Shown here one piece after another: positions 1-64,000 of a DNA stretch of 64,000 bases (position 1 is its first letter; every line of letters starts with the position of its first letter). Location of the stretch: IMG/VR virus record IMGVR_UViG_3300024264_000013, positions 1 through 64,000 of that record. One strand, written 5' to 3'. The stretch comes from a virus. The notes under the pieces are model-generated. The model saw only the letters and a list, made by a program, of their open reading frames with translations. It was not told the DNA's origin and searched no databases. Made by a program: the position numbers and the translations under genes.

Positions 1-17
1 ATAACACATATGTCGAC

Positions 18-275
18 GTAGGTTGGGAAAGGTCAGAGCCCATTGAACTAAGTGTATAAACAATTACCTACTTCCAAGTCTCGGCTGTGACGGACTCACA
101 TGAAGACCAAGATTAGATGGAACCAGCGATTAGGTTCCGTCTGACTGAAACAATCTACATGAAGCAATTACAATATTACTTCGTAATATTGCTTTAATTC
201 ATATCTACTGCTTTAATCAAAACGAAGTGTTAAGTTTGAGTGTTAACGAAAACTTATATCTACGGAGTAGATATA
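18..275 (+). other. Hairpin-rich non-coding region (candidate structured RNA/DNA element, possibly truncated at the window start)
   Basis: Stems GTAGGT(18-23)/ACCTAC(66-71), TGTGA/TCACA(86-100), a 12-bp stem 113-124/133-144, CAATATTAC/GTAATATTG(171-191), TATATCTAC/GTAGATATA(255-275); no convincing ORF. Confidence 0.4.
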
Positions 276-308
276 CTAAATACATACAACTGTTATAAGG
301 ACTTTAAA

Positions 309-974
309 ATGAATATCCATGAAATAATCTTAGAAGATACACAAATTAATGAAAAACCTACAAGTAGTATTGGCAATTTTGCTAAAAAAGTAGCAAGTAA
401 GGTAACAACTGGTGCTACTAGTGCTAGATTAGGTGGATCAAGTGAAGTTGGATCTAAAGCAAACGCAATTTACAAAGATCTTGCTAGATGGCAAGGTATC
501 AATGGCAAAAACGATAAAAATATGACTTCTGCTGATTTATCAGCGTTTATGAAGCAACATAAATTAAGTGCAGGCGGGATGCAGTTGCCCGATGGTGTAC
601 TTCCAAAGTCAATAATTGATAAAGCATTAAAGAAAGCGGCCGCAAGTGATTTAACTGGTGGCAATGTAGGTACTGACTCAGCACCAAAAGCACAAAGCGG
701 TGGCAGTACTCCATCACAAGGCGGAGTTGCAGGAGCAATGGCGTCAATGGCTAAAGGCGCAGGTGTAAAGGCTCCACAAACAAAAGGGCAACAAGCACAA
801 GCGGCAGGACAACCTACTACAAATAAACAAGCAGGTAGTTCCCCAGCGTCAACATCAGCACCGGGTGCAAAAGTTGCACCACTAAAGAATAAACAAGGTA
901 TTCCACCAGAAGTCCAAACAATGTTAGATAAACTTACACCAACTGAGAAAAAAGCATTGGCGGGAGCAATATAA
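309..974 (+). CDS. Hypothetical Ala/Gly/Lys-rich protein, possible internal head protein
   Basis: ORF 240-974; ATG at 309 has AAGGA SD and follows late-promoter-like ACTAAATA (275-282); N-terminus MNIHEIILE. Confidence 0.6.
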   Translation: MNIHEIILEDTQINEKPTSSIGNFAKKVASKVTTGATSARLGGSSEVGSKANAIYKDLARWQGINGKNDKNMTSADLSAFMKQHKLSAGGMQLPDGVLPKSIIDKALKKAAASDLTGGNVGTDSAPKAQSGGSTPSQGGVAGAMASMAKGAGVKAPQTKGQQAQAAGQPTTNKQAGSSPASTSAPGAKVAPLKNKQGIPPEVQTMLDKLTPTEKKALAGAI

Positions 975-2941
975 TGAAACTACAAGAAGTAACATCATAC
1001 AATTTGAAATCAGCAACAATCTTAAACGAAGGTTGGCAAGATTTAACAGAATCACAAAGACTATATGTAGGCCGTTGGGAAAAAGAACTTTGGCCGTTAC
1101 TAGAAGAATACACACGACTTGCTGAAGCAACACTAACAGCAAATCAAATTCAAGATATTTTTAAAGGTGCTGAAGCACAAGCAAACGCAAGTGGCGATAA
1201 CAGAAACGCACTAGGTAAAGTAGGAGCGGCGGCTGGTGCTGTTGCTAAACTTCCTGTAGACATGGCTAAGAAAGTTGATGCTAAAATTAACGAACTTGGT
1301 GCTATGGCAAAGAATGCAGGACCAGTTAAAAATGCTGATGCAAAGTTTGCACAACTTAAGAAAGACATTACTGCTAAAAACGGTGATAGTAAAATTGTAC
1401 AAGGTATACAAAAAGTAAGTGACTGGGCAAAAGAAAATCCAGGCAAAGCAAGTTTAGCAGTTGGTATTCTAACAACTATTGCGGCATTTGCAGGCGGACC
1501 ATTAGGTGGTGCGGCCGCAGGTTTGATACTGCGTTCAACAAAAGAATTATTACAAGGCGAAGACCTTTCAACAGCAATTGGCAAGTCAGTCAAGACAGCC
1601 GCTTATGGTGCTATTGCAGGTTGGGCATTAAATGGCATTGGAGATTGGTTTGAAGGATTAAGATTTGATTCTGTACCATATGAAAAAGCGCCAGGGTTAG
1701 TTAAATTTGATGTAGGGTTTACTGAAACATTTAAAGCACCCGGCATCACTATGAAAGACACAATCGGCAGTATGGTTATTCCAGAAAGCGAAGTAGGTAG
1801 ATTCACAGATCTTCTTAACACGATGAAAGAAGCAACAGCAGGCGGAGCAACAAGTGATCCTGCGGCTCTAAATGCGTTTGCTAAGATGAGCGAATTTGTA
1901 GATACATTTGATAAGCAATGGTGGCTTGATAGTAATGAAATACAAGATAGCATTGCACAACTGGTTGCGGCTGAGAATGATGCATTTTTACAAAACATGA
2001 CTGCAATCAATAGCGGTATATCAGCATTAGCACAAGGTACAGCATCAGGAAAGATTGATGCTAAAGATGTTAAAGTAGGTGGCGAGCCAGTACAAGGTGA
2101 ATTAGATCTACAAGGTGGCGGCGAGAAAAAAGCAGAGTCATTTGATATGGAAGATCGATTTGAATTATTTTTAATGGAAAAAGATCCTGCACAAGGTGAA
2201 CTTCCTTTAGACAATCCAAATTCAATGGGTGCAAAAGCAAAGCGTGGCTTAGGAAATTTAGCCAAAGGCGCATTAGGCGCAGTTGGTAAAGCGGCCGGCA
2301 AAGTTAAAGCCGGTGCTAAAGAAATGGGAACAGCAGTAAGTGCTAAAAAATTAACCAAGCAATGGAAAGCGGCTGGCGAACCTGCAGATACAGCAAGTAT
2401 TATGAATATTTTACAAGACAACGGGATGACTCCGGACCAAATTGCAACTATTGGACAAGAAGCAAAAGTAGACCTTGGCAAGCCTAGTGCAAAGCCTAAA
2501 GCAGATGCACAAGCAAGTCCAACAGCAGATGCAGGCGCAACAGACGAACCAACAGCAGATGCTCCAACAGCAGATGCTCCAACAGCAGATGCTCCGGCAA
2601 GTGATGCTCCGGCAGGCAATACACCAACACCAAAAGCAGTTGCTAAAGGCGATACTATGAAAGCCAAAGATGGCAAAGAGTATAAATGGATGGGTGCATT
2701 ATGGGTAGACACTGCTACTAATAAACCAATTGGTATTATTCCTTCAATGGCACAAGGCTTACCTAATCCTAAATTAGATCCAATTATTTCAGCGGCTAAG
2801 AAAGATCCAGCACTTGCTAAATTAATTAAATCGCAAGTTGCATCAAAAGGTGTTGAAGCAGGAACATCCGGTGCTCAAAAAGCGGCACAAGCAGGTGTAC
2901 AAGGTACTGAAAAATTAGATGCTAAAGGTGTTACTGCTTAG
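974..2941 (+). CDS. Hypothetical 655-aa protein, possible internal/ejection protein
   Basis: TAATG coupling to upstream gene; hydrophobic Gly/Ala segment LAVGILTTIAAFAGGPLGGAAAGLIL; PTADA repeats. Confidence 0.65.
   Translation: MKLQEVTSYNLKSATILNEGWQDLTESQRLYVGRWEKELWPLLEEYTRLAEATLTANQIQDIFKGAEAQANASGDNRNALGKVGAAAGAVAKLPVDMAKKVDAKINELGAMAKNAGPVKNADAKFAQLKKDITAKNGDSKIVQGIQKVSDWAKENPGKASLAVGILTTIAAFAGGPLGGAAAGLILRSTKELLQGEDLSTAIGKSVKTAAYGAIAGWALNGIGDWFEGLRFDSVPYEKAPGLVKFDVGFTETFKAPGITMKDTIGSMVIPESEVGRFTDLLNTMKEATAGGATSDPAALNAFAKMSEFVDTFDKQWWLDSNEIQDSIAQLVAAENDAFLQNMTAINSGISALAQGTASGKIDAKDVKVGGEPVQGELDLQGGGEKKAESFDMEDRFELFLMEKDPAQGELPLDNPNSMGAKAKRGLGNLAKGALGAVGKAAGKVKAGAKEMGTAVSAKKLTKQWKAAGEPADTASIMNILQDNGMTPDQIATIGQEAKVDLGKPSAKPKADAQASPTADAGATDEPTADAPTADAPTADAPASDAPAGNTPTPKAVAKGDTMKAKDGKEYKWMGALWVDTATNKPIGIIPSMAQGLPNPKLDPIISAAKKDPALAKLIKSQVASKGVEAGTSGAQKAAQAGVQGTEKLDAKGVTA
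2549..2614 (+). repeat. 15-bp tandem repeat (CCAACAGCAGATGCT x3 plus degenerate copies) encoding PTADA
   Basis: Exact copies at 2549, 2564 and 2579; degenerate copies at 2519 and 2594. Confidence 0.9.
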
Positions 2942-3168
2942 AAAAACGGTAAATTTGTTTTCTTTGTAGTTTCCATATTTTCTTTAATTAAATCTGACAT
3001 AAGAGTACGATCCTCAGTACTAAGTTGAAAAGCCTCATTCATAGACATGCTTCCTCGCATATACCACATGAGTTTAAATAATTCAGATTTTAACTGTTTG
3101 CTTTGGCCTTCTAAGTTATCAACTTCTTTTAGGATCTGTTCAACCGGCCAACTGACGATCCTTAGGCG
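2938..3168 (-). CDS. gp51/gpT-like tail assembly chaperone C-terminal ORF, probably reached by -1 frameshift from the gp26-like gene (alternative own ATG at 3069)
   Basis: Open -1 frame of 76 codons: RLRIVSWPVEQILKEVDNLEGQSKQLKSELFKLMWYMRGSMSMNEAFQLSTEDRTLMSDLIKENMETTKKTNLPFF*; not in the ORF track. Confidence 0.65.
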   Translation of the reverse strand, partial: RLRIVSWPVEQILKEVDNLEGQSKQLKSELFKLMWYMRGSMSMNEAFQLSTEDRTLMSDLIKENMETTKKTNLPFF

Positions 3169-3174
3169 AAAAAA
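3131..3174 (-). promoter_or_regulatory. Programmed -1 ribosomal frameshift signal (slippery T TTT TTC, 5-nt spacer, stem-loop)
   Basis: Minus strand CAT TTT TTC GCC TAA; heptamer 3174-3168; AGGATC(3162-3157)...GATCCT(3136-3131) stem with inner TCAGTT/GGTTGA pairing. Confidence 0.7.
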
Positions 3175-4088
3175 TGTGCTTGATCAAATATAATTGGTAC
3201 TTCAAAAGTTTCCGGTGCACCTTCTTTAAGTTGTTCCTCAGTTGAGCGCACTTCCATTGGAGGTACTTCAAATTCTTTCTTTTGTTTTTCGATATGATTA
3301 CTTAAAGATTTAAAAAACGATTTATCAGTATTTTCTAAAAATTCTGTAATATGGCTTCGGTCACTAACAACTTCGTCACCAACTTGAATTGAAACAACAC
3401 TGCTAATAACCATACCCAATGTAATATCTCTAATTTTATTAAATGTAACATTAAATTGTTTTAATTTTTCATCTTCGTCAATTTGATCGTTATTAACAAG
3501 TGCAAAGATTCTTTGTTCTTCAAATGTTTGCATAGACACTTGACTAAACTCTTTATAATTTAATGGACGTATCTTACATGTTAAATCTTTCGCTGTAAAC
3601 GAATCTGAAAATTTAGCATTTTCATAACGCTGTAGTACTTGTCGTAAATCAATAGAATATTCTACTGGTTCTTTTGTATTTGGAGCAGTTGCACTAATAT
3701 TCATATGTTCTCCATATGAAGCAATTCTAATTGCAATCAAACAAGCATCAATATCAAGACTTGGCATACTCCATGCATTTTTAATATTTGGAATACAACT
3801 TTGAATTAAATCAACTGTAGCCTGGCCGCTTAACAAAGCATCCGGAGTTTTTAATGCTAGTTCGTCTTTTGCTGTCATAGGCATAACTGCTAGTTCTCCA
3901 GTTTCAGGCATGTCTAAGGACCCCTCATCATAATATTGACCACCACTAGGTAACTTAATATAAATTTTTGCTTGTCTAAAATGACCTGCAAGTGGGTTTG
4001 CTGTCTTAGGTGCTGTCGCTGGTTGCATTAATGGATTCATTTTATTTCCATTATCTTGTTTAAATTGCTCTGGGTTAAAATCTGCCAT
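3162..4088 (-). CDS. T4 gp26-like baseplate hub assembly / tail assembly chaperone
   Basis: Motifs IYIKLPSGG..Y, PMTAKDE....TPDALL.G, D.DA.LIAIRIASYGE; ends ..FFA; adjacent to tape measure gene. Confidence 0.75.
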   Translation of the reverse strand: MADFNPEQFKQDNGNKMNPLMQPATAPKTANPLAGHFRQAKIYIKLPSGGQYYDEGSLDMPETGELAVMPMTAKDELALKTPDALLSGQATVDLIQSCIPNIKNAWSMPSLDIDACLIAIRIASYGEHMNISATAPNTKEPVEYSIDLRQVLQRYENAKFSDSFTAKDLTCKIRPLNYKEFSQVSMQTFEEQRIFALVNNDQIDEDEKLKQFNVTFNKIRDITLGMVISSVVSIQVGDEVVSDRSHITEFLENTDKSFFKSLSNHIEKQKKEFEVPPMEVRSTEEQLKEGAPETFEVPIIFDQAHFFA

Positions 4089-4099
4089 GTCTATCTCCG

Positions 4100-4134
4100 T
4101 ATAAATACATTAGTAATTAGTATATGTATTTATG
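4100..4134. promoter_or_regulatory. Face-to-face pair of T4-type late promoters serving the divergent gp26-like and tape measure genes
   Basis: TATAAATA at 4100-4107 (+) and CATAAATA at 4134-4127 (-); inverted repeat ATAAATACAT/ATGTATTTAT. Confidence 0.7.
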
Positions 4135-4161
4135 TACGTAGTTTATAGGATTTAGAACAAT

Positions 4162-6558
4162 ATGGCAGGACCTGTAAAAGGAACAATAGGGCAAGACGAA
4201 GTTACCCTAAATGACGCGGCTACCGAAACAACGCTGTTAAAAATGCTTGCGGCTATCCAAAAGTCCGGCGGTGGAGGCGGTGGCGCGGCACAAAGTTCCG
4301 AAAAAGAACTAGTCAAAATGGCTAAAGCCACTGGTAAAACTACCAAAGAATTAGAAGATTTTGACGAACAAATAGAAGAAACTAGCAGTGCATTAGCACG
4401 TGGCTTTGGCCAAGTAACGGCTATGTTGTCTGGTTTGGGACATGAATTTTTAGGTGGTGCAACATCTATATCAGACTTTACATCACATATTACAGGAGCA
4501 TTATCAGCAATACCTATAGTTGGCCCATTGGTCGGCGGAGCATTACAATTATTAATTGGTGTTGTAGATTCAAATGTTCAAACATTTAGAGAACTATCAC
4601 AAGTTGGAATTGATTTTGGTGATAGTCTTTTTGGTGCAAAATTAGCGGCAACTCAAGCAGGATTAAGCCTAGAAACTTTTCAAAGTGTAATACAATCTAA
4701 TGCACAGTCTTTAGCATTATTTGGAGGTAGTGCAAGCGAAGGTGCAAAACGTTTTGCTCAAATTAGTGGTCAAATTCAAAAAAACATGGGTCCTACATTT
4801 AGTCGTTTAGGTTTAACTATGGAAGAGACTGCTGAATATACAGCAGACTATTTAGAATTGCAAACAAGTTTAGGTCGTTCACAACGTATGTCTAACAGAG
4901 AATTAACAGCAGGTGTTTCAAGTACTGTAATGGAAATTGATAAACTTGCTAGAGTAACTGGTAAACGTCGTGATCAAATTATGGCTGAAATGAAAGATAA
5001 CATGGCAGACAAACGTCTTAAGTTGATCTTTAATACAATGGACGAAGCGGCACAGAAGAATCTTAATGGTGTTATGACTATGATGGGCGATGCAAGTCCA
5101 GGACTAAAAAATGCAATAGCAGAAATGGTTGCAACAGGTGGTGTTCCGTTAGATGCAATGGGTCAAGATTTAATACGTTTGAATCCAAACTTGGCGGCAA
5201 TGTCAGAAGGATTGAGAGACGGAACTGTAACACAAGACCAGTTTATGGCAGAGATTAGAAAAACTGCTGAAATGGCAGACAACATGTCCGATGCCCAGAA
5301 AAAACAGTATTCAACACTACAAGCAATGGGCAGTGAAGTTGGTAGTGCAGTTGTTGAAATTATTGGATTGAAGAATGCTGGTAAAGGATTAACAGATGTA
5401 CAAAAAGAACAAAAAGCGGCTGAAGAATCAAGAGCAAAAGGGTTAGCAGACTTTGAACGTATACTACAAGACGCAAAAAACAAAATTTACGATGCTTTAA
5501 TTAAATCAGGAGTATTCAAAGTAGTAGAAGATACTTTGGGCACTTTTACTACTTGGTTAGGAAGTCCTGAAGGTATTGCTAAAATACAAAGTTTTGCAAC
5601 AATGCTTTCTGATAAATTTAAAGAACTTGTTGATGCATTTAAAAATGGTAATCTAATGTCTACCATTGGCGGGTATCTAGCAGACGGACTTTCTGGTCTA
5701 GGCGCAATGATAATGAGCAAGATCTTTGGTGGCGGTGAAGAAAAACAAGAAGGCCCACCAGGCGAAAGCGGAGCAAAAGCAAGCGGCGGCGGCGGAGGCA
5801 TGTTCTCAGGTATAGACGGTGCCTTATCAAAACTAGCAGTAATGGTTGCGGCAGGTGGTACAGTTTACCTTGCAATAAAAGGCTTCCAATCATTACTTAG
5901 AGGATTTGCAGGACCACAAGTTATACTAGGTGCGGCAACATTAGCAGGATTGTTAATTGGTACAGGAGCGGCAATTGCCTTAGCAGGTAAAGGTATTGAA
6001 TCGGCTGGTACAGGTATAGAAAAAATGGCGGCTGGCGTTGAAAGAATGGCCGCAGTTAAAGATACAGCAAATTTAAAAGACGTTGCAGTAGCACTAGGTG
6101 ATTTAGGCAGTGCAATGATAGGCTTAGCCGCAGGCGGAGTTCTAGATAGTATTGCTAGTTTCTTTGGTGTAAAATCACCATTTGATAAAATGGTTGACGG
6201 TATTAATAAGTTTGGCGCAATTGATGGCACAGCAGTTGAAAACTTAGTAGCATCGTCAGGCGGTTTGCAAGGCTTAAAATCCTTTGCAGATGACTTAAAT
6301 GCAAAAAATGTTGAAGATTTTGCTGACGCATTAGACAAATTAGTAGATCAAATGAAAGATCTAAATGCTGAATTATCAAAAGATAACAACGGATTCTTTA
6401 AAAAGGGAACTGGTCCAAATGCAGGATCCTTTCTTAGCGGTGGTTCAGGCGGTGAGGGCATAAGTAGTAGTAACATGGAAACATTAATCACACTTATGCG
6501 TGAAAATAATACACTAACAAGACGGATTCTTGAAAAAGATCCAGAGAGCGCATATTAA
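4162..6558 (+). CDS. Tail tape measure protein
   Basis: 798 aa, Ala/Gly/Leu-rich helical composition with hydrophobic segments; N-terminal NDAATETTL motif; between chaperone and portal. Confidence 0.7.
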   Translation: MAGPVKGTIGQDEVTLNDAATETTLLKMLAAIQKSGGGGGGAAQSSEKELVKMAKATGKTTKELEDFDEQIEETSSALARGFGQVTAMLSGLGHEFLGGATSISDFTSHITGALSAIPIVGPLVGGALQLLIGVVDSNVQTFRELSQVGIDFGDSLFGAKLAATQAGLSLETFQSVIQSNAQSLALFGGSASEGAKRFAQISGQIQKNMGPTFSRLGLTMEETAEYTADYLELQTSLGRSQRMSNRELTAGVSSTVMEIDKLARVTGKRRDQIMAEMKDNMADKRLKLIFNTMDEAAQKNLNGVMTMMGDASPGLKNAIAEMVATGGVPLDAMGQDLIRLNPNLAAMSEGLRDGTVTQDQFMAEIRKTAEMADNMSDAQKKQYSTLQAMGSEVGSAVVEIIGLKNAGKGLTDVQKEQKAAEESRAKGLADFERILQDAKNKIYDALIKSGVFKVVEDTLGTFTTWLGSPEGIAKIQSFATMLSDKFKELVDAFKNGNLMSTIGGYLADGLSGLGAMIMSKIFGGGEEKQEGPPGESGAKASGGGGGMFSGIDGALSKLAVMVAAGGTVYLAIKGFQSLLRGFAGPQVILGAATLAGLLIGTGAAIALAGKGIESAGTGIEKMAAGVERMAAVKDTANLKDVAVALGDLGSAMIGLAAGGVLDSIASFFGVKSPFDKMVDGINKFGAIDGTAVENLVASSGGLQGLKSFADDLNAKNVEDFADALDKLVDQMKDLNAELSKDNNGFFKKGTGPNAGSFLSGGSGGEGISSSNMETLITLMRENNTLTRRILEKDPESAY

Positions 6559-6567
6559 GGATAAACA

Positions 6568-8313
6568 ATGAGTTGGAAAAAATATTTTACACCAGTGCCT
6601 ACAGGCGATAACCCGGGCGGAAATTATAGCCCTTTAGGAGGCGGTCGCGGCGGCAGTGGTAGTGCAGGTCCTGCACGAACAAACTATAGTTCATATTTGC
6701 CAGATGTTTATGTAGGTGCTCCTAATAGAGTTGAGCGTTACGGACAATACAATACTATGGATTTAGATTCAGAAGTAAATGCCGCATTGGATATTCTTGC
6801 AGAGTTTTGTTCACAGAAAAATTCACAAAACAAAACTCCTTTTACAATTGATTTTAAGAAATCAGCAACAACAAGTGAAACAACTATTTTACAGCAATAC
6901 TTACAACAGTGGAATAAGTTACAAAAATTTGATACACGTATGTTTAGGATTTTACGTAACGTATTTAAATATGGAGATCAATTTTTTATTAGAGATCCAG
7001 AAACTAAAAAATTATTTCATGTTGATTCTGCAAACGTTGCAAGAATTATTGTTAACGAATCAGAAGGTAAAAAGCCACAACAATATGTAATTAAAGATTT
7101 TAATCTAAACTTTAAAGACATGGTTGCAACTACACCTTTCCAAACTAATGGAAATGTTACAGGTGGTGGTGATGGTTATTTACAAGGCGGTGTTCGTGGC
7201 ATGGTAGGCAACTCCCCAAGACAAAGCGGAAGTAGATTTCAAGAAGGTGAAGGCGAAGTTGCTATTGATGCAGAGAATGTAGTACACCTAAGTTTATCAG
7301 AAGGTTTAGACAACAACTTTCCTTTTGGTAACTCATTACTAGAAACAATATTTAAAGTATACAAACAAAAAGAATTACTTGAAGATGCTATTATCATTTA
7401 TCGAGTACAACGTGCGCCAGAGCGCAGAGTATTCTACGTTGATGTGGGCAACATGCCAAGTCACTTGGCAATGCAATTTGTAGAACGTGTTAAGACGGAA
7501 ATACATCAAAGACGTATCCCATCGTCAACAGGTGGAGGCACAAATGTCATAGACAGTTCTTACAATCCCCTGTCAATTAACGAAGATTACTTTTTCCCTC
7601 AAACTGCTGAAGGACGTGGATCAAAAGTTGAAACACTGCCCGGCGGTACTAACCTAGGTGAAATTGACGACTTAAGATACTTTACCAACAAGTTAGTTCG
7701 TGGCTTACGTATTCCGTCAAGTTACTTGCCAACTGGTGCTGACGATAGTGCCGCTCAATATAATGACGGTAGAGTAGGTACAGCATACATTCAAGAATTA
7801 AGATTTAATACATATTGCGAAAGATTACAAGGTTTATTAATTGAAGATATAAATCAAGAATTTAAACGCTATCTATTAGAACGAGGTGTAAACATTGATA
7901 CTGCAATGTTTGACATTAGATTCCAACCACCACAAAACTTTGCGGCATATAGACAAAGTGAAATTGATAATGCACGTATTCCAACATTTACACAAATGAG
8001 CGCAATACCATATATTTCAAATCGCTTTGCAATGAAACGATACTTAGGTCTTAGTGAAGAAGAACTTACTGAGAACGAAAGACTATGGCGAGAAGAAAAC
8101 GATGAGAATATTACTCCACCACCAACTGACGCAGGTGGAGAACTTAGAGGCGCAGGCATTAGCGGAGCAGGTATTGATGCAGATATGGGTGACATGGATG
8201 CAGAAGTACCAGGCGGTGAAGCACCAATTGATGGAGGTGCGACAGATGCACCCGACACAGCAACTGGCGGCGAAGGCGTACCTCAAGAAGGCGCAACTGA
8301 CGTAACGGTATAA
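6568..8313 (+). CDS. Portal vertex protein (T4 gp20-like)
   Basis: LLEDAIIIYRVQRAPERRVFYVDVGNMP, EDYFFP..AEGRGSKVETLPGG.NLGEIDD.RYF..KL.RGLRIPSS motifs. Confidence 0.95.
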   Translation: MSWKKYFTPVPTGDNPGGNYSPLGGGRGGSGSAGPARTNYSSYLPDVYVGAPNRVERYGQYNTMDLDSEVNAALDILAEFCSQKNSQNKTPFTIDFKKSATTSETTILQQYLQQWNKLQKFDTRMFRILRNVFKYGDQFFIRDPETKKLFHVDSANVARIIVNESEGKKPQQYVIKDFNLNFKDMVATTPFQTNGNVTGGGDGYLQGGVRGMVGNSPRQSGSRFQEGEGEVAIDAENVVHLSLSEGLDNNFPFGNSLLETIFKVYKQKELLEDAIIIYRVQRAPERRVFYVDVGNMPSHLAMQFVERVKTEIHQRRIPSSTGGGTNVIDSSYNPLSINEDYFFPQTAEGRGSKVETLPGGTNLGEIDDLRYFTNKLVRGLRIPSSYLPTGADDSAAQYNDGRVGTAYIQELRFNTYCERLQGLLIEDINQEFKRYLLERGVNIDTAMFDIRFQPPQNFAAYRQSEIDNARIPTFTQMSAIPYISNRFAMKRYLGLSEEELTENERLWREENDENITPPPTDAGGELRGAGISGAGIDADMGDMDAEVPGGEAPIDGGATDAPDTATGGEGVPQEGATDVTV

Positions 8314-8316
8314 ATA
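8309..8316 (+). promoter_or_regulatory. T4-type late promoter TATAAATA
   Basis: Exact consensus, 5 nt before ATG at 8322. Confidence 0.7.
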
Positions 8317-8321
8317 ACAGT

Positions 8322-8570
8322 ATGATACTAAGAGAAATATTTTACTTTGACAAAGAAACACTTGAGCCTGTAGAAGACAAACGTTATTCTGCTAAAGACG
8401 ACCAGTCACCAGTAGACTTTGATTCAACACGTAAAACTCGACTCACACTTCGCCAAATTAATCGTGCAAGATTAGCCGCAGAGGTACATAAAGAAGAGCA
8501 AGCAAAAGACTTGCATTTTGTAAGACAAATGTACGGCATAGCGGCAAACGCAGAGGCCGGCGGAGTATGA
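8322..8570 (+). CDS. Hypothetical 82-aa head-module protein
   Basis: ORF directly after portal; MILREIF N-terminus, basic TRKTRLTLRQINRAR core. Confidence 0.7.
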   Translation: MILREIFYFDKETLEPVEDKRYSAKDDQSPVDFDSTRKTRLTLRQINRARLAAEVHKEEQAKDLHFVRQMYGIAANAEAGGV

Positions 8571-8573
8571 TAA

Positions 8574-9176
8574 TTGAGTATAGCCTTTGTATTAGGTAAC
8601 GGTATAAGCCGTCGCCAAATCCCATTAGAACCACTTAGAAAATTTGGAACTATATATGCTTGTAATGCAGTATATAGAGAATTCAAACCTGACTATTTAA
8701 TTGCTGTTGATACTAAAATGGTCAACGAAATTGTTCAATACAGATATCAGAAAGAAGGTCAAGTATGGACAAATTATAACAAGTCTTACGAAAAATACAG
8801 TGGATTAAATTATTTTGAACCTAGCAAAGGATGGAGTAGTGGACCAACTGCACTTGATTTTGCAAGTAGTCACGGACATAAAACAATATACATATTAGGC
8901 TTTGATTATCAAGGAATAGGCCCTGAGCACAAAAGAGTAAATAATTTATACAGTGGTACACCTAATTACAAGCGTGAACACGATACATCAACGTATTACG
9001 GCAATTGGTTACGCCAAACGACTACTGTTTTTCAGAAAAATACCGAAAAAAGATATATAAGAGTGTTAGGACACGAAAACGGATTTATTCCAGAGCCTTT
9101 TGCTAACTTTGGAAATATTTCTCACATAACATCGGAAGATTTAGTAAAATCTTTCAATTTTTCGTTGAATCCTTAA
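8574..9176 (+). CDS. Maf/MptE(DUF115)-like, GT29-like fold nucleotide-sugar-binding protein
   Basis: AFVLGNG.SR, IYACNA.YR...PDYL.AVD, SSGPTAL..A......IYILGFD motifs. Confidence 0.55.
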   Translation: MSIAFVLGNGISRRQIPLEPLRKFGTIYACNAVYREFKPDYLIAVDTKMVNEIVQYRYQKEGQVWTNYNKSYEKYSGLNYFEPSKGWSSGPTALDFASSHGHKTIYILGFDYQGIGPEHKRVNNLYSGTPNYKREHDTSTYYGNWLRQTTTVFQKNTEKRYIRVLGHENGFIPEPFANFGNISHITSEDLVKSFNFSLNP

Positions 9177-9215
9177 AAAAGGCTCATTTTGAGCCTATAT
9201 CTACGTACTTTTCTG

Positions 9216-9223
9216 TATAAATA
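9216..9223 (+). promoter_or_regulatory. T4-type late promoter TATAAATA
   Basis: Exact consensus upstream of head core/protease/scaffold/MCP genes. Confidence 0.7.
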
Positions 9224-9281
9224 GTAAATATTAATGACAGCCTTACCGTAAGGTAATTTTATTTTAATCAGGAGACAAAAA

Positions 9282-10292
9282 ATGGCAGATCTAAACAAGT
9301 TCGAGAATATGCTCGAAAAACTAGTCAATGAAGATCGTGCTGGAGCAGAAGAATTGTTCCACGAGATCGTAGTTGAAAAATCAAGAGAAATTTATGAAAA
9401 CCTACTAGAAAATGATCTAGAGGAAACTGACAAAGAAGTAGACGAGTCTAGTAAAGACGAAGATGCTAATGAGTCTACAGATGAAGAAACTAAAGAATCT
9501 TCAGATGATGAAGACACTAAAGAGTCAGCAGACGAAGACTTAGACGAAGCAACTGACGAAGAAGTTGATGAGTCAAGCGACGATGAAGAAACCAAAGAAG
9601 GTTTTGACATGAACGAATTCGAAGTTGAACCAATGCCAGAAGCAGATCCAGCAGACGATATGATGGCTGATTTGGAAATGGGTGACGATGAAGAAGGTGA
9701 AGACGATGCTCCAGAAGGAGACGAAGACCTAGAAGATCGTATGGTAGACTTAGAAAAAGAATTAGACGACTTACGTCAACAGTTTAATGACGAAATGGGC
9801 GACGGCGGCGACGAAGGTGACGACGAAGACGCAGGCGACATGGGTGATATGGCTGATGACGAAGCAGATGACGAAGCAGAAGAAGAGTCATTTGATCTTG
9901 GCGTAGAAGAAGCGACAGACGAAGAAGTAGACGAAGCATCGAAAGATGAAGAAGTTGCAGAAAAGTCTGAAACTGAAACAATGCGTGAGTATGTTGAAAA
10001 AGTAACTGCAAGTATGGGCGACAATGGTGCAAACACTAAGTCAACTGTAGCAGGTGCTAACAACATGGGCGGAACATCTAGTAACTTAGTTGCTGGCGGT
10101 GAAGCAGACTCAAAAGGTACAACTGGTGGCTTAGCGGCAAACTCAAGTAAAGAAGATAACATGGGTAACATCAACGTACCAGGTGGTAAAGCATCGAAAA
10201 GCATGAAAGCACAGCCAAAAGGCCACGGCGCAGAAAAGAAAAGCGCAGGCGAAACTGCTGACAATAAAAAATCTACTATTGGCAGTAAATAA
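9282..10292 (+). CDS. Highly acidic prohead core protein (functional analogue of T4 gp67/gp68)
   Basis: Between portal and protease; very Asp/Glu-rich; repeated VDE/LDE/TKE-[SA] motifs like gp21 cleavage sites; AGGAG SD. Confidence 0.6.
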   Translation: MADLNKFENMLEKLVNEDRAGAEELFHEIVVEKSREIYENLLENDLEETDKEVDESSKDEDANESTDEETKESSDDEDTKESADEDLDEATDEEVDESSDDEETKEGFDMNEFEVEPMPEADPADDMMADLEMGDDEEGEDDAPEGDEDLEDRMVDLEKELDDLRQQFNDEMGDGGDEGDDEDAGDMGDMADDEADDEAEEESFDLGVEEATDEEVDEASKDEEVAEKSETETMREYVEKVTASMGDNGANTKSTVAGANNMGGTSSNLVAGGEADSKGTTGGLAANSSKEDNMGNINVPGGKASKSMKAQPKGHGAEKKSAGETADNKKSTIGSK

Positions 10293-10308
10293 TTAGGAGT
10301 AGAAGGCA

Positions 10309-10935
10309 ATGAATCTACTAAGCGAGAATTTGACATTCGACCAGGCTAAAATGGTTGTTGAGTCAACTGAAAACTCAAATGGAGGCAAAGATCTTTATTT
10401 AAAAGGTATTTGTATTCAAGGCGGAGTACGCAATGCAAATGAGCGTGTTTATCCTGTAAATGAGATTGGAAGGGCTGTCAAAACTCTCAATGATCAAATT
10501 GGGACTGGTTATTCAGTTCTCGGCGAAGTTGATCATCCTGAAGGCCTAAATATTAACCTTGATCGTGTTTCACATATGATAACAGATATGTGGATGGAAG
10601 ACAACAACGGTTATGGCAAAATGAAAATTTTACCGACCCCGATGGGACAATTAGTTAAAACAATGCTAGAAAGCGGAGTTAAACTAGGAGTTTCATCGCG
10701 TGGTTCGGGTGAAGTTAATGAGTCCGGCGATGTGTCGGGCTTTGAAATAATCACTGTGGACGTTGTGGCTCAGCCTAGCGCCCCTGGTGCATATCCAACA
10801 CCAATTTATGAACATCTTATGAATGCACGTGGGGGAATGAAGGCATATGAATTAGCACAGGCAACAAAACAAGACGACAAGGCACAAAAGTATCTTAAGG
10901 AATCGTTGATTAACATAATCAACAAACTCCAGTGA
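10309..10935 (+). CDS. Prohead core protease (T4 gp21-like)
   Basis: GICIQGGVRNANERVYP, LGEVDHP, LDRVSH.I, GVSSRGSG, DVVAQPSAPGAY motifs. Confidence 0.95.
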   Translation: MNLLSENLTFDQAKMVVESTENSNGGKDLYLKGICIQGGVRNANERVYPVNEIGRAVKTLNDQIGTGYSVLGEVDHPEGLNINLDRVSHMITDMWMEDNNGYGKMKILPTPMGQLVKTMLESGVKLGVSSRGSGEVNESGDVSGFEIITVDVVAQPSAPGAYPTPIYEHLMNARGGMKAYELAQATKQDDKAQKYLKESLINIINKLQ

Positions 10936-10951
10936 AACTAGGAGAAAAAGT

Positions 10952-12040
10952 ATGATAGATGCACTGAAAACACTCTTTGAAAACGATGTAGTTACTCAAG
11001 AAGTCAGAGCACAAATTGAAGAGGCTTGGGAAGGCAAGATTCGCGAAAACAAGCAGGCTGTAACGGCTGAATTGCGCGAAGAATTTGCTCAAAAGTACGA
11101 ACATGACAAAGCAACAATGGTGGAAGCCATTGATACTATGCTTAATGATCGTCTTGGAAGTGAAATTGCCGAGTTTGCAGAAGACCGCAAACAACTAGCA
11201 GAAGCCAAAGCAAAGTATGCTGTTAAGTTGAAAGAAAATGGAGACTTAATGAAAGCGTTTGTTATGGACCAACTAGGTAAAGAAGTCACTGAATTGCACG
11301 AAGACCAAAAGAAAATGGCAAGTAATTTTGCTAAACTAGAGGAATTTGTTGTAGAGGCTCTATCTAAAGAAATCGCAGAGTTCTTTGAAGATAAGAAAGA
11401 TCTAGCCGAGACTAAAGTACGTTTAGTACGCGAGGCTAAGAAACATTTCAATAAAGTGAAAACTTCATTTATTGAGAAAAGTGCAAAATTAGTATCCGAA
11501 ACAGTAAGTAAGAACTTGAATAAAGAGATTACTGCACTTAAAGAAGATATTAATGTTGCAAGAGAAAATGACTTCGGTCGTAAATTATTCGAATCTTTCG
11601 CAAGTGAGTATGCAAATAGTTACTTGAACGAAAAGAGCGAAACTTCAAAACTTCTAAAAATTGTAGATCTAAAAGATAAGCAAGTTGAAGAAGCGAAAGC
11701 ACAAGCGGTTAAGGCTATTGAATTAGCAGAAGCGAAAGCAACTGAAATCAAGAGAATTAACGAAAACGCAGAGCGAAACAAAGTAATAAACGGTTTGATT
11801 GCGCCATTAAGCAAAGATCAGCGTGAAATTATGACAGACTTACTGGAATCTGTTCAAACGAAGAAACTTAGTGATTCGTTTAACAAGTACCTACCAGCAG
11901 TTATTGATGGTAATGCTCCAGCGAAGAAGAAGGCAAAACTAGTAGAAGGCACAGAAATCACAGGCAATAGAACAACTAATATTAGTAGTAAAGCAGACGA
12001 GAATGTAGTTGACATTAGACGTCTTGCTGGATTAAATTGA
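10952..12040 (+). CDS. Prohead scaffold protein (T4 gp22-like)
   Basis: Coiled-coil E/K-rich protein between protease and MCP; C-terminal IRRLAGL. Confidence 0.85.
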   Translation: MIDALKTLFENDVVTQEVRAQIEEAWEGKIRENKQAVTAELREEFAQKYEHDKATMVEAIDTMLNDRLGSEIAEFAEDRKQLAEAKAKYAVKLKENGDLMKAFVMDQLGKEVTELHEDQKKMASNFAKLEEFVVEALSKEIAEFFEDKKDLAETKVRLVREAKKHFNKVKTSFIEKSAKLVSETVSKNLNKEITALKEDINVARENDFGRKLFESFASEYANSYLNEKSETSKLLKIVDLKDKQVEEAKAQAVKAIELAEAKATEIKRINENAERNKVINGLIAPLSKDQREIMTDLLESVQTKKLSDSFNKYLPAVIDGNAPAKKKAKLVEGTEITGNRTTNISSKADENVVDIRRLAGLN

Positions 12041-12052
12041 TAGGAGATAATT

Positions 12053-13225
12053 ATGTCAGAACTACTCGAAAGCCGCTGGCAGGAGACTAAAACTGCATTG
12101 TTGGAAGGCCTAAGCGGAACAAAAAAATCCGTTATGGGTGCAACTTTGGAAAATACTAGAAAGTATTTGTCAGAGACTGCAACAGCAGGTAGTACTTCAG
12201 CCGGTAACGTAGCAACTCTTAACAGAGTTATTTTACCAGTAATTCGTCGTGTAATGCCAACGGTAATTGCAAACGAATTAGTTGGCGTACAGCCAATGAC
12301 TGGTCCAGTGGGTCAAATCCACACACTAAGAGTCCGTTATTCGGACACTTTTAATGCAGGTGCATCAGGTGCAACTGCAGGTGAAGAAGCACTTTCACCA
12401 TTCAAGATTGCTGAGTCTTACTCAGGTGCAACAGACGGCAAAGCGGCAGCAACCGCGGCGCAAGAAGGTAGTGCCGGTAACAAACTAAGCATCCAGATCC
12501 TAAAACAAACTGTTGAAGCGAAAACTCGTAAGTTGAGTGCTCGTTGGACGTTTGAAGCGGCTCAGGACGCTCAGTCACAGCATGGTATCGATGTTGAAGC
12601 AGAAATCATGGCGGCATTAGCCCAAGAGATTACTGCTGAGATCGACCAAGAAGTTCTTGCTTCACTAAGAACACTTAGTGGTACAGCCGTTGAAACATAC
12701 GACCAAGCCGCAGTAAGTGGTACAGCAACTTTTGTTGGTGATGAGCATGCCGCGTTGGCAGTTCAAATTAACAGAGCGGCTAACTTAATCGCACAGCGTA
12801 CAAGACGTGGTGCTGGTAACTATGCAGTGGTAAGTCCATTTGCATTAACAGTACTTCAGTCTGCAACAACTTCAGCGTTCGCAAGAACAACTGAAGGTTC
12901 GTTCGAAGCACCAACAAACACTAAGTTTGTAGGTACATTGAACAACGCTATGAAAGTATATGTAGATACATATGCTGGCGATAGTACAGCAGTACTAGTA
13001 GGTTACAAAGGTTCATCTGAATCAGATGCACCAGCGTTCTACTGCCCATACATTCCATTAATGAGTAGTGGTGTTGTAATGGATCCGGATACATTTGAGC
13101 CAGTAGTGTCATTCATGACACGTTACGGCTATGTTGAACTATCCAACACAGCGTCTTCACTTGGTAATGCAGGTGACTACCTAGCGAATGTAGCGATTAC
13201 AAACGGTAACGTATCATTTAGTTAA
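12053..13225 (+). CDS. Major capsid protein (T4 gp23-like)
   Basis: LVGVQPMTGPVGQI..LR, VEAKTRKL.ARWT.E.AQD....HGID.EAE, EI..EIDQE, FYCPYIPL, F.P.....TRYG motifs. Confidence 0.97.
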   Translation: MSELLESRWQETKTALLEGLSGTKKSVMGATLENTRKYLSETATAGSTSAGNVATLNRVILPVIRRVMPTVIANELVGVQPMTGPVGQIHTLRVRYSDTFNAGASGATAGEEALSPFKIAESYSGATDGKAAATAAQEGSAGNKLSIQILKQTVEAKTRKLSARWTFEAAQDAQSQHGIDVEAEIMAALAQEITAEIDQEVLASLRTLSGTAVETYDQAAVSGTATFVGDEHAALAVQINRAANLIAQRTRRGAGNYAVVSPFALTVLQSATTSAFARTTEGSFEAPTNTKFVGTLNNAMKVYVDTYAGDSTAVLVGYKGSSESDAPAFYCPYIPLMSSGVVMDPDTFEPVVSFMTRYGYVELSNTASSLGNAGDYLANVAITNGNVSFS

Positions 13226-13245
13226 TAGGTATTTTACAAAATTAG

Positions 13246-13273
13246 AAATAGGGCCTACGGGCCCTATTTTTTT
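13246..13273 (+). terminator. Rho-independent terminator after MCP
   Basis: AAATAGGGCC-TACG-GGCCCTATTT followed by T-run; C(UACG)G tetraloop. Confidence 0.9.
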
Positions 13274-13286
13274 GACTAAATATTAG

Positions 13287-13330
13287 TACGTTCATCCTAA
13301 GGGACGGAAGTAGCATAAGCGAAGGAACGC
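13287..13330 (+). ncRNA. Glutamine riboswitch, glnA-motif type
   Basis: P1 CGTTC(13289-93)/GAACG(13325-29)C; P2 TCC-TAAG-GGA; junction CGGAAGTA; P3 GC-ATAA-GC; E-loop strand GAAG; matches the glnA three-way-junction consensus as recalled; follows ACTAAATA (13275-82). Confidence 0.75.
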
Positions 13331-13355
13331 ACTTAACTGTAAAAGGAAGAGTGTT

Positions 13356-13508
13356 ATGAATCACAGAGACTTCGAAGCGGCTCGTAAAAAGATCCAAACG
13401 AAATTAGCACACAAAGCGATACATCGCAAACAGATGGAAAGACCACTGTCAAGACCACGTGCTGAAAAGAACATACTTAGTACAGACCCAAGATTACAAA
13501 AAATTTAA
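13356..13508 (+). CDS. Unannotated 50-aa basic peptide downstream of the glutamine riboswitch
   Basis: MNHRDFEAARKKIQTKLAHKAIHRKQMERPLSRPRAEKNILSTDPRLQKI*; SD AAGGAAG at 13343-13349. Confidence 0.7.
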   Translation: MNHRDFEAARKKIQTKLAHKAIHRKQMERPLSRPRAEKNILSTDPRLQKI

Positions 13509-13527
13509 TATTTTGGTAAAAAAAAGG

Positions 13528-13556
13528 TTGACTTTATATATAAAGTCTGTTATATT
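13528..13556 (+). promoter_or_regulatory. sigma70-type promoter with overlapping 18-bp perfect palindrome
   Basis: TTGACT-17 bp-TATATT; palindrome GACTTTATATATAAAGTC at 13530-13547. Confidence 0.65.
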
Positions 13557-13562
13557 AAGTAC

Positions 13563-13779
13563 ATAAGCAACAGAAGAGTAATTAACTTTTGTTTATAGTG
13601 CAAGGAAGAGGCCTTTACCAGAAGGGTCTAACTTGACTGTCCAGGGGTGGTACCCAGGCTTGGTAGTAGAAATACGCTGAGTCACATCGCATTAACCCGC
13701 GGGGATAGGTTGTACGGTTTAGAAATGGTATTTCGGTCCGTACTTGTAGGTGTACCCAAGTCCTACCTATTTTGCTTAT
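13563..13779 (+). ncRNA. Structured non-coding RNA, manA-motif-like
   Basis: Closing stem ATAAGCAA/TTGCTTAT; several internal stems; blocks GTGCAAGGAAG, AACTTGA, AGGGGTGGTACCC and TTGTAGGT..TCCTACC recall phage manA RNAs; own promoter and terminator; no ORF. Confidence 0.55.
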
Positions 13780-13784
13780 ATTTT

Positions 13785-13809
13785 AAAAAGGCACTTCGGT
13801 GTCTTTTTT
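13785..13809 (+). terminator. Rho-independent terminator
   Basis: AAAAAGGCAC-TTCG-GTGTCTTTTTT; C(UUCG)G loop. Confidence 0.85.
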
Positions 13810-13932
13810 CTTGACAAATTTTCCTATATACTTTTATTTGATAAATACTTGTGTCGATAATCGTGCCGTGCAAGCGGACTTATGCAGAATTGACCCACTG
13901 CGTATTACTTAGAACGTAACAAGGAGAAACAA

Positions 13933-14382
13933 ATGGGAAGACCATTAAACAAAAGAAACTTTGGTGCGCCAACAGCAGGTGGATCAGAGATTAAAGTAAA
14001 TTTTCATAACGGAACAGCAGTTAAAGAGGGCTATATTGTAAAACAAAAAGGCTCTAAGAGATTTGTGTGTGAAGAAATTGGTACAGGTGGCGAATTTACT
14101 TGTACACTAACAACTGGTAAATTACCAGCGGCATTAGCGGCAGGCGAAATGTCAATTTCAGTACAAGGTAATGATGCAGAAACTTATGGTGTAAGTAAAA
14201 TTACAGGTCGTAAAGTTACTGTTGCTTCACCGAGTGCAACTGGTACTAACGTATTAGCAGGAACATCATTAGCATTCCAAATGGGTGCCGCGGCAAGTGC
14301 CGGCGTTGTACGCATGGAAGAAGCAGGCGATGACAACACACTAGTTGGAACTGATGACGACGACTTTACAGAAGACGCATAA
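13933..14382 (+). CDS. Virion structural protein, possible head decoration (paralogue 1)
   Basis: Late promoter GATAAATA at 13840; strong SD; MGRPLNKRNFG start shared with next gene. Confidence 0.6.
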   Translation: MGRPLNKRNFGAPTAGGSEIKVNFHNGTAVKEGYIVKQKGSKRFVCEEIGTGGEFTCTLTTGKLPAALAAGEMSISVQGNDAETYGVSKITGRKVTVASPSATGTNVLAGTSLAFQMGAAASAGVVRMEEAGDDNTLVGTDDDDFTEDA

Positions 14383-14390
14383 GGAATAAC

Positions 14391-14753
14391 ATGGGTAGAC
14401 CAGTCAATAAAAAGAACTTTGGAGCAACTGGCGTTGATGCCACACCAACAATACCAATTCGATTTCATGATGGATCAAATTTAATTGAAGGTAAGGTAGT
14501 AAGTCAACGTGGTAACGGTAAATTCCTTTGTTCAAATGATGCTGGAAATATTACAAGAATCTGTCGTTTGGTGAATGAAATTTCACCGAACGCACAGTTC
14601 GAAGCATCGTTAATTGGTATTGCTCCAGGAAGTAGTCCAAAGGTTATAAAGAAGATACATAACAGAACAGCAGTTGATTGGGATGGCAATCGATATACAT
14701 GGGAATGTCAAGATGATTCTACAGAATCATTAATGATATTAACTGCTATCTAA
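14391..14753 (+). CDS. Virion structural protein (paralogue 2)
   Basis: MGRPVNKKNFG..., FHDG....EG.VV.Q.G..KF.C shared with previous gene. Confidence 0.6.
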   Translation: MGRPVNKKNFGATGVDATPTIPIRFHDGSNLIEGKVVSQRGNGKFLCSNDAGNITRICRLVNEISPNAQFEASLIGIAPGSSPKVIKKIHNRTAVDWDGNRYTWECQDDSTESLMILTAI

Positions 14754-14769
14754 AGATGGAAATGAGTAA

Positions 14770-15747
14770 ATGAGCGCAAGTGTAGTAAGTATACCAAATA
14801 ATGATTATATTATTAAAGTAACTCCTGGTGGACAAATTACTTTTGATACAGGACCGTTACAGGGAGATGTTGTTTTTACAGGTAACATTACAGTTGGTGG
14901 TTCACAAACAATAGTTAATTCAACTAACCTAGATGTACAAGATAATATTATTACAGCAAATTACGGTGAAACTGGTTCTGGTATAACTTTAAATAAATCA
15001 GGACTGCGTATGGATAGAGGACTGTTAACAGATGCAGAATTTGTATTTGTTGAAACTATGCAATGGACTAATCCGTTAACTGATACACTAATAGACGGTG
15101 GATTTGTTTTTCAAAATATTGCAAATAGTTTAGTCGGTATTCAAACAAATAGTATTACTACAAGAGGCGGAGACTTGTATCTTATTAATGAAGGTACAGG
15201 AGTGATTAGTGTAACAGGTACTAATAACTACGAAGGTAGTGTAACTGATGACGATCATATTCCTAATAAAAAATATGTTGACGATGAAATTGTTACAGCA
15301 TTAACAAGTACATTCCAAAGACGTATTGAAGAAGGTAGTACTAGTAAATCATTTGTTGAAGTAAGAGATCGAGAAGTTTCGGGCGTACAAAGTGTTATTA
15401 ACTTTGACCTTGACGGTGTTAATGTTGGTAAAGTATTTGCTGACAGAACAGAACTACAAGATTTAAGAATTCAAGATAATATGATTGAAACATTAGTTTC
15501 AGATTCAGATTTAATTTTATCAGCACCTGGTACTGGAGGTATTAAGGTACTTGATAATATGACACTAACATCAACTCCTGCGATTGATGATGCATTAGCA
15601 GATCCAGCAGGTCCAGCAGACGGATTAAAACTTTATGTTAAAACTCCGGAAACAGGCGGTACAGGTTTATTTTTTAAACATGCTAACGCTACTACTGGAG
15701 AAATAATAAGTAGAAAGAATGCTCTATTATTGAGCATGTTATTTTAA
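14770..15747 (+). CDS. Structural/fibre-associated protein
   Basis: GNITVGG....VNSTNL.V.DNII..N, IPNKKYVD motifs typical of phage fibres; hydrophobic C-terminus. Confidence 0.6.
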   Translation: MSASVVSIPNNDYIIKVTPGGQITFDTGPLQGDVVFTGNITVGGSQTIVNSTNLDVQDNIITANYGETGSGITLNKSGLRMDRGLLTDAEFVFVETMQWTNPLTDTLIDGGFVFQNIANSLVGIQTNSITTRGGDLYLINEGTGVISVTGTNNYEGSVTDDDHIPNKKYVDDEIVTALTSTFQRRIEEGSTSKSFVEVRDREVSGVQSVINFDLDGVNVGKVFADRTELQDLRIQDNMIETLVSDSDLILSAPGTGGIKVLDNMTLTSTPAIDDALADPAGPADGLKLYVKTPETGGTGLFFKHANATTGEIISRKNALLLSMLF

Positions 15748-15759
15748 GGAAAGAGAAAT

Positions 15760-16098
15760 ATGGCCATAGCATCTACAGCAATAGCAAATACTGACACAGA
15801 CCTGCTACTTGTCCCAGGCGGCAAATCTTATGCTGTTTTGACAATTATGGTTTGTAATACTGACACACCAAATCCAGTTCATCAAGAACATGGAATAACA
15901 AATTTTGATTTACATCTTGTAGCAAACGGAGATGCAAAGTCAGATACTAATAAAGTGATTAATTCTTTACAATTACCTGCAGGTGAAACATTTACATTTG
16001 ACAGTGAAAAGATTGTTTTAGAAGCAGGCGATAAAATTGTAGCACTTGGTGAATCCCCTACAAACTTAGTTGCAACAGTAAGTTTCTTGGAAGTGTAA
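15760..16098 (+). CDS. Small beta-rich fibre adaptor-like protein (family member 1 of 3)
   Basis: TIMVCN...EKIVLEAGDKI pattern shared with 27563 and 38670. Confidence 0.6.
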   Translation: MAIASTAIANTDTDLLLVPGGKSYAVLTIMVCNTDTPNPVHQEHGITNFDLHLVANGDAKSDTNKVINSLQLPAGETFTFDSEKIVLEAGDKIVALGESPTNLVATVSFLEV

Positions 16099-16099
16099 T

Positions 16100-16600
16100 A
16101 TGAGATTAATAAAAGCACAAAGTACTAATTTAAGAAGTATACAAGGTACTGGAATTAAATATGATATCAACGGATTTAACCGAATGGGCGGTGAAACAGG
16201 CATAGTAGTTCCACTAGGTACTACTGCTCAAAGACCTATATTCCCAGAAAACGGTGTAATGAGATATAACACAGACCTTGAGGCTTTTGAAATTTATGCA
16301 GATGGTGTTTGGGGTGAAGTACGTAAAAAAGAACCAACTGAGATTGTGCAACAAAATTTAGGAAACGGTGATGCTAGTGAAACAATATTTGGACCATTAG
16401 TAAACGGAGATATTAATTTTCCAGCACCAGCATCAGCAAGAAATTTATTGGTGTTTATTGAAAACGTGTTCCAAATAGCAACAACAAACTATACATTAAT
16501 CCAAAATCCAGCAGGAAAAGCAGAAGGCTGGTATATATCATTTAGTAGTGCCCCTGACGTAGGCAAGCCGGTTACAGTATTACATAATTTTGATAAATAA
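16100..16600 (+). CDS. Structural protein
   Basis: VPLGTTAQRP...GVMRYNT...FEIY motif also present at C-termini of 17617 and 22678 proteins. Confidence 0.6.
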   Translation: MRLIKAQSTNLRSIQGTGIKYDINGFNRMGGETGIVVPLGTTAQRPIFPENGVMRYNTDLEAFEIYADGVWGEVRKKEPTEIVQQNLGNGDASETIFGPLVNGDINFPAPASARNLLVFIENVFQIATTNYTLIQNPAGKAEGWYISFSSAPDVGKPVTVLHNFDK

Positions 16601-16620
16601 AATTACTAGGAGAACAAAGA

Positions 16621-17577
16621 ATGGCATCGTTAAAATCATTACTAGGAAGTAGAAACTTTACTCAAGATGAAGGTAACCTTGAAAAAGGTAGAATTTATTC
16701 ATATATGAACGGTCAAATGTACAGTAAACTGTGTAATGGCTTTTGTTTCATTGCACCCGGTAACGGTGTAGCAACTATCGATTCATGGGGAGCAGGTGGC
16801 TCAGGCGCAAGAATGTGTTGTTGTGGTGGAGGACTACCAGGTAATTCAGCGGCATATACACGTAAGAAACACAGTATGTCCAGCGGACAAAGAGTTTGTG
16901 GATGTATTGGTAAATCATGCGGTAATGCTAGTTCATTATGTTTTAGAGGCTGTTCAGAACCTACAATGTATTGCTGGTTTAGTTCAGGTAGTAATGGTTG
17001 TGTTTGTTCAGAAGGTGGTAGAGGCGGAACAAGTTTTTGTTCAACTTCTCCAAGTTTATATTGCTGTTATAGAGCAAATGGTTTTTGTGCAACAAACAGA
17101 GGACCAAACTGTGGTATAGTATGTAATCACTGTAGTGGTATGTTCTGTGCAAGATCATATGGTGGCGAAACTAACTGTTGTGGTATTACATCGTGTGCAA
17201 GTTTCTTAGGATGTTATCCACAATGTACATGTATGCACTATTATCATGTTTCAGTTCCAGCAGGTATTTTCTCAAAAGAAGGTCTTATGGTAACATATGG
17301 CACAGAAGAAAATAATCCATATTCACGTTGGTCAGGAATGGGCGCACACCAATTTAGTTTAGCATTAAATGCGGCAAGTAGAAATCCATCAAGAGGTGTT
17401 TATCACGGTAGTTGTTGGATGGGTAACAGAGCATGTCAGTGTTACGAGCAATTAGGTTGTGGACACTTTGTACCATACGGAACAGGCGGAATGGCGGCTA
17501 ACCCATGTCCAGGTGTTAGAGATCACGGCTGGCGCGGCGGCGACGGTGCTGTACGTATTAAATTCGTCGAAGGTTAA
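16621..17577 (+). CDS. Cys/Gly-rich 318-aa virion protein (paralogue 1 of 3)
   Basis: About 32 Cys; WGAGG.G..MCCC...GNS..Y glycine-rich fibre-domain motif; late promoter GATAAATA at 16592. Confidence 0.65.
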   Translation: MASLKSLLGSRNFTQDEGNLEKGRIYSYMNGQMYSKLCNGFCFIAPGNGVATIDSWGAGGSGARMCCCGGGLPGNSAAYTRKKHSMSSGQRVCGCIGKSCGNASSLCFRGCSEPTMYCWFSSGSNGCVCSEGGRGGTSFCSTSPSLYCCYRANGFCATNRGPNCGIVCNHCSGMFCARSYGGETNCCGITSCASFLGCYPQCTCMHYYHVSVPAGIFSKEGLMVTYGTEENNPYSRWSGMGAHQFSLALNAASRNPSRGVYHGSCWMGNRACQCYEQLGCGHFVPYGTGGMAANPCPGVRDHGWRGGDGAVRIKFVEG

Positions 17578-17616
17578 TCTAAAAAAATCAAATAAATACT
17601 GTGTCAGGAGAATTAA

Positions 17617-20600
17617 GTGGCACAAGTAGGTAGAATATCTGGACCGTTATTAACGGCAAATCTAGAACGTCAAGGCAAAGATTTAGACTTTAGAAATCTT
17701 CAAGCCAGTACTCCCATAATTAAACTAAAAGTTGATACCAATCGAATTGGTGTCAATACAACGTCTCCGGCATTTGATTTAGATGTCAACGACACAATAT
17801 CGGCTACTTTTTTAACTACTTTATCTGCAAGTCTAGGCAATTTTACTATATCTAACAATGATATAAATGCACTAACTGGATCTATTAATTTTAAAAATGA
17901 TGTGCGTTCTAGTGGTATTGCTACTCAGCAATTATTGTTTAGAGATAATACTATTAGTTCTTATGTAACTGATGCTGATATAAATCTTTTACCTAATGGA
18001 ACAGGCACAATAGAATTGCAAGGCGATACTAATGTTACTGGTAACTTAAACGCAACAGGTAACATTACCTTAGACGGTAATATAATTTTTGGTGATAGTA
18101 CTACAGACAGTGTAACACTAAACGCAGATGTTGCAAGTAATATTATTCCGGATGTAGATAATACCTATAACTTAGGATCAATATCTAATAAATGGGATCA
18201 AATTAACTTTGGTACTATGGAAATCCAAACAATACTCGGTAATAGTATATCTCTTGAAAATGGCCTAATAGATATAACTGAACGCCAAGGTAATATTTTT
18301 TATGTAGACAAAAATGGTAATGATTCAAATGTAGGAGATCATCCTAACGGTGCATTCCTTACATTAACAAGAGCATTAAGTTTTGCAGATGCAAGTATTC
18401 AAGGCCCTGTAGTCATACATTTATCGCCTGGAGAATACGAAGAAGCATTTCCGTTAACAGTACCTTCAAATGTAACCATTATTGGTGAAGATATTCGTAA
18501 CACAGTTATAAAACCTACACTAGCAACAAATACTGCAAATGCTTTTTTAGTTGACGGCGAAGTTACAATAGAAAATTTAACAATTAAAGACTTTTACAGT
18601 CCGGGATATGCGTTTGCATTCAAAACAAATGCAACAGTAACTTCACGTAGTCCTTATATTAGAAATGTTTCAGTTATTACAAAAGGAAGTGTTACAAGTG
18701 CAACGGATCCTAATGGTTACGATCAAGGAGATGCTGGTAAAGGTGTTTTAGTAGACGGAGCAAGTGTAACTAGTTCAAGTCAAGAAGCAAGTATGTTATT
18801 CCACAGTGTAACATTTATCACACCGGGAGTTGAAAGTGTTAAGTTAACAAATGGTGTAAGAGTTGAATGGTTAAACAGTTTTGTTTATTTTGCACAACAA
18901 GGTATATTACTTGAAAGAGGATCAACAGGACATCTAAGCACAGACGGTTCTACTATACAATATGGTGCTGAAATACGTTGCATAGGTAGTGCAAATGTTT
19001 ATGGTGATTTTGGAATAAAAGCAGACGGTGCAGGCACAAATGCATATTTGGTAAATCATAATTTTACCTATATAGGCACAGGAAAAAGTACAGCAAATGA
19101 CGATACTCTATCGATACATGCAAATGAAGTTGTAGAAATAAATTCAGGCAGAGTAAATTATACAACTGTAGATGAACAAGGAAATTTTAGAGTTGGTACT
19201 GCACTTTTTGTAAATCAAGAAACAGGTAAAACTGAAATACAATCTGCAAGCATTGATTTTAGTAATACAGATTCATTAACTATAGTAACAGGAGGTTCAA
19301 CAGTAACCATAGATGATACTAGAGTTAGAACAGATTTTATAAGACTAAGAGATAATAAACTTGAAACTTTAGTTGGCAATTTAAAAATAGATTCAGCATT
19401 AAACACAGTTAATATTAATGCAAATACAAATATTACAGGTAATTTAGATACTACAGGAAACACAACTATAACAGGATCGTTGGTTAGTTTAGGTGACGCA
19501 GACACAGATAATATTAGTTTCAATAGTGATGTAACATCAGGCATGACGCCGAATGTAAATTCTGCTTATGATCTAGGATCAACAACAAAAAGTTGGAGGA
19601 CTGTGTTTGCTGAAAAATTAACAACTGATATATTTGACGTAGAAGGTAATAGATTTACAACAAAAGATTCTAATGCAGATTTAGTATTAGAAGCAAGCGG
19701 AACAGGTAAAGTAAAGTTTGGTAGTCTAACAACAGGACAAGCATTTACTCAAACAGGTGTTAGTACATTAGACAGCGGCGATATAAACTCTAATGCTATT
19801 GTTACAGACAATATTAATATTAGTTTAAACAGTACTTTAAATAATGTAACTACTACTACATTAAATGCAAACGGTGTTGCAAATTTTGATAGTGTAGGAT
19901 TTGTAGGAAATAGAATTACCACAAACGAAAGTGATGCAAATTTAGAGTTACAACCATCAGGCACTGGTATAGTTAGAATACCTGGCAATGTTCTTGTTGA
20001 AAATACAATCATGGCGCCAAATGCAAACTATAGTTTTGCAAGTGCTACTATGACAACAACAAGTGGTGAAAAACTTGTTACTGATAATTTAAACTTAGAA
20101 CAAATGATCACAGGTGATATTTTATTTGAAGGTAATGTAATCACTACAAGAAGTTCTAATACCGACTTAGAATTTAGATCAACAGGAACAGGCACTGTAG
20201 ATATACAAGAAAATGTTGAAGTAGGACAAAGCATTTCTGTTAATACTATTTCAGGAGTTGCTCCTAATATTACTGCAACTGACATTACAGCAAACTTTGC
20301 AACTGTAAACACATTCTTTAGTGCTCAATCTGCTATAGTTGGTTCTATTAGTTTAGCAGGTAATAGAATACAAACTATTGAAAGTAATGCGGATTTAGAG
20401 TTTGATGCAAGCGGAACAGGCCAAATTATCCTAGACGAAAATGTTATAATACCAAATCTTACTGTAGACGGAAATACAAATATTACTATTTCTACTGCAC
20501 CTTCTGCTACATTTGATAATGCTACAATTACAAATAACGTTATTGCTCCTAGTAGAATTACTATGGAAGGTGTACAAATTTTTGGAAACAAAATACAAAC

Positions 20601-22536
20601 AAAATCTTCTGACAGTGATTTAGATTTACGTGCAAGCGGAACTGGTGCTATACGTTTTAAAGAAGATACAAATATATCTCAAAATTTAACAGTAAATGGT
20701 ACACTTACTGCACACAATATAGGCATTGCAGGAGATGTTGATCTTAATGAGTTAGAAACAGACGGAAATATAGAATTTAATGACAATTATGTAACAACGA
20801 CTGCATCAAATAGTAACTTAGAACTTAGAACATCAGGTGGTGCATTTATAGATTTACAAGGTATAAAAGTTAGAGACAATGTAATACAAACAACTTCCGC
20901 AGATATTTTACTTGATCCTACTGATGTTCTTGAAGTTAATGGAACAGGAAGTGTTGTTTTACCAAACAGTACTGTGTCAGGATCTCCAGACCCAGAATAC
21001 AACAATGGCGCTTTTAGTAATGTTACAGGCGACGGTAGTGATTTCTTTAAACGTGAAGTTACAGTTAACGGTGTAAGAATTATAGCGGCAGGCACAATTG
21101 GAGGACAAACAGCAGTTCCTGATTCGTTTGTTGAAAAAGTAGCACGTATGTTTGAATTATTCTTAGATAAGGATGCCGCAGGCATTAATGAATCTGCACA
21201 AAGAACTGTAATTAAAACATTAAGCGGAGATGCAGGCACGTATCATGCGGCAGTTGGACCAACACTACAACGAGTAGCAAGAGGTGCTGGCGCAGATTAT
21301 ACTCCAAACTTCTTAAGTGACCCGGGTATTATTAGTTGGAACTTAACTAACTTGTTTGATACTCACGTACATAATGACATGGTGTGGTACTTAAATTCAA
21401 CAGGTGGAGCACCAGGCGATGGCGATCAAGATGCACAAGAAGTTATTGAACACGTATTCCATACACTACACATGCACGGCCTTGACGCAGTGTCATTAAA
21501 AATGTATCCTTATATTAGTGCAGACTGGGCAACTGGTCCATTGTATGCGGCTATGGAAGAAGCATACGATGCAGGCAAATGGGATTCATCAGGATATGGT
21601 GGAAATGCTTGGAAGACTAATGGAGATGCATTTGAAGTAGCGGCAAAAGAATATTTGTTCCTGTTAAACTTTGGTATGTTTGAATACTCAAGTCTATGGG
21701 ACGGCGGAAGCCTTGCTCCTGAGTGGACAGACGATATGCGTACACAGTCTGGCATACAAGCAAATAACCCATTAGGTTATGCATTACATAATACATATAT
21801 TGCTCCTGTTATTAGTAAGCCTTCATTGACAACAATTAGAAGCATATTCCAAGACGGCGACACAGGCAATCCTACACTAGCAGGTGCATCAGGATATGTA
21901 GTAGACAACTACACTCCAATATTTTCAAATAATATTGGTGCTGTGCAATATAATTCAGATGTTAATCAAATAGTAGGACTTACAAATTCTGTAAAAAGAG
22001 TATTAGGTCCCGGATTATATAGTGATGATTTACAAACATTTGTTAATCCAAACCCCAACAACACAATAGAATTTACCGCACAAGGTGTCAATAGTATGAC
22101 AACATCTTATGGCGCAACTACAATGAATCGTATTGAATTAAGTGGTATAGACATTGATGGAAATACATTGTCTACAAATATTACAAACAGTGATTTAATA
22201 CTTTTACCGGAAATAGGACAAGGTAAAGCACAGTTTGAAGATTTACATATACTCGACAGCACAATTACTAATACGTCAGGCGGCGCGGCAAGTATAGGAT
22301 ACACAGACAACGGATATGTTAAATTCAATCAAACTACTGCAATGAGAATACCTGCAGGAACATCAGTACAACGAATAGCAACTCCTGAAGTTGGCACAAC
22401 ACGATGGAATGTTGCTTTAGGAAACTTAGAAGTGTACGGAGTTAGTGGTTGGACAGATGCTTCAGGATCTGGAGCCACAGTTAGTGCCACTGAAATGGAC
22501 GAGATAATGAATGAATTTATTCTTATCTTTGGCTAA
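17617..22536 (+). CDS. Long tail fibre/appendage protein (1639 aa) with beta-helix, repeats and zincin-like insert
   Basis: GTG start with SD; FYVDKNG.D...G...F.T...AL / PG.Y.E..PL beta-helix cap; N.I.T..SN.DL.L...GTG repeats; paralogue of 22678. Confidence 0.75.
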   Translation: MAQVGRISGPLLTANLERQGKDLDFRNLQASTPIIKLKVDTNRIGVNTTSPAFDLDVNDTISATFLTTLSASLGNFTISNNDINALTGSINFKNDVRSSGIATQQLLFRDNTISSYVTDADINLLPNGTGTIELQGDTNVTGNLNATGNITLDGNIIFGDSTTDSVTLNADVASNIIPDVDNTYNLGSISNKWDQINFGTMEIQTILGNSISLENGLIDITERQGNIFYVDKNGNDSNVGDHPNGAFLTLTRALSFADASIQGPVVIHLSPGEYEEAFPLTVPSNVTIIGEDIRNTVIKPTLATNTANAFLVDGEVTIENLTIKDFYSPGYAFAFKTNATVTSRSPYIRNVSVITKGSVTSATDPNGYDQGDAGKGVLVDGASVTSSSQEASMLFHSVTFITPGVESVKLTNGVRVEWLNSFVYFAQQGILLERGSTGHLSTDGSTIQYGAEIRCIGSANVYGDFGIKADGAGTNAYLVNHNFTYIGTGKSTANDDTLSIHANEVVEINSGRVNYTTVDEQGNFRVGTALFVNQETGKTEIQSASIDFSNTDSLTIVTGGSTVTIDDTRVRTDFIRLRDNKLETLVGNLKIDSALNTVNINANTNITGNLDTTGNTTITGSLVSLGDADTDNISFNSDVTSGMTPNVNSAYDLGSTTKSWRTVFAEKLTTDIFDVEGNRFTTKDSNADLVLEASGTGKVKFGSLTTGQAFTQTGVSTLDSGDINSNAIVTDNINISLNSTLNNVTTTTLNANGVANFDSVGFVGNRITTNESDANLELQPSGTGIVRIPGNVLVENTIMAPNANYSFASATMTTTSGEKLVTDNLNLEQMITGDILFEGNVITTRSSNTDLEFRSTGTGTVDIQENVEVGQSISVNTISGVAPNITATDITANFATVNTFFSAQSAIVGSISLAGNRIQTIESNADLEFDASGTGQIILDENVIIPNLTVDGNTNITISTAPSATFDNATITNNVIAPSRITMEGVQIFGNKIQTKSSDSDLDLRASGTGAIRFKEDTNISQNLTVNGTLTAHNIGIAGDVDLNELETDGNIEFNDNYVTTTASNSNLELRTSGGAFIDLQGIKVRDNVIQTTSADILLDPTDVLEVNGTGSVVLPNSTVSGSPDPEYNNGAFSNVTGDGSDFFKREVTVNGVRIIAAGTIGGQTAVPDSFVEKVARMFELFLDKDAAGINESAQRTVIKTLSGDAGTYHAAVGPTLQRVARGAGADYTPNFLSDPGIISWNLTNLFDTHVHNDMVWYLNSTGGAPGDGDQDAQEVIEHVFHTLHMHGLDAVSLKMYPYISADWATGPLYAAMEEAYDAGKWDSSGYGGNAWKTNGDAFEVAAKEYLFLLNFGMFEYSSLWDGGSLAPEWTDDMRTQSGIQANNPLGYALHNTYIAPVISKPSLTTIRSIFQDGDTGNPTLAGASGYVVDNYTPIFSNNIGAVQYNSDVNQIVGLTNSVKRVLGPGLYSDDLQTFVNPNPNNTIEFTAQGVNSMTTSYGATTMNRIELSGIDIDGNTLSTNITNSDLILLPEIGQGKAQFEDLHILDSTITNTSGGAASIGYTDNGYVKFNQTTAMRIPAGTSVQRIATPEVGTTRWNVALGNLEVYGVSGWTDASGSGATVSATEMDEIMNEFILIFG

Positions 22537-22677
22537 CTAAGTCATTATATTATCTACATTCACATAAATACAATATAACAAAAGAATCAGACCTAAAATT
22601 CTTTCGTTATTAATACTGTGGTCAACCCGCAATGCAAGGTGGTTGGAGGGACAAGATCCCCGTGTTAAGGAGTAGAG

Positions 22678-25600
22678 ATGGCAATAGGTCGCATATCCGG
22701 TCCGCTCTTAAAGTCAAATCTCATTAGAAATGGGATAGACCTGGCTTTTGAGACAGACCTTTTATACTTAGATGTAACTAACAATCGCATCGGTATTAAT
22801 ACAGCAACTCCAGAACACGATCTAGACGTTAACGGTACTATTAGAACTACAAATTTGTTGTTAGACAAACTAACAGCAGGTAGTATTACGATTGAAAATA
22901 ATGATATTACAAGTAGCACAGGAACTATTGATTTAGGTACTGCTGATCAAGTTGTATATCAAAATAAACTTGTAGTTGATAGTTTTGAAATTAACGACAA
23001 TACAATTAGAACAACAGATTCAAATGCAAACTTAGAACTAGATCCAAGTGGTACAGGAACTATTGAATTACTTGCAAATACTAACGTATCAGGAAATTTA
23101 CATGCAACTGGTAATATTAGTGCAGACGGAGACATTGTACTTGGTGATGCAGATACTGACAGTATTAATTTTAATGCAGAGATTGCAAGTAATATTATTC
23201 CAGACGGAGGCGGATCATTTACATTAGGCGAGGCTGGAAAAACATGGAGTACTGTATTTGCAAATACAGTAGACGGCCAAACTATAAATGCAAATCAAGT
23301 TAATATTGCAGGTATAAATTTAAATACAAGACATGCTAATACTTTATATGTTAGTGAAAACGGTAGTAATAATAACGCTGGTAATCATCCACAATCTCCT
23401 TACTTAACTGTTGAAAAAGCATTACAAAATGCTACATCAGGGGACACAGTTCACATTTATCCAGGTGAGTATCAAGAAAGACTTCCGCTAGTAGTTCCTG
23501 TAGGAGTTACAGTCAAAGGTCATAGTATGAGAAGTGTAACTATCAAACCTGATAGTGTTGACTCAGAAGATGTATTTCATCTCAATGGCGAAACAACTGT
23601 TGAAGATATAACAATCAAAGATTTTTACTATAACAGCGGAACTAATGTAGGACATGCATTTAGATTTGCACCTAGTTTTAAAGTAACATCACGTTCGCCT
23701 TATATTAGAAACATAACTGTTATTACAAAAGGTAGTGTAACAAATGCTAGTGATCCAAGAGGATTTAATCAAGGTGATGCAGGTAAAGGTGCATACTTAG
23801 ATGGTAGTGTTGCACATGCAGATTCAAAAGAAGCAAGTTGCTTATTTCATGCTGTAACATTTATTACACCAGGCGTTGATGCATTAACATTTACAAATGG
23901 TGTTAGAATAGAATGGCTAAACTCATTTACGTATTTTGCTAATAGAGGGTTTTATGCTGTTAACGGATCAACTGGTTTAAAAGGATCAGGAGAAACAGAA
24001 TTTAGAGTAAGTGACGTAGACGGATCATTTAGTGCGGGAGAAACTTTTGCAGTAAACAGTATTGACGGAAGTACTGTTATTGCTAGTGGCACTATTGATA
24101 GAGTTGATGCTGATGATAAATTTTATATTTCGGGCAACGTATCAGGTATAACAGAAGCAACAACACGTACTGCAAAAACAATTAAATTTAACGGCAATGC
24201 AAAATTACAAACTGGTAATAAAAAGTTTGGATCTGCAAGTGCAAATTTAGATGGAATAAACAGTTATCTAAGTGTAGGTGCTAATGACGATTTTGGATTT
24301 GGTACAGATGATTTTACATTAGAAGCATGGATTTACGCGGCATCTACTACAGGTGAGCAACCAATTTATGATCTACGTGCAGGAATTGCAACAGATACTG
24401 CACCTTACTTTTACTTAGATGGTACAACCTTAAAATATCAAGTCGGTAATGCTACTCCTGTAATAAGTGGCGGCACTATTACAGTTAATACATGGCACCA
24501 CATTGCTGTAAGTAAAATTAGTACAGGTACACGCATGTACTTGGATGGTAATCAAGTAGGTAGTACATATGTAGATAATAATGATTACGGTTTTACAAAA
24601 CCTGTGTTTATTGGTGCTAATTTTGATCTAGCAAATTATTTTACAGGTAATATTGATGATGTTAGAATTAGTAACAGTGCAAGATATTTAGATACAACAT
24701 ATACTGTTCCTACAATGCAAATTACTGGCGATAGTAATTGTGTACTATTAACACATTTAGATGGTGCAAATAATGCAACCACAGTTGAAGAAGATGTTAA
24801 GGTAAAACAAAACTTAACATTTAGTGGCGGAGCAACTGCTAACTTTATTGACTTATATAATACAACTGACTTTGGTGGCGAATTAAGATCAATAGGCTCA
24901 GCAAACGTTTATGGTACCAAAGGTGCAGTAGGCGACGGTACTGGTGTTATTATGTATCTAATAGGACATAACTTTGCATATATTGGTAATGGTAAAGAAG
25001 TTACTAATGACGAAACTACAGTAGTACAAGCAAACGAAGTTGAAGAATTAAACAATGCAAAAGTAAGATTTACAAGTGTTGACCACAAAGGTGATTTTAG
25101 AGTTGGTGATAATTTTTATGTTAATCAAGAAACAGGCGAAGTTGTATTTGATGCTGTTAACTTAAACATTACAACACCAGATGGTATTACATTTGGCACC
25201 GCCGGCAATGTAACATTTATTGATGGAACAAAAATTGAAACAGGCGACTTTAGATTAAGTGGAAACACTATTGAAACGCTTACACAAAACTTTGTTATTG
25301 ATAGTGCAACAAATATAGTTGACATTGAAGCAGATACTAATATTACAGGAAATTTAAGTGTTACTGGTAATTTTACACTAGGTGGTAATATTACAATAGG
25401 TGATGCAGATACTGATAGTGTTGAATTTGCTTCAGATATAAACAGTGATATTTTACCAAACACTGACAATACTTTTGATTTAGGTAGTACAAGCAAACGC
25501 TGGAAAAACATTTACACTAACAATTTTGACAACGGCAATTTAAAAATTGAAGGCAATAAAATATCAACACAAGATAGTGATAGTGATTTAGAACTAGTTG

Positions 25601-27558
25601 CATCAGGCACAGGATCAGTTACTGTTCCTAATAACAATGTTGAGATTACAGGAACGTTTACTGCAAACGACACTGCTACATTTAACAATACTGTTACAGT
25701 AAATAATGATTTAAATATTACAGGAGATTTAAATGCTCTTGGAAGTATTACAATTAGTGCTGATCTTACAGTAGAAGACGGTCTTACTGTTAATGGTAAT
25801 ACACAATTAGAAAATATTAATATTGCTGGTAATAAAATACAAACTACTGAATCAAACAGTGACTTAGAATTAGATGCCGCAGGCACAGGAAGAGTAGTAT
25901 TTCCAAATGCAGATTTAGAAGTTGGTGGAGATATTGTTGTTAATGGGTCTGCACAATATGCAAATTTAAGTGCAAGTGGAACTATTACTGCTGATACAGT
26001 TACAGTAAACACAGCAACTATTAACGGTCAATTAAACTTAGAAGATATTGAAATTAATGACAACTATATTACAACTACAGAATCTAACAGTAACTTAGAA
26101 TTACGTGCAAGTGGTACAGGTAAAGTTGTATTTCCTGATAATGATGTTAATATTACAGGAGACTTAGATGTTACAGGAACAGTATCATTTAACACATTAT
26201 CTGGTAATGTTTACACAACAAATAGTTTGACAGTAAATGAAGAATTAAACATTAATGGACAAGTACAATTTGAAGATATTGAAATTAATGACAACTATAT
26301 TACTACAACATTATCTGATAGTGATTTAGAATTACGTGCTAACGGAACTGGACAAATTGTATTTAGAAACAATACAAATGCTACAGGCAATTTAACAGTT
26401 GACGGCACTACTACTTTTGTAGGCAATGTTACAGGAACAACAGCAACGTTTGACGATGTAATTATTAATAATAATATGACTGTTCAAGGTCAAATTAATT
26501 TTGATAATATACAAATTAATGACAATACAATTACAACGACAGAATCCAATAGTGACTTAGAATTAGAAGCAAGTGGAACAGGTACAATACTTATACCAAG
26601 TAATAATGTTGTAGTAGAAAAAGACTTAACTGTACAAGGTGTATTGAATGCAGATAACTTAGATGCACTAGGTAGAGTAACAGCAAACAGTTTTAGCACT
26701 GGTGATATTTTAATCGATGATAATTTTATTACAACAACACAATCTAACAGTGATTTAGAATTAAGAGCAAATGGTACTGGTAACGTAACATTAGATGATA
26801 TAAAATTTAACAACAATATCATAAGCAGTACAGCAGATATGGTATTGAATCCAGGCAGTGGTATACTTGACATTGATAGTGTTGATAGTATGATACTTCC
26901 AAAAGGTACAACTGCAGAGCGTAACGCTTCTGCACAAACTGGTATGCTACGCTATAACACAACTACTAACAATTTTGAAGGTTATAACGGTTCTTGGGTA
27001 ATATTAGATGGTGGATTACAAGATAATGATGGTGATACAAAGATTACACCAGAACTAACACCGGGTGCAAACGACAATGTAATTAGATTCTACAATGCAG
27101 GAGCATTGACAGCAGATCTTACAAGTCAAAGATTTAGTACCAATAAACTAATTGTTGATGATATCGAAATCGACGGCAATGAGATAAAAACGATAACTAC
27201 TAATACAGACTTAGTATTGTCAGGAAACGGTACAGGTGGTATTCTATTAGATCACTTTAAATTTAACGGTTCTACAATCACAAACACTGTGTCAGATGCT
27301 ATTACAATATTTGACTCTACAGCAACAGGATATTATAAATTTGCTGGAACAGGTGGTGTTGTAATACCAACAGGTAATAATATTCAAAGACCTTCACCGA
27401 TTAATGCTGAAGAAGGCATGATGAGGTACAACAATGAAGACGATCGTGTTGAGATCTTTGACGGAACAAACTGGGTTAGTGTTGCAGGGTCAAGCGGCGG
27501 AATAAGTAGAAATGATGCGGAATCAATCGCATTAGAATATGTATTGGTATTAGGATAA
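22678..27558 (+). CDS. Long tail fibre/appendage protein (1626 aa) with beta-helix, LamG/ConA-like domain and ~77-aa repeats
   Basis: MAIGRISGPLL start; KFGSAS..LDG, DFTLEAWIY, WHHIAV, FTGNIDDVRIS LamG signature at ~24160-24775. Confidence 0.8.
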   Translation: MAIGRISGPLLKSNLIRNGIDLAFETDLLYLDVTNNRIGINTATPEHDLDVNGTIRTTNLLLDKLTAGSITIENNDITSSTGTIDLGTADQVVYQNKLVVDSFEINDNTIRTTDSNANLELDPSGTGTIELLANTNVSGNLHATGNISADGDIVLGDADTDSINFNAEIASNIIPDGGGSFTLGEAGKTWSTVFANTVDGQTINANQVNIAGINLNTRHANTLYVSENGSNNNAGNHPQSPYLTVEKALQNATSGDTVHIYPGEYQERLPLVVPVGVTVKGHSMRSVTIKPDSVDSEDVFHLNGETTVEDITIKDFYYNSGTNVGHAFRFAPSFKVTSRSPYIRNITVITKGSVTNASDPRGFNQGDAGKGAYLDGSVAHADSKEASCLFHAVTFITPGVDALTFTNGVRIEWLNSFTYFANRGFYAVNGSTGLKGSGETEFRVSDVDGSFSAGETFAVNSIDGSTVIASGTIDRVDADDKFYISGNVSGITEATTRTAKTIKFNGNAKLQTGNKKFGSASANLDGINSYLSVGANDDFGFGTDDFTLEAWIYAASTTGEQPIYDLRAGIATDTAPYFYLDGTTLKYQVGNATPVISGGTITVNTWHHIAVSKISTGTRMYLDGNQVGSTYVDNNDYGFTKPVFIGANFDLANYFTGNIDDVRISNSARYLDTTYTVPTMQITGDSNCVLLTHLDGANNATTVEEDVKVKQNLTFSGGATANFIDLYNTTDFGGELRSIGSANVYGTKGAVGDGTGVIMYLIGHNFAYIGNGKEVTNDETTVVQANEVEELNNAKVRFTSVDHKGDFRVGDNFYVNQETGEVVFDAVNLNITTPDGITFGTAGNVTFIDGTKIETGDFRLSGNTIETLTQNFVIDSATNIVDIEADTNITGNLSVTGNFTLGGNITIGDADTDSVEFASDINSDILPNTDNTFDLGSTSKRWKNIYTNNFDNGNLKIEGNKISTQDSDSDLELVASGTGSVTVPNNNVEITGTFTANDTATFNNTVTVNNDLNITGDLNALGSITISADLTVEDGLTVNGNTQLENINIAGNKIQTTESNSDLELDAAGTGRVVFPNADLEVGGDIVVNGSAQYANLSASGTITADTVTVNTATINGQLNLEDIEINDNYITTTESNSNLELRASGTGKVVFPDNDVNITGDLDVTGTVSFNTLSGNVYTTNSLTVNEELNINGQVQFEDIEINDNYITTTLSDSDLELRANGTGQIVFRNNTNATGNLTVDGTTTFVGNVTGTTATFDDVIINNNMTVQGQINFDNIQINDNTITTTESNSDLELEASGTGTILIPSNNVVVEKDLTVQGVLNADNLDALGRVTANSFSTGDILIDDNFITTTQSNSDLELRANGTGNVTLDDIKFNNNIISSTADMVLNPGSGILDIDSVDSMILPKGTTAERNASAQTGMLRYNTTTNNFEGYNGSWVILDGGLQDNDGDTKITPELTPGANDNVIRFYNAGALTADLTSQRFSTNKLIVDDIEIDGNEIKTITTNTDLVLSGNGTGGILLDHFKFNGSTITNTVSDAITIFDSTATGYYKFAGTGGVVIPTGNNIQRPSPINAEEGMMRYNNEDDRVEIFDGTNWVSVAGSSGGISRNDAESIALEYVLVLG
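26041..26303 (+). repeat. 32-bp exact direct repeat at 231-nt (77-codon) spacing within fibre gene
   Basis: GAAGATATTGAAATTAATGACAACTATATTAC at 26041 and 26272. Confidence 0.8.
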
Positions 27559-27562
27559 AGAT

Positions 27563-27892
27563 ATGGCAACGTTTTTTAGAACAAGAGTAATTAAAGATAT
27601 AGGAACACAAAAGGTTGTGGTGTTTGAAGTACCAAGTGCAACTAACGCAACAGTAATTGGACTTAACTTAGCAAATACTACAGACTTTGCAGTGCAAGGA
27701 AGTATTTTGATAAAAGATGATACGAGTGTAGAAGGATTTTATGTCAAGGATGTAATGATTCCACCACAAACGGCATTTAAAGCAATGATTGGCGGCGAAA
27801 AGATTATTTTGCCAACATCACATCAATTAATAGTACAGTCAAATGCAACTGATAGCATAGATGCTATTATTAGTTATGTGGATATTCAATAA
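27563..27892 (+). CDS. Small fibre adaptor-like protein (family member 2 of 3)
   Basis: VIGLNLAN...IPP......GGEKIIL; similar to 15760 and 38670. Confidence 0.6.
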   Translation: MATFFRTRVIKDIGTQKVVVFEVPSATNATVIGLNLANTTDFAVQGSILIKDDTSVEGFYVKDVMIPPQTAFKAMIGGEKIILPTSHQLIVQSNATDSIDAIISYVDIQ

Positions 27893-27902
27893 GGAGAAGT
27901 AA

Positions 27903-28631
27903 ATGAGTCAATATGCAGGAAATGATATAACAAGCGTAACTGGAAACATTGATGGTAGATTCATGTATGCTTTACGTAGAACAGATCAAGGCGAATTATT
28001 TTTCACAAAAATTGATCAAATGGACAGCAATGCTTCAATTCAAATTAATAAACCTGGTGATCCAGAACAAAATTATAATGACTTTGAACAAGGTATAGAC
28101 TTCTACGAAGGTAGAGATCAAAATCATGAAATTGTATATCCAAATTTAAACTACGAACAATTACGTTGGGACAATAGACATATTAATTATTATGTTAATG
28201 ATGACGGAGAATTTGTACTTAAATTTAACGAGCCACATACATATTCTTCCGATGTTAGTAGTGACGGACTTACAGAGTATAATAAAAACTTTTATCAAGT
28301 TACTGTTGCATCAGGAACTAACCAATACGGAACAGGAAATAAATTTCACTTTAACGGAATTACAAGTCCTACACTTAATTTATATGAAGGACAAACTTAC
28401 ACATTTGGACAAAGTTCAACAACAAATAATACACATCCGTTAAGATTATCAACAACTCCAAATGGAATACATGGTGGTGGTGTAGAATATACAACTGGAG
28501 TTACAATATTAGGTGTGCCAGGCATCGAAGGTAGTTATGTTAAGTTTAAAGTGCCAACTAACGCACCAACTTTATATTACTATTGTGTTAATCATTCGGG
28601 CATGGGCGGACAAATAAATACACTTACATAA
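27903..28631 (+). CDS. Structural protein with C-terminal cupredoxin-like domain
   Basis: L.LYEGQTYTF...N.THPLRLS...TLYYYCVNHSGMGG.I. Confidence 0.6.
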   Translation: MSQYAGNDITSVTGNIDGRFMYALRRTDQGELFFTKIDQMDSNASIQINKPGDPEQNYNDFEQGIDFYEGRDQNHEIVYPNLNYEQLRWDNRHINYYVNDDGEFVLKFNEPHTYSSDVSSDGLTEYNKNFYQVTVASGTNQYGTGNKFHFNGITSPTLNLYEGQTYTFGQSSTTNNTHPLRLSTTPNGIHGGGVEYTTGVTILGVPGIEGSYVKFKVPTNAPTLYYYCVNHSGMGGQINTLT

Positions 28632-28650
28632 TTAGTGAACAGGAAAAACA

Positions 28651-31600
28651 ATGGCAGAATTTAGAATTGATAGAATTAGATTTAACTGGAAAGGTGTTTG
28701 GGCCGGCGCAACACCATATAGAAAAGATGATGTTATAAGTTACGGTGGTAAAGTATTTGTTGCTTTAACTGGACATACTTCAAGCGCAGACTTTAATACA
28801 GATTTAGACTTTCTTGTAGCAGGTGAATCTACTCCTAAATGGGAGCAAATGGGAGACGGACGTCAGTGGAAGGGCGAGTGGCAACCAGAAGAATTCTACA
28901 AAGTAAATGATGTAGTCAAATACAGAGGTATACTTTATAACTGTATTGATAGCCATACTAGTGCATCTACAATTACATTAGGTCTTGAAAATGATGAAGC
29001 CAAATGGGGACCTTTTGCAAAAGGTAATAACTATCTTGCAACATGGACTGCTACTACAGTATATAAAAAGAATGATTTAATAAAATACGGCGGCACTATG
29101 TATGTATGTGTAGTTGATCACACAAGTAACACTGTGCCTAATGGATTAGAAAACGACCAAGAAAAATGGGCAACTTATACTAGAAGTGATAATTGGTTAA
29201 ATGTTTGGTTAGAAAATACTAGATATAAACCAGATGATATTGTTCGTTATGGCGGCAATGTATATAGATGTGTTGTAGGTCACACAAGTAATGATAATAT
29301 TAGAGAAGGAATAGGATCTGATTTAGGTGATGATAGTACTGCGGCAAAATGGGAATTGGTACTAGAAGGAATTGAATACAAAGGCGATTGGGATGGAGAA
29401 CAATGGTATAAAACTAATGACATTGTAAGATACGGTCCAAATCTATATATTGCAAAACGAGGAATGAGTGGTACAGATAATTTTGATGATGATAATGACT
29501 GGGATGTTTGGCTACCAGGATTAGGATTTGAAGAAGTTTGGAGCCCTAATGAAGTTTATCAGCCAGGTGATTTAGTTCAATATGGTGGCTATACTTACAC
29601 AGCATTAACAATTAATATTGGTTCTAATCCTAGTGCATTTGGTCTAGAGCAAGACGCCTCTGGCGCAGACTGGGAAGTTCTAGTTCGAGGCTATGAAATG
29701 AAAGGTGAATGGAGTATAGATAATCCATATAAACCAGGAAGTGTTGTAAGAAAAGGTGGTTACTTGTATGAAGCACTTGTAAATGTTCTTCCAGTTGAAT
29801 TAATTGAACCAGGAGATCCTGATACTGATACATCAGCAAGTTGGAAGTTAATTAAAACTGGTATTGCTTGGAAAGGCGAATGGAAAGAAAGTGGAACTAA
29901 TGAGTTAGGTGATAGTACATCTAGAATATATTATCCAGGCGAAGTTGTAATGGACGAAAGCGAAACATATATTTGTAAAACACAACATTACAGTGATCTA
30001 CTTGAAGCAAGGCCGAGAATTGATGCTGAAACTACTGCTGGTAATGATTACTATTGGACAAAATATGCAGGTAATAATGAAACTAGTGCTGAAAATAACG
30101 TACTACGTTATAGAGGTGATATTAGAACTTATTCAACTAAAGACGATGGTAGTACAGCAGGTACATCAAGACTAGCAATTGGTCCATCAGGCGAACTTTT
30201 AAAAGTTGATGAAGATACTACTCTTAAATATGATAAATTATTTGAAATTAATAAAGTATGGTACGTAAGTCCTTACGGAGAAGATCTTCCAACTAATGGA
30301 TTAAATCCAGCAAAACCATTTAAAACTATAAAATATGCTTGTCAAATTTTACAAGGCAATTTAGCAGAAAGAGTTCCTGCTACAATATTTGTAGCAACAG
30401 GAGTTTATAAAGAATTACTTCCTATTGTTGTTCCTAGAGATACAGCAGTAGTTGGAGACGAATTAAGATCAACAGTTATTATGCCAGCAGATGGTTATGA
30501 ACTAGACGATATGTTTTATATGCATAACGGCAGTGGATTAAGAAACTGTACACTACAGGGATTAACAGGTACACTAGGCGCACCTAACGATAATTTAACA
30601 AGAAGACCAACAGCAGGTGCTTATGTTTCGTTAGATCCTGCAAACGGAGATGTTGCGGCAACATATGCACACATTACAACTAAATCTCCATATGTACAAA
30701 ACGTAACTACATTCGGAACAGGATGTATTGGAATGAAGGTTGACGGAGATTTACATAATGATGGAAACAAATCTATTGTTGCTAATGACTTTACACAGAT
30801 TCTAAGTGATGGTATTGGGTATTGGGCTAATGGCGATGGTAAATCAGAACTTGTGTCAGTGTTTACATATTACTGTCATATTGGTTATCTAGCAACAGAT
30901 GGTGGTAAAGTCAGAGCACTAAATGGTAACAACTCATATGGTGATTACGGATCAGTTGCAGAAGGCTTTGATGTTGACGAAGTACCAATTTCTGGATCAG
31001 TTAATAACAGAAGTCTACCAGCACAAATTGCTCAAACATATACTGATAATGACAAAGTTTTTGGAGTTGCATACACACATGCAGGTGAACAATATACAAA
31101 TGCACAAATGACAATTGGTGGTAACGGTCAAGGTGCTGTAGCAACTTTTAATGAATTTAGAAACGGCGCAGTAAAACAAATATTTGTTACAGAAGAAGAT
31201 TCAAACTTTATTGGTGGTAGTAACTATCTGTTTAAAGCAAATAAAGCACAAATTGGAACTACAACTTCATTGACCCTTAGTGGAGCAGAAGATGCAGACG
31301 CAGACGATTATGTTGGACAACGATTGTTTATATACGCAGGTAAAGGTGCAGGACAATACGCTAAAATTAGTTCCTACCAACCATTAAACAAAGTTGCACA
31401 AGTTGTAAAAGAACTTAACGGAGAACCAGGTTGGGAGCATGTAACAGGAGCACCAATACAATCAAGTTTAAATGATACTAGTCGTTATTATATTGAACCG
31501 AGAGCAGAAATAGCAGAGCCAAACTACCAAGTCGAAAGCGTAGGATTAGGAAGTAGTTCAGCGTGGCGTGATATCCAAAGAGGTACGTATAGTTCTAGTG

Positions 31601-33543
31601 ATATATGGATAACTGCACACGATGACGGTATAGCAGTAAGTACAGACGGAAACGGATTTTCTTTTACTGGAAGATCAGCCAAAGGTGGCTATGTTGCAAT
31701 AGCAAATGGAAACTTATGTACAATGAATCCAAGTACAGCAGTTGGCACTGGGTCATTTAGTAACGATGGCGGCCAAACTTGGGCTGATACAACACTGGGT
31801 ACTGGAGATATCGGTACTATAACAGCACTAGCAGGTCAAGACAACGGCGGTGCAGTAATAGGTACACTAACAGGAGCATCTGCAACAACAACCTTACTTA
31901 GATCAACAGATAGTGGTAATAGTTGGGGAACAACTACGTTGCCTACAAGTGAAAACTGGAGCACCTGTGCATACGGTGATGGAGTTTTTGTAGCGTTAGC
32001 AGGTAATGTTACTACTGCAAGTAATCAAGCAGTATATTCAACAGACAACGGTAATAGTTGGACAGCAACGACTCTTCCAGCATCAAGTGCATGGTCAAGT
32101 GTAACCTGGGGCAAGGATAGATTTGTAGCAACTACAGCAAAAACTGATAGTAGTGTAGCAGAAACAGCAGTAAGTCATGATGGTATAACTTGGGTTGCAG
32201 GAAGTATGGAACCAGGTGAATGGACTGGCATAGGCTATGCACAAGGAACATTTTGTGCTGTGAAAAGTGATACAGGATCCGAATCAGATGTTATTGCATT
32301 TAGTAGAGATGGATATCATTGGAGAGCAAAATTATTACCAGCAGGATTTGAAACTAGGGCAGGTGTTGCAGGCGCAAGTACAGAAAGTAAATGGGTTGTT
32401 GTAACAAGTGGCCAAGGTGATGCTAATAAAATTACATATGGTACACAAGCATTAGGTCGTGCTGTTGTAAGCAGTGGACGTATTGGTTCGTTTACATTAC
32501 ACGAGCCGGGTGCAGGTTATACAACTGACCCTGTTGTGACAGTGCATGATAATACAAACACATTAGATGTTACAACTAGAGCAGAAACAGCAAACGGTGT
32601 ATTACCACAACCGACTATGACTAATAAAGGAGTTGGATACTTTAGATCAACTGCTGAAGTCACTGCAGGTGACGGATATGCTGAAATACTACAAATTGCA
32701 GATACTTTAATTATAGAAAATGTAAGTAAACTTCCTGGACCGGGCGATAATATTAGTATTGACGGTATTGATGGTGTAACATATTTTGTTGTTAAAATAC
32801 TTACAAGTTCAGGAGTACTTGGAGCATATAATTTAAAACTACAAATTAGTCCAAACTTAGGTAGACAAGAAGCACCAGTACATGGTGAAAATATTGTTAT
32901 TAGACAACAGTACAGTCAAATTAGATTAACAGGACATGATTTCCTAGATATTGGTACAGGTAACTTTTCAAGCACAGCATATCCTGGACTATATGTATTT
33001 GGATACAATCCAGATGAAAACGCAGAACCAAAACAGTTCCAAGAAGTTAGTCAATTCAACGGCGGGCGTGTATTCTACACAAGTACTGACCAAGATGGTA
33101 ACTTTAGAGTTGGCGAACTATTTGAAGTTGAACAGGCAACAGGTACAATTAGTATTAATGCTAGTTTCTTTGAATTAGATGGACTAGAAGAACTTAGACT
33201 TGGTGGTGTTGTACTTGGTGGTACAGGTGCTGTGATTAGAGAATTTAGTACAGATCCAACGTTTGCGGCCAATAGTAACAATATTGTACCAACACAAAGA
33301 GCAATCGGCAAATATGTACAATCAAGAGTATCATCAGGTGGTTCAGATCTTAAAGTGAACAGATTAAATGCTGGTGATATTAGTTTTGAAGGTAATAGAA
33401 TCTTTAAAGTATTAGGTGGAGGCATTGATATTAATGTTGCCGCTAATATTACAGGCAACGTATCGGGTGATATGGCGGCACAAGCATACTTCCAGTCTGG
33501 AGCATCAGTTCCTGAAGGCGGACCAGGATTTGGCGATGATTAA
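28651..33543 (+). CDS. Large fibre/baseplate protein (1630 aa): CBM5/12-like repeats, beta-helix, Asp-box propeller
   Basis: W.G.W....Y...DVV.YGG..Y.C...H.S repeats; S.D.G.TW Asp-boxes at ~31520-32450; paralogue of 33582. Confidence 0.75.
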   Translation: MAEFRIDRIRFNWKGVWAGATPYRKDDVISYGGKVFVALTGHTSSADFNTDLDFLVAGESTPKWEQMGDGRQWKGEWQPEEFYKVNDVVKYRGILYNCIDSHTSASTITLGLENDEAKWGPFAKGNNYLATWTATTVYKKNDLIKYGGTMYVCVVDHTSNTVPNGLENDQEKWATYTRSDNWLNVWLENTRYKPDDIVRYGGNVYRCVVGHTSNDNIREGIGSDLGDDSTAAKWELVLEGIEYKGDWDGEQWYKTNDIVRYGPNLYIAKRGMSGTDNFDDDNDWDVWLPGLGFEEVWSPNEVYQPGDLVQYGGYTYTALTINIGSNPSAFGLEQDASGADWEVLVRGYEMKGEWSIDNPYKPGSVVRKGGYLYEALVNVLPVELIEPGDPDTDTSASWKLIKTGIAWKGEWKESGTNELGDSTSRIYYPGEVVMDESETYICKTQHYSDLLEARPRIDAETTAGNDYYWTKYAGNNETSAENNVLRYRGDIRTYSTKDDGSTAGTSRLAIGPSGELLKVDEDTTLKYDKLFEINKVWYVSPYGEDLPTNGLNPAKPFKTIKYACQILQGNLAERVPATIFVATGVYKELLPIVVPRDTAVVGDELRSTVIMPADGYELDDMFYMHNGSGLRNCTLQGLTGTLGAPNDNLTRRPTAGAYVSLDPANGDVAATYAHITTKSPYVQNVTTFGTGCIGMKVDGDLHNDGNKSIVANDFTQILSDGIGYWANGDGKSELVSVFTYYCHIGYLATDGGKVRALNGNNSYGDYGSVAEGFDVDEVPISGSVNNRSLPAQIAQTYTDNDKVFGVAYTHAGEQYTNAQMTIGGNGQGAVATFNEFRNGAVKQIFVTEEDSNFIGGSNYLFKANKAQIGTTTSLTLSGAEDADADDYVGQRLFIYAGKGAGQYAKISSYQPLNKVAQVVKELNGEPGWEHVTGAPIQSSLNDTSRYYIEPRAEIAEPNYQVESVGLGSSSAWRDIQRGTYSSSDIWITAHDDGIAVSTDGNGFSFTGRSAKGGYVAIANGNLCTMNPSTAVGTGSFSNDGGQTWADTTLGTGDIGTITALAGQDNGGAVIGTLTGASATTTLLRSTDSGNSWGTTTLPTSENWSTCAYGDGVFVALAGNVTTASNQAVYSTDNGNSWTATTLPASSAWSSVTWGKDRFVATTAKTDSSVAETAVSHDGITWVAGSMEPGEWTGIGYAQGTFCAVKSDTGSESDVIAFSRDGYHWRAKLLPAGFETRAGVAGASTESKWVVVTSGQGDANKITYGTQALGRAVVSSGRIGSFTLHEPGAGYTTDPVVTVHDNTNTLDVTTRAETANGVLPQPTMTNKGVGYFRSTAEVTAGDGYAEILQIADTLIIENVSKLPGPGDNISIDGIDGVTYFVVKILTSSGVLGAYNLKLQISPNLGRQEAPVHGENIVIRQQYSQIRLTGHDFLDIGTGNFSSTAYPGLYVFGYNPDENAEPKQFQEVSQFNGGRVFYTSTDQDGNFRVGELFEVEQATGTISINASFFELDGLEELRLGGVVLGGTGAVIREFSTDPTFAANSNNIVPTQRAIGKYVQSRVSSGGSDLKVNRLNAGDISFEGNRIFKVLGGGIDINVAANITGNVSGDMAAQAYFQSGASVPEGGPGFGDD

Positions 33544-33581
33544 AGATAATGATAAATATAAAGTATACGGTGGAGTAACCA

Positions 33582-36500
33582 ATGGCAGAATTTAAACTAG
33601 GTAGAATCAGATTTATTTGGAAAGACGAATGGTCTGAAGCAACCACTTACTACAAAGACGATGTAGTGCGTTACGGTGGTAAGACATTTATGTGTGTAGT
33701 AGGACACATTTCGCAAACTGACTTTATGTTGGATCTAAACGATTCTACAGCAAAGTGGCAACAATTTGCAGATGGTCAGACTTGGAGAGGCGATTGGGCA
33801 ACAGGCACTGTTTACAAAATTAACGATATTGTAAAATATGGTGGACAACTTTATATTGCAAACACAGGACATATTTCAGACGCTAGTGCCATTGGCGGAT
33901 TGGAAAGTAATCTAGGTGATGATAGTACTGCGGCATATTGGGATTTATTTGGTGAAGGATTTGATTACAAAGGTGACTGGGCTATTAATACAAGATACAA
34001 ACTTAATGATATTGTAAAATATGGATCAAGAGTTTATATTTGTACAGGGTATCATGTTAGTGCGCCAAACACAACCTCAGGTTTAGAACTAAATCAATCT
34101 AAGTGGGATATTATTAGTAACGGTTTTGATTGGAAAACAGACTGGGCTATAGGAGTTCGTTATAGAATTGGAGATTTAGTTAAGTATGGTGGACAAGTTT
34201 ATTCTTGTAATACTGGACATACTTCAGCGGCAACGACTGTTCTTGGTCTTGAAGCCGATCAAGCAAAATGGGATTACTTCCATAAAGGTATTGAATACTT
34301 AGGTGAATGGGCAAGTGCTTATAGATATAAAATTAACGATGTTGTAAAAGATTCAGGCGGACTTTGGATTTGTACAACGTATCATACATCAAGTGTTGCA
34401 GTAGACTTAAGATCAGACGAAGCAAACTGGGCACAGTTTATTCCAGGATTAGAATTTGAAGATAGTTGGGGACCATACTCACCATACCAACCAGGTGACA
34501 TTGTTACTTATGGTGGTTATACTTATGTTGCAAAAACAAATAACTCAGAGAAAAAACCAAGCGAAGCACCAAACGATTGGGACGTATTTGCAACTGGCTT
34601 TAACTTAAGAGGCGACTACGGTGATGACTCTGCAAGTCAAGATTACTTAACAGGTGATGTTGTTAGAGTTGGTGGTTATACTTACCTTGCTATTACAAAT
34701 TCAAATGGTGTTCGTCCACCAAACACAACATATTGGGAAAAGTTAAACGAAGGTGCTAACTGGAGAAACACTTGGACTGACGCAACATATTATGACTTAG
34801 GTGATACAGTTCAACAAGGTGTTAACAGTTACATTGCAGTACAATCACATACATCAAGTAATTCAGTAAATGATCCAGCAACTGATACAGCAGGAGCATT
34901 TTGGAACTTCTTTAGTGGTGGTGCTGAATCTGGAAACTTAACAACTACAGGTGATATTGTTTATTACGGTGGTTCAGGACCTGCAAGATTACCAGTTGGT
35001 AAACCGGGTCAAGTATTAAAAGTTAATGATGCGGCAACTGCTCCTGAATGGACATACTTTGGTCAAATTAACCATGTATGGTATGTTGATACAGGCGCTG
35101 GTGTAGATGCTCCGGCTCCAGATAGAGGTATTACATTAGATAGACCATTTAAAAGTGTACGTTATGCTACAGAACAAATTAGAGACGGTGGTGTGAATCA
35201 GCCAGATCGTATTTTAATTGAAGCAAATAGATCATTCTTACAAGCAGAAGTTACAGAATGGATTGATTATCAAATTGCAAATGCAATTTCGCCATTCACA
35301 GGTTCATTCTCATATGATAAGGCAAAATGTTTAAGAGACACAGGACAAATTATTGATGCAGTTGCTTGGGATTTATCACACGGTGGTAATGTTAGATCAA
35401 GATTAGCGGCGCTGTCATATTTCCAACCAGGCGGTGCAAGTTACATTTCAGGACAAACAGGTGAAACTGTTGCGGCAATTAATTACTTAAAAAGTATTAT
35501 GCCAAACATCCTTGCAAAAACAGATCCAGCGGCAAATTATCAAACACTAAACAGTGTTGGTACACCAATTACACAACAAAAATTAACAGCATATGGTGAA
35601 ACAGAAGGAGCAATCACAACTATTAATGGATTGATTCCAATTATTACAGATGCAATTACAGCAGGAGTTATAACAGGTATTCCAGCAGAACTACATGCAC
35701 AAAAAACAATATTTGTAAAAACTGGAGAATATCAAGAAGTACTTCCAATTATTATTCCGGAAGATACAGCAGTTGTTGGTGACGAATTGCGTTCAACAAG
35801 AATTTCGCCTGCACCAAGTTTAACTGATGCGGCTGATGTTGCAAAAAGTATTGCGGCACTAACAAGAGTAAGTGCAGTAGTAAGTAACATTATACAAAAC
35901 GTAGCAATTACAAAATCTACAGGCAATACTGATACACAAGTAACTACAAGACCAGCAGGTAGTGCTAGTGCAGGTACAGCAACAGAAAACTTATTTAGAG
36001 AAATTTACGACTACATTGATTGGGGAATTAATGGTGCTTCGGGAGATAGTACAGAGCCTACAAACAGAGGAGTAAACGATCCAGAAACATCAACAGGTTA
36101 CACATACGCAGTAGAAACATTAGAAGCAAATAGAGATTTTATTATTGCAGAAGTACACGCTTATATTGCATTAACTTATCCAAGTTATACATATACACTA
36201 GCGGCTTGTGCAAGAGATATGAATGCATATATTGATGCTGTCAAACATGATTTAATTTACTCAGGTAATTATAGATCATTATTAGCGGCAAAATATTATG
36301 TACACTCAGTAGAAGGTTGTTTATTAAAAGACATGTTCTATGCACGTAATGGTACAGGTGTAAGAAACTGTACTCTTACAGGATTAACAGGAACACTAAG
36401 TGGTGCAAATGCATACGGAACTAAACGTCCAACATCAGGTGCTTACGTTTCACTAGATCCAGGTTGGGGACCAGCACATAAAGATGCTTGGATCACTAAT

Positions 36501-38657
36501 AAATCACCTTATGTACAAAACGTAACTACATTTGGTACAGCATGTATCGGATTAAAAGTTGACGGTGACTTACATGACGGTGGTAACGATTCAATTGTTG
36601 CTAACGACTTTACACAAATTTTAAGTGACGGTATTGGTTACTGGGTTACAAACTTAGGTAGATCAGAACTTGTATCAGTGTTTACATACTACAACCACAT
36701 TGGTTACCTTGCAGAAAACGGTGGTAAGATTCGTGCTACAAACGGCAACAACTCTTACGGTGATTTTGGATCAGTTGCAGAAGGCATTGACTCTACAGAA
36801 ACTCCAGTATTAGGTGAAGTTGATAACCAACAACTAGAAGCACAAATTGCAAATGTTGTTACAGATGGTGCAAATGAAATACTACAATTAGAATACGGAA
36901 ATGCAGGTACAGGATATACTACAGAAGCAACAAGTGCAATCCTTACAGTTGACACAATTATTAACAATGACCCAGACAGAACTACTGGTACATACAAAGG
37001 TATTACAGGTTCAACTTCAGGAAGTGGAACTGGACAAGAATTTGACATTCAAGTAACAGCAGTTGGCGGTGTTGAAGTTACAGTAATCAAAGGTGGTACT
37101 GGACATGCTCCAAATGATGTTATTACAATTAGTGATTCATTAGTTGGTGGTGGCGGAGCCGCAGATGTAACATTCCAAATTGATACAATTGGCGCGGCAA
37201 CAAGATATTCACTACAAGGTGAAGGATTTGGAGCGGCAGTTGATACAGTAACAGTTACAAACGGTGCAGTATTTGAAGTACAGTTAGAAGAAGATTCAAC
37301 TGTTTATGGTGGTGATGGCTTTGTTACTATTGCCTCAAATGCACAGTCTGGTAATGCTACACAAATTACACTAGCGGCAACAGATGTTAATCCAACTGGT
37401 ACATATAATGGTATGATGATTTATATTGTAAGTGGACTAGGTGCAGGACAATTTGGTGTTATTGGATCATATGATGCGTCAACAAAAATTGCAACTATTA
37501 CAAAAGAATCAAATGGTAGTGCAGGATTTGAACATATTAAAGGCTCTGCAATAGCAAGTACACTTGATGCTACATCATCATATGACATTACTCCAAGAGT
37601 GATATTCAGTGCACCAGCAAGTGGTACACGAGCAAGAGGTAGATGTAGAGTAGCAGACGAAAAAGTTGTTGAAGTTAAAATTATTACTCCAGGTAGCGGG
37701 TATACTAGTCCGCCATCAATGACATTAATTGATCCAAGTCATACTATTGAAGTTCCACATACAGTAAGAATTGGTAACGGAGTACTAGGACAACCAACAT
37801 ACTCAAATAGAGGTACAGGGTTTATTACAGCAAGTGCTGAAGTTGTTGGTGATGGTCTTGCAGATATTAGACAACTTGGTACAAAAATTAGAGTTGATGG
37901 ACTTGATAGCATTCCACAAAAAGGTGCTAACGTTGAATTTGCAAGTTTGCCGAATAGATGGTTTAAACTTGTAAGTATTACTAACTTATTAGGTATTGGT
38001 CCATATAGTGCATTACTACAGATTAGTCCTGCATTAGAAGCAGACGAAAGACCACCTCATACAGATGCAATTACAATTAGACGTAGATATTCACAAGTAC
38101 GTTTAACAGGACACGATTTCCTAGATATTGGTACAGGTAACTTTAGTAATACAAACTACCCAGGTGAACCATTAACAGCACCAGAGCCACTATACGAAAC
38201 AAATGATTTTGGTGGAGGAAGAGTGTTCTACACAAGTACTGACCAAGATGGTAACTTTAGAGTTGGTGGATTGTTTAACGTTGAACAGGCAACAGGTATT
38301 GCTACACTAAACGTTGAAGCATTTAATATCTCAGGATTAAACGAACTACAACTTGGTAGTGTTGCACTTGGTGGTGCAGGAGCAGTTATCACAGAATTTA
38401 GTACAGATGGTACATTTAGTGCTGATAGTGATAATGTTGTTCCAACACAAAAAGCAATTAAAACGTATATTACATCACAAATTGGTGGTGGTGTTGCTAC
38501 ACTAAACGTTAACAGTGTAACAGCAGGTACAGTTGAGATTACGCAAAATCAAATATCAACTACCGACGGCGGTAAGATAAATATACTTAACGCAGTAAAC
38601 TTTAAAGGTGGAATAGACGGTGCTCCTGTAGCATTAAGTATGTTCCTAAATAATTAA
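33582..38657 (+). CDS. Large fibre/baseplate protein (1691 aa): CBM5/12-like repeats, beta-helix, helical CxRD inserts
   Basis: MAEFKLGRIRF.WK..W start; same repeats and C-terminal GHDFLDIGTG/VFYTSTDQDGNFRVG blocks as 28651; late promoter at 33551. Confidence 0.75.
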   Translation: MAEFKLGRIRFIWKDEWSEATTYYKDDVVRYGGKTFMCVVGHISQTDFMLDLNDSTAKWQQFADGQTWRGDWATGTVYKINDIVKYGGQLYIANTGHISDASAIGGLESNLGDDSTAAYWDLFGEGFDYKGDWAINTRYKLNDIVKYGSRVYICTGYHVSAPNTTSGLELNQSKWDIISNGFDWKTDWAIGVRYRIGDLVKYGGQVYSCNTGHTSAATTVLGLEADQAKWDYFHKGIEYLGEWASAYRYKINDVVKDSGGLWICTTYHTSSVAVDLRSDEANWAQFIPGLEFEDSWGPYSPYQPGDIVTYGGYTYVAKTNNSEKKPSEAPNDWDVFATGFNLRGDYGDDSASQDYLTGDVVRVGGYTYLAITNSNGVRPPNTTYWEKLNEGANWRNTWTDATYYDLGDTVQQGVNSYIAVQSHTSSNSVNDPATDTAGAFWNFFSGGAESGNLTTTGDIVYYGGSGPARLPVGKPGQVLKVNDAATAPEWTYFGQINHVWYVDTGAGVDAPAPDRGITLDRPFKSVRYATEQIRDGGVNQPDRILIEANRSFLQAEVTEWIDYQIANAISPFTGSFSYDKAKCLRDTGQIIDAVAWDLSHGGNVRSRLAALSYFQPGGASYISGQTGETVAAINYLKSIMPNILAKTDPAANYQTLNSVGTPITQQKLTAYGETEGAITTINGLIPIITDAITAGVITGIPAELHAQKTIFVKTGEYQEVLPIIIPEDTAVVGDELRSTRISPAPSLTDAADVAKSIAALTRVSAVVSNIIQNVAITKSTGNTDTQVTTRPAGSASAGTATENLFREIYDYIDWGINGASGDSTEPTNRGVNDPETSTGYTYAVETLEANRDFIIAEVHAYIALTYPSYTYTLAACARDMNAYIDAVKHDLIYSGNYRSLLAAKYYVHSVEGCLLKDMFYARNGTGVRNCTLTGLTGTLSGANAYGTKRPTSGAYVSLDPGWGPAHKDAWITNKSPYVQNVTTFGTACIGLKVDGDLHDGGNDSIVANDFTQILSDGIGYWVTNLGRSELVSVFTYYNHIGYLAENGGKIRATNGNNSYGDFGSVAEGIDSTETPVLGEVDNQQLEAQIANVVTDGANEILQLEYGNAGTGYTTEATSAILTVDTIINNDPDRTTGTYKGITGSTSGSGTGQEFDIQVTAVGGVEVTVIKGGTGHAPNDVITISDSLVGGGGAADVTFQIDTIGAATRYSLQGEGFGAAVDTVTVTNGAVFEVQLEEDSTVYGGDGFVTIASNAQSGNATQITLAATDVNPTGTYNGMMIYIVSGLGAGQFGVIGSYDASTKIATITKESNGSAGFEHIKGSAIASTLDATSSYDITPRVIFSAPASGTRARGRCRVADEKVVEVKIITPGSGYTSPPSMTLIDPSHTIEVPHTVRIGNGVLGQPTYSNRGTGFITASAEVVGDGLADIRQLGTKIRVDGLDSIPQKGANVEFASLPNRWFKLVSITNLLGIGPYSALLQISPALEADERPPHTDAITIRRRYSQVRLTGHDFLDIGTGNFSNTNYPGEPLTAPEPLYETNDFGGGRVFYTSTDQDGNFRVGGLFNVEQATGIATLNVEAFNISGLNELQLGSVALGGAGAVITEFSTDGTFSADSDNVVPTQKAIKTYITSQIGGGVATLNVNSVTAGTVEITQNQISTTDGGKINILNAVNFKGGIDGAPVALSMFLNN

Positions 38658-38669
38658 CGGAGAAACAAA

Positions 38670-38990
38670 ATGGCAACAGGAAGAATAGGCGCATCAGATT
38701 TGAGTGTGGGAGCAAATACTACAGTATATGAATGCCCTACAGATAACTATGCGGTTGTAAGTTTAAATATTTGCAACAGAGGAAACCAAGCAACGTCAAT
38801 TAGAATTGCTGTTGCTGATCTGGCTACACCAACAGTAGGCGAGTACATTGAATATGAAGTAGAAGTACTATCAAAAGGTGTATTAGAAAGAACTGGAATA
38901 GTTTTAGCCGCAGGGCAAAAAATTGTATGTTACGCCTCAGGTGCTAACATTTCAGCAGTCGCTATGGGCATTGAAACGTCTACGGCATAA
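38670..38990 (+). CDS. Small fibre adaptor-like protein (family member 3 of 3)
   Basis: TTVY.CP......SLNICNR...LERTGIVL.AGQKI. Confidence 0.6.
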   Translation: MATGRIGASDLSVGANTTVYECPTDNYAVVSLNICNRGNQATSIRIAVADLATPTVGEYIEYEVEVLSKGVLERTGIVLAAGQKIVCYASGANISAVAMGIETSTA

Positions 38991-39013
38991 ATACATAGGA
39001 GAAGGATAAAACC

Positions 39014-39346
39014 ATGGGAAGATATATAACAACTACAGGTACTGCTGGTGTTACTAGTCGAGAAATTAGTACAACTTTTAGTGCCACGGTAAACGATAGA
39101 ATATTAGCAAATACTGCTAGTAGTGCTTACACTGTTACTTTACCGACGAATGCTTCATTGTTAGTAAATGATACAATACAAATTATTGATATTTCAAACA
39201 ATGCGGCAAGTAATAATCTTACTGTTGGTAGAAACGGTAGTTTAATTAACGGTTCAGCAGAAAACTTAGTCATTGACGTAAGTGGTGCGATCGTTACATT
39301 AATTTACACAGGGTCTACTTACGGTTGGGTCGTTGGCTCGGTATAA
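39014..39346 (+). CDS. T4 gp9/gp10-like small baseplate/fibre domain protein
   Basis: TVTLP.....D.I.IID....A..N.LTVGRNG..I.G....L.ID..G..V.L.Y.....GW. Confidence 0.55.
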   Translation: MGRYITTTGTAGVTSREISTTFSATVNDRILANTASSAYTVTLPTNASLLVNDTIQIIDISNNAASNNLTVGRNGSLINGSAENLVIDVSGAIVTLIYTGSTYGWVVGSV

Positions 39347-39358
39347 TAGGGGAAACAG

Positions 39359-40315
39359 ATGGCATCATTAGAAGCATTAATCAAAGCGAAACAGCCTCAG
39401 TCTGAAGAAGAAAATCTAGAATCAGGCAGACTGTATAGTTTTTCAGAAGGAAATACTTACACAAAGTTTTGTAAGTGTTCATGTTGGTGCCCACAAGGTA
39501 ACGGTACAGCAGTAATTGAAGTTTGGGGCGCAGGCGGCTCAGGCGCAAAAATGTGTTGCTGTGGTAACGGATTACCAGGTAACTCAGGATCTTATTCAAA
39601 AACAACAAAAGTAATGACTCCATCAGATTACATGTACGGTTGTACAGGGTTTGCATGTGGTAATTCAGACGCACTATGTTTTAGAGGTTGCTCAGAACCA
39701 ACAATGGTTTGTATGGTAGCGGCGTCAGGAAACAGTTGTATGTGTGCAAGAGGCGGTAAAGGTGGCGTAAGTTACTGTTCAACAGGTACATCAATGTACT
39801 GTTGTTTTAGAGCAGGCGGATTTTGTCATACTAACACAGGACCAAACTGCGGTACAATTTGTAACCAATGTTCAGGACAGTGGGACGCTATTGCATATGG
39901 CGGTGACGTAAACAGATGCGGAAATATTTCATGTATGGGCTTTCATGGTTGCTATCCAGCATGTGTATGTTTATTTAGAGGCATGGTAGCATTTCCTCCA
40001 GGTATGATTACAGAGTGCGGTGGAATTGTACAGTACGGTATGTCAGATGATTCAGCACACTCACGTTGGTCAGGTATGGGTCAGTTTGAAGCAAATGCTA
40101 TGATTAATGGCGCAGGTAGATCACCAGGTGAAGGATTAACATGGAAAGCATGTTACCAAGGTGATACAAGTTGCGGTTGTTATAATACTAACGGTTGTCA
40201 AAGTACTTTACCATATGGCGTTGGAGGTCCAGGACCTCAACCTTGTCCAGGTGTGAGAGATCACGCAACACGTGGTGGTATGGGTGCAATTAGAATTAAG
40301 TTTATAGAAAGTTAA
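39359..40315 (+). CDS. Cys/Gly-rich 318-aa virion protein (paralogue 2 of 3)
   Basis: Collinear with 16621: NLE.GR, WGAGGSGA.MCCC, CFRGCSEP, RWSG, PCPGVRD, IKF.E. Confidence 0.65.
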   Translation: MASLEALIKAKQPQSEEENLESGRLYSFSEGNTYTKFCKCSCWCPQGNGTAVIEVWGAGGSGAKMCCCGNGLPGNSGSYSKTTKVMTPSDYMYGCTGFACGNSDALCFRGCSEPTMVCMVAASGNSCMCARGGKGGVSYCSTGTSMYCCFRAGGFCHTNTGPNCGTICNQCSGQWDAIAYGGDVNRCGNISCMGFHGCYPACVCLFRGMVAFPPGMITECGGIVQYGMSDDSAHSRWSGMGQFEANAMINGAGRSPGEGLTWKACYQGDTSCGCYNTNGCQSTLPYGVGGPGPQPCPGVRDHATRGGMGAIRIKFIES

Positions 40316-40331
40316 GGAACAGGAGTAATTT

Positions 40332-41288
40332 ATGGCAGGATTAAGAGCAATATTAGAAAGTAGGTCGACGCCGTTCGCAGAGGATAACCTTGAAAAAGGC
40401 AAATTGTGGGCTTACTCGACTGTTGCTACATATTCAACCTATCCAGGTTGCTTTTGTTGGATTTCACCAGGTACAGGTACAGTAGAACTTGAAGTCTGGG
40501 GAGCAGGTGGCGGCGGTTCTAGAATGTGTTGTTGTTCAGCAACAATATCAGGAAACTCTGGAGCGTACAGTAAAAGAAGTATTTCAGTGGCAACAAATTG
40601 TTACATATGTGGACACGCAGGTAAAAGTTGTCGAAACGGTAGCCTTTGTCATAGAGGGTGTTCAGAACCAGGCGAAGTATGTTGGACAGGCAACAGTGGC
40701 AATAACGGCTGTATGTGTGCTCAAGGTGGTTGGAGTGGTGCTAGTTGGTGTACAACTGGTACAGCACGTTGGTGTTGTTTTGCCGCTAACAACTGGTGTA
40801 AAACACAATATTCAGGGTATTGCGGTATTATTTGTAATGCTTGTAACAATAGTTGGAAAAACCAAGCATATGGTGGCACAACTAACTGTGAAGGTGTAAA
40901 GAGTTGTGTTACGTTTTGGCATTGTTATCCAAACTGTAACTGTTCAACTATTCATCACACTGCGTTGCCAGCAGGTATGTTTAGTACATGCGGAGGCGTA
41001 GCATCGTATAGTTTAGATGATGATAACGGTCACGGTAGATGGTCCGGAAATGCTTTAAATGGATACCAAAATTCACTAAATAGTTTGTCAAGAATGCCAG
41101 GTGGTGGTACATATTGGTCACAATGTTGGAACGGAGTTCGAGCATGTGGTTGTTATGACACACAAGGGTGTTCAATGTTTGTTCCACACGGTTCAGGTGG
41201 TCCAGCGGCAACACCGTGTTCGGGAGTTAGAGACAATGGATGGGCCGGCGGAGACGCATTAATTAAAATTAAATACATAGAAAGTTAA
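40332..41288 (+). CDS. Cys/Gly-rich 318-aa virion protein (paralogue 3 of 3)
   Basis: Same motifs: NLEKG, WGAGG...RMCCC, RGCSEP, RWSG, PC.GVRD. Confidence 0.65.
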   Translation: MAGLRAILESRSTPFAEDNLEKGKLWAYSTVATYSTYPGCFCWISPGTGTVELEVWGAGGGGSRMCCCSATISGNSGAYSKRSISVATNCYICGHAGKSCRNGSLCHRGCSEPGEVCWTGNSGNNGCMCAQGGWSGASWCTTGTARWCCFAANNWCKTQYSGYCGIICNACNNSWKNQAYGGTTNCEGVKSCVTFWHCYPNCNCSTIHHTALPAGMFSTCGGVASYSLDDDNGHGRWSGNALNGYQNSLNSLSRMPGGGTYWSQCWNGVRACGCYDTQGCSMFVPHGSGGPAATPCSGVRDNGWAGGDALIKIKYIES

Positions 41289-41301
41289 TGGAGATATAGA
41301 A

Positions 41302-41997
41302 ATGAACAAGACTTTTACAGTAACATATGCAGATGAGCCGTATAAAACGACTACTGCGGATGGAAATACGTTTGAATGTACGTATAACGGTCCTAGATGG
41401 ATTTTAGGACAGGTTGACAGAGATGACGACCAAGTTAGAGAAGCAGGACGTAGTGATGAATCAGCAAGTGACCCAGCAGTAGATCCTACAGGATACGAAC
41501 CTGATGAATATGACTACATCTTATTAGATGCAAATGAAAGCGATGCAATGACTGCTCGTTGTGCATATATGACAGATGATTATACGCATCCAGATGTTGC
41601 TGATTACACAGAAACAGTTACAGATGCTGATGGTACAGAAACTACATTCACTCATGTGTACGAAGGTACAACAGGTATGCTTGCACACATTTATATGGGC
41701 GATAGTTTGTTATACAATCATGAAACGTCAACTTGGACAGATCCAACTTTACGTACTCACAATAATACAAGAGAAGATACGTTAGCAACGTGGGCGGCGC
41801 AAGCGGCAGGTATTAGACGTGCTATATCATCAGACGGTGATGCACACAATAATTTAACTGATGCTGAAAAAACTACACTAGGTAATCATGCTACATGGTT
41901 AGAATCAATTCCAGTAAAATACGCAGGTATTAATCATTGGAAAATTCCTTATCCAGATGCAGTATTACCAAACTTTGTAGATCCAGCAGATCAATAA
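41302..41997 (+). CDS. Hypothetical acidic protein, possible fibre assembly chaperone
   Basis: Follows the Cys-rich genes; C-terminal WL.SIP..Y.....WKIPYP resembles tail-fibre chaperone ends. Confidence 0.45.
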   Translation: MNKTFTVTYADEPYKTTTADGNTFECTYNGPRWILGQVDRDDDQVREAGRSDESASDPAVDPTGYEPDEYDYILLDANESDAMTARCAYMTDDYTHPDVADYTETVTDADGTETTFTHVYEGTTGMLAHIYMGDSLLYNHETSTWTDPTLRTHNNTREDTLATWAAQAAGIRRAISSDGDAHNNLTDAEKTTLGNHATWLESIPVKYAGINHWKIPYPDAVLPNFVDPADQ

Positions 41998-42023
41998 AAA
42001 CTAAAAATTCTATATCCAATCTT

Positions 42024-42074
42024 AATCGGATTCAACAGTATTTTTTATAACTATTGTTGAGTCCGATTTTTTTT
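42024..42074 (+). terminator. Long hairpin plus T-run (terminator-like)
   Basis: 17-bp stem AATCGGATTCAACAGTA/TATTGTTGAGTCCGATT followed by T-run. Confidence 0.6.
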
Positions 42075-42090
42075 ATGGAGACAAATATAG

Positions 42091-43059
42091 ATGACTAGAA
42101 GTAAAGCATTTTTTCTAAACGGCGGCGCTGGGCGTATGCTGTGTTCAATCCCTGCACTAGAATTATATGAACAAGAATCAGGTGATAAAGATTTTGTAAT
42201 AGTATGTGAAGGCGGGACTGACATGTTTAAAGGTCATCCTAAATTACATAAACGTGCTTATGATCCTTGGCACAAAAACCTATTTGAAGATATAATAAAA
42301 CATAGACAAGTAGTTAATCCTGAACCATACCAAGTATGGGAATACTACAATCAAGAATGTAGTTTAGCACAAGCATTTGACATTATTCTTAATAATAAAG
42401 GTGTAAGAAAATTAGAAAAACCTTTTTTAAATTTAAGCAAAGATGAAATGCTAGTTGGTAGAAAACTAGTTAACGAAGTTAAAGAAAAACTTAAAAAAGA
42501 TAAAGTGCTAGTATTCCAACCTTTTGGAAGAGGAATTGAAATACTCGATGATACCCCAATTGATGTCACTGCACGTAGTTTTGAATTTAAAGATGTTAAA
42601 GAACTACTTAAAATTTTAGAAAAAGATTATGCTATTGTTATGATGAGTGAAATGAAAATGGAACTTAAAGGCGAAGGTATTAAACAAGAAATAGCAATGC
42701 CCGAAGGATTAAGTCTACGACAATGGGCTGGAATGATTAAATTTTGTGATCACTTTTTGGGTTGCGATAGTGTAGGTCAACATTTATCATATGCTGTTGG
42801 TACAGAAACTACAACAGTAATTGGAGCAACTTATCCAGTTAATGTAAGTTATCCAAATAGTGAAGGTATTAAAATTGTAGATCTTGGAATGACTGAAAGA
42901 GTTTATGACCCTATAAGAATAACTCAAGACGAAACAGTTAATAGATCTAATGAAAAACTTATGCAAATGGATGACCAAATTCGAGATTATGTTATTGGTG
43001 TTGTTAAAAGAGAAATTGACCCTGATTCACCCGAAGATGATGTAGCAGAGAAAAAATGA
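42091..43059 (+). CDS. Glycosyltransferase family 9-like (heptosyltransferase-type)
   Basis: N-terminal GG.G..LC..PAL; C-terminal L.Q....I..CD.FLGCDS.GQHL..A.G GT-B/GT9 motif. Confidence 0.7.
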   Translation: MTRSKAFFLNGGAGRMLCSIPALELYEQESGDKDFVIVCEGGTDMFKGHPKLHKRAYDPWHKNLFEDIIKHRQVVNPEPYQVWEYYNQECSLAQAFDIILNNKGVRKLEKPFLNLSKDEMLVGRKLVNEVKEKLKKDKVLVFQPFGRGIEILDDTPIDVTARSFEFKDVKELLKILEKDYAIVMMSEMKMELKGEGIKQEIAMPEGLSLRQWAGMIKFCDHFLGCDSVGQHLSYAVGTETTTVIGATYPVNVSYPNSEGIKIVDLGMTERVYDPIRITQDETVNRSNEKLMQMDDQIRDYVIGVVKREIDPDSPEDDVAEKK

Positions 43060-43916
43060 GCCGACTCTTTGTATTAGGGTGTTCATTTAGTAATTATGCA
43101 TGGCCAACTTGGGCAGATATGCTAGGGTTAGAATTTGACAAATTTGAAAACTGGGCATTTCCAGGCCTAGGCAACAGAGCAATAGCAGAACGTGTTGCAG
43201 AAATACATGCAAGAAATCAATTAACAAAAGATGATACTGTAATAATACAATGGACTAGTCATCTAAGACATGACTGGCATGCTACAGATAATAGACATCA
43301 AGACAACGCAGGCTGGAAAACTTCTGGTAGCATATTCAATTATATAAATGAAGAATTATATAACGAAAAATGGATACGAACATTTTGGGATGAAAATAGT
43401 TATATGATGCACACATTTAATAATATTTTACTAACACAAAACTTTTTAAATGGTATAGGATGCAACTGGCGCATGACTAGTATGGGATATATTAATAAAA
43501 TGAATAGCGACTACCCAGATGATACACATGGCGAAAAAACTAAAGAAGTAAACATATGGGAAAGTGCTCCAGGATTAAAAATATACGAAACTATATTTAA
43601 AGATAAATCAAAATGGATTACTCCAGTAGGATCTTTTGCATGGACACACGAAACTAAGCCTTACAAATTTATTTCAGTACAGGATAAATCTGTTTTTACA
43701 TCAGACAGACATCCTACAATAATTCAGCATAATGATTACTTAAATAAGCATGTTTTGCCTAGTATAAACAAAAGCCAAAAACAATCAGATAAAGTAAATT
43801 TTTGGATAGATACTATTAACAATTTATATGATAACAGTCGTAAAGATTTTAATCAATTTGTTGGAAATATAAGCAAAAATATTAATGGTTGGAATAACAG
43901 TTATAGAGGATTTTAA
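43056..43916 (+). CDS. SGNH/GDSL-like hydrolase or acyltransferase
   Basis: LFVLGCSFS block I, N.A.PG.GN block II, IIQWT, D.HP block V. Confidence 0.55.
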   Translation: MSRLFVLGCSFSNYAWPTWADMLGLEFDKFENWAFPGLGNRAIAERVAEIHARNQLTKDDTVIIQWTSHLRHDWHATDNRHQDNAGWKTSGSIFNYINEELYNEKWIRTFWDENSYMMHTFNNILLTQNFLNGIGCNWRMTSMGYINKMNSDYPDDTHGEKTKEVNIWESAPGLKIYETIFKDKSKWITPVGSFAWTHETKPYKFISVQDKSVFTSDRHPTIIQHNDYLNKHVLPSINKSQKQSDKVNFWIDTINNLYDNSRKDFNQFVGNISKNINGWNNSYRGF

Positions 43917-43919
43917 ATT

Positions 43920-45725
43920 ATGAGCAAACCAGTTTGGATAGCAGGTATAGCAAGAGGACACAACGCAGGCGTTTGTCTATTAAAGGACGGCGAAGTAGTA
44001 TTTGCTGTTGAAGAAGAACGTTTAAGTAGACAAAAATATGACGGCGGACCTTTTGCAACAATGGTAAAAATACTTGATTACACAGATAAGTTAGATTATC
44101 TAGTTGTTGCTCATACACAAAAATTACAAGACTCTGCAGGTACAATTGACTATAGCGGAGATGATGTGTATACTGGACTAGCACGTAAACTAGGCCTTAT
44201 TGACAAAAAGTCAAATGCATATACATATGAACATCCACAAGTAATTGATCTTGCTTTTATGCACCACAAACTTCATAGTGCTTGTGCATTTTATCGTTCA
44301 GGATTTGATAGTGCAGTAAGTGTTATTGTAGACGGAGCAGGAACTTTTGTTCCTATTGGAGTTAACAATGAACAAGTTATGAGTTGGGAAGTAGAAAGTA
44401 TTATTGATTGTGCTTATCCTGCAACATTTAATACTTTGCATAAAGTCTACGGAACTAGAGATCCAATTCAAGGCGGCATTGTACAAATGGACAGTACACA
44501 ATTTGGTGAGAATGGTCGAACACACTCAGCAGTTGTAAGTGACAGAGCAGGTATTGTAAAAGCATACGAAGCGGCAACTATGTACTGCGGTTGGCAAAGT
44601 ATTGAAGCAGGTAAAACTATGGGATTATTTCCATATGGTAAGCCTAATGATAAATTTCCAAAACTATTTGAAGATACAGCAGATTATCCATTAACAAATA
44701 GAAACATTGTAGTACCAAATTATCCTAACGGTGCATTAATCAATGCTGGGCTGTATAAAGAACTTTCCGAACAACCTAAAGAAAAAGAAAATAGCGATCT
44801 TACATTACTACAAAGTAGACGTGATATTGCGTATGCTGTGCAAACAGAAACACAAGAACAAGTTACAGATTTAATTAGAAATGCTGTTGAATTATCTGGT
44901 AACAAAAACGTTGTTATTAGTGGAGGATACGGATTAAACTGTGTTGCAAATTATCATTATTTAGATGCATTAAAAGACGAAGGCATTAAAATTTATGTTG
45001 AACCAGTTTCAAATGATGCAGGTACAGCAATGGGTGCCGCAATGATGTTTTGGTATGGGTTAGAAGATGAAACAGAAAAACGTCAAACACAAACATTATA
45101 TTTAGGCCCTGCCAATAATTACACATCAGAAGATATTGTTGCAAAATCTAAAGAAGCAAGTGTAGAATTATCAGATGCTACACACGAAGATGTTGTAGAC
45201 TTAATTACTAACAAAAATATTGTAACTATTTTCCAAGGTCAAAGTGAAAACGGTCCGAGAGCGTTAGGTAATAGAAGTGTACTATACGATCCGACAGATC
45301 CAAACGGTAAAGACCATGTTAACAAAGTTAAACACAGAGAATACTTTAGACCATTTGCTGGAACTATTTTACAAGACGATGTACATGAATGGTTTGATCT
45401 ACGCGGCATGGAAGATAGTCCACATATGATGTATGCTGTAAACTGTCAACCAGGTATTGAAGAAAAAATTCCTGCTATTATACATGTAGACGGTACATGT
45501 AGAATTCAAACAGTTACAAGAGAACAAAATAAACATTACTACGATTTAATTAAAGCATTTAAAGATAAAACAGGTTGTCCTATTATCTTTAATACTAGTT
45601 TTAATTTAGGTGGTGAACCTCTTGTTGAAACACTTGAAGATGCTATTTGGACACTACAAAATAGTGATATTGAATATCTTTACCTTCCTGAATTTGGAAA
45701 ACTAATCACTGTTAAAAACGCATAG
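43920..45725 (+). CDS. Carbamoyltransferase, NodU/CmcH family
   Basis: HNAG..L..DG....A.EEERL.R.K, HH..H..CAFY.S, GKTMGL.PYG, SGG..LNC.AN, E.GPRALGNRS, VK.RE..RPFA, HVDGT.R.QTV, NTSFN. Confidence 0.92.
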   Translation: MSKPVWIAGIARGHNAGVCLLKDGEVVFAVEEERLSRQKYDGGPFATMVKILDYTDKLDYLVVAHTQKLQDSAGTIDYSGDDVYTGLARKLGLIDKKSNAYTYEHPQVIDLAFMHHKLHSACAFYRSGFDSAVSVIVDGAGTFVPIGVNNEQVMSWEVESIIDCAYPATFNTLHKVYGTRDPIQGGIVQMDSTQFGENGRTHSAVVSDRAGIVKAYEAATMYCGWQSIEAGKTMGLFPYGKPNDKFPKLFEDTADYPLTNRNIVVPNYPNGALINAGLYKELSEQPKEKENSDLTLLQSRRDIAYAVQTETQEQVTDLIRNAVELSGNKNVVISGGYGLNCVANYHYLDALKDEGIKIYVEPVSNDAGTAMGAAMMFWYGLEDETEKRQTQTLYLGPANNYTSEDIVAKSKEASVELSDATHEDVVDLITNKNIVTIFQGQSENGPRALGNRSVLYDPTDPNGKDHVNKVKHREYFRPFAGTILQDDVHEWFDLRGMEDSPHMMYAVNCQPGIEEKIPAIIHVDGTCRIQTVTREQNKHYYDLIKAFKDKTGCPIIFNTSFNLGGEPLVETLEDAIWTLQNSDIEYLYLPEFGKLITVKNA

Positions 45726-45764
45726 CGACTTTCTTCAAACTCCGATAAATAGTATAAAGCGAGT

Positions 45765-46157
45765 TTGATTATGGATATATTAAAATACTTTAAAAAAGGC
45801 CTAAGAGGCACAGTACTGGTCCAAGGAAGTCATTTTTCCTATGGTGGATCATGGAAATCAGTAGAAACTTCTCTACCACTAGATAGATGGTATCAAGGTG
45901 ACTTTGCAAGTGCTGAATATACAATTAGTATCGAACTAGGTAGAGATAAAAAAGAAATTATAAAATGTCTATTAACTGCTTCACCAAACGAAGCAAGCGT
46001 AGTAGTGTATGGTAGAACTAGCACAACTACTGATTTAGTTAATGTAACTGCACAAGTTACTAACTCTTATGTTGAATTAATTTTAACACCAAAAACAGAT
46101 GCTAATAAAGGTGCTAAAGCATCGTTTAGTGCAACTTATTTTAAGAGTCATACCTAA
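45765..46157 (+). CDS. Hypothetical structural protein (start may be ATG 45771)
   Basis: Late promoter GATAAATA at 45744; beta-rich SAEY.I......E motif. Confidence 0.55.
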   Translation: MIMDILKYFKKGLRGTVLVQGSHFSYGGSWKSVETSLPLDRWYQGDFASAEYTISIELGRDKKEIIKCLLTASPNEASVVVYGRTSTTTDLVNVTAQVTNSYVELILTPKTDANKGAKASFSATYFKSHT

Positions 46158-46195
46158 ATTGTTGTTAGATAAATATATAAAACTGGAGTACTAAA

Positions 46196-47131
46196 GTGGC
46201 CGTAGAAGAAAGACAATTTGAATCAGAATTTGGATTTAAAAGTCCAGGATTTACTGTAGATAAACTAGGAAATATTACAGCAACATCTATTAATGCCGCA
46301 GGCGCCGGTGGCGGTGGATCAGGTGCTACAGGCGACTTTACTGTTACAGCAGATAACGGAAATTTTAGATTAGCAAGCGAAAGTGTAATTGTTGGTAGCG
46401 GTAATAATCCAACAATAACAATGACTCGTGGACAAGAGTATTCCTTTACTTTAAATTTAAGCGGATCACCTTTATCATTTAATATATTAGATTCTACAGG
46501 ATTAGTTAGGTATAGTGATGGTCTTCAGCATCAAGCAGAAGATGGTACTATAACCAATGGAGCCGCGGCACAAGGATTTATTGCCGGTAAAGTTGTGTTT
46601 ACAGTTCCTTCAGATGCAACTGATACATTATATTACGGTAACACAACAGGCAGTGTTAGAGGAACAATTAACGTTAGTGATGCTATTGCAGTTGATGCTA
46701 CTTTTGCTGATTTAACTGTAACTGGAAATACAAGTTTACAAGCACTTACTGCTACATCATTTACTTTAAATGGCAACGGCACAGTTACTGGTGATATGAC
46801 TGTTGAAGGTAAATTAATTGGTGACTCATTAAGTGTTAATGGCCTAGGAGTTGCTGAATTTAATGCTGGAACTAATATTGTTTTACGTGCTGGCAACAAA
46901 ATAGATATTATTATCGATGATGTAATAATAGGAAAAATTGATAGTGCTGGTACAACAATGCCAGTGATTAATACAACAGTAAATAACACGCCAATTGGTA
47001 CAACTACAGCATCAACCGGCGCATTTACATCAGGAACCGTTGCTAGTCAACCGACGACAGCAAATGGCATAAGTAATAAAAAGTATGTAGACAACACATC
47101 GACAGCATTAGCGATTGCACTTGGGGTATAA
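46196..47131 (+). CDS. Fibre-associated structural protein with degenerate cupredoxin-like domain
   Basis: Late promoter at 46168; NPTI...RG..Y.F, F.VP.DA..TLYY; NKKYVD...ALAIALG C-terminus. Confidence 0.6.
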   Translation: MAVEERQFESEFGFKSPGFTVDKLGNITATSINAAGAGGGGSGATGDFTVTADNGNFRLASESVIVGSGNNPTITMTRGQEYSFTLNLSGSPLSFNILDSTGLVRYSDGLQHQAEDGTITNGAAAQGFIAGKVVFTVPSDATDTLYYGNTTGSVRGTINVSDAIAVDATFADLTVTGNTSLQALTATSFTLNGNGTVTGDMTVEGKLIGDSLSVNGLGVAEFNAGTNIVLRAGNKIDIIIDDVIIGKIDSAGTTMPVINTTVNNTPIGTTTASTGAFTSGTVASQPTTANGISNKKYVDNTSTALAIALGV

Positions 47132-47134
47132 TTA

Positions 47135-50100
47135 ATGGCAAAGAAGAAAATTAATAATTATAAGTTTAAACCAGGAATAGGTTATTTAGATAATTTATTT
47201 CCAAACGCTTATGCACTTTTAAATACAAACAAAGCATTTTTACAAGCAGAAACTGGACAGTTTATTACTGAACGAGTAAGTGATGCTACGGCTTTTCAAG
47301 CAGATTTAATTGCATTAGTTGATGACTTAGAACAAGAAATGGTTTTAGGAACGACTGCTACACAAAGACTATGGGGACAAATTGAAAATAAAAAAGATGT
47401 CCAAGTAAAATTAACACGTAAAAGAACATTACAAAGATTAAAAACTGGCCTAGCGGCTTTAAGTAACGTAACAAGCACATATCAAACTGCAATGGAAAAT
47501 GCAATTGATGAAATTATTGATATTGCTGATAACGGATTTACTAGTGCTACTGCACTTGTTACATCAGAGCGCACAGGTGAAGCAATAGGAGATATTGGCC
47601 TTGCTGTTGCAAGATTAAAATCTAATCGTGCTTTTATGATTCGTGAAACAAAAGCATTTATAGATGATGATACTCCTGGTAATACAATTACTACTGCTAG
47701 TGATTTTGAAATAAATCTTGGATTATTAATAGACGGTATTACACAAGACGTATCAACAACAGCAAACAATCTAACTAGAACAATTAATACTCAAATTTAT
47801 GTTAATACAACTCCGTCAGATAGATCATTACTAGGTGATGGTATGACTAGACTTGGAACTGTAATTAAACAAGTTGTTGAAGGTAGCACAGTTGTACGCA
47901 CTACTGGAAATTCGTTATCACAAGACACATCAGGAACAAGTGCTGGTACAGTACTAGGTGACAGATGTAAAACACATATATTAGATACACAAACAGTTAT
48001 TGCAAACGGAACTATAGCAAGTTTACCATCCGCTGTATATCCAAATTATAGTGACGAACCAGCGGCAGGTTTAGCGGCCGCAACAGATTTAGAAAATAAT
48101 AAAACTATTGTCTCTACAAATGTAAATGCGTTTTATAATTATACATTTAACCAAGCAAAATGTGAAAGAGATACTGGATTAATTTTAAATGCATACTTGT
48201 TTGATTTACGCTATGGCGGCAATTTCAAAACTTATGATTATGCAAGCAAATATTGGGAAGGCGATGTAGCACAAGTTGATGGCACACGTTATCCAGAGTT
48301 AGACACTCATAGTTGGCTTACAACATTAATTAGAGATTATGTGTTTGACAAAATAGCATATCCAAAAGAACAATCAGCAACAGCACAAACAGTTACAGGT
48401 GACGATGCGGAAACAGGTGCTGACACACCAATTACAGATCTAGGCTCTTTAGTAGTAACAACTATCGAAGGTGGATTAAGTGCAAGGCCTACTTTTGTAG
48501 ATACCGGTGCTGGTTATGTAAAGTTTCCAGGTAACTATGATTCAAGCGACATATTATTAATTACTAACACAACAGATAATGAAGTTATATATGCATTCAA
48601 CGATGTAAATAATGGCGGCTTTACTGAACAACCATCAGAGTTTATTTCAACTAATGGCTATGCATATGATGAAGATGAAGACTTTCCAAAATATTTACAA
48701 ACAACAGATGCCATTACAAAAGTTTATTTTAATAAATCAACAGCATCTCAAATTTCAGAAGATAAGTTACAAATTTATGTTGACACTGATGAATTAATTG
48801 TTAGACCATATGAGTTTGGTACAGATTCAATTGAACGTCAGCGTACTGCTGAACCACAGTCAATGCTTGATGCTGACTTTGAATATGGACTTCAGCCTAC
48901 TAAATGGAGTGCTATTGCAACAATGCGTGGTTATCCATCAGTATACGAAGTTCCAGGAACTGAAACAAGTGTTATAACAGTTATATCAGATAGTAGTGCT
49001 GGAACAGAAGGAGTTGGTAGTTCATTAATTACTGTTACAACAGCAGGTGCTCACGGATTTGAACTTGGTGATGCTATTACTATTAAAGGATTAAAACAAG
49101 ACGTACAAGGATACAGCAGAGCAGAAGGTGCATTTATAATAATCTCTGTACCCAATGCAATTAGTTTCCAATTTTATGCAAAAGCAAAAGTCGGAACTGG
49201 TGGTAATGTTAATATCGAAGCAGAAGCAACACAACTAAGGCAAGCAGGATTTTACACAGGTGCAAGTATTGGTGTACCAACATTTAGTGTAGAAAGTCAA
49301 GGTAGTTCGGGTGTAATTAGGCCAGCATTAACTGTTGATTCCGGCGAAGACGTAATACCGTTCACAGTTACATCAGGCGCCGCACCAGAAATTGGTGCTC
49401 CATTATCAGCATCATCAGGAATTTCACTTGGTACACAGGTTACTGGTAGAGTTGGAACTGGTGGTATTGCTGTAACTCCAGTTACAACAGCAGACTTTCC
49501 TCCAGGAACAACAGAGATTACAGTACAATCTGCAACAGGCATACAACAGAATATGGCCGCTAACAAAGGTGACGGTACAGTAACACTTGTTAACACAGTT
49601 GTAGGAAATACAATTACACTTAATGAAGCAATAACAACCGATTTTTACGGTAACTTAGTTACGTACACAGCAGTTGAAGGTACTAATATTGTAAGTTTAG
49701 GATTTGGTGCGGCATTTAGTATTAGCAGAGCAGGCGGTAATTATTCATTAGTTGAAATTGTTAATTCAGGACAAGATTACCAAGTTGGTGATGTTTTAGA
49801 AATTCAAGGTGAATTTTTAGGTGGTATTACACCAACTCATGATTTAAATATAACAGTTAATACTGTTGATACAGGTGGTGAAATATTAACTGTAACACTA
49901 GCAGGTAATGCTTTTGACGGAACTGCAACTTTTCCTAATACAAATGGTGAATATCAAAACGGTCAAGGTACTGGCGGAACATGGGATATAGGTTATACTT
50001 CTAATGTTTTCAACTCAGTTACTCAAGTCAATCCAAGTTTTGTTGCACAAACAGGTCAAACATCAGGCGGTGAAGGTACAGGTGTTTTATTAGATTTTAC

Positions 50101-53100
50101 AATTACTGATAATGTTTATTCAGTAGCAATAGATCCTGTAGATGCAGGAGTAACAGGGTATAGTGTTTATGATGTTATTGAAGTATCTGGTACTAATATG
50201 GGTGGCTTATCACCTGACAATGATGCCCAAGTTACTATTACATCAGTAGACAGTAATGGATTTCCTACAGGTGCATCTGTAACTGGTAATGGTGCAAATG
50301 CGGCTAATAACTTTACTAGTGTAACATTTAGTACAAACAATGCTGGTATTGGTGCTAACTTAAATATTAATACAGATGGTGCAACATACAATGCAACATT
50401 CACAGCACAAGGCACAGGATTTGCCGCACTAGATACTGTTACAGTATTAGGTACACAAGTAGGTGGATTAAGTCCTGCAAATGATGTTACAATTACAATT
50501 GATACTGTTGATACTGGTGGTGAAATTTTAACATTTACAGTATCAGGTACAGCAGTAAACACACATTCTTATCCTGGAATAGCAAGTGGAACTAATTTAA
50601 CTGGTGCAGGTGCTGACTTTGATATTGTTATTAATGGGCTTCTTGAAACATACGGAGTTACTGTTGCAAATGCAGGTAGTAACTATGCTCCTAACCAAAC
50701 AATTACAATTCAAGGTACACAATTAGGTGGAGCATCACCAGATAATGATTTAGTGTTAACAATTACTGATGTTGACAATGATAGTACACTAACAGCAGGC
50801 GGAGTGTTAACAGTTAGCGTAGCAGGTACTGCACGAAAAGCAACTTCAGGATTTGCAGTTGCTGACAGATTAAAAATTCAAGGATCTAATTTTCCAGGCG
50901 GCGCAGATCCAACAAACGATGCAATTATCGAAATTACAAGTGTTGACGGCACTGGTGGAATTACCGGATTTACAACTACTGGTACAGCACCAGACGGACA
51001 ACAAACATATAATGCTGTAAGCGGTACAGCAAGTGCTTCGGGTACAAGTGCATCCTTTGATATAACTAGACAAGGTACGATTTATTCAGCAGTATTTAAT
51101 TCCCCAGGAGCAAACTTCGTTGCTACAGAAACAATTACATTTTTAGGTACTGACTTAGGCGGGGCTTCACCAGCAAACGATTGTACAATTACAGTTGACA
51201 CTGTAGACGGTAGTGGAACTATTTTAACATTTACAGTAACAGGTACTGCGGCTAATTCCGGAGAATTACTTGGACAAAGCGCAGGCAATGTACTTGGTAG
51301 TGGAGCAACATTTAACGTTTCATTATCAGGCGGTAGTTATACTACAGCAGTTGCAGGTGGTGGCCAAGATTATTATCCAAGTCAGACATTTAAAATTCTA
51401 GGTAACACTTTAGCAGGTGCAACTCCAACTAACGACTTAACAGTTACTATATCAACAGTAGATGCTTCAGGAGCCATAACTGCAATTAGTTCATCAGGTT
51501 CAGCAAGTACTGATGTTGGATCATTTGCTAATGTAACTGCAACCGTAGCAGGTGCAACAGGTAATGGTGCAAGTTTTGATATTTTAAGAGACGGCACAAG
51601 TGCTGATAGTACTATTGGTACATACACAGTAAGTCAGAATGCTGGCGGTGGCAACTATAATCCAAGTGATAAAATTAAAATTGGTGGCGAAAATTTAGGC
51701 GGTCAAGCCGCATCAAATGATATTATTGTAGTTGTAGATACTGTTGATAGTTCGGGTGCTGTATTAACATTTACAGCAACTGGTGAAGCCTTTGCAGGAA
51801 CGTCATTTGATCTTTACAGTACTGTAACAGTTGATACACCAACTATTGCACAACTTGCAACTACATTAGATATTAGTTTTAGTGCATTAGGTACTTTAAG
51901 AATTAACTTTGATTCAGCACATGGATTAGTTCCAGGTGATACATTTATTACAACAGTTGATTCAGATGACGGAAGTAACAATCATGATTTAGCGGCAGGA
52001 TCATTTATTGCAACTACTATACCAAGTCCGACAGCACTTACATTTACTGCTAGAGCGGCAGGAGCAATTGATGCGGTAGGTGATAATATTAACGGTACAG
52101 TTTATCCAAGACCAGACAGTTTCTTTATACACAGACCATTTGATGGCGGTGTACAATTAGGAACAGGCGGTCCGCAACACGGCGCACAAGCAATACGTCA
52201 AAGTAAAAAATATATTAGATATCAGTCAGGTAAAGGTATTATGTATACTACTGGTGCGTTGTTTGCACCAAGTTACGACTTGCGTACATGTACAGCAGAT
52301 GGCGTAGAAGTAGGATCAGTAATTACTGTAACATGTGATGATAACGATCACGGTTTGCAAATTGGTGCAAAAATAAAACTAATTGGTATTGAAACAGTAG
52401 GATACAACGGAACATATACTGTAAATGATGTTATTGACGAACGTACATTTCAAGTTATAAACACATTAAACAGACTAGGTGGCACATCAGCAGTGCTAAG
52501 TTTTGGTGCTCAAATGTCAACATTCCAGTGGCATGGTGCTACTGTACGTTCAGGGGTGTTTGATGATCAAAACGGAATTTATTGGGAATATGACGGTGTT
52601 AATTTACAATGTTGTCAGCGTACTTCAACTAAGCAAATTTCAGGTACAGCAAACATTTTACCAGATAATAACACAGTTACAGGTACAAACACTAGATTTA
52701 GAGATCAACTTAAAGCAGGCGATAGAATTGTTATTAGAGGAATGACTCATGTTATTAGCGGTATTGCAACACAAACGTCAATGACAGTTACACCAGACTA
52801 TCGTGGAGTAAATGCGGCAGTAGGTACTAAGGTATGTTTAGTTTCTGATAAAAAAATTAGACAACAAGATTGGAACTTAGATAGAATGGACGGCACTGGT
52901 CCAAGTGGATACAACTTTGACCCTGCTAAGATGCAGATGATCGGGATTGAATATTCATGGTATGGTGCTGGTTTTATTGATTATATGGTACGTGGCGCCG
53001 ACGGTAACTTTGTATACGGACATAGAATTAGAAACTCTAACGTAAACACAGAAGCATATATGCGTTCAGGTAACTTGCCTGTTCGTTATGAAATTACTAA

Positions 53101-54559
53101 CGAAGGTCAAAATGGTAAATTAAAAGAAGATATTGATGCAACACAAACTTCAATTCCGTTAGAAACTGTTGCCTTCTTTCCAGAAAACGGTACAGTTTAT
53201 ATTGACAATGAATTAATTAGTTTTACAGGAAGAGATGAATCAAATAACTCTATTACAGGTTGTACAAGATCTGCAACACTTACAAACTTCCAAGCAGGTG
53301 CGGCACGTAGTTATACTGCTGGCGGCGCGGCGGCTCATGATGCTAGAACAGGTGTAATTTTAATTAGTAATACATGTACTCCACTTATATCACATTGGGG
53401 TTCAGCGTTTATTACAGACGGTGGATTTGATGAAGATCGTGGTTATATTTTCTCATACACAGAACAAGCACTAACAGTTACTAATGTAAGACAAACCGCA
53501 TTTATGATTAGACTAGCACCAAGTGTTAGTAATGCTATTATTGGTGATTTAGGAGATAGAGAACTTCTAAACAGAGCGCAGTTGCTACTAAGTTCGCTAG
53601 AAGTTACATCAGAAGCAAACGCATCAGGTACTATTGTTATTGAAGGTATTTTAAATCCACAAAACTATCCTACTAACCCAGCATTGATTAGTTGGACAGG
53701 ACTAGCAGGTCTTGCACAAGGTGGACAGCCAAGTTTTGCACAAATTGCGTCAGGTGGTGGTATTACATGGTCAACTGGTGCATCAACTACCACATCAAAT
53801 TTAACTTCTCAAGCAGGCATTAACGCTGTACTTGATTCAGGACAATATAGATCAAGAAACGGTAGTAGATATCTTTATGTTAGTGGTACAGATTTTAGAG
53901 CAACATTTGGATCTGAAAGTTTAGATCCAGTATTAGGTAAAACAATTAGTGGTAATAATATTAGAACTGGCACTAGAATTGATGGCGGATTTATTTCTGC
54001 TACATCTAACTACGGATACTTGTTCCTTTCACAAACACTAAGTGGTAACATTAACCAAAACACATCAAATGCATCGACTATTACATCACATGGTAATTTG
54101 GCTAATGCTAACTTTGCTTACATTAATAAAGCAAGTTGGGAAGCAAGTGGTGGTAGAGACGGCACAGCAGTAAGTTCAACAAGTGCATCACCAAGTTGGC
54201 CTGCCAACACAGTTATTAACAAAATTACATTACTTGATTTTGCTGGTACTGAATATTACGAAGTTGAATTTAATAATGCTTCAAATGGTGATTTAGTAGC
54301 AGGTAGTGGTACTATTACACTTGAATTTAGTTCACCACCCTACGGACAACCAGGCGAAACAGTTCTATCATTTATTGCACAACCAGGTGCTCGAGCAGAC
54401 TTAGATTTAAGTCAGTTGAAAGAACTTACAAATACCACATTAGGTGGTAGAGGTACTTTTCCAAATGGTCCTGATGTATTAGCGATTAACGTGTTTAAAA
54501 CTACTGGTACAGATGTTGAAGCCAACATCATTCTACGTTGGTCAGAGGCTCAAGCGTAA
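47135..54559 (+). CDS. Giant virion fibre/baseplate protein (2474 aa)
   Basis: Helical N-terminal region with KC.RD motif; tandem G..Y...D.I.I.G..LGG..P.ND..ITV..VD..G.I repeats (~49700-51800); lectin-like C-terminal YSWYGAG region. Confidence 0.75.
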   Translation: MAKKKINNYKFKPGIGYLDNLFPNAYALLNTNKAFLQAETGQFITERVSDATAFQADLIALVDDLEQEMVLGTTATQRLWGQIENKKDVQVKLTRKRTLQRLKTGLAALSNVTSTYQTAMENAIDEIIDIADNGFTSATALVTSERTGEAIGDIGLAVARLKSNRAFMIRETKAFIDDDTPGNTITTASDFEINLGLLIDGITQDVSTTANNLTRTINTQIYVNTTPSDRSLLGDGMTRLGTVIKQVVEGSTVVRTTGNSLSQDTSGTSAGTVLGDRCKTHILDTQTVIANGTIASLPSAVYPNYSDEPAAGLAAATDLENNKTIVSTNVNAFYNYTFNQAKCERDTGLILNAYLFDLRYGGNFKTYDYASKYWEGDVAQVDGTRYPELDTHSWLTTLIRDYVFDKIAYPKEQSATAQTVTGDDAETGADTPITDLGSLVVTTIEGGLSARPTFVDTGAGYVKFPGNYDSSDILLITNTTDNEVIYAFNDVNNGGFTEQPSEFISTNGYAYDEDEDFPKYLQTTDAITKVYFNKSTASQISEDKLQIYVDTDELIVRPYEFGTDSIERQRTAEPQSMLDADFEYGLQPTKWSAIATMRGYPSVYEVPGTETSVITVISDSSAGTEGVGSSLITVTTAGAHGFELGDAITIKGLKQDVQGYSRAEGAFIIISVPNAISFQFYAKAKVGTGGNVNIEAEATQLRQAGFYTGASIGVPTFSVESQGSSGVIRPALTVDSGEDVIPFTVTSGAAPEIGAPLSASSGISLGTQVTGRVGTGGIAVTPVTTADFPPGTTEITVQSATGIQQNMAANKGDGTVTLVNTVVGNTITLNEAITTDFYGNLVTYTAVEGTNIVSLGFGAAFSISRAGGNYSLVEIVNSGQDYQVGDVLEIQGEFLGGITPTHDLNITVNTVDTGGEILTVTLAGNAFDGTATFPNTNGEYQNGQGTGGTWDIGYTSNVFNSVTQVNPSFVAQTGQTSGGEGTGVLLDFTITDNVYSVAIDPVDAGVTGYSVYDVIEVSGTNMGGLSPDNDAQVTITSVDSNGFPTGASVTGNGANAANNFTSVTFSTNNAGIGANLNINTDGATYNATFTAQGTGFAALDTVTVLGTQVGGLSPANDVTITIDTVDTGGEILTFTVSGTAVNTHSYPGIASGTNLTGAGADFDIVINGLLETYGVTVANAGSNYAPNQTITIQGTQLGGASPDNDLVLTITDVDNDSTLTAGGVLTVSVAGTARKATSGFAVADRLKIQGSNFPGGADPTNDAIIEITSVDGTGGITGFTTTGTAPDGQQTYNAVSGTASASGTSASFDITRQGTIYSAVFNSPGANFVATETITFLGTDLGGASPANDCTITVDTVDGSGTILTFTVTGTAANSGELLGQSAGNVLGSGATFNVSLSGGSYTTAVAGGGQDYYPSQTFKILGNTLAGATPTNDLTVTISTVDASGAITAISSSGSASTDVGSFANVTATVAGATGNGASFDILRDGTSADSTIGTYTVSQNAGGGNYNPSDKIKIGGENLGGQAASNDIIVVVDTVDSSGAVLTFTATGEAFAGTSFDLYSTVTVDTPTIAQLATTLDISFSALGTLRINFDSAHGLVPGDTFITTVDSDDGSNNHDLAAGSFIATTIPSPTALTFTARAAGAIDAVGDNINGTVYPRPDSFFIHRPFDGGVQLGTGGPQHGAQAIRQSKKYIRYQSGKGIMYTTGALFAPSYDLRTCTADGVEVGSVITVTCDDNDHGLQIGAKIKLIGIETVGYNGTYTVNDVIDERTFQVINTLNRLGGTSAVLSFGAQMSTFQWHGATVRSGVFDDQNGIYWEYDGVNLQCCQRTSTKQISGTANILPDNNTVTGTNTRFRDQLKAGDRIVIRGMTHVISGIATQTSMTVTPDYRGVNAAVGTKVCLVSDKKIRQQDWNLDRMDGTGPSGYNFDPAKMQMIGIEYSWYGAGFIDYMVRGADGNFVYGHRIRNSNVNTEAYMRSGNLPVRYEITNEGQNGKLKEDIDATQTSIPLETVAFFPENGTVYIDNELISFTGRDESNNSITGCTRSATLTNFQAGAARSYTAGGAAAHDARTGVILISNTCTPLISHWGSAFITDGGFDEDRGYIFSYTEQALTVTNVRQTAFMIRLAPSVSNAIIGDLGDRELLNRAQLLLSSLEVTSEANASGTIVIEGILNPQNYPTNPALISWTGLAGLAQGGQPSFAQIASGGGITWSTGASTTTSNLTSQAGINAVLDSGQYRSRNGSRYLYVSGTDFRATFGSESLDPVLGKTISGNNIRTGTRIDGGFISATSNYGYLFLSQTLSGNINQNTSNASTITSHGNLANANFAYINKASWEASGGRDGTAVSSTSASPSWPANTVINKITLLDFAGTEYYEVEFNNASNGDLVAGSGTITLEFSSPPYGQPGETVLSFIAQPGARADLDLSQLKELTNTTLGGRGTFPNGPDVLAINVFKTTGTDVEANIILRWSEAQA

Positions 54560-55077
54560 AGATTAAAGTTTACAATGCAACGGGGATTATCTGTTGGGAA
54601 TCCACCTGAGTGAAAAGTATTTCCGTCAAATAGAACTATGCGTCCTTTTTTAGGTGAAACACGTTTAATGATTTCTTTGTTTTTAAAGAATACTGTATCT
54701 CCGTCGCTGTCGTTGACATAATAAATTAGACCTAAATGTTCTTCTGGTCTGTCTGTATGAGGAGCATAGTATTCAAGTTTTGTTTTATGCGGTACTGTTA
54801 TAAAAAGTCTTGCCGCTATAATATCTATAAAATTTATATTTAATTTTGAACACACAACTTGAGGTATTTTACTAAAGTTGCCATAATGTTCTGTAAGTTT
54901 AGTACTGCTTTTGAGAACATGTTCAAAACTAATAGGTATTGAATCGCCTTCAAAAGCAGTAGGTTCGTACTTGCATACTAACGGTAGCATGGCATTAACA
55001 TTCACACTACCAAATACAAGCATATGATAATAATCTTGTAATTCTTGAGATACTAAGTTATCTTCTACAATTATCAT
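54550..55077 (-). CDS. 2OG-Fe(II) oxygenase
   Basis: PHTD, IYYVNDSDGDT.F, PKKGR.VLFDG..FH.G..P....R..VNFN. Confidence 0.8.
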   Translation of the reverse strand: MIIVEDNLVSQELQDYYHMLVFGSVNVNAMLPLVCKYEPTAFEGDSIPISFEHVLKSSTKLTEHYGNFSKIPQVVCSKLNINFIDIIAARLFITVPHKTKLEYYAPHTDRPEEHLGLIYYVNDSDGDTVFFKNKEIIKRVSPKKGRIVLFDGNTFHSGGFPTDNPRCIVNFNLYA

Positions 55078-55712
55078 TAATGTGCAGTTTCTAAATAGTC
55101 TACAAATGCGGCTAAGTTATCAAACACTAAGCACTTCTTTTTAATATCACGATATGAAAAACGTTTCATAACTAATTCTTCTGTTTCTTTACCATGACCT
55201 GTGCGTATAATTACTGGAATAGCACCAATCTTCATAGCGGCTTTTAAATCACGAAGTCTATCGCCAGCATAGTAACCTTTGTTAAATTTTACATGAGGTA
55301 CTTCTTTTTCACAACGCTTAAACATTCCTGCATTTGGTTTTGCATACATATCAGTTTTATGACTACTTGCACTATAATATAAACCGTCTATACTTGGACA
55401 GCCTGCTTTACCTAGTTCTTCAAACATGTGATTATGTACTTTTTCAACATCTTCTTCGGTATAGATACCTTTTTCAATACCGCCTTGGTTCGTAATAATA
55501 ACTATTTTGTGTCCAAGTTTGCGTAGTTTAACTATTGCTTCTAAACTACCTTCTTCAAATTCCCAGTCATCTACTTTGTAAACATAATCTCCAATGTCTA
55601 CATTAATAACACCATCTCTATCTAAACCAACTACACACTTTGGTGCAATATAATCTGGTTTATAAAAGTCGACATTAACATCGTCACTCCATACTATCTT
55701 CGGATTGCTCAT
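55077..55712 (-). CDS. gmhB: D,D-heptose 1,7-bisphosphate phosphatase (HAD family)
   Basis: LDRDGVIN, ITNQGGI, KPNAGM, GDRLRD..AA, TGHG. Confidence 0.85.
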   Translation of the reverse strand: MSNPKIVWSDDVNVDFYKPDYIAPKCVVGLDRDGVINVDIGDYVYKVDDWEFEEGSLEAIVKLRKLGHKIVIITNQGGIEKGIYTEEDVEKVHNHMFEELGKAGCPSIDGLYYSASSHKTDMYAKPNAGMFKRCEKEVPHVKFNKGYYAGDRLRDLKAAMKIGAIPVIIRTGHGKETEELVMKRFSYRDIKKKCLVFDNLAAFVDYLETAH

Positions 55713-56109
55713 TTGCTACTTTTCCTTTTAATTCTTCCATTAAGCCTTCCTGACTATCACCAGGTATAAGCCTATAATTGTCTTCCACACTATCAGCAGT
55801 ACTTACTTCAGTAATACTACTGTTGTCTTCAAGTGCTTCTAATTGATGTGGCAATAAAGGTTTATTGCGCCACGTCATTCCTTGTGTAAGTGTTTGACTA
55901 AACAGTGTTGCAGTTTTAGTATCAATCCATCTTACAATAAAACTTCCTTCATTTACAAACCATGATTCGTCTTTTTCTTTATGGAAGTGCATACTAAATT
56001 TATTACCTTTTTTAGTAAACACCATCATTTTACCACAGTAGTGTTCATTGGTTGCCCAAATTAATTCGAATCCCCAACCTTTATCTACTTTACCTTCTAA
56101 TCGTTCCAT
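55684..56109 (-). CDS. Cupin-fold sugar isomerase-like protein
   Basis: KGWG.E.IW, YCGK, SMHFH..K.ESW.V..G, PHQL.AL.....EVST. Confidence 0.75.
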   Translation of the reverse strand: MERLEGKVDKGWGFELIWATNEHYCGKMMVFTKKGNKFSMHFHKEKDESWFVNEGSFIVRWIDTKTATLFSQTLTQGMTWRNKPLLPHQLEALEDNSSITEVSTADSVEDNYRLIPGDSQEGLMEELKGKVANEQSEDSME

Positions 56110-56741
56110 TCTTTAATCTCCAATTGTTTTACTTTATTATAACCAAATTCTCCAAAAGCAAAAAAGTTACTTGCTAAACTATATCTGTCTGTATCACTAG
56201 AATTAGGTTCTACACTGTGTTCTAAATTACTCGGAAACATAATTAACATATCTTCTTCTACTTCAAATGGCCATCCCGATGCGGCTACTGGAGTATAATT
56301 TTCTACAGGAATTTCAACTGTTTCACTAAAAACATTATCATAATGTTTACGTCTATGTACAATAAGTCTACCACAGTTAGTTGGAGTTGTTAAATAGTAC
56401 ACAGCACTTATTAAACTATTTGCATGATTATGCATATAAACTTGTTCACCTGGTGGTTGTTTACTAACCCAACTATTAGTCATTTTAAAATCTAATGCAT
56501 TTGAATAGCCTAAACAACCTTTTACAAAAGAATTTACTTGATCTGTAATATCGTTTTTAAGTTGTGTGAAATCATTTAATAATACTAATGTATCGTTTGG
56601 CGAATTTGAATTAGGTCTTTGAACAACTTCTTTATTATTAATTAACTTTTCTTTTGTTTTACTATCTAACTTAGGCATACGTACAATACCAACAGGAACT
56701 GAAAATAGTTGATGCAATTCTAAATTTCCTAATTTAAGCAT
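56097..56741 (-). CDS. 2OG-Fe(II) oxygenase (TIGR02466-like)
   Basis: LFS.P, SWV......H.H.NS.ISAVYY, FPS.L.HSV.PN....RYSLA.N. Confidence 0.8.
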   Translation of the reverse strand: MLKLGNLELHQLFSVPVGIVRMPKLDSKTKEKLINNKEVVQRPNSNSPNDTLVLLNDFTQLKNDITDQVNSFVKGCLGYSNALDFKMTNSWVSKQPPGEQVYMHNHANSLISAVYYLTTPTNCGRLIVHRRKHYDNVFSETVEIPVENYTPVAASGWPFEVEEDMLIMFPSNLEHSVEPNSSDTDRYSLASNFFAFGEFGYNKVKQLEIKEWND

Positions 56742-57570
56742 TTTGTATCCATTCTTTAGGTGTTGTAAATTTAAAGTCGCCTATTGTTTTTAAAAGTCTA
56801 GTATTATCACTACATGTGTATTTTTGATATTGTCCTTGTAATGCTTCGGGCATCGGAATAGGTTCTATAGTTGCATTATATTTGTCTGCAATAGTATTAG
56901 CAATAGAACCAAAACTAGTTGTTTCTCCCATACCAACATTCCATATACCCATTTCATCAATATTCATCATTTTTTCAATAATTTTACATACATCTCCTAC
57001 GTATATAAAATCTCGTAAATATTCATCACTACCCTCAAATGGATGTACTTTTCCTGTTTCTTTTGCTTGCTTTGTAAATTTATGAAACACACTCATTTGG
57101 TCGCCTTTGTGTTCTTCATGTTCTCCGTATACATTAAAGAAACGTAATCCTTTGATATTACATTTATAATCTTCCCATGTTAACATTTCTACACTACGAT
57201 CAAACAAATATTTTGACCACGAATATGGACTTTGTGGTTGCTTAGGAGCATCTTCATTAAATTTTTGACCATCGCCATATACACTAGCACTTGATGCATA
57301 AATTAAATCAACTCCTTGCATATCACATACTTGTAATAATCTATGACTAAAGTCTAAATTTTGTTTTAAAACTTTTTCAACATCGCGTTCTGTTGTGCTT
57401 GATATTGCACCCATATGTATAACTTTATCAAATTGACTGCAATCAGGTACAACATTTTCTATAAAATCATATTCAGCAATACCATGCCCCTTGCTCATTA
57501 GGTATTTTTTTAAATTCTTTGCTATAAATCCGTCAGGACCTGTAATTAATATTTTTAGTTTATCACTCAT
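56734..57570 (-). CDS. hldD: ADP-L-glycero-D-manno-heptose 6-epimerase
   Basis: ITG..GFI, H.GAISSTTE, YASSASVYG, Y.WSK.LFD, LRFFNVYG..E.HKG..MS, RDFIYVGD, YQ.YT. Confidence 0.88.
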   Translation of the reverse strand: MSDKLKILITGPDGFIAKNLKKYLMSKGHGIAEYDFIENVVPDCSQFDKVIHMGAISSTTERDVEKVLKQNLDFSHRLLQVCDMQGVDLIYASSASVYGDGQKFNEDAPKQPQSPYSWSKYLFDRSVEMLTWEDYKCNIKGLRFFNVYGEHEEHKGDQMSVFHKFTKQAKETGKVHPFEGSDEYLRDFIYVGDVCKIIEKMMNIDEMGIWNVGMGETTSFGSIANTIADKYNATIEPIPMPEALQGQYQKYTCSDNTRLLKTIGDFKFTTPKEWIQNA

Positions 57571-58705
57571 TTATTTTCTCTAATATACTTGTAGTTGAAA
57601 AGTCTTCAACTGTAGGAACAATGTATACACTAGTTAAGTCGTGTCCTACTACTTCGTTAACTTTATAATCGCCACCCTTTACAATCAAGGTTGGCTTTAA
57701 TGATTTAATTAAATTGTATGGTGTGTCTTCACTAAACACAATAACTTCGTCTACCCAAGATAAAATTTCTAATTGCTTTTTACGTATTTCTACAGGATTT
57801 ATAGGTCTGTTTTTTCCTTTTAATCTTTGTACACTAGTATCATCATTAAGCCCTACAATAAGTTTATCACCTTTTTCTTTAGCCGCTTTTAATAATTCAA
57901 AATGCCCTGTGTGCAATATATCAAAACAGCCGTTAGTAAACACAATAGTATTTTCTAAATCTTCTTTTAATAATTGGTATGTGCCACTATGCTTTACACT
58001 TTCAGTTGAACCTTTTGTTGCAATTTCTAAACATTTTTTATGTGTGTAACCTTTTGTAAGACCATAAACAAATGCGGCCATAAAACAATCACCTGCACCT
58101 GTTACGTCTGATACTTCAACAGCATCTACTTCAATCTCATAGTTTTTACCATCAATGTGTGCAATAACTTCTTCGCCAGCATTAGTTGTAATAATATTAC
58201 CCTGCCATTCATCAAATCCTAAGTCATGAAATTCGTTGTAGTTAGGTTTTACTAACCAAGCACCTTCATAGAACCAAGCATTTTCTTTTGGATCGACAAC
58301 TACTTTACAATTATACTTGTTAATGTGTGCAATGATATCTTTTGCTTCGTCTAATACACCTTTGTTATAATCACTTAGCACAACATAATCATACTGAGAA
58401 AAATCTGTTGATTGTACTTTCTTAAGCACTTCTCCTCCGCTTGCCGGCTTGTCATCATCTATACGTGTAATATAATGTCCGTCACACATGATACGTGTCT
58501 TTACACTACGTGGTTGATCCATTTCAAACAACGTAACATCTACATCTAAGTTTTTTAAATTTTCATATACAAGGCCTGCACCGCCTAATGTTTCTTTTTC
58601 TTCGATATATGTAATTACAGGCACTGGTGCTTCGGGACTAATTCGCGAACTAGTGCCGTACACATACTTGTCAATTATTACATCGCCGATTACTAAGACC
58701 TTCAT
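57563..58705 (-). CDS. hldE: Bifunctional heptose-7-phosphate kinase / heptose-1-phosphate adenylyltransferase
   Basis: RISPEAPVP, LSDYNKG, DVTGAGD (PfkB) plus VFTNGCFDILHTGH, GLN.D.SV.RLKG..RP, KGGDY, STT. Confidence 0.92.
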   Translation of the reverse strand: MKVLVIGDVIIDKYVYGTSSRISPEAPVPVITYIEEKETLGGAGLVYENLKNLDVDVTLFEMDQPRSVKTRIMCDGHYITRIDDDKPASGGEVLKKVQSTDFSQYDYVVLSDYNKGVLDEAKDIIAHINKYNCKVVVDPKENAWFYEGAWLVKPNYNEFHDLGFDEWQGNIITTNAGEEVIAHIDGKNYEIEVDAVEVSDVTGAGDCFMAAFVYGLTKGYTHKKCLEIATKGSTESVKHSGTYQLLKEDLENTIVFTNGCFDILHTGHFELLKAAKEKGDKLIVGLNDDTSVQRLKGKNRPINPVEIRKKQLEILSWVDEVIVFSEDTPYNLIKSLKPTLIVKGGDYKVNEVVGHDLTSVYIVPTVEDFSTTSILEKINE

Positions 58706-58710
58706 ATTTT

Positions 58711-58739
58711 ATTATAACTTACTATCTAATTTTTGTCAA
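58711..58739 (-). promoter_or_regulatory. Perfect sigma70 promoter for the heptose operon (likely leaderless mRNA)
   Basis: TTGACA(58739-34)-17 bp-TATAAT(58716-11), ATG at 58705. Confidence 0.8.
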
Positions 58740-59166
58740 GCAAATTCAAAACTTTTGTTACAGTTTCTAACTTACTTTGATTAATTTTACTTTGTAGGGT
58801 ATTGCGTAAACCGTGGTGCAATGGCTTAGGCCAACTACCATTATTAACCCAAGCATACCCATCATGTTCAGTATTTAATTTAGGAATAAATTCTTCTTTT
58901 ACTGCACACAAATATGTATGAAATTGAAATTGATGATCAGTTGAAATAAAAGTTTCTAAAGGAATTGTTTTTTCTATTTTAGGTAAAAATCCTAATTCTT
59001 CTTTAATTTCTCTTTTTAAAACTTCCCATGGAGTTTCTTTACCTTCTCCAGTACCTCCAACTAATCCCCACTGGTTTTTAGTCTTACCTTGAGTACGATG
59101 TAATAAAAGAAAACGCTTTGTATCGAGACTGTAGAACAGAGTTCCACTGCAAATTATCTTGTTCAT
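58726..59166 (-). CDS. NUDIX hydrolase
   Basis: WGLVGG..E..ETPWE.LKREIKEELG Nudix box. Confidence 0.85.
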   Translation of the reverse strand: MNKIICSGTLFYSLDTKRFLLLHRTQGKTKNQWGLVGGTGEGKETPWEVLKREIKEELGFLPKIEKTIPLETFISTDHQFQFHTYLCAVKEEFIPKLNTEHDGYAWVNNGSWPKPLHHGLRNTLQSKINQSKLETVTKVLNLLDKN

Positions 59167-59174
59167 AAAAATAA

Positions 59175-60614
59175 TTAGCCGTTGAGAGCGATTCGCCAGG
59201 TACCTTTTGGATATAATCCCTCAACACTTAATAGCCATTCTTCGCCGTCCCAGCGATATTGAATGCCTGTTTTCAGATTAGTTGTATATGTAACTTCTTT
59301 AGTTGTAGATGCTGTAAACACAACTTCCCATTTTATACCATTCCATTCAACAATATCGTTGCGTTTAGCAACTAGATCTTCGTTTGCTGTGCCTTTCCAT
59401 GCATCAGCACCGTCATAGTTATCTTCGTCACCAATATCATTTAACAATAATATTCTACCACCTAAACCTTTCATTACTGACGTTGGTACAGTTTTTTGTG
59501 GATCAATAATGTAATCAATAGTTGTCCATTGATTATTGTTTCTAGTAGGACCTTGTATAATAGTATTACTTGGAAATGTATCGGCATCCCAATCAATAAC
59601 CAATTGTGATTCATCCATAGGATTCATACTAATTGTACCAGTAATTTCGTGTGTTTCTTCATTAAGTTTTGTAAAGTAAATTCTACTAATACCGTCTTGA
59701 TATTGTCCAGGATGTGAGTCTAATATTTGTCTCCAATTAGTAGCACCTACTATGCCACGACTTTCTATTTGTGCTAATGTGCCCTGTACATATATACCGT
59801 AATCTTGATAATTAGTTCCAACTACATGTTTAGCCGCAGTAGTTTCAACTGAACGATTTCCGTCTTTGTCTACTACTCCAGGCACAACACTATCATCATA
59901 TGAATTCAGTGTTGGCATACTTAATCCTAAGTCTAATGTTCCTGTATTTTCATCAAAAATACTTGTTATAATGTTTGTAATTACACCAAGTCTTTTAACT
60001 TTAACTGGAGGACTAATGTAAATTGGTGTACTAAATGTTAGTGTCGAAACATCAATTTCACTATCAACACCTACAGGTACACTTCTTGAACTCCAAGTAA
60101 CACTATCTAACATAACCGCAGTTAGACTAGTCCAGTCAATATAGTTATCTGTAGTTTGTAATTCTAAACTAGGATTAAACAATACTAATATTTGTTCTAA
60201 TATTTGTAATTTCATATCTGTATTAGTTGACCAAATATCACAATTAAATGTTAACTTATATGGTGTAGGCATTAAACGTTCAACAGTATAGTTTTTACCT
60301 TCGTAATTTAAATACTCTTCGCCGTCAGTATCATATGCACGTTCTCTAATATTAACTTTACTAACATAACTAGCATCACTTGTGCGTTCTCTGTCAATTT
60401 CCATGCCAGTTACATGCACAGCAATACGTGGTGCACTAGGTATTTTGTTTTCAGTATTATCGCGTATAATATTTGCAACCTGACGTGTAAGATCACCGTA
60501 TGTTACAGGTATTTGTGTTAAATTTCCCTTACCGTCTTTGACCGAAAAGTTACTCATTAGTCTTACCATTTGAGTAACATACCGTCTTACTTGACCATCA
60601 TAAAAATGTTCCAT
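59175..60614 (-). CDS. Tail sheath stabiliser/terminator (T4 gp15-like) with C-terminal extension
   Basis: FYD.Q.RRY......., P.TYG, MPTPY.L.F..DIW......KLQILEQIL..FNP. Confidence 0.75.
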   Translation of the reverse strand: MEHFYDGQVRRYVTQMVRLMSNFSVKDGKGNLTQIPVTYGDLTRQVANIIRDNTENKIPSAPRIAVHVTGMEIDRERTSDASYVSKVNIRERAYDTDGEEYLNYEGKNYTVERLMPTPYKLTFNCDIWSTNTDMKLQILEQILVLFNPSLELQTTDNYIDWTSLTAVMLDSVTWSSRSVPVGVDSEIDVSTLTFSTPIYISPPVKVKRLGVITNIITSIFDENTGTLDLGLSMPTLNSYDDSVVPGVVDKDGNRSVETTAAKHVVGTNYQDYGIYVQGTLAQIESRGIVGATNWRQILDSHPGQYQDGISRIYFTKLNEETHEITGTISMNPMDESQLVIDWDADTFPSNTIIQGPTRNNNQWTTIDYIIDPQKTVPTSVMKGLGGRILLLNDIGDEDNYDGADAWKGTANEDLVAKRNDIVEWNGIKWEVVFTASTTKEVTYTTNLKTGIQYRWDGEEWLLSVEGLYPKGTWRIALNG

Positions 60615-61768
60615 TAGTTATCCGCCTTTGGACGTAGTGCCTTTGAAAGACTTTGTTTCTCTTTAACTGTTTCGCCACCAATTTGTGATTGCGCTGGGTT
60701 ATTAATAAATGTAGTTTTTTGTGTATTACGTGTATCAGTATTTGTAAGGTCAACACGTATACCGTCTTGCATTTTAATCCAACGGTTGTTATTGTACTTA
60801 AATAATCTTTTAGGTGAATAATCTGTTCTCATAAAGTAATCTCCATCAACTGGCGTAGTTGGAAAACTAATACCCATTCCGTATGGAGCACCGTTATTGC
60901 CTTCAACTCCTAGTAAGTATCCTTGATAACCTGATCTATCAGGTCGATCACTTATATCGCCTGCTTGAACACCTATGTTACTTGCATCTATATCAGTTTC
61001 GTCAGCAGTTTTTAATGCAACAGTTCCATCATCATTAGTTGCTAGTGTATAATAGTGTCCTGTATCATAACCTGACTTAGGAGCATCTGCTTCTGCTTGT
61101 GCAATTACTGCGTCATTAATTTGCATTTCTTTTTCGTAGGTTGATAATACATCACGTAATGTATCACTTGAACCTTCTTGTGCTGGTAAATCTAATATTT
61201 CTTTAAACTCTTGACTGTCAACAATTTGTTTCAATTTTATTCTATATAAATGTGGATACCATGTAGGAGAAAATCCTTCTGCGGCTCTGTTTACATCCTC
61301 AACAACGTAAAATCTTTTTAATGCTACACTGTGATCGTTAAGAGCGTATTCATCTTTTAAATGAGGAAGTTCAATTACGTCCCCTGATATAATTTTTCTG
61401 CCCAACGTTTTAACACTTCCGTTAATTGGAATAGTCATAAACAAAGTATCATTTTGTAAAAATAAACCAAATTGACTCATATCAAAATCGATATCTTGTA
61501 CATTATAGATACCACGCATTGTATAAATGTCTGGATCGTATTTTCTATCCCTGTTTTCAAGGAATAGCATGTCTTGTATGTTAGTTGTTGCAACAGCATT
61601 ATAGCGAGGCTGGTCAGCAGTTGCATCAATCTCTTCAGGATTATTTGGGCCTAAATACTTGTGTACGAATATATCTGTTCCGCCCACAGTAAACATTTCA
61701 TGGATCTGTTTGTCCATAAAATGATAGTCATTGCCCTTTTCTGGTTTATATAAGGATAGTCTCGGCAT
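60614..61768 (-). CDS. Neck protein (T4 gp14-like)
   Basis: D.LFLENRDRKY, MSQFGLF...D......, GDVIELP; start MPRLSLY 5 nt after late promoter GATAAATA (61781-74). Confidence 0.7.
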   Translation of the reverse strand: MPRLSLYKPEKGNDYHFMDKQIHEMFTVGGTDIFVHKYLGPNNPEEIDATADQPRYNAVATTNIQDMLFLENRDRKYDPDIYTMRGIYNVQDIDFDMSQFGLFLQNDTLFMTIPINGSVKTLGRKIISGDVIELPHLKDEYALNDHSVALKRFYVVEDVNRAAEGFSPTWYPHLYRIKLKQIVDSQEFKEILDLPAQEGSSDTLRDVLSTYEKEMQINDAVIAQAEADAPKSGYDTGHYYTLATNDDGTVALKTADETDIDASNIGVQAGDISDRPDRSGYQGYLLGVEGNNGAPYGMGISFPTTPVDGDYFMRTDYSPKRLFKYNNNRWIKMQDGIRVDLTNTDTRNTQKTTFINNPAQSQIGGETVKEKQSLSKALRPKADN

Positions 61769-61773
61769 ACACA

Positions 61774-61805
61774 TATTTATCGTAAGAGACAACTATCGAT
61801 AAATA
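61774..61805. promoter_or_regulatory. Back-to-back late promoters for divergent gp14 and gp13
   Basis: GATAAATA on - strand (61781-61774) and + strand (61798-61805). Confidence 0.7.
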
Positions 61806-61823
61806 CTAATGGAGACTATACAT

Positions 61824-62582
61824 ATGGCTACACTAGCAACTAAAAAACAAGAAGTTTATGACTACGTTTACGCACTATTAGGTGGCGGAATGATAGACGT
61901 TGAACTTGACCCAATTCATTATGAGACTGCTCTAGGCAAAGCATTGTCAAGATTTAGACAGCGCAGTGATAATTCAGTAGAAGAGTCATACATGTTTATG
62001 CCAACAGTGACTGATCAAAATACTTATGTACTACCTGATAATGTAATTGAAGTAAGAAAAATATTTAGACGTTCAATAGGATCACGCTCAGGAGGCGGTG
62101 ACGGCGGTACTTTGTTTGAACCATTTAACATGGCATATACAAATACATATTTGTTATCAAGTTCAAACATGGGTGGATTAGCAACATATGATATGTTCAG
62201 TCAACACCAAGAATTAGTAGGACGTATGTTTGGATCATATATTGAATTTAAATGGAACACGACTACAAAAGAACTTACGATGCTACAAAGACCACGCACA
62301 CAAGAAACGCTATTATTATTTTGTTATAATTATAGAGCAGATGAAAACTTATTATCAGATTATCTTGCAAGTCAGTGGATTAAAGATTATACACTAGCAA
62401 CATGTAAATTTATGTTAGGCGAAGCACGTAGTAAATTTGCACAAATTGCAGGCCCACAAGGTGGTAGTTCACTTAACGGTGATGCACTTAAAGCAGAAGC
62501 ACAATCAGAATTAGAAAAACTTGAAATGGAAGTATCACAACAAGTATCCGGCGGAGCAGGATACGGATTCTTGATTGGTTAA
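61824..62582 (+). CDS. Neck protein (T4 gp13-like)
   Basis: Y....LG...IDVEL, WIKDY.LA..K..LG..RSKF..I.GPQGG..LNG..LK.EA..E...L; GGAG SD favours ATG 61824 (ORF from 61809). Confidence 0.85.
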   Translation: MATLATKKQEVYDYVYALLGGGMIDVELDPIHYETALGKALSRFRQRSDNSVEESYMFMPTVTDQNTYVLPDNVIEVRKIFRRSIGSRSGGGDGGTLFEPFNMAYTNTYLLSSSNMGGLATYDMFSQHQELVGRMFGSYIEFKWNTTTKELTMLQRPRTQETLLLFCYNYRADENLLSDYLASQWIKDYTLATCKFMLGEARSKFAQIAGPQGGSSLNGDALKAEAQSELEKLEMEVSQQVSGGAGYGFLIG

Positions 62583-62791
62583 TGGATCAAGATGAACTTA
62601 AAGAAGCCTATAGGCTTTTTTGGTTAGTCAAAGGACATCTCAATACAACCGAACAAACAGTACTAAGTTCAGCAAATAGTTATTTTAAAAGACTTTGGGT
62701 TGCAGGTAGCAATGGTGCGCCATTGTACGAGTACGAAGAAGGCTTTGAAAAAGAATATCAAAAAGTACTTGACAAACAACATAATAGATAG
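62582..62791 (+). CDS. Hypothetical protein (69 aa)
   Basis: TAATG coupling to gp13; normal composition. Confidence 0.55.
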   Translation: MDQDELKEAYRLFWLVKGHLNTTEQTVLSSANSYFKRLWVAGSNGAPLYEYEEGFEKEYQKVLDKQHNR

Positions 62792-62797
62792 TATTAT
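62769..62797 (+). promoter_or_regulatory. sigma70 promoter (likely leaderless mRNA)
   Basis: TTGACA(62769-74)-17 bp-TATTAT(62792-97), ATG at 62804, no SD. Confidence 0.65.
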
Positions 62798-62803
62798 TAT
62801 ACT

Positions 62804-63448
62804 ATGCATTATGAAACAACACCTTTATTCTCTACACCTCTTCTAAAGTCACACTTAGGACCATTAGATCCTATTACACTTGCATGGCTCAAGCGTTTAG
62901 ATTATCCAAATAGCGCAGTTGCTCAGTATGGTAACGAAGATCATTTGCCTGAGTCAGAAAGAGGATTTGATGTATTAAGCCAACCAAAGTTATTGAATTT
63001 ACAAATTTTAATTAAACGTGCAGTAGATTATTTTGCTTATACAGTACTAGATGTTATTGACGATGTTGAATTTCAACTTACTACTAGTTGGATTAATAAA
63101 ATGAACACTGGTAGTGATATAGAATTACACAATCATGCTAATGCTGTAATTAGTGGAGTATATTATCCTGATGTAGGACCAACTAGTAATCCTCTTACGT
63201 TTAAAAAGAACAGGCAACACTTGAACAGTTTTCCTGAACATATACGTCCAGATACAAAACAAAACTGGAGTCAATATACTTCAGGTGAATGGACAGTAAA
63301 ACCAATGACAGGTGACGTATTAATCTTCCCTAGCCATTTAGAACATACAGTTGCTAAGAGTTTGGATAAACAAGATAGATATAGTTTGGCTTTTAATTAT
63401 TTTCCAAAAGGAAGAATAGGACAAAATTCAGTTAGGACTTTTATATGA
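62804..63448 (+). CDS. 2OG-Fe(II) oxygenase (TIGR02466-like)
   Basis: PLFSTP, SWIN......HNHANA.ISGVYY, IFPSHLEH.V......RYSLAFN. Confidence 0.8.
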   Translation: MHYETTPLFSTPLLKSHLGPLDPITLAWLKRLDYPNSAVAQYGNEDHLPESERGFDVLSQPKLLNLQILIKRAVDYFAYTVLDVIDDVEFQLTTSWINKMNTGSDIELHNHANAVISGVYYPDVGPTSNPLTFKKNRQHLNSFPEHIRPDTKQNWSQYTSGEWTVKPMTGDVLIFPSHLEHTVAKSLDKQDRYSLAFNYFPKGRIGQNSVRTFI

Positions 63449-64000
63449 AATATCAAACCACACCGTTATTTTCAATTCCGTTATTTTATGCAAATATAGG
63501 ATCAGTTAATGCTGAAACAATGACATGGATTGAAAACTTAGATTATCCAGACGAAGCGGCTGGACATGATCATACTTCAGACAAATATATTTTAAATAGT
63601 CCTCAACTATCGTCACTTAAAGAACAAATTCAAAATGCTTGTAATGTGTTTACAAAAGAAGAATTAAAAATAAATGATGATGTAGAATTTGAAATGCAAA
63701 ATAGTTGGATTAATAGACATGTAAAGGATGAACAAAATACTCTACACTGGCACAGCAATGCTATGTTAAGTGGAGTATATTATATACAAAATGAACCAGA
63801 TGCTGGAGATATTGTATTTCAAAAGTCACATTTATACTATAACTTATTTCATGACACAGTAAGGGTATCTTTTAAAGAACCTACACAATACAATACGAAC
63901 GAATTTTATGTATCACCTAGGTCAGGCGATCTAGTGTTATTTCCAAGTCATTTGGAACATATGGTTACCCCAAATCTAACAACAACTCCACGATACAGTT
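63445..64000 (+). CDS. 2OG-Fe(II) oxygenase (TIGR02466-like), truncated by window end
   Basis: ATGA overlap; MKYQTTPLFSIP...SWINRH....LHWHSNAMLSGVYY...LFPSHLEHMV.PN....RYS; not in the ORF track. Confidence 0.8.
   Translation, partial: MKYQTTPLFSIPLFYANIGSVNAETMTWIENLDYPDEAAGHDHTSDKYILNSPQLSSLKEQIQNACNVFTKEELKINDDVEFEMQNSWINRHVKDEQNTLHWHSNAMLSGVYYIQNEPDAGDIVFQKSHLYYNLFHDTVRVSFKEPTQYNTNEFYVSPRSGDLVLFPSHLEHMVTPNLTTTPRYS

Follow-up and report, generated by a model that had tools for sequence, protein, structure and literature searches.

A conserved slippery heptamer suggests programmed −1 frameshifting in the gp26/gp51 family of phage baseplate-hub assembly genes

The roles of gp26 and gp51 of phage T4 have been obscure for decades. 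The two proteins, of 208 and 249 amino acids (aa), respectively, are described as hub assembly chaperones (Leiman et al. 2010, PMC3004832, Table 2), and gp51 is required for assembly and absent from the particle (PMC3004832). The gp51 of cyanophages has about 20% of the length of T4 gp51 and lacks the first ~200 aa, and no frameshift was proposed when this was described (Sullivan et al. 2010, PMC3037559).

Our literature search for frameshifting in gp26 or gp51 found no report, with subscription journals mostly outside its coverage. A conserved −1 frameshift in the tail assembly chaperone genes of long-tailed phages was reportedly described by Xu, Hendrix and Duda in 2004. A review describes the tail-assembly frameshift as a conserved feature of long-tailed phages ‘except T4’ (Atkins et al. 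2016, PMC5009743). The signal that we describe here sits in the T4 superfamily, the exception named in that review.

Here we analyse a stretch of 64,000 nucleotides (nt), referred to as the window, from a 96-kb record of an uncultured marine jumbo phage (IMG/VR IMGVR_UViG_3300024264_000013). Sequence comparison indicates that one gene in the window, a member of the gp26/gp51 family, very probably makes two proteins, one of 308 residues and one of 383 residues, the latter through a −1 slip on the heptamer TTTTTTC.

A hub-assembly gene with a slippery 3′ end

The gene at 4088–3162 (minus strand) encodes, in its zero frame, a short product of 308 aa. By its profile matches it is a member of Pfam PF12322 (T4_baseplate), the family of baseplate-hub assembly proteins to which T4 gp26 and gp51 belong: residues 46–271 match with an E-value of 5.6e-13 and 49.5 bits (gathering cut-off, 24.5 bits). 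The protein also matches phrog_150 (‘baseplate hub’, E 2.2e-16), and a PF12322 search of the whole 96-kb record (49 bits) found this gene as its sole member. T4 gp26 (residues 1–206) and gp51 (residues 1–201) each span PF12322 end to end, with gp51 running about 48 aa further. Because the two are paralogues and both match at full length, the gene is as much gp51-like as gp26-like, and the ‘gp26-like’ label of the original prediction holds for the family but not for gp26 alone. Neither T4 gp26 nor gp51 was matched significantly by the window protein in BLASTP, so this kinship is visible through profiles only; the locus likewise found no match when the phage collection was searched at the DNA level.

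AlphaFold modelled a natural fused homologue, in which the C-terminal extension described below is in frame, as a single compact fold (pLDDT 89.8, pTM 0.81). Foldseek comparison of this model with viral predicted structures gave 56 matches at E ≤ 0.001, whose names are baseplate hub subunit or assembly protein; gp26 of Aeromonas phage 25 and gp51 of Acinetobacter phage ZZ1 are among them. The model of the fused homologue therefore points to a gp26/gp51 fold common to the family. Searches of the PDB by sequence and with Foldseek found no solved relative.

In the zero frame, the 3′ end of the gene reads CAT (3176–3174) TTT (3173–3171) TTC (3170–3168) GCC TAA (3164–3162; all coordinates in this paragraph are on the minus strand). 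Direct reading confirmed the predicted slippery heptamer, T_TTT_TTC, at 3174–3168 and in the X_XXY_YYZ register, with UUU in the P site and UUC in the A site, each able to re-pair with UUU after a −1 slip. The −1 reading is TTT TTT CGC CTA AGG, and it stays open for 76 codons past the two Phe codons, from CGC at 3168–3166 through TTC at 2943–2941, before a TAA at 2940–2938. This extension (3168–2938) would form the C-terminal domain of a long product of 383 aa (307 + 76), with ...AHFF joined to RLRIV... at the junction. A TGA at 3186–3184, three codons before the heptamer, closes the −1 frame, which makes upstream initiation in that frame impossible. The first ATG, GTG or TTG in the −1 frame is the ATG at 3069–3067, 33 codons past the slip site. 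Both the length of the open frame and the distance to its first ATG were thus as originally predicted.

Conservation of the signal among homologues

Our jumbo-type set comprised 126 distinct non-fused contexts, that is, those in which the extension lies in another frame. The heptamer stands in register in every one of them (125 TTTTTTC and one TTTTTTT), and it is also found in 79 of 80 cyanophage-type loci. The signal is likewise present in RaK2, Munch, GAP32, Yen9-04 and SCTP-2, and in Vibrio 2.275.O, Sf-FR1, P-RSM4, Aeromonas AS-sw and Stenotrophomonas Yut2. The signal stands above chance: wherever a homologous locus has this architecture, it has both the heptamer and the open −1 frame.

In the jumbo-type set, the first Phe codon of the heptamer is TTT in 126/126 contexts and the second is TTC in 125/126; Phe codons elsewhere in the gene divide into 950 TTT and 325 TTC. 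All 126 contexts have T as the last base of the codon that precedes the heptamer, even though this codon specifies any of nine residues (N, S, H, T, D, G, Y, A and R). The third base of a nearby conserved Asp codon varies freely (77 T, 45 C). The first −1 codon is Arg in 124 of the 126, its third base being free. The zero-frame stop lies anywhere from 1 to 12 codons past the heptamer, but the extension is nonetheless always 76 aa long and aligns without gaps from FFR, and is thus anchored on the slip site and not on the stop. As the original prediction had proposed to check, homologues keep the slippery site and have no stop between it and the conserved extension. Together, these comparisons make a strong case for a programmed −1 frameshift.

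Other homologues carry the extension in frame. These natural fusions are diverse and 319–351 aa long. A search for such loci with a single fused protein gave no match; an alignment-based scan found them, and in-frame fusion was confirmed on the DNA of six IMG/VR loci. In this second set, TTTTTTC is present in 74/74 non-fused loci and in 0/6 in-frame fusions, which read xxT TT[TC] CGx or AGA at the junction. Gene copy number differs as well. All 15 frameshift-type genomes have one PF12322 gene (the window’s record, 121Q, Phosso, PA5oct, Atu_ph07 and ten large IMG/VR contigs, among them a 338-kb genome with terminal repeats). Where the long form is in frame, by contrast, two adjacent PF12322 genes are present (5/5 contigs), the second of which ends at the FF-equivalent position, and T4 itself has two PF12322 genes, for gp26 (short) and gp51 (long). 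Copy number fits a logic in which a short and a long form would come either from one frameshift gene or from two paralogues. These comparative tests support the original prediction that frameshifting yields a 383-aa fusion beside the 308-aa protein.

Alternative explanations

It is improbable that the −1 ORF is instead a separate small gene, translated from the ATG at 3069 (43 aa), from a non-canonical start or by termination–reinitiation, whose free ‘gp51-like’ product would act unfused alongside the 308-aa protein. Cyanophage records do annotate the ORF as a ‘gp51’ of its own (Sullivan et al. 2010, PMC3037559). In 121Q, Phosso, Atu_ph07 and Sf-FR1, moreover, an ATG lies two or three codons past the heptamer and overlaps the stop (TAATG or ATGA); in these phages, a free small protein could also arise by coupled re-initiation. 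Ackermannviridae phage S118 and Vibrio phage K483 lack the heptamer and seem to carry the C-domain as a separate small ORF with its own start, from which it follows that covalent fusion is not indispensable everywhere. In the window, however, the 33 codons without a start are conserved as protein from the very first, and no GGAG-type Shine–Dalgarno sequence was found upstream of the ATG at 3069. Among homologues, the first ATG, GTG or TTG occurs at scattered positions, 1 to 36 codons into the −1 ORF, and the ORF of PA5oct, which is unannotated there, has no start codon anywhere. A separate gene would also leave unexplained the invariant heptamer, the wobble T that precedes it and the fact that it is precisely the fused forms that have lost the heptamer.

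Even less probable is transcriptional slippage, in which RNA polymerase would add one U at the T6 run in some mRNAs and so give rise to the 383-aa protein. The conserved element is a homopolymer run (T6; T7 in XacN1), but slippage by bacterial RNA polymerase usually needs runs of about nine, for which six is short. Bacteria do use transcriptional slippage to similar ends (review PMC5009743). The base after the run, however, is C in 125/126 contexts and the phase is always X_XXY_YYZ, which fits tandem tRNA re-pairing, whereas transcriptional slippage needs no fixed phase, although two conserved Phe codons could impose one.

Finally, the idea that there is no recoding, with TTTTTTC kept for a C-terminal Phe-Phe and the downstream ORF unrelated or a decaying remnant, is highly improbable and already contradicted by the conservation and fusion data: the short form (...HFFA) and the extension (...LPFF) both end in aromatic pairs and Phe-Phe may matter, but protein-level selection cannot fix the synonymous order of TTT then TTC or the wobble T of a variable preceding codon, and purifying selection acts on the extension in hundreds of loci, and other loci carry it as an in-frame fusion.

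The extension and the T4 gp51 tail

Extensions from 32 diverse loci form an ungapped alignment of 78 columns from the slip site, in which F1, F2, R3, W37, M39, R40, G41, R56, K71 and K72 are invariant. A profile search with the extension retrieved 499 relatives, many of which are the C-terminus of 319–351-aa proteins, and comparison with Pfam, PHROG and NCBIfam returned no family. The C-terminal domain of T4 gp51 corresponds to phrog_634 (PF28602 in newer Pfam). The window-type extension alone matched the gp51 tail weakly, with a probability of 29%, and one window-type member matched phrog_634 with an E-value of 0.052. The fused forms are collinear with the gp51 family including its tail (hhalign 72%, E 3.4e-5). 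The cyanophage-type extension matched gp51 residues 200–250 at 92.5% (E 4.9e-7), and the window-type and cyanophage-type extensions matched each other at 3.6%.

Profile alignment thus argues strongly for the cyanophage-type extension as the counterpart of the gp51 tail, and with moderate strength for the jumbo-type −1 ORF as the positional counterpart of the gp51-specific C-terminal tail, not of the whole of gp51. The ‘gp51/gpT-like’ description originally given to the −1 ORF therefore keeps its first half, for the position of the gp51 tail as seen through natural fusions (72%), while our searches found no likeness to gpT in sequence or fold to support its second.

A clade-specific stem-loop downstream of the heptamer

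The predicted stem-loop does exist: a 13-bp stem at 3162–3131 (minus strand; arms 3162–3150 and 3145–3131) begins 5 nt past the heptamer. RNAalifold keeps all of its pairs in 12/12 members of the window’s clade, with a two-sided change at one pair. In the window, however, it is no more stable than shuffled sequence (z = +0.9 over 101 nt and −0.8 over 70 nt; not significant), and it is clade-specific, being not conserved outside the window’s clade and absent from the largest clade. The hairpin may act as a stimulator in the window’s clade. No stimulator common across clades was found, and no upstream Shine–Dalgarno-like element was seen.

Neighbouring genes

The ORF at 4162–6558 (plus strand), divergently transcribed from the hub-assembly gene, encodes a 798-aa virion protein that is the conserved neighbour of that gene and the best candidate for a tape measure. 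In 121Q and PA5oct its counterpart has the same position, beside the portal gene, and is annotated ‘structural protein, ESI-MS/MS’; for the RaK2 counterpart the depositor noted ‘similar to ... tail tape measure protein’. The protein is rich in Ala and Gly and contains hydrophobic, Gly-rich segments. No family-level match to tape measures was found for it, and we regard it, and with it the tape-measure neighbour of the original prediction, as a plausible candidate. A T4 gp29-type tape measure was undetectable in four complete jumbo-phage relatives. The convergent 655-aa ORF (974–2941) matches no family and occurs in the window’s clade alone; family and homologue searches gave no support for it as a tape measure.

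Proposed mechanism and implications

From the signal, its conservation, the collinearity with gp51 and the copy-number pattern, we infer that ribosomes slip at this site, with an efficiency that favours the short form, and that the two products serve assembly. Most ribosomes would stop at the TAA at 3164–3162 and release the 308-aa protein. A minority would slip back one base, with tRNA-Phe on UUU in the P site and on UUC in the A site of T_TTT_TTC, and would go on to read CGC CTA AGG and onwards, adding 76 residues to the same N-terminal 307 to give the 383-aa protein. Slipping may be made more frequent in the window’s clade by the stem-loop that begins 5 nt downstream. The two products would be the one-gene equivalent of the paralogous hub-assembly chaperones of T4, with a short form that ends where gp26 ends and a long form that carries a helical C-terminal domain at the position of the gp51 tail. 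By analogy with T4 gp26 and gp51, both forms may be needed in a set ratio for the central baseplate hub, which might assemble around the tape measure, and neither would be kept in the virion.

Should the slip prove real, this locus would be wrongly annotated in hundreds of jumbo-phage and cyanophage genomes, with the extension missing, truncated or entered as a separate ‘gp51’; the reduced, ‘20%-length’ gp51 of cyanophages would be accounted for; and T4 gp26 and gp51 could be recognised as a short/long pair that arose by duplication. The locus would then offer a natural experiment on two isoforms that can be obtained interchangeably by frameshifting or by gene duplication, and the idea is directly testable in cultured phages (PA5oct, RaK2, 121Q and S-PM2-type cyanophages). 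More tentatively, the gp26/gp51 family could represent the tail-assembly chaperones that T4-like and jumbo myoviruses have seemed to lack. A slip on T_TTT_TTC would then be the ancestral way to set the short:long ratio, retained by jumbo phages, by cyanophages and by some Straboviridae but replaced by duplication in T4 and some uncultured lineages. With such an ancestry, T4 would no longer be an exception (‘except T4’), and the seeming absence of the first 200 residues from cyanophage gp51 would be explained.

Comparison with known systems

The window gene resembles T4 gp26 and gp51 in its PF12322 domain and, on the model of a fused homologue, in belonging to the same fold family by Foldseek. 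Its short form stops at the ...FF position, comparable to the ...EFFELL end of gp26, and the helical tail of its predicted long form is collinear with about residues 200–249 of gp51. T4, however, lacks the heptamer and uses two divergently transcribed paralogous genes, of which gene 26 ends GAG TTC TTT GAG TTA CTA TAA, whereas in the window one gene would give both forms, whose N-terminal 307 residues would therefore be identical, unlike those of the T4 pair. The window protein is also longer than gp26 (308 versus 208 aa) and lacks the CxxC pairs that are present in T4 and in the fused forms.

To lambda gpG/gpGT the likeness is one of sequence signals: a −1 slip on X_XXY_YYZ near the 3′ end of an assembly-chaperone gene, predicted short and C-terminally extended products with a common N-terminus, a second ORF that is independent of a start codon, and a signal that is conserved despite low sequence similarity. 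Searches of the tail-chaperone families in Pfam, PHROG and NCBIfam gave no match, and no likeness to gpG or gpT was found by sequence or fold; Foldseek against the PDB for tail-chaperone folds gave nothing, and VIA-align returned generic helical hairpins (Z ≤ 8.1). The absence of such a match may be compatible with a distant relation. Unlike its lambda counterpart, the window gene does not lie between the tube and tape-measure genes in one operon but is transcribed away from the 798-aa tape-measure candidate and towards the clade-specific 655-aa ORF, and the step served by its T4 homologues is hub assembly and not tube polymerization. The likeness to G/GT is best described as an analogy of logic, no homology having been found by sequence or fold. 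The original suggestion that gp26/gp51-like pairs may be G/GT equivalents is accordingly supported, at the level of sequence signals, for the short/long frameshift logic.

The ‘small gp51’ of T4-like cyanophages and marine vibriophages differs in that the cyanophage extension has 56–64 aa, as opposed to 76 aa in the window, where there is an extra helix and a W-[YFH]-M-R-G motif. In arrangement the two match: in both, a short ORF follows the gp26-like gene in the −1 frame after the same TTTTTTC, and begins FFR when read from the slip site.

The window's PF12322 gene and its −1 frame

The IMG/VR record is 96 kb long and an estimated 27% complete, with the window as its first 64 kb, which implies that the source is a jumbo phage with a genome of about 350 kb. 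Its minus strand carries a gene (4088..3162) for a 308-amino-acid (aa) protein that matches Pfam PF12322 'T4_baseplate' (E 5.6e-13; 49.5 bits, cut-off 24.5 bits) and phrog_150 'baseplate hub'. The gene's 3′ end reads CAT TTT TTC GCC TAA and contains, in X_XXY_YYZ register, the heptamer T_TTT_TTC (3174–3168). The −1 frame opens three codons before the heptamer, after a TGA at 3186–3184, and beyond the two Phe codons it stays open for 76 codons, up to a TAA at 2940–2938 (−). The earliest ATG, GTG or TTG of this extension is the ATG at 3069 (33 codons in), which lacks a GGAG-type ribosome-binding site. On re-reading, all coordinates of the original prediction are correct. A slip at the heptamer would produce a protein of 307 + 76 = 383 aa, with ...AHFF joined to RLRIV.

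Conservation of the slip site

We compared 80 IMG/VR loci found with the 308-aa protein (97–37% identity), a further 80 found with an alignment of fused forms, and the cultured jumbo phages 121Q, Phosso, PA5oct and Atu_ph07, followed by RaK2, Munch, Vibrio 2.275.O, Yen9-04, GAP32, SCTP-2 and XacN1. Among loci with the extension in another frame, the heptamer was in register in 85/85 (first set plus the first four cultured phages) and in 74/74 of the second set. Xanthomonas phage XacN1 (L187, near 2290) has the variant T_TTT_TTT followed by A at the same position, and the −1 frame behind this run encodes the W/F-M-R-G extension. TTTTTTC and the open −1 frame are kept in every other non-fused locus of the window's type, and the predicted heptamer and frame are confirmed both by the sequence and by locus comparison.

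Collapsing the loci to 126 distinct non-fused contexts showed where selection acts. The codon preceding the heptamer ends in T in 126/126, despite specifying nine different residues. Of the two Phe codons, the first is TTT in all 126 and the second TTC in 125, against 950 TTT to 325 TTC for Phe elsewhere in the same genes. A nearby conserved Asp codon is unconstrained (77 T, 45 C). Fixed heptamer bases beside a free Asp wobble and a varied preceding residue indicate selection on the nucleotides rather than on the protein.

The extension is tied to the position of the heptamer. Clades differ in where the zero-frame stop falls (1, 3, 4, 6, 11 or 12 codons past the heptamer), yet the extension, counted from the heptamer, has 76 aa in every complete IMG/VR locus and 70–77 aa in cultured phages with TTTTTTC, and it aligns with zero gaps. 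Its first residue is Arg in 124/126 contexts, the third base of that codon being unconstrained, and subsequent positions keep their hydrophobic or polar character while the wobble bases vary. The earliest possible start codon varies from codon 1 to codon 36 across loci, and the PA5oct extension (L083, NC_071039, 3334–3558) has no ATG, GTG or TTG at all. This ORF is unannotated, as is the conserved extension of RaK2 (L181, 2022–2240) in its reference genome, and the Atu_ph07 annotation covers just a 40-aa piece.

The stem–loop proposed as a stimulator fared less well. A 13-bp stem (3162–3150/3145–3131, −) does begin 5 nt past the heptamer and is kept in 12/12 members of the window's clade, with one two-sided compensatory change, but in the window itself its stability does not exceed that of shuffled sequence, and other clades have different hairpins or none. 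As for lambda G/GT, slipping at a low rate may require no more than the heptamer. Judged from these sequence patterns, a programmed −1 ribosomal frameshift is very probably the best explanation.

Natural fusions and gene copy number

When 1.84 billion representatives were searched with a profile of the extension, 499 relatives emerged, and many of these are 319–351-aa proteins that carry the extension at the C terminus. In-frame fusions were seen in the DNA of six IMG/VR loci, with the heptamer in 0/6 (junctions CAA TTT AGA, CGT TTT CGT, TAT TTT CGG, ACT TTC CGA and ATA TTC CGG). AlphaFold2 modelled one natural fusion as a single compact protein (pLDDT 89.8, pTM 0.81) in which the extension forms helices 240–315.

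Copy number is complementary to architecture (15 versus 6, zero exceptions, although the lineages are not independent). A single PF12322 gene is present on the window's record, in each of the complete 121Q, Phosso, PA5oct and Atu_ph07 genomes and on ten large contigs of the frameshift type, one of which is a 338-kb genome with terminal repeats. T4 has two, and 5/5 contigs with an in-frame long form have two adjacent ones, the second ending at the FF-equivalent position (for example, ...MGSNFLPESKNA). In IMG/VR loci L093–L098 (such as L097:6893–8927) the paralogues are in tandem and heptamer-free, the short form directly before or after the in-frame long form. Together with the frameshift type and the divergent T4 pair, this makes three architectures.

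Relation to gp26 and gp51

T4 gp26 (1–206 of 208) and gp51 (1–201 of 249) both match PF12322 end to end and are therefore paralogues. gp51 has an extra tail of ~48 aa beyond PF12322, whereas gp26 ends ...KEFFELL, at the FF position; the heptamer is absent from T4 gene 26. T4 gene 25 overlaps gene 26 through TAATG and begins in the latter's −1 frame (L085, 3803), but there is no slippery site, and the extension and gp25 are unrelated; the T4 annotation also includes an internal-start product, 26'.

The predicted likeness of the extension to gp51 held in part. Fused forms align collinearly with the gp51 family over the full length, tail included (hhalign 72%, E 3.4e-5), but the window-type extension alone matches weakly, if in the right place (29%). 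The extension and the gp51 tail are clearly equivalent in position, and homology in sequence is probable for the window's own extension. That the predicted short and long products are the equivalent of gp26 and gp51 is well supported.

Annotations of T4-like cyanophages call the ORF that follows gp26 a small 'gp51'; it has only ~20% of T4 gp51's length and is missing the first ~200 residues (Sullivan et al. 2010, PMC3037559). This ORF lies in the −1 frame behind TTTTTTC in 79/80 cyanophage-type loci, and likewise in Sf-FR1 and P-RSM4; the heptamer sits one codon before the gp26 stop, and a conserved FFRIALF... precedes the first start codon. The cyanophage-type extension matches gp51 200–250 (92.5%, E 4.9e-7); its alignment with the jumbo-type extension is collinear and not significant (3.6%). 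The signal is also present in Aeromonas phage AS-sw (Straboviridae) and Stenotrophomonas phage Yut2. It is absent from the PF12322 genes of Salmonella phage S118 (L269, Ackermannviridae) and Vibrio phage K483 (L272), each followed by a small −1 frame ORF with an M-P-W motif and its own start codon. There the C-terminal domain seems to be a separate product, so a free domain would be viable in some lineages, which tempers any claim that fusion is obligatory. In Yersinia phage fHe-Yen9-04 (L184, 1189–2064) the PF12322 gene bears the label 'Lead, cadmium, zinc and mercury transporting ATPase', probably an error prompted by its Cys pairs.

Neighbouring genes

A plus-strand 655-aa ORF (974–2941) converges on the extension with overlapping stop codons. 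It is found in the window's own clade only (L001–L018), has no family match, is rich in Ala, Gly and Lys, and contains a single hydrophobic segment as well as a PTADA-type repeat. The conserved neighbour is a divergent 798-aa ORF (4162–6558, +) adjoining the portal gene, an arrangement that recurs in 121Q, PA5oct and RaK2. Its PA5oct counterpart is a virion protein, the RaK2 depositors recorded a tape-measure likeness, and its Ala/Gly-rich make-up with hydrophobic Gly-rich segments is common in tape measures. No profile search confirms this assignment, and four complete jumbo-phage relatives lack a T4 gp29 homologue; the 798-aa protein is the likely candidate for the tape measure of these phages.

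Comparison with lambda G/GT

The G/GT-type frameshift of tail assembly chaperones is described as conserved in long-tailed phages 'except T4' (PMC5009743). T4 gp26 and gp51 are called hub assembly chaperones, gp51 being required yet absent from the particle (PMC3004832). The literature searched, with most subscription journals outside its coverage, held no report of a frameshift in gp26/gp51. The proposed equivalence to G/GT finds no counterpart in sequence or fold, as no tail-chaperone likeness was found for the PF12322 gene and its extension, and the operon position differs. The proposed mechanism and its logic do match, and the gene may be viewed as equivalent to lambda G/GT by analogy.

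Follow-up and report, generated by a model that had tools for sequence, protein, structure and literature searches.

A type-1 glutamine riboswitch behind the capsid gene of a marine jumbo phage likely gates a new family of micro-proteins

Why does a predicted glutamine riboswitch stand directly behind the major capsid gene of a virus, and which gene does it control? The locus that raises this question lies on a 96-kb IMG/VR virus fragment with a CheckV completeness of about 27%, of which the first 64 kb (positions 1 to 64,000, the whole stretch of DNA analysed here) are referred to as the window. The capsid gene (12053-13225) encodes a major capsid protein of the Gp23 family (Pfam) that is 67-70% identical to those of the jumbo myophages Vibrio phage 2.275.O, PA5oct, CBB and GAP32. 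The source is an uncultured marine jumbo phage of the Rak2/GAP32 type. A megablast search with this region found no match among 50,697 phage records; the phage is known from metagenomes only.

Downstream of the capsid gene follow, in this order, a terminator, a CTAAATA box, a glutamine-I aptamer, an SD-like AAGGAAG and a 50-codon open reading frame (Table 1). A preliminary description of the locus had proposed a phage-borne glutamine riboswitch that controls an unannotated basic peptide resembling glutamine synthetase (GS) inactivating factors, and inspection of the sequence found each of the features it listed in its place. We consider it likely that the locus is a self-contained late-expression cassette, composed of a T4-late-type box and a type-1 glutamine riboswitch that gates the micro-protein by way of its SD.

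Table 1. Features of the cassette downstream of the capsid gene (window coordinates).
Feature	Positions	Strand	Basis or remark
Intrinsic-terminator-like hairpin and T-run	hairpin 13246-13269, T-run to 13273	+	ends the Gp23-family capsid transcript; sequence
T4-late-promoter-like (A)CTAAATA	13275-13282 (CTAAATA 13276-13282)	+	sequence
Glutamine-I (glnA RNA) aptamer, Rfam RF01739	13287-13333	+	51.6 bits vs gathering score 35, E 2e-8
Aptamer helices	P1 13289-13293/13325-13329; P2 13295-13297/13302-13304; P3 13313-13314/13319-13320	+	
Linchpin C13330 and ACUU, 5' strand of the SD-masking (anti-SD) helix	13330-13334	+	duplex predictions, covariation
SD-like AAGGAAG (GGAG or GGGAG in relatives)	13343-13349	+	sequence, alignment
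GAGUG, 3' strand of the SD-masking helix	13349-13353	+	abuts the SD, 3 nt before the start codon
Basic micro-protein gene, 50 codons, unannotated	13356-13508	+	ORF, 22 nt after the aptamer end

The box after the capsid terminator had been described as late-promoter-like, and it is present as described. CTAAATA agrees with the T4-type late promoter consensus (TATAAATA) at 7/8 positions. TAAATA is found 6-9 nt 5' of P1 in 55/59 related loci (6 nt in the window), the same terminator precedes the cassette in the closest relatives, and the Pelagibacter phage Mosig carries ATAAATA at the equivalent place before its aptamer. The box fits a T4-type late promoter, from which transcription would start at about position 13288, at the foot of P1. 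With 16 occurrences found and 20 expected, CTAAATA is not enriched in the window, and we rejected it as a genome-wide motif of the phage. The support for the box is positional, and we infer its promoter function on that basis.

We then searched the whole window on both strands with 4227 Rfam families. The RF01739 match spans the full model (1-53) and is unique within the 96-kb record. Every conserved base in the strands of the three-helix junction (CGGAAGUA and GAAGGAACGC) is identical to the RF01739 consensus. P2 (3 bp) and P3 (2 bp) are minimal in the window copy, and all of their pairs show compensatory changes among 77 related leaders; the invariance of P1 in this alignment was imposed by the search pattern. 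The compact three-way junction, previously read as a glnA-motif riboswitch, thus scores well above the gathering cut-off of that family and covaries in P2 and P3. By family, the element is a genuine type-1 glutamine riboswitch, and by homology it would bind L-glutamine. The preliminary description had also named the Downstream-peptide model for comparison; this motif (glutamine-II, RF01704) has no match in the window at the gathering threshold.

How could such an aptamer act on the ORF behind it? The preliminary description had proposed a translational ON switch, in which the 3' strand of P1 pairs alternatively over the SD and start region. A masking helix of the expected kind exists and covaries, in a register shifted by two from the one proposed. 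The proposed register (AACGC.CUU with AAG.GUGUU) is present in the minimum-free-energy fold; across the 77 leaders it shows no covariation (191/500 shuffles equal it), and we dropped it for this reason. The helix CACUU/GAGUG, in contrast, is 97.9% paired in the same leaders with compensatory changes at 3/5 pairs, one of which is UA in 42 sequences and CG in 29, although many of these sequences are related and the counts overstate the number of independent events. Slid control registers are 28-50% paired. In 95 distinct leaders, the duplex of the anti-SD strand with its own SD region has a mean of -6.2 kcal/mol, compared with -4.1 for partners taken from other classes. The helix is also kept in class variants of quite different sequence, namely CACCU/GGGUG, CAUCU/AGAUG, CAAUCU/AGAUUG, CGCCU/AGGUG and CUCUUU/AAAGGAG. 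When the aptamer helices are enforced, the predicted fold forms the hairpin between the two strands, and in a crude mimic of the bound state the unpaired probability of the 3' strand rises modestly, from 0.12 to 0.35, with the SD itself unchanged. The fold of the whole leader is no more stable than those of its shuffles (z = -0.24).

A close parallel is the leader of gifB, which encodes IF17 in Synechocystis sp. PCC 6803. In the model proposed for this leader, the RBS is paired to a linchpin C and the bases next to it, and this helix melts when glutamine binds; activation of expression by the gifB riboswitch was shown in vivo (Klahn et al., 2018; PMC6212724; structural summary in PMC11477058). 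C13330 holds the position equivalent to C68 of the gifB model. Both leaders belong to RF01739 with all conserved junction bases, both place the aptamer in the 5' UTR of a gene for a small basic protein, and in both the linchpin C and adjacent bases pair with the RBS region, implying translational activation by glutamine. Since this arrangement matches that of gifB, an ON switch in vivo, we read the window element as a translational ON switch, taking the direction from homology. The two systems also differ. The window switch is phage-borne, follows a T4-late-type box in place of a host promoter regulated by NtcA, and has minimal P2 and P3. Its masked segment is immediately 3' of the SD, whereas that of gifB spans the SD, and the window protein is unrelated to IF17, with no DUF4278 or IF7-like domain.

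Under the ON-switch model, in the absence of glutamine, the C immediately 3' of P1 and the next four nucleotides would pair with the GAGUG strand. Two inner pairs would reach the SD, and the ribosome-binding region would be held in a weak hairpin. Once glutamine is bound, C13330 would be recruited as the 'linchpin' partner of a G in the aptamer junction, the hairpin would lose its foot, the SD would open and the micro-protein would be translated. The micro-protein would in this way be made late in infection and solely at high host glutamine. As high glutamine signals a high host nitrogen status, the infected cell most likely has to be nitrogen-rich for the micro-protein to be made.

The ORF had been noted as an unannotated basic 50-aa ORF with an SD, and it proves to be a real gene under protein-level selection. 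Its product contains 7 Arg, 7 Lys and 3 His against 5 Asp/Glu, for a net charge of about +9. In public data, relatives form 30 protein clusters (73-94% identity), almost all with exactly 50 residues, and at least 279 viral contigs in IMG/VR encode relatives with a constant length of 50-51 codons. Across 32 distinct coding sequences, variable sites are distributed 26/21/43 over codon positions 1/2/3. The ratio of synonymous to nonsynonymous codon differences is 5891:4562 in frame, whereas the other two frames give 1207:9628 and 513:10094. When 1.84 billion representative proteins were searched with a profile, 52 matched, all but one of them small (31-101 aa).

Gene and aptamer travel together. 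In all 59 fetched loci whose peptide shares 75% identity or more, the aptamer is found 26-28 nt before the ATG, and the capsid gene precedes the cassette in 38 of them, so the pairing of riboswitch and ORF downstream of gp23 that the preliminary description asked about is conserved. In a sample of 20 loci searched with Rfam (15 of the 59 close loci and 5 from an aptamer pattern scan), every aptamer exceeds the cut-off and ends about 22 nt before the ORF; four related loci have tandem aptamers. Identity of the capsid proteins ranges from 98% down to 67%, which indicates that within this clade the cassette has long stood behind the capsid gene. The same layout recurs outside the window lineage: in Mosig (MT647606.1, L003:2419-2644), a T4-like Kyanoviridae phage, an aptamer scoring 50 bits lies 17 nt upstream of Mosig_00116, a 40%-identical homologue of the peptide, an arrangement independent of that lineage.

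Glutamine riboswitches are known in phages, both in cyanophages (PMC9964418) and in the OM43 phage Melnitz, in Mosig and in pelagimyophage MAGs (Buchholz et al., 2022; PMC9004378). In the latter study the riboswitch was assigned to the control of the phage tmRNA (ssrA), and the downstream micro-protein is unmentioned. The window element is of the same class as the riboswitches of Melnitz and the pelagimyophages, which infect marine heterotrophs, and Mosig has the peptide homologue behind its aptamer; unlike these phages, the window phage is jumbo-sized and belongs to a different lineage. The pairing of aptamer and ORF together with the SD-masking helix points to the small ORF, not the tmRNA, as the regulated gene, a finding that corrects or extends the published tmRNA-control reading.

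What, then, does the micro-protein do? AlphaFold, run with the family alignment, predicts a single helix at residues 3-28 (block mean pLDDT 81-92) and assigns low confidence to the C-terminal 22 residues (block mean pLDDT 56-66). The most conserved motif of the family sits in this tail, RPRAEKNIL followed by P.LQKI (P..Q.I) at the C-terminus. The protein is probably a basic helix with a conserved tail that is predicted to be disordered. A tail that carries the most conserved motif and yet is modelled with low confidence is a pattern typical of docking peptides, and accordingly the tail looks like a docking motif. Pfam, NCBIfam, PHROGs, a PDB sequence search and the ESM Atlas gave no match for the peptide, and the micro-protein is a new family, of which we found no published description in the literature searched. 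Four Pelagibacter phages encode homologues that equal the window peptide in length, share its C-terminal motif and are 38-47% identical to it: HTVC023P (gp47), HTVC103P (gp49), HTVC104P (gp51) and Mosig (Mosig_00116); these four cultured carriers all infect SAR11. Neither the 5 marine genomes with an aptamer nor the 187 genomes from a single order that we searched yielded a bacterial copy, a negative result of little weight. The R.R.EKN motif suggested an ArfA-like ribosome-rescue tail, as did the tmRNA link in the literature; the Pfam and PDB profile searches were empty, and the candidate was rejected.

The function of the micro-protein could plausibly lie outside all of the roles weighed below. 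A further source of evidence on these roles is the set of 491 further viral contigs that encode relatives of about 50% identity without an aptamer. In 10/79 sampled aptamer-less loci, the gene stands between a small Cys-containing signal-peptide-like protein and an M15 endolysin, with an N-terminal-TM coiled-coil protein near by. The signal-peptide-like protein lies 7 nt upstream of the peptide gene in 9/10 of these loci and 39 nt upstream in one, and the endolysin starts 1 nt downstream in 6/9 loci where it was found. In 68/79 loci the gene adjoins, and often overlaps, that of a tail-anchored membrane protein, phrog_2524. The copies of the podoviruses HTVC023P, HTVC103P and HTVC104P, also without riboswitch, are found beside TM/coiled-coil proteins, and the order in HTVC023P is peptide, TM-coiled-coil protein, peptidase M15. 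By association, these neighbourhoods suggest a lysis-module or membrane-associated role.

It is thus possible, if still tentative, that the micro-protein assists the lysis module or sets its timing, for instance as a cytoplasmic partner of a holin-like membrane protein, in which case the riboswitch would couple lysis timing to host nitrogen status. The endolysin and phrog_2524 neighbourhoods above, the HTVC023P arrangement and an amidase three genes downstream in one related locus (L086) are consistent with this role, and a link between the riboswitch and lysis has been the subject of speculation (Buchholz et al., 2022; PMC9004378). The argument is nevertheless one of guilt by association: phrog_2524 and phrog_20984 are without known function, the genes around the window copy encode head and fibre proteins and none is for lysis, and a search for phrog_2524 homologues in the 96-kb fragment of the phage itself, which is 27% complete, found none. 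Given the aptamer-less relatives in lysis-type clusters, the riboswitch could tie lysis timing, or another late decision, to host nitrogen status; if true, this would make for a new class of phage decision, gated by a metabolite.

The lysis-type cluster that holds the aptamer-less gene (L343-L351, L363; L072:633-2133; pelagiphage-like podovirus contigs) has a recurrent order, with the phrog_20984 TM-coiled-coil protein followed by two 72-aa proteins, the peptide and the M15 endolysin. One of the two 72-aa proteins has a signal-peptide-like N-terminus and several Cys.

A comparably tentative alternative is that the micro-protein is a small basic protein that resides inside the virion or associates with DNA. 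Because Arg and Lys are costly in nitrogen, such a protein would be made only when nitrogen is plentiful. The late-promoter-like box, the position directly after the major capsid gene over capsid identities of 67-98% and the net charge of about +9 all fit this role, as does the common aptamer-less context, which appears, judged by eye from translated ORFs and not by family search, to lie between the end of a portal-like gene and small basic head-type proteins. However, the peptide shows no similarity to known internal or histone-like proteins, and its sharply conserved tail suggests a specific docking partner over general charge neutralisation.

The preliminary description had suggested a third role, in GS inactivation, on account of an 'LSRxxAE' pattern that echoes IF7. 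We looked for DUF4278 (PF14105, YRG repeats) with Pfam and found none in the peptide at E up to 0.1 and none in 23 family members at E up to 10, while the positive controls matched (cyanobacterial IF17, 1e-21; a phage YRG peptide, 5.7e-7). For the IF7-type basic domain (R...RQQ.ML.R.A.E.G), we compared the profile of the peptide family with an IF7-like profile of 10 domains from cyanobacterial genes behind an RF01739-type aptamer, which gave a probability of 0.1% (hhalign). The cyanobacterial genes fetched from behind the glnA aptamer encode both full IF17-type and short IF7-like proteins. The absence of DUF4278 and the 0.1% probability rule out homology to IF7/IF17: judged by its sequence, the peptide is a member of an unrelated family, and the 'LSRxxAE' echo is a short resemblance at chance level. 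The trait that it does share with IF7/IF17, of being small, strongly basic and largely unstructured, is generic and not diagnostic.

It would still be conceivable, but is quite unlikely, that the peptide is a phage analogue of IF7/IF17, made at high glutamine to inhibit the host glutamine synthetase. The regulatory logic is the same as that of gifB/IF17 (PMC6212724), the peptide is small and strongly basic with a conserved tail that is probably disordered, true DUF4278/YRG peptides stand behind the glnA aptamer on other phage contigs, and in marine heterotrophs the aptamer precedes ORFs that by eye resemble glnA, amt and gltB. These parallels are set against the lack of DUF4278 where the controls match, the hhalign result and the empty NCBIfam, PDB and Pfam searches. 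In addition, the four cultured carriers infect SAR11 and not cyanobacteria, and the aptamer-less homologues occur in lysis-type or membrane-protein clusters, not beside nitrogen genes. No sequence evidence favours a GS-directed function by analogy, and an effector on host nitrogen metabolism, such as on GS, is unlikely.

That the ORF is instead a leader or by-product, with the riboswitch controlling read-through into a manA-type RNA and the genes beyond, is very improbable: this RNA follows the stop codon at a distance of 63 nt, again lies downstream of the ORF in the relatives L053 and L124, and is separated from the ORF by no terminator that we could find, but the peptide is under amino-acid-level selection, its gene occurs without riboswitch in about 490 other phage contigs, a covarying helix masks the ORF's own SD, no terminator-type expression platform is found at the switch, and a strong sigma70-like promoter of its own (10/12 matches, extended TG) precedes the manA RNA.

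Gating of the micro-protein by the riboswitch may be one instance of a wider pattern. At least 120 viral stretches match an aptamer-core pattern, and in the 120 examined the aptamer is almost always followed by a basic ORF of 20-81 codons. Grouped by motif, the micro-ORFs behind phage aptamers (L103-L222) form at least 8 families, only the YRG group being IF17-like, and many of these families share the same expression platform as the window. It is possible, though we put it forward tentatively, that glutamine riboswitches are a general gate in marine phages for varied micro-protein effectors, including the 50-aa family.

The kinds of micro-ORF seen include, besides the window family, a 64-aa family with G.GTSGY, YRG/DUF4278 peptides, 28-38-aa 'WCF' and 'W..YCR' peptides and a 32-aa 'NNWQL' peptide, and a family of 45-49 aa ending in NPFYP is always found behind tandem aptamers. 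Profile comparison rejected the window peptide as a member of the 64-aa family (1.5% probability) or of the PFYP family (0.1%), and the 64-aa family was likewise rejected as IF7 (0.1%). In marine picocyanobacteria, the Downstream-peptide or glutamine-II motif (RF01704) is associated with IF17-like DUF4278 peptides (Weinberg et al., 2010; PMC2864571). These systems resemble the window in placing a glutamine-sensing leader before a very short conserved ORF and differ from it in aptamer architecture; the window peptide is also without YRG/DUF4278.

Single or tandem aptamers were also seen in single-cell and metagenome-derived genomes of marine Alphaproteobacteria (one of them SAR116) and SAR86 (L236, L244, L254, L283, L298, L275), where by eye the ORFs behind them resemble ammonium transporter, glutamine synthetase and glutamate synthase genes (amt, glnA, gltB). 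In a Gammaproteobacteria MAG (L296), tandem aptamers precede a basic peptide of 54 aa whose C-terminal end resembles that of the phage NPFYP family.

The riboswitch class is known and ordinary; of interest is its setting, phage-borne, probably late and likely gating a new micro-protein family. Phage riboswitches have rarely been tied to a defined output, and the output identified here is a conserved micro-protein common to abundant ocean phages, present in four isolates that infect SAR11 and in at least 770 contigs of IMG/VR. The case would be one of a virus that reads a host metabolite late in infection, and it is testable in the cultured phages Mosig and HTVC023P. Should lysis timing, virion assembly or host nitrogen metabolism prove to be what the micro-protein acts on, ocean nitrogen availability would be linked to the outcome of SAR11-type infections.

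Further structured RNAs and genes lie beyond the cassette. The manA-type RNA (RF01745, 13571-13776) scores 56.3 bits against a cut-off of 55.2 and is preceded by the sigma70-like promoter at 13528-13556 (TTGACT, 17 nt, TATATT, with TG); its carrier here is a jumbo phage and not an evident cyanophage. In relatives, a 'freshwater-2' RNA (RF02980, 58-71 bits) is found just downstream of the cassette (L016:1671-1741, L020:1690-1774, L124:4540-4623), which suggests that the inter-gene region of this phage clade collects structured RNAs. The manA RNA is followed in the window by adjacent paralogous genes at 13933-14382 (149 aa) and 14391-14753 (120 aa), whose products both start with MGRP..K.NFG and gave no family match. 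Downstream of the cassette, 22 related loci also keep the 149-aa paralogue.
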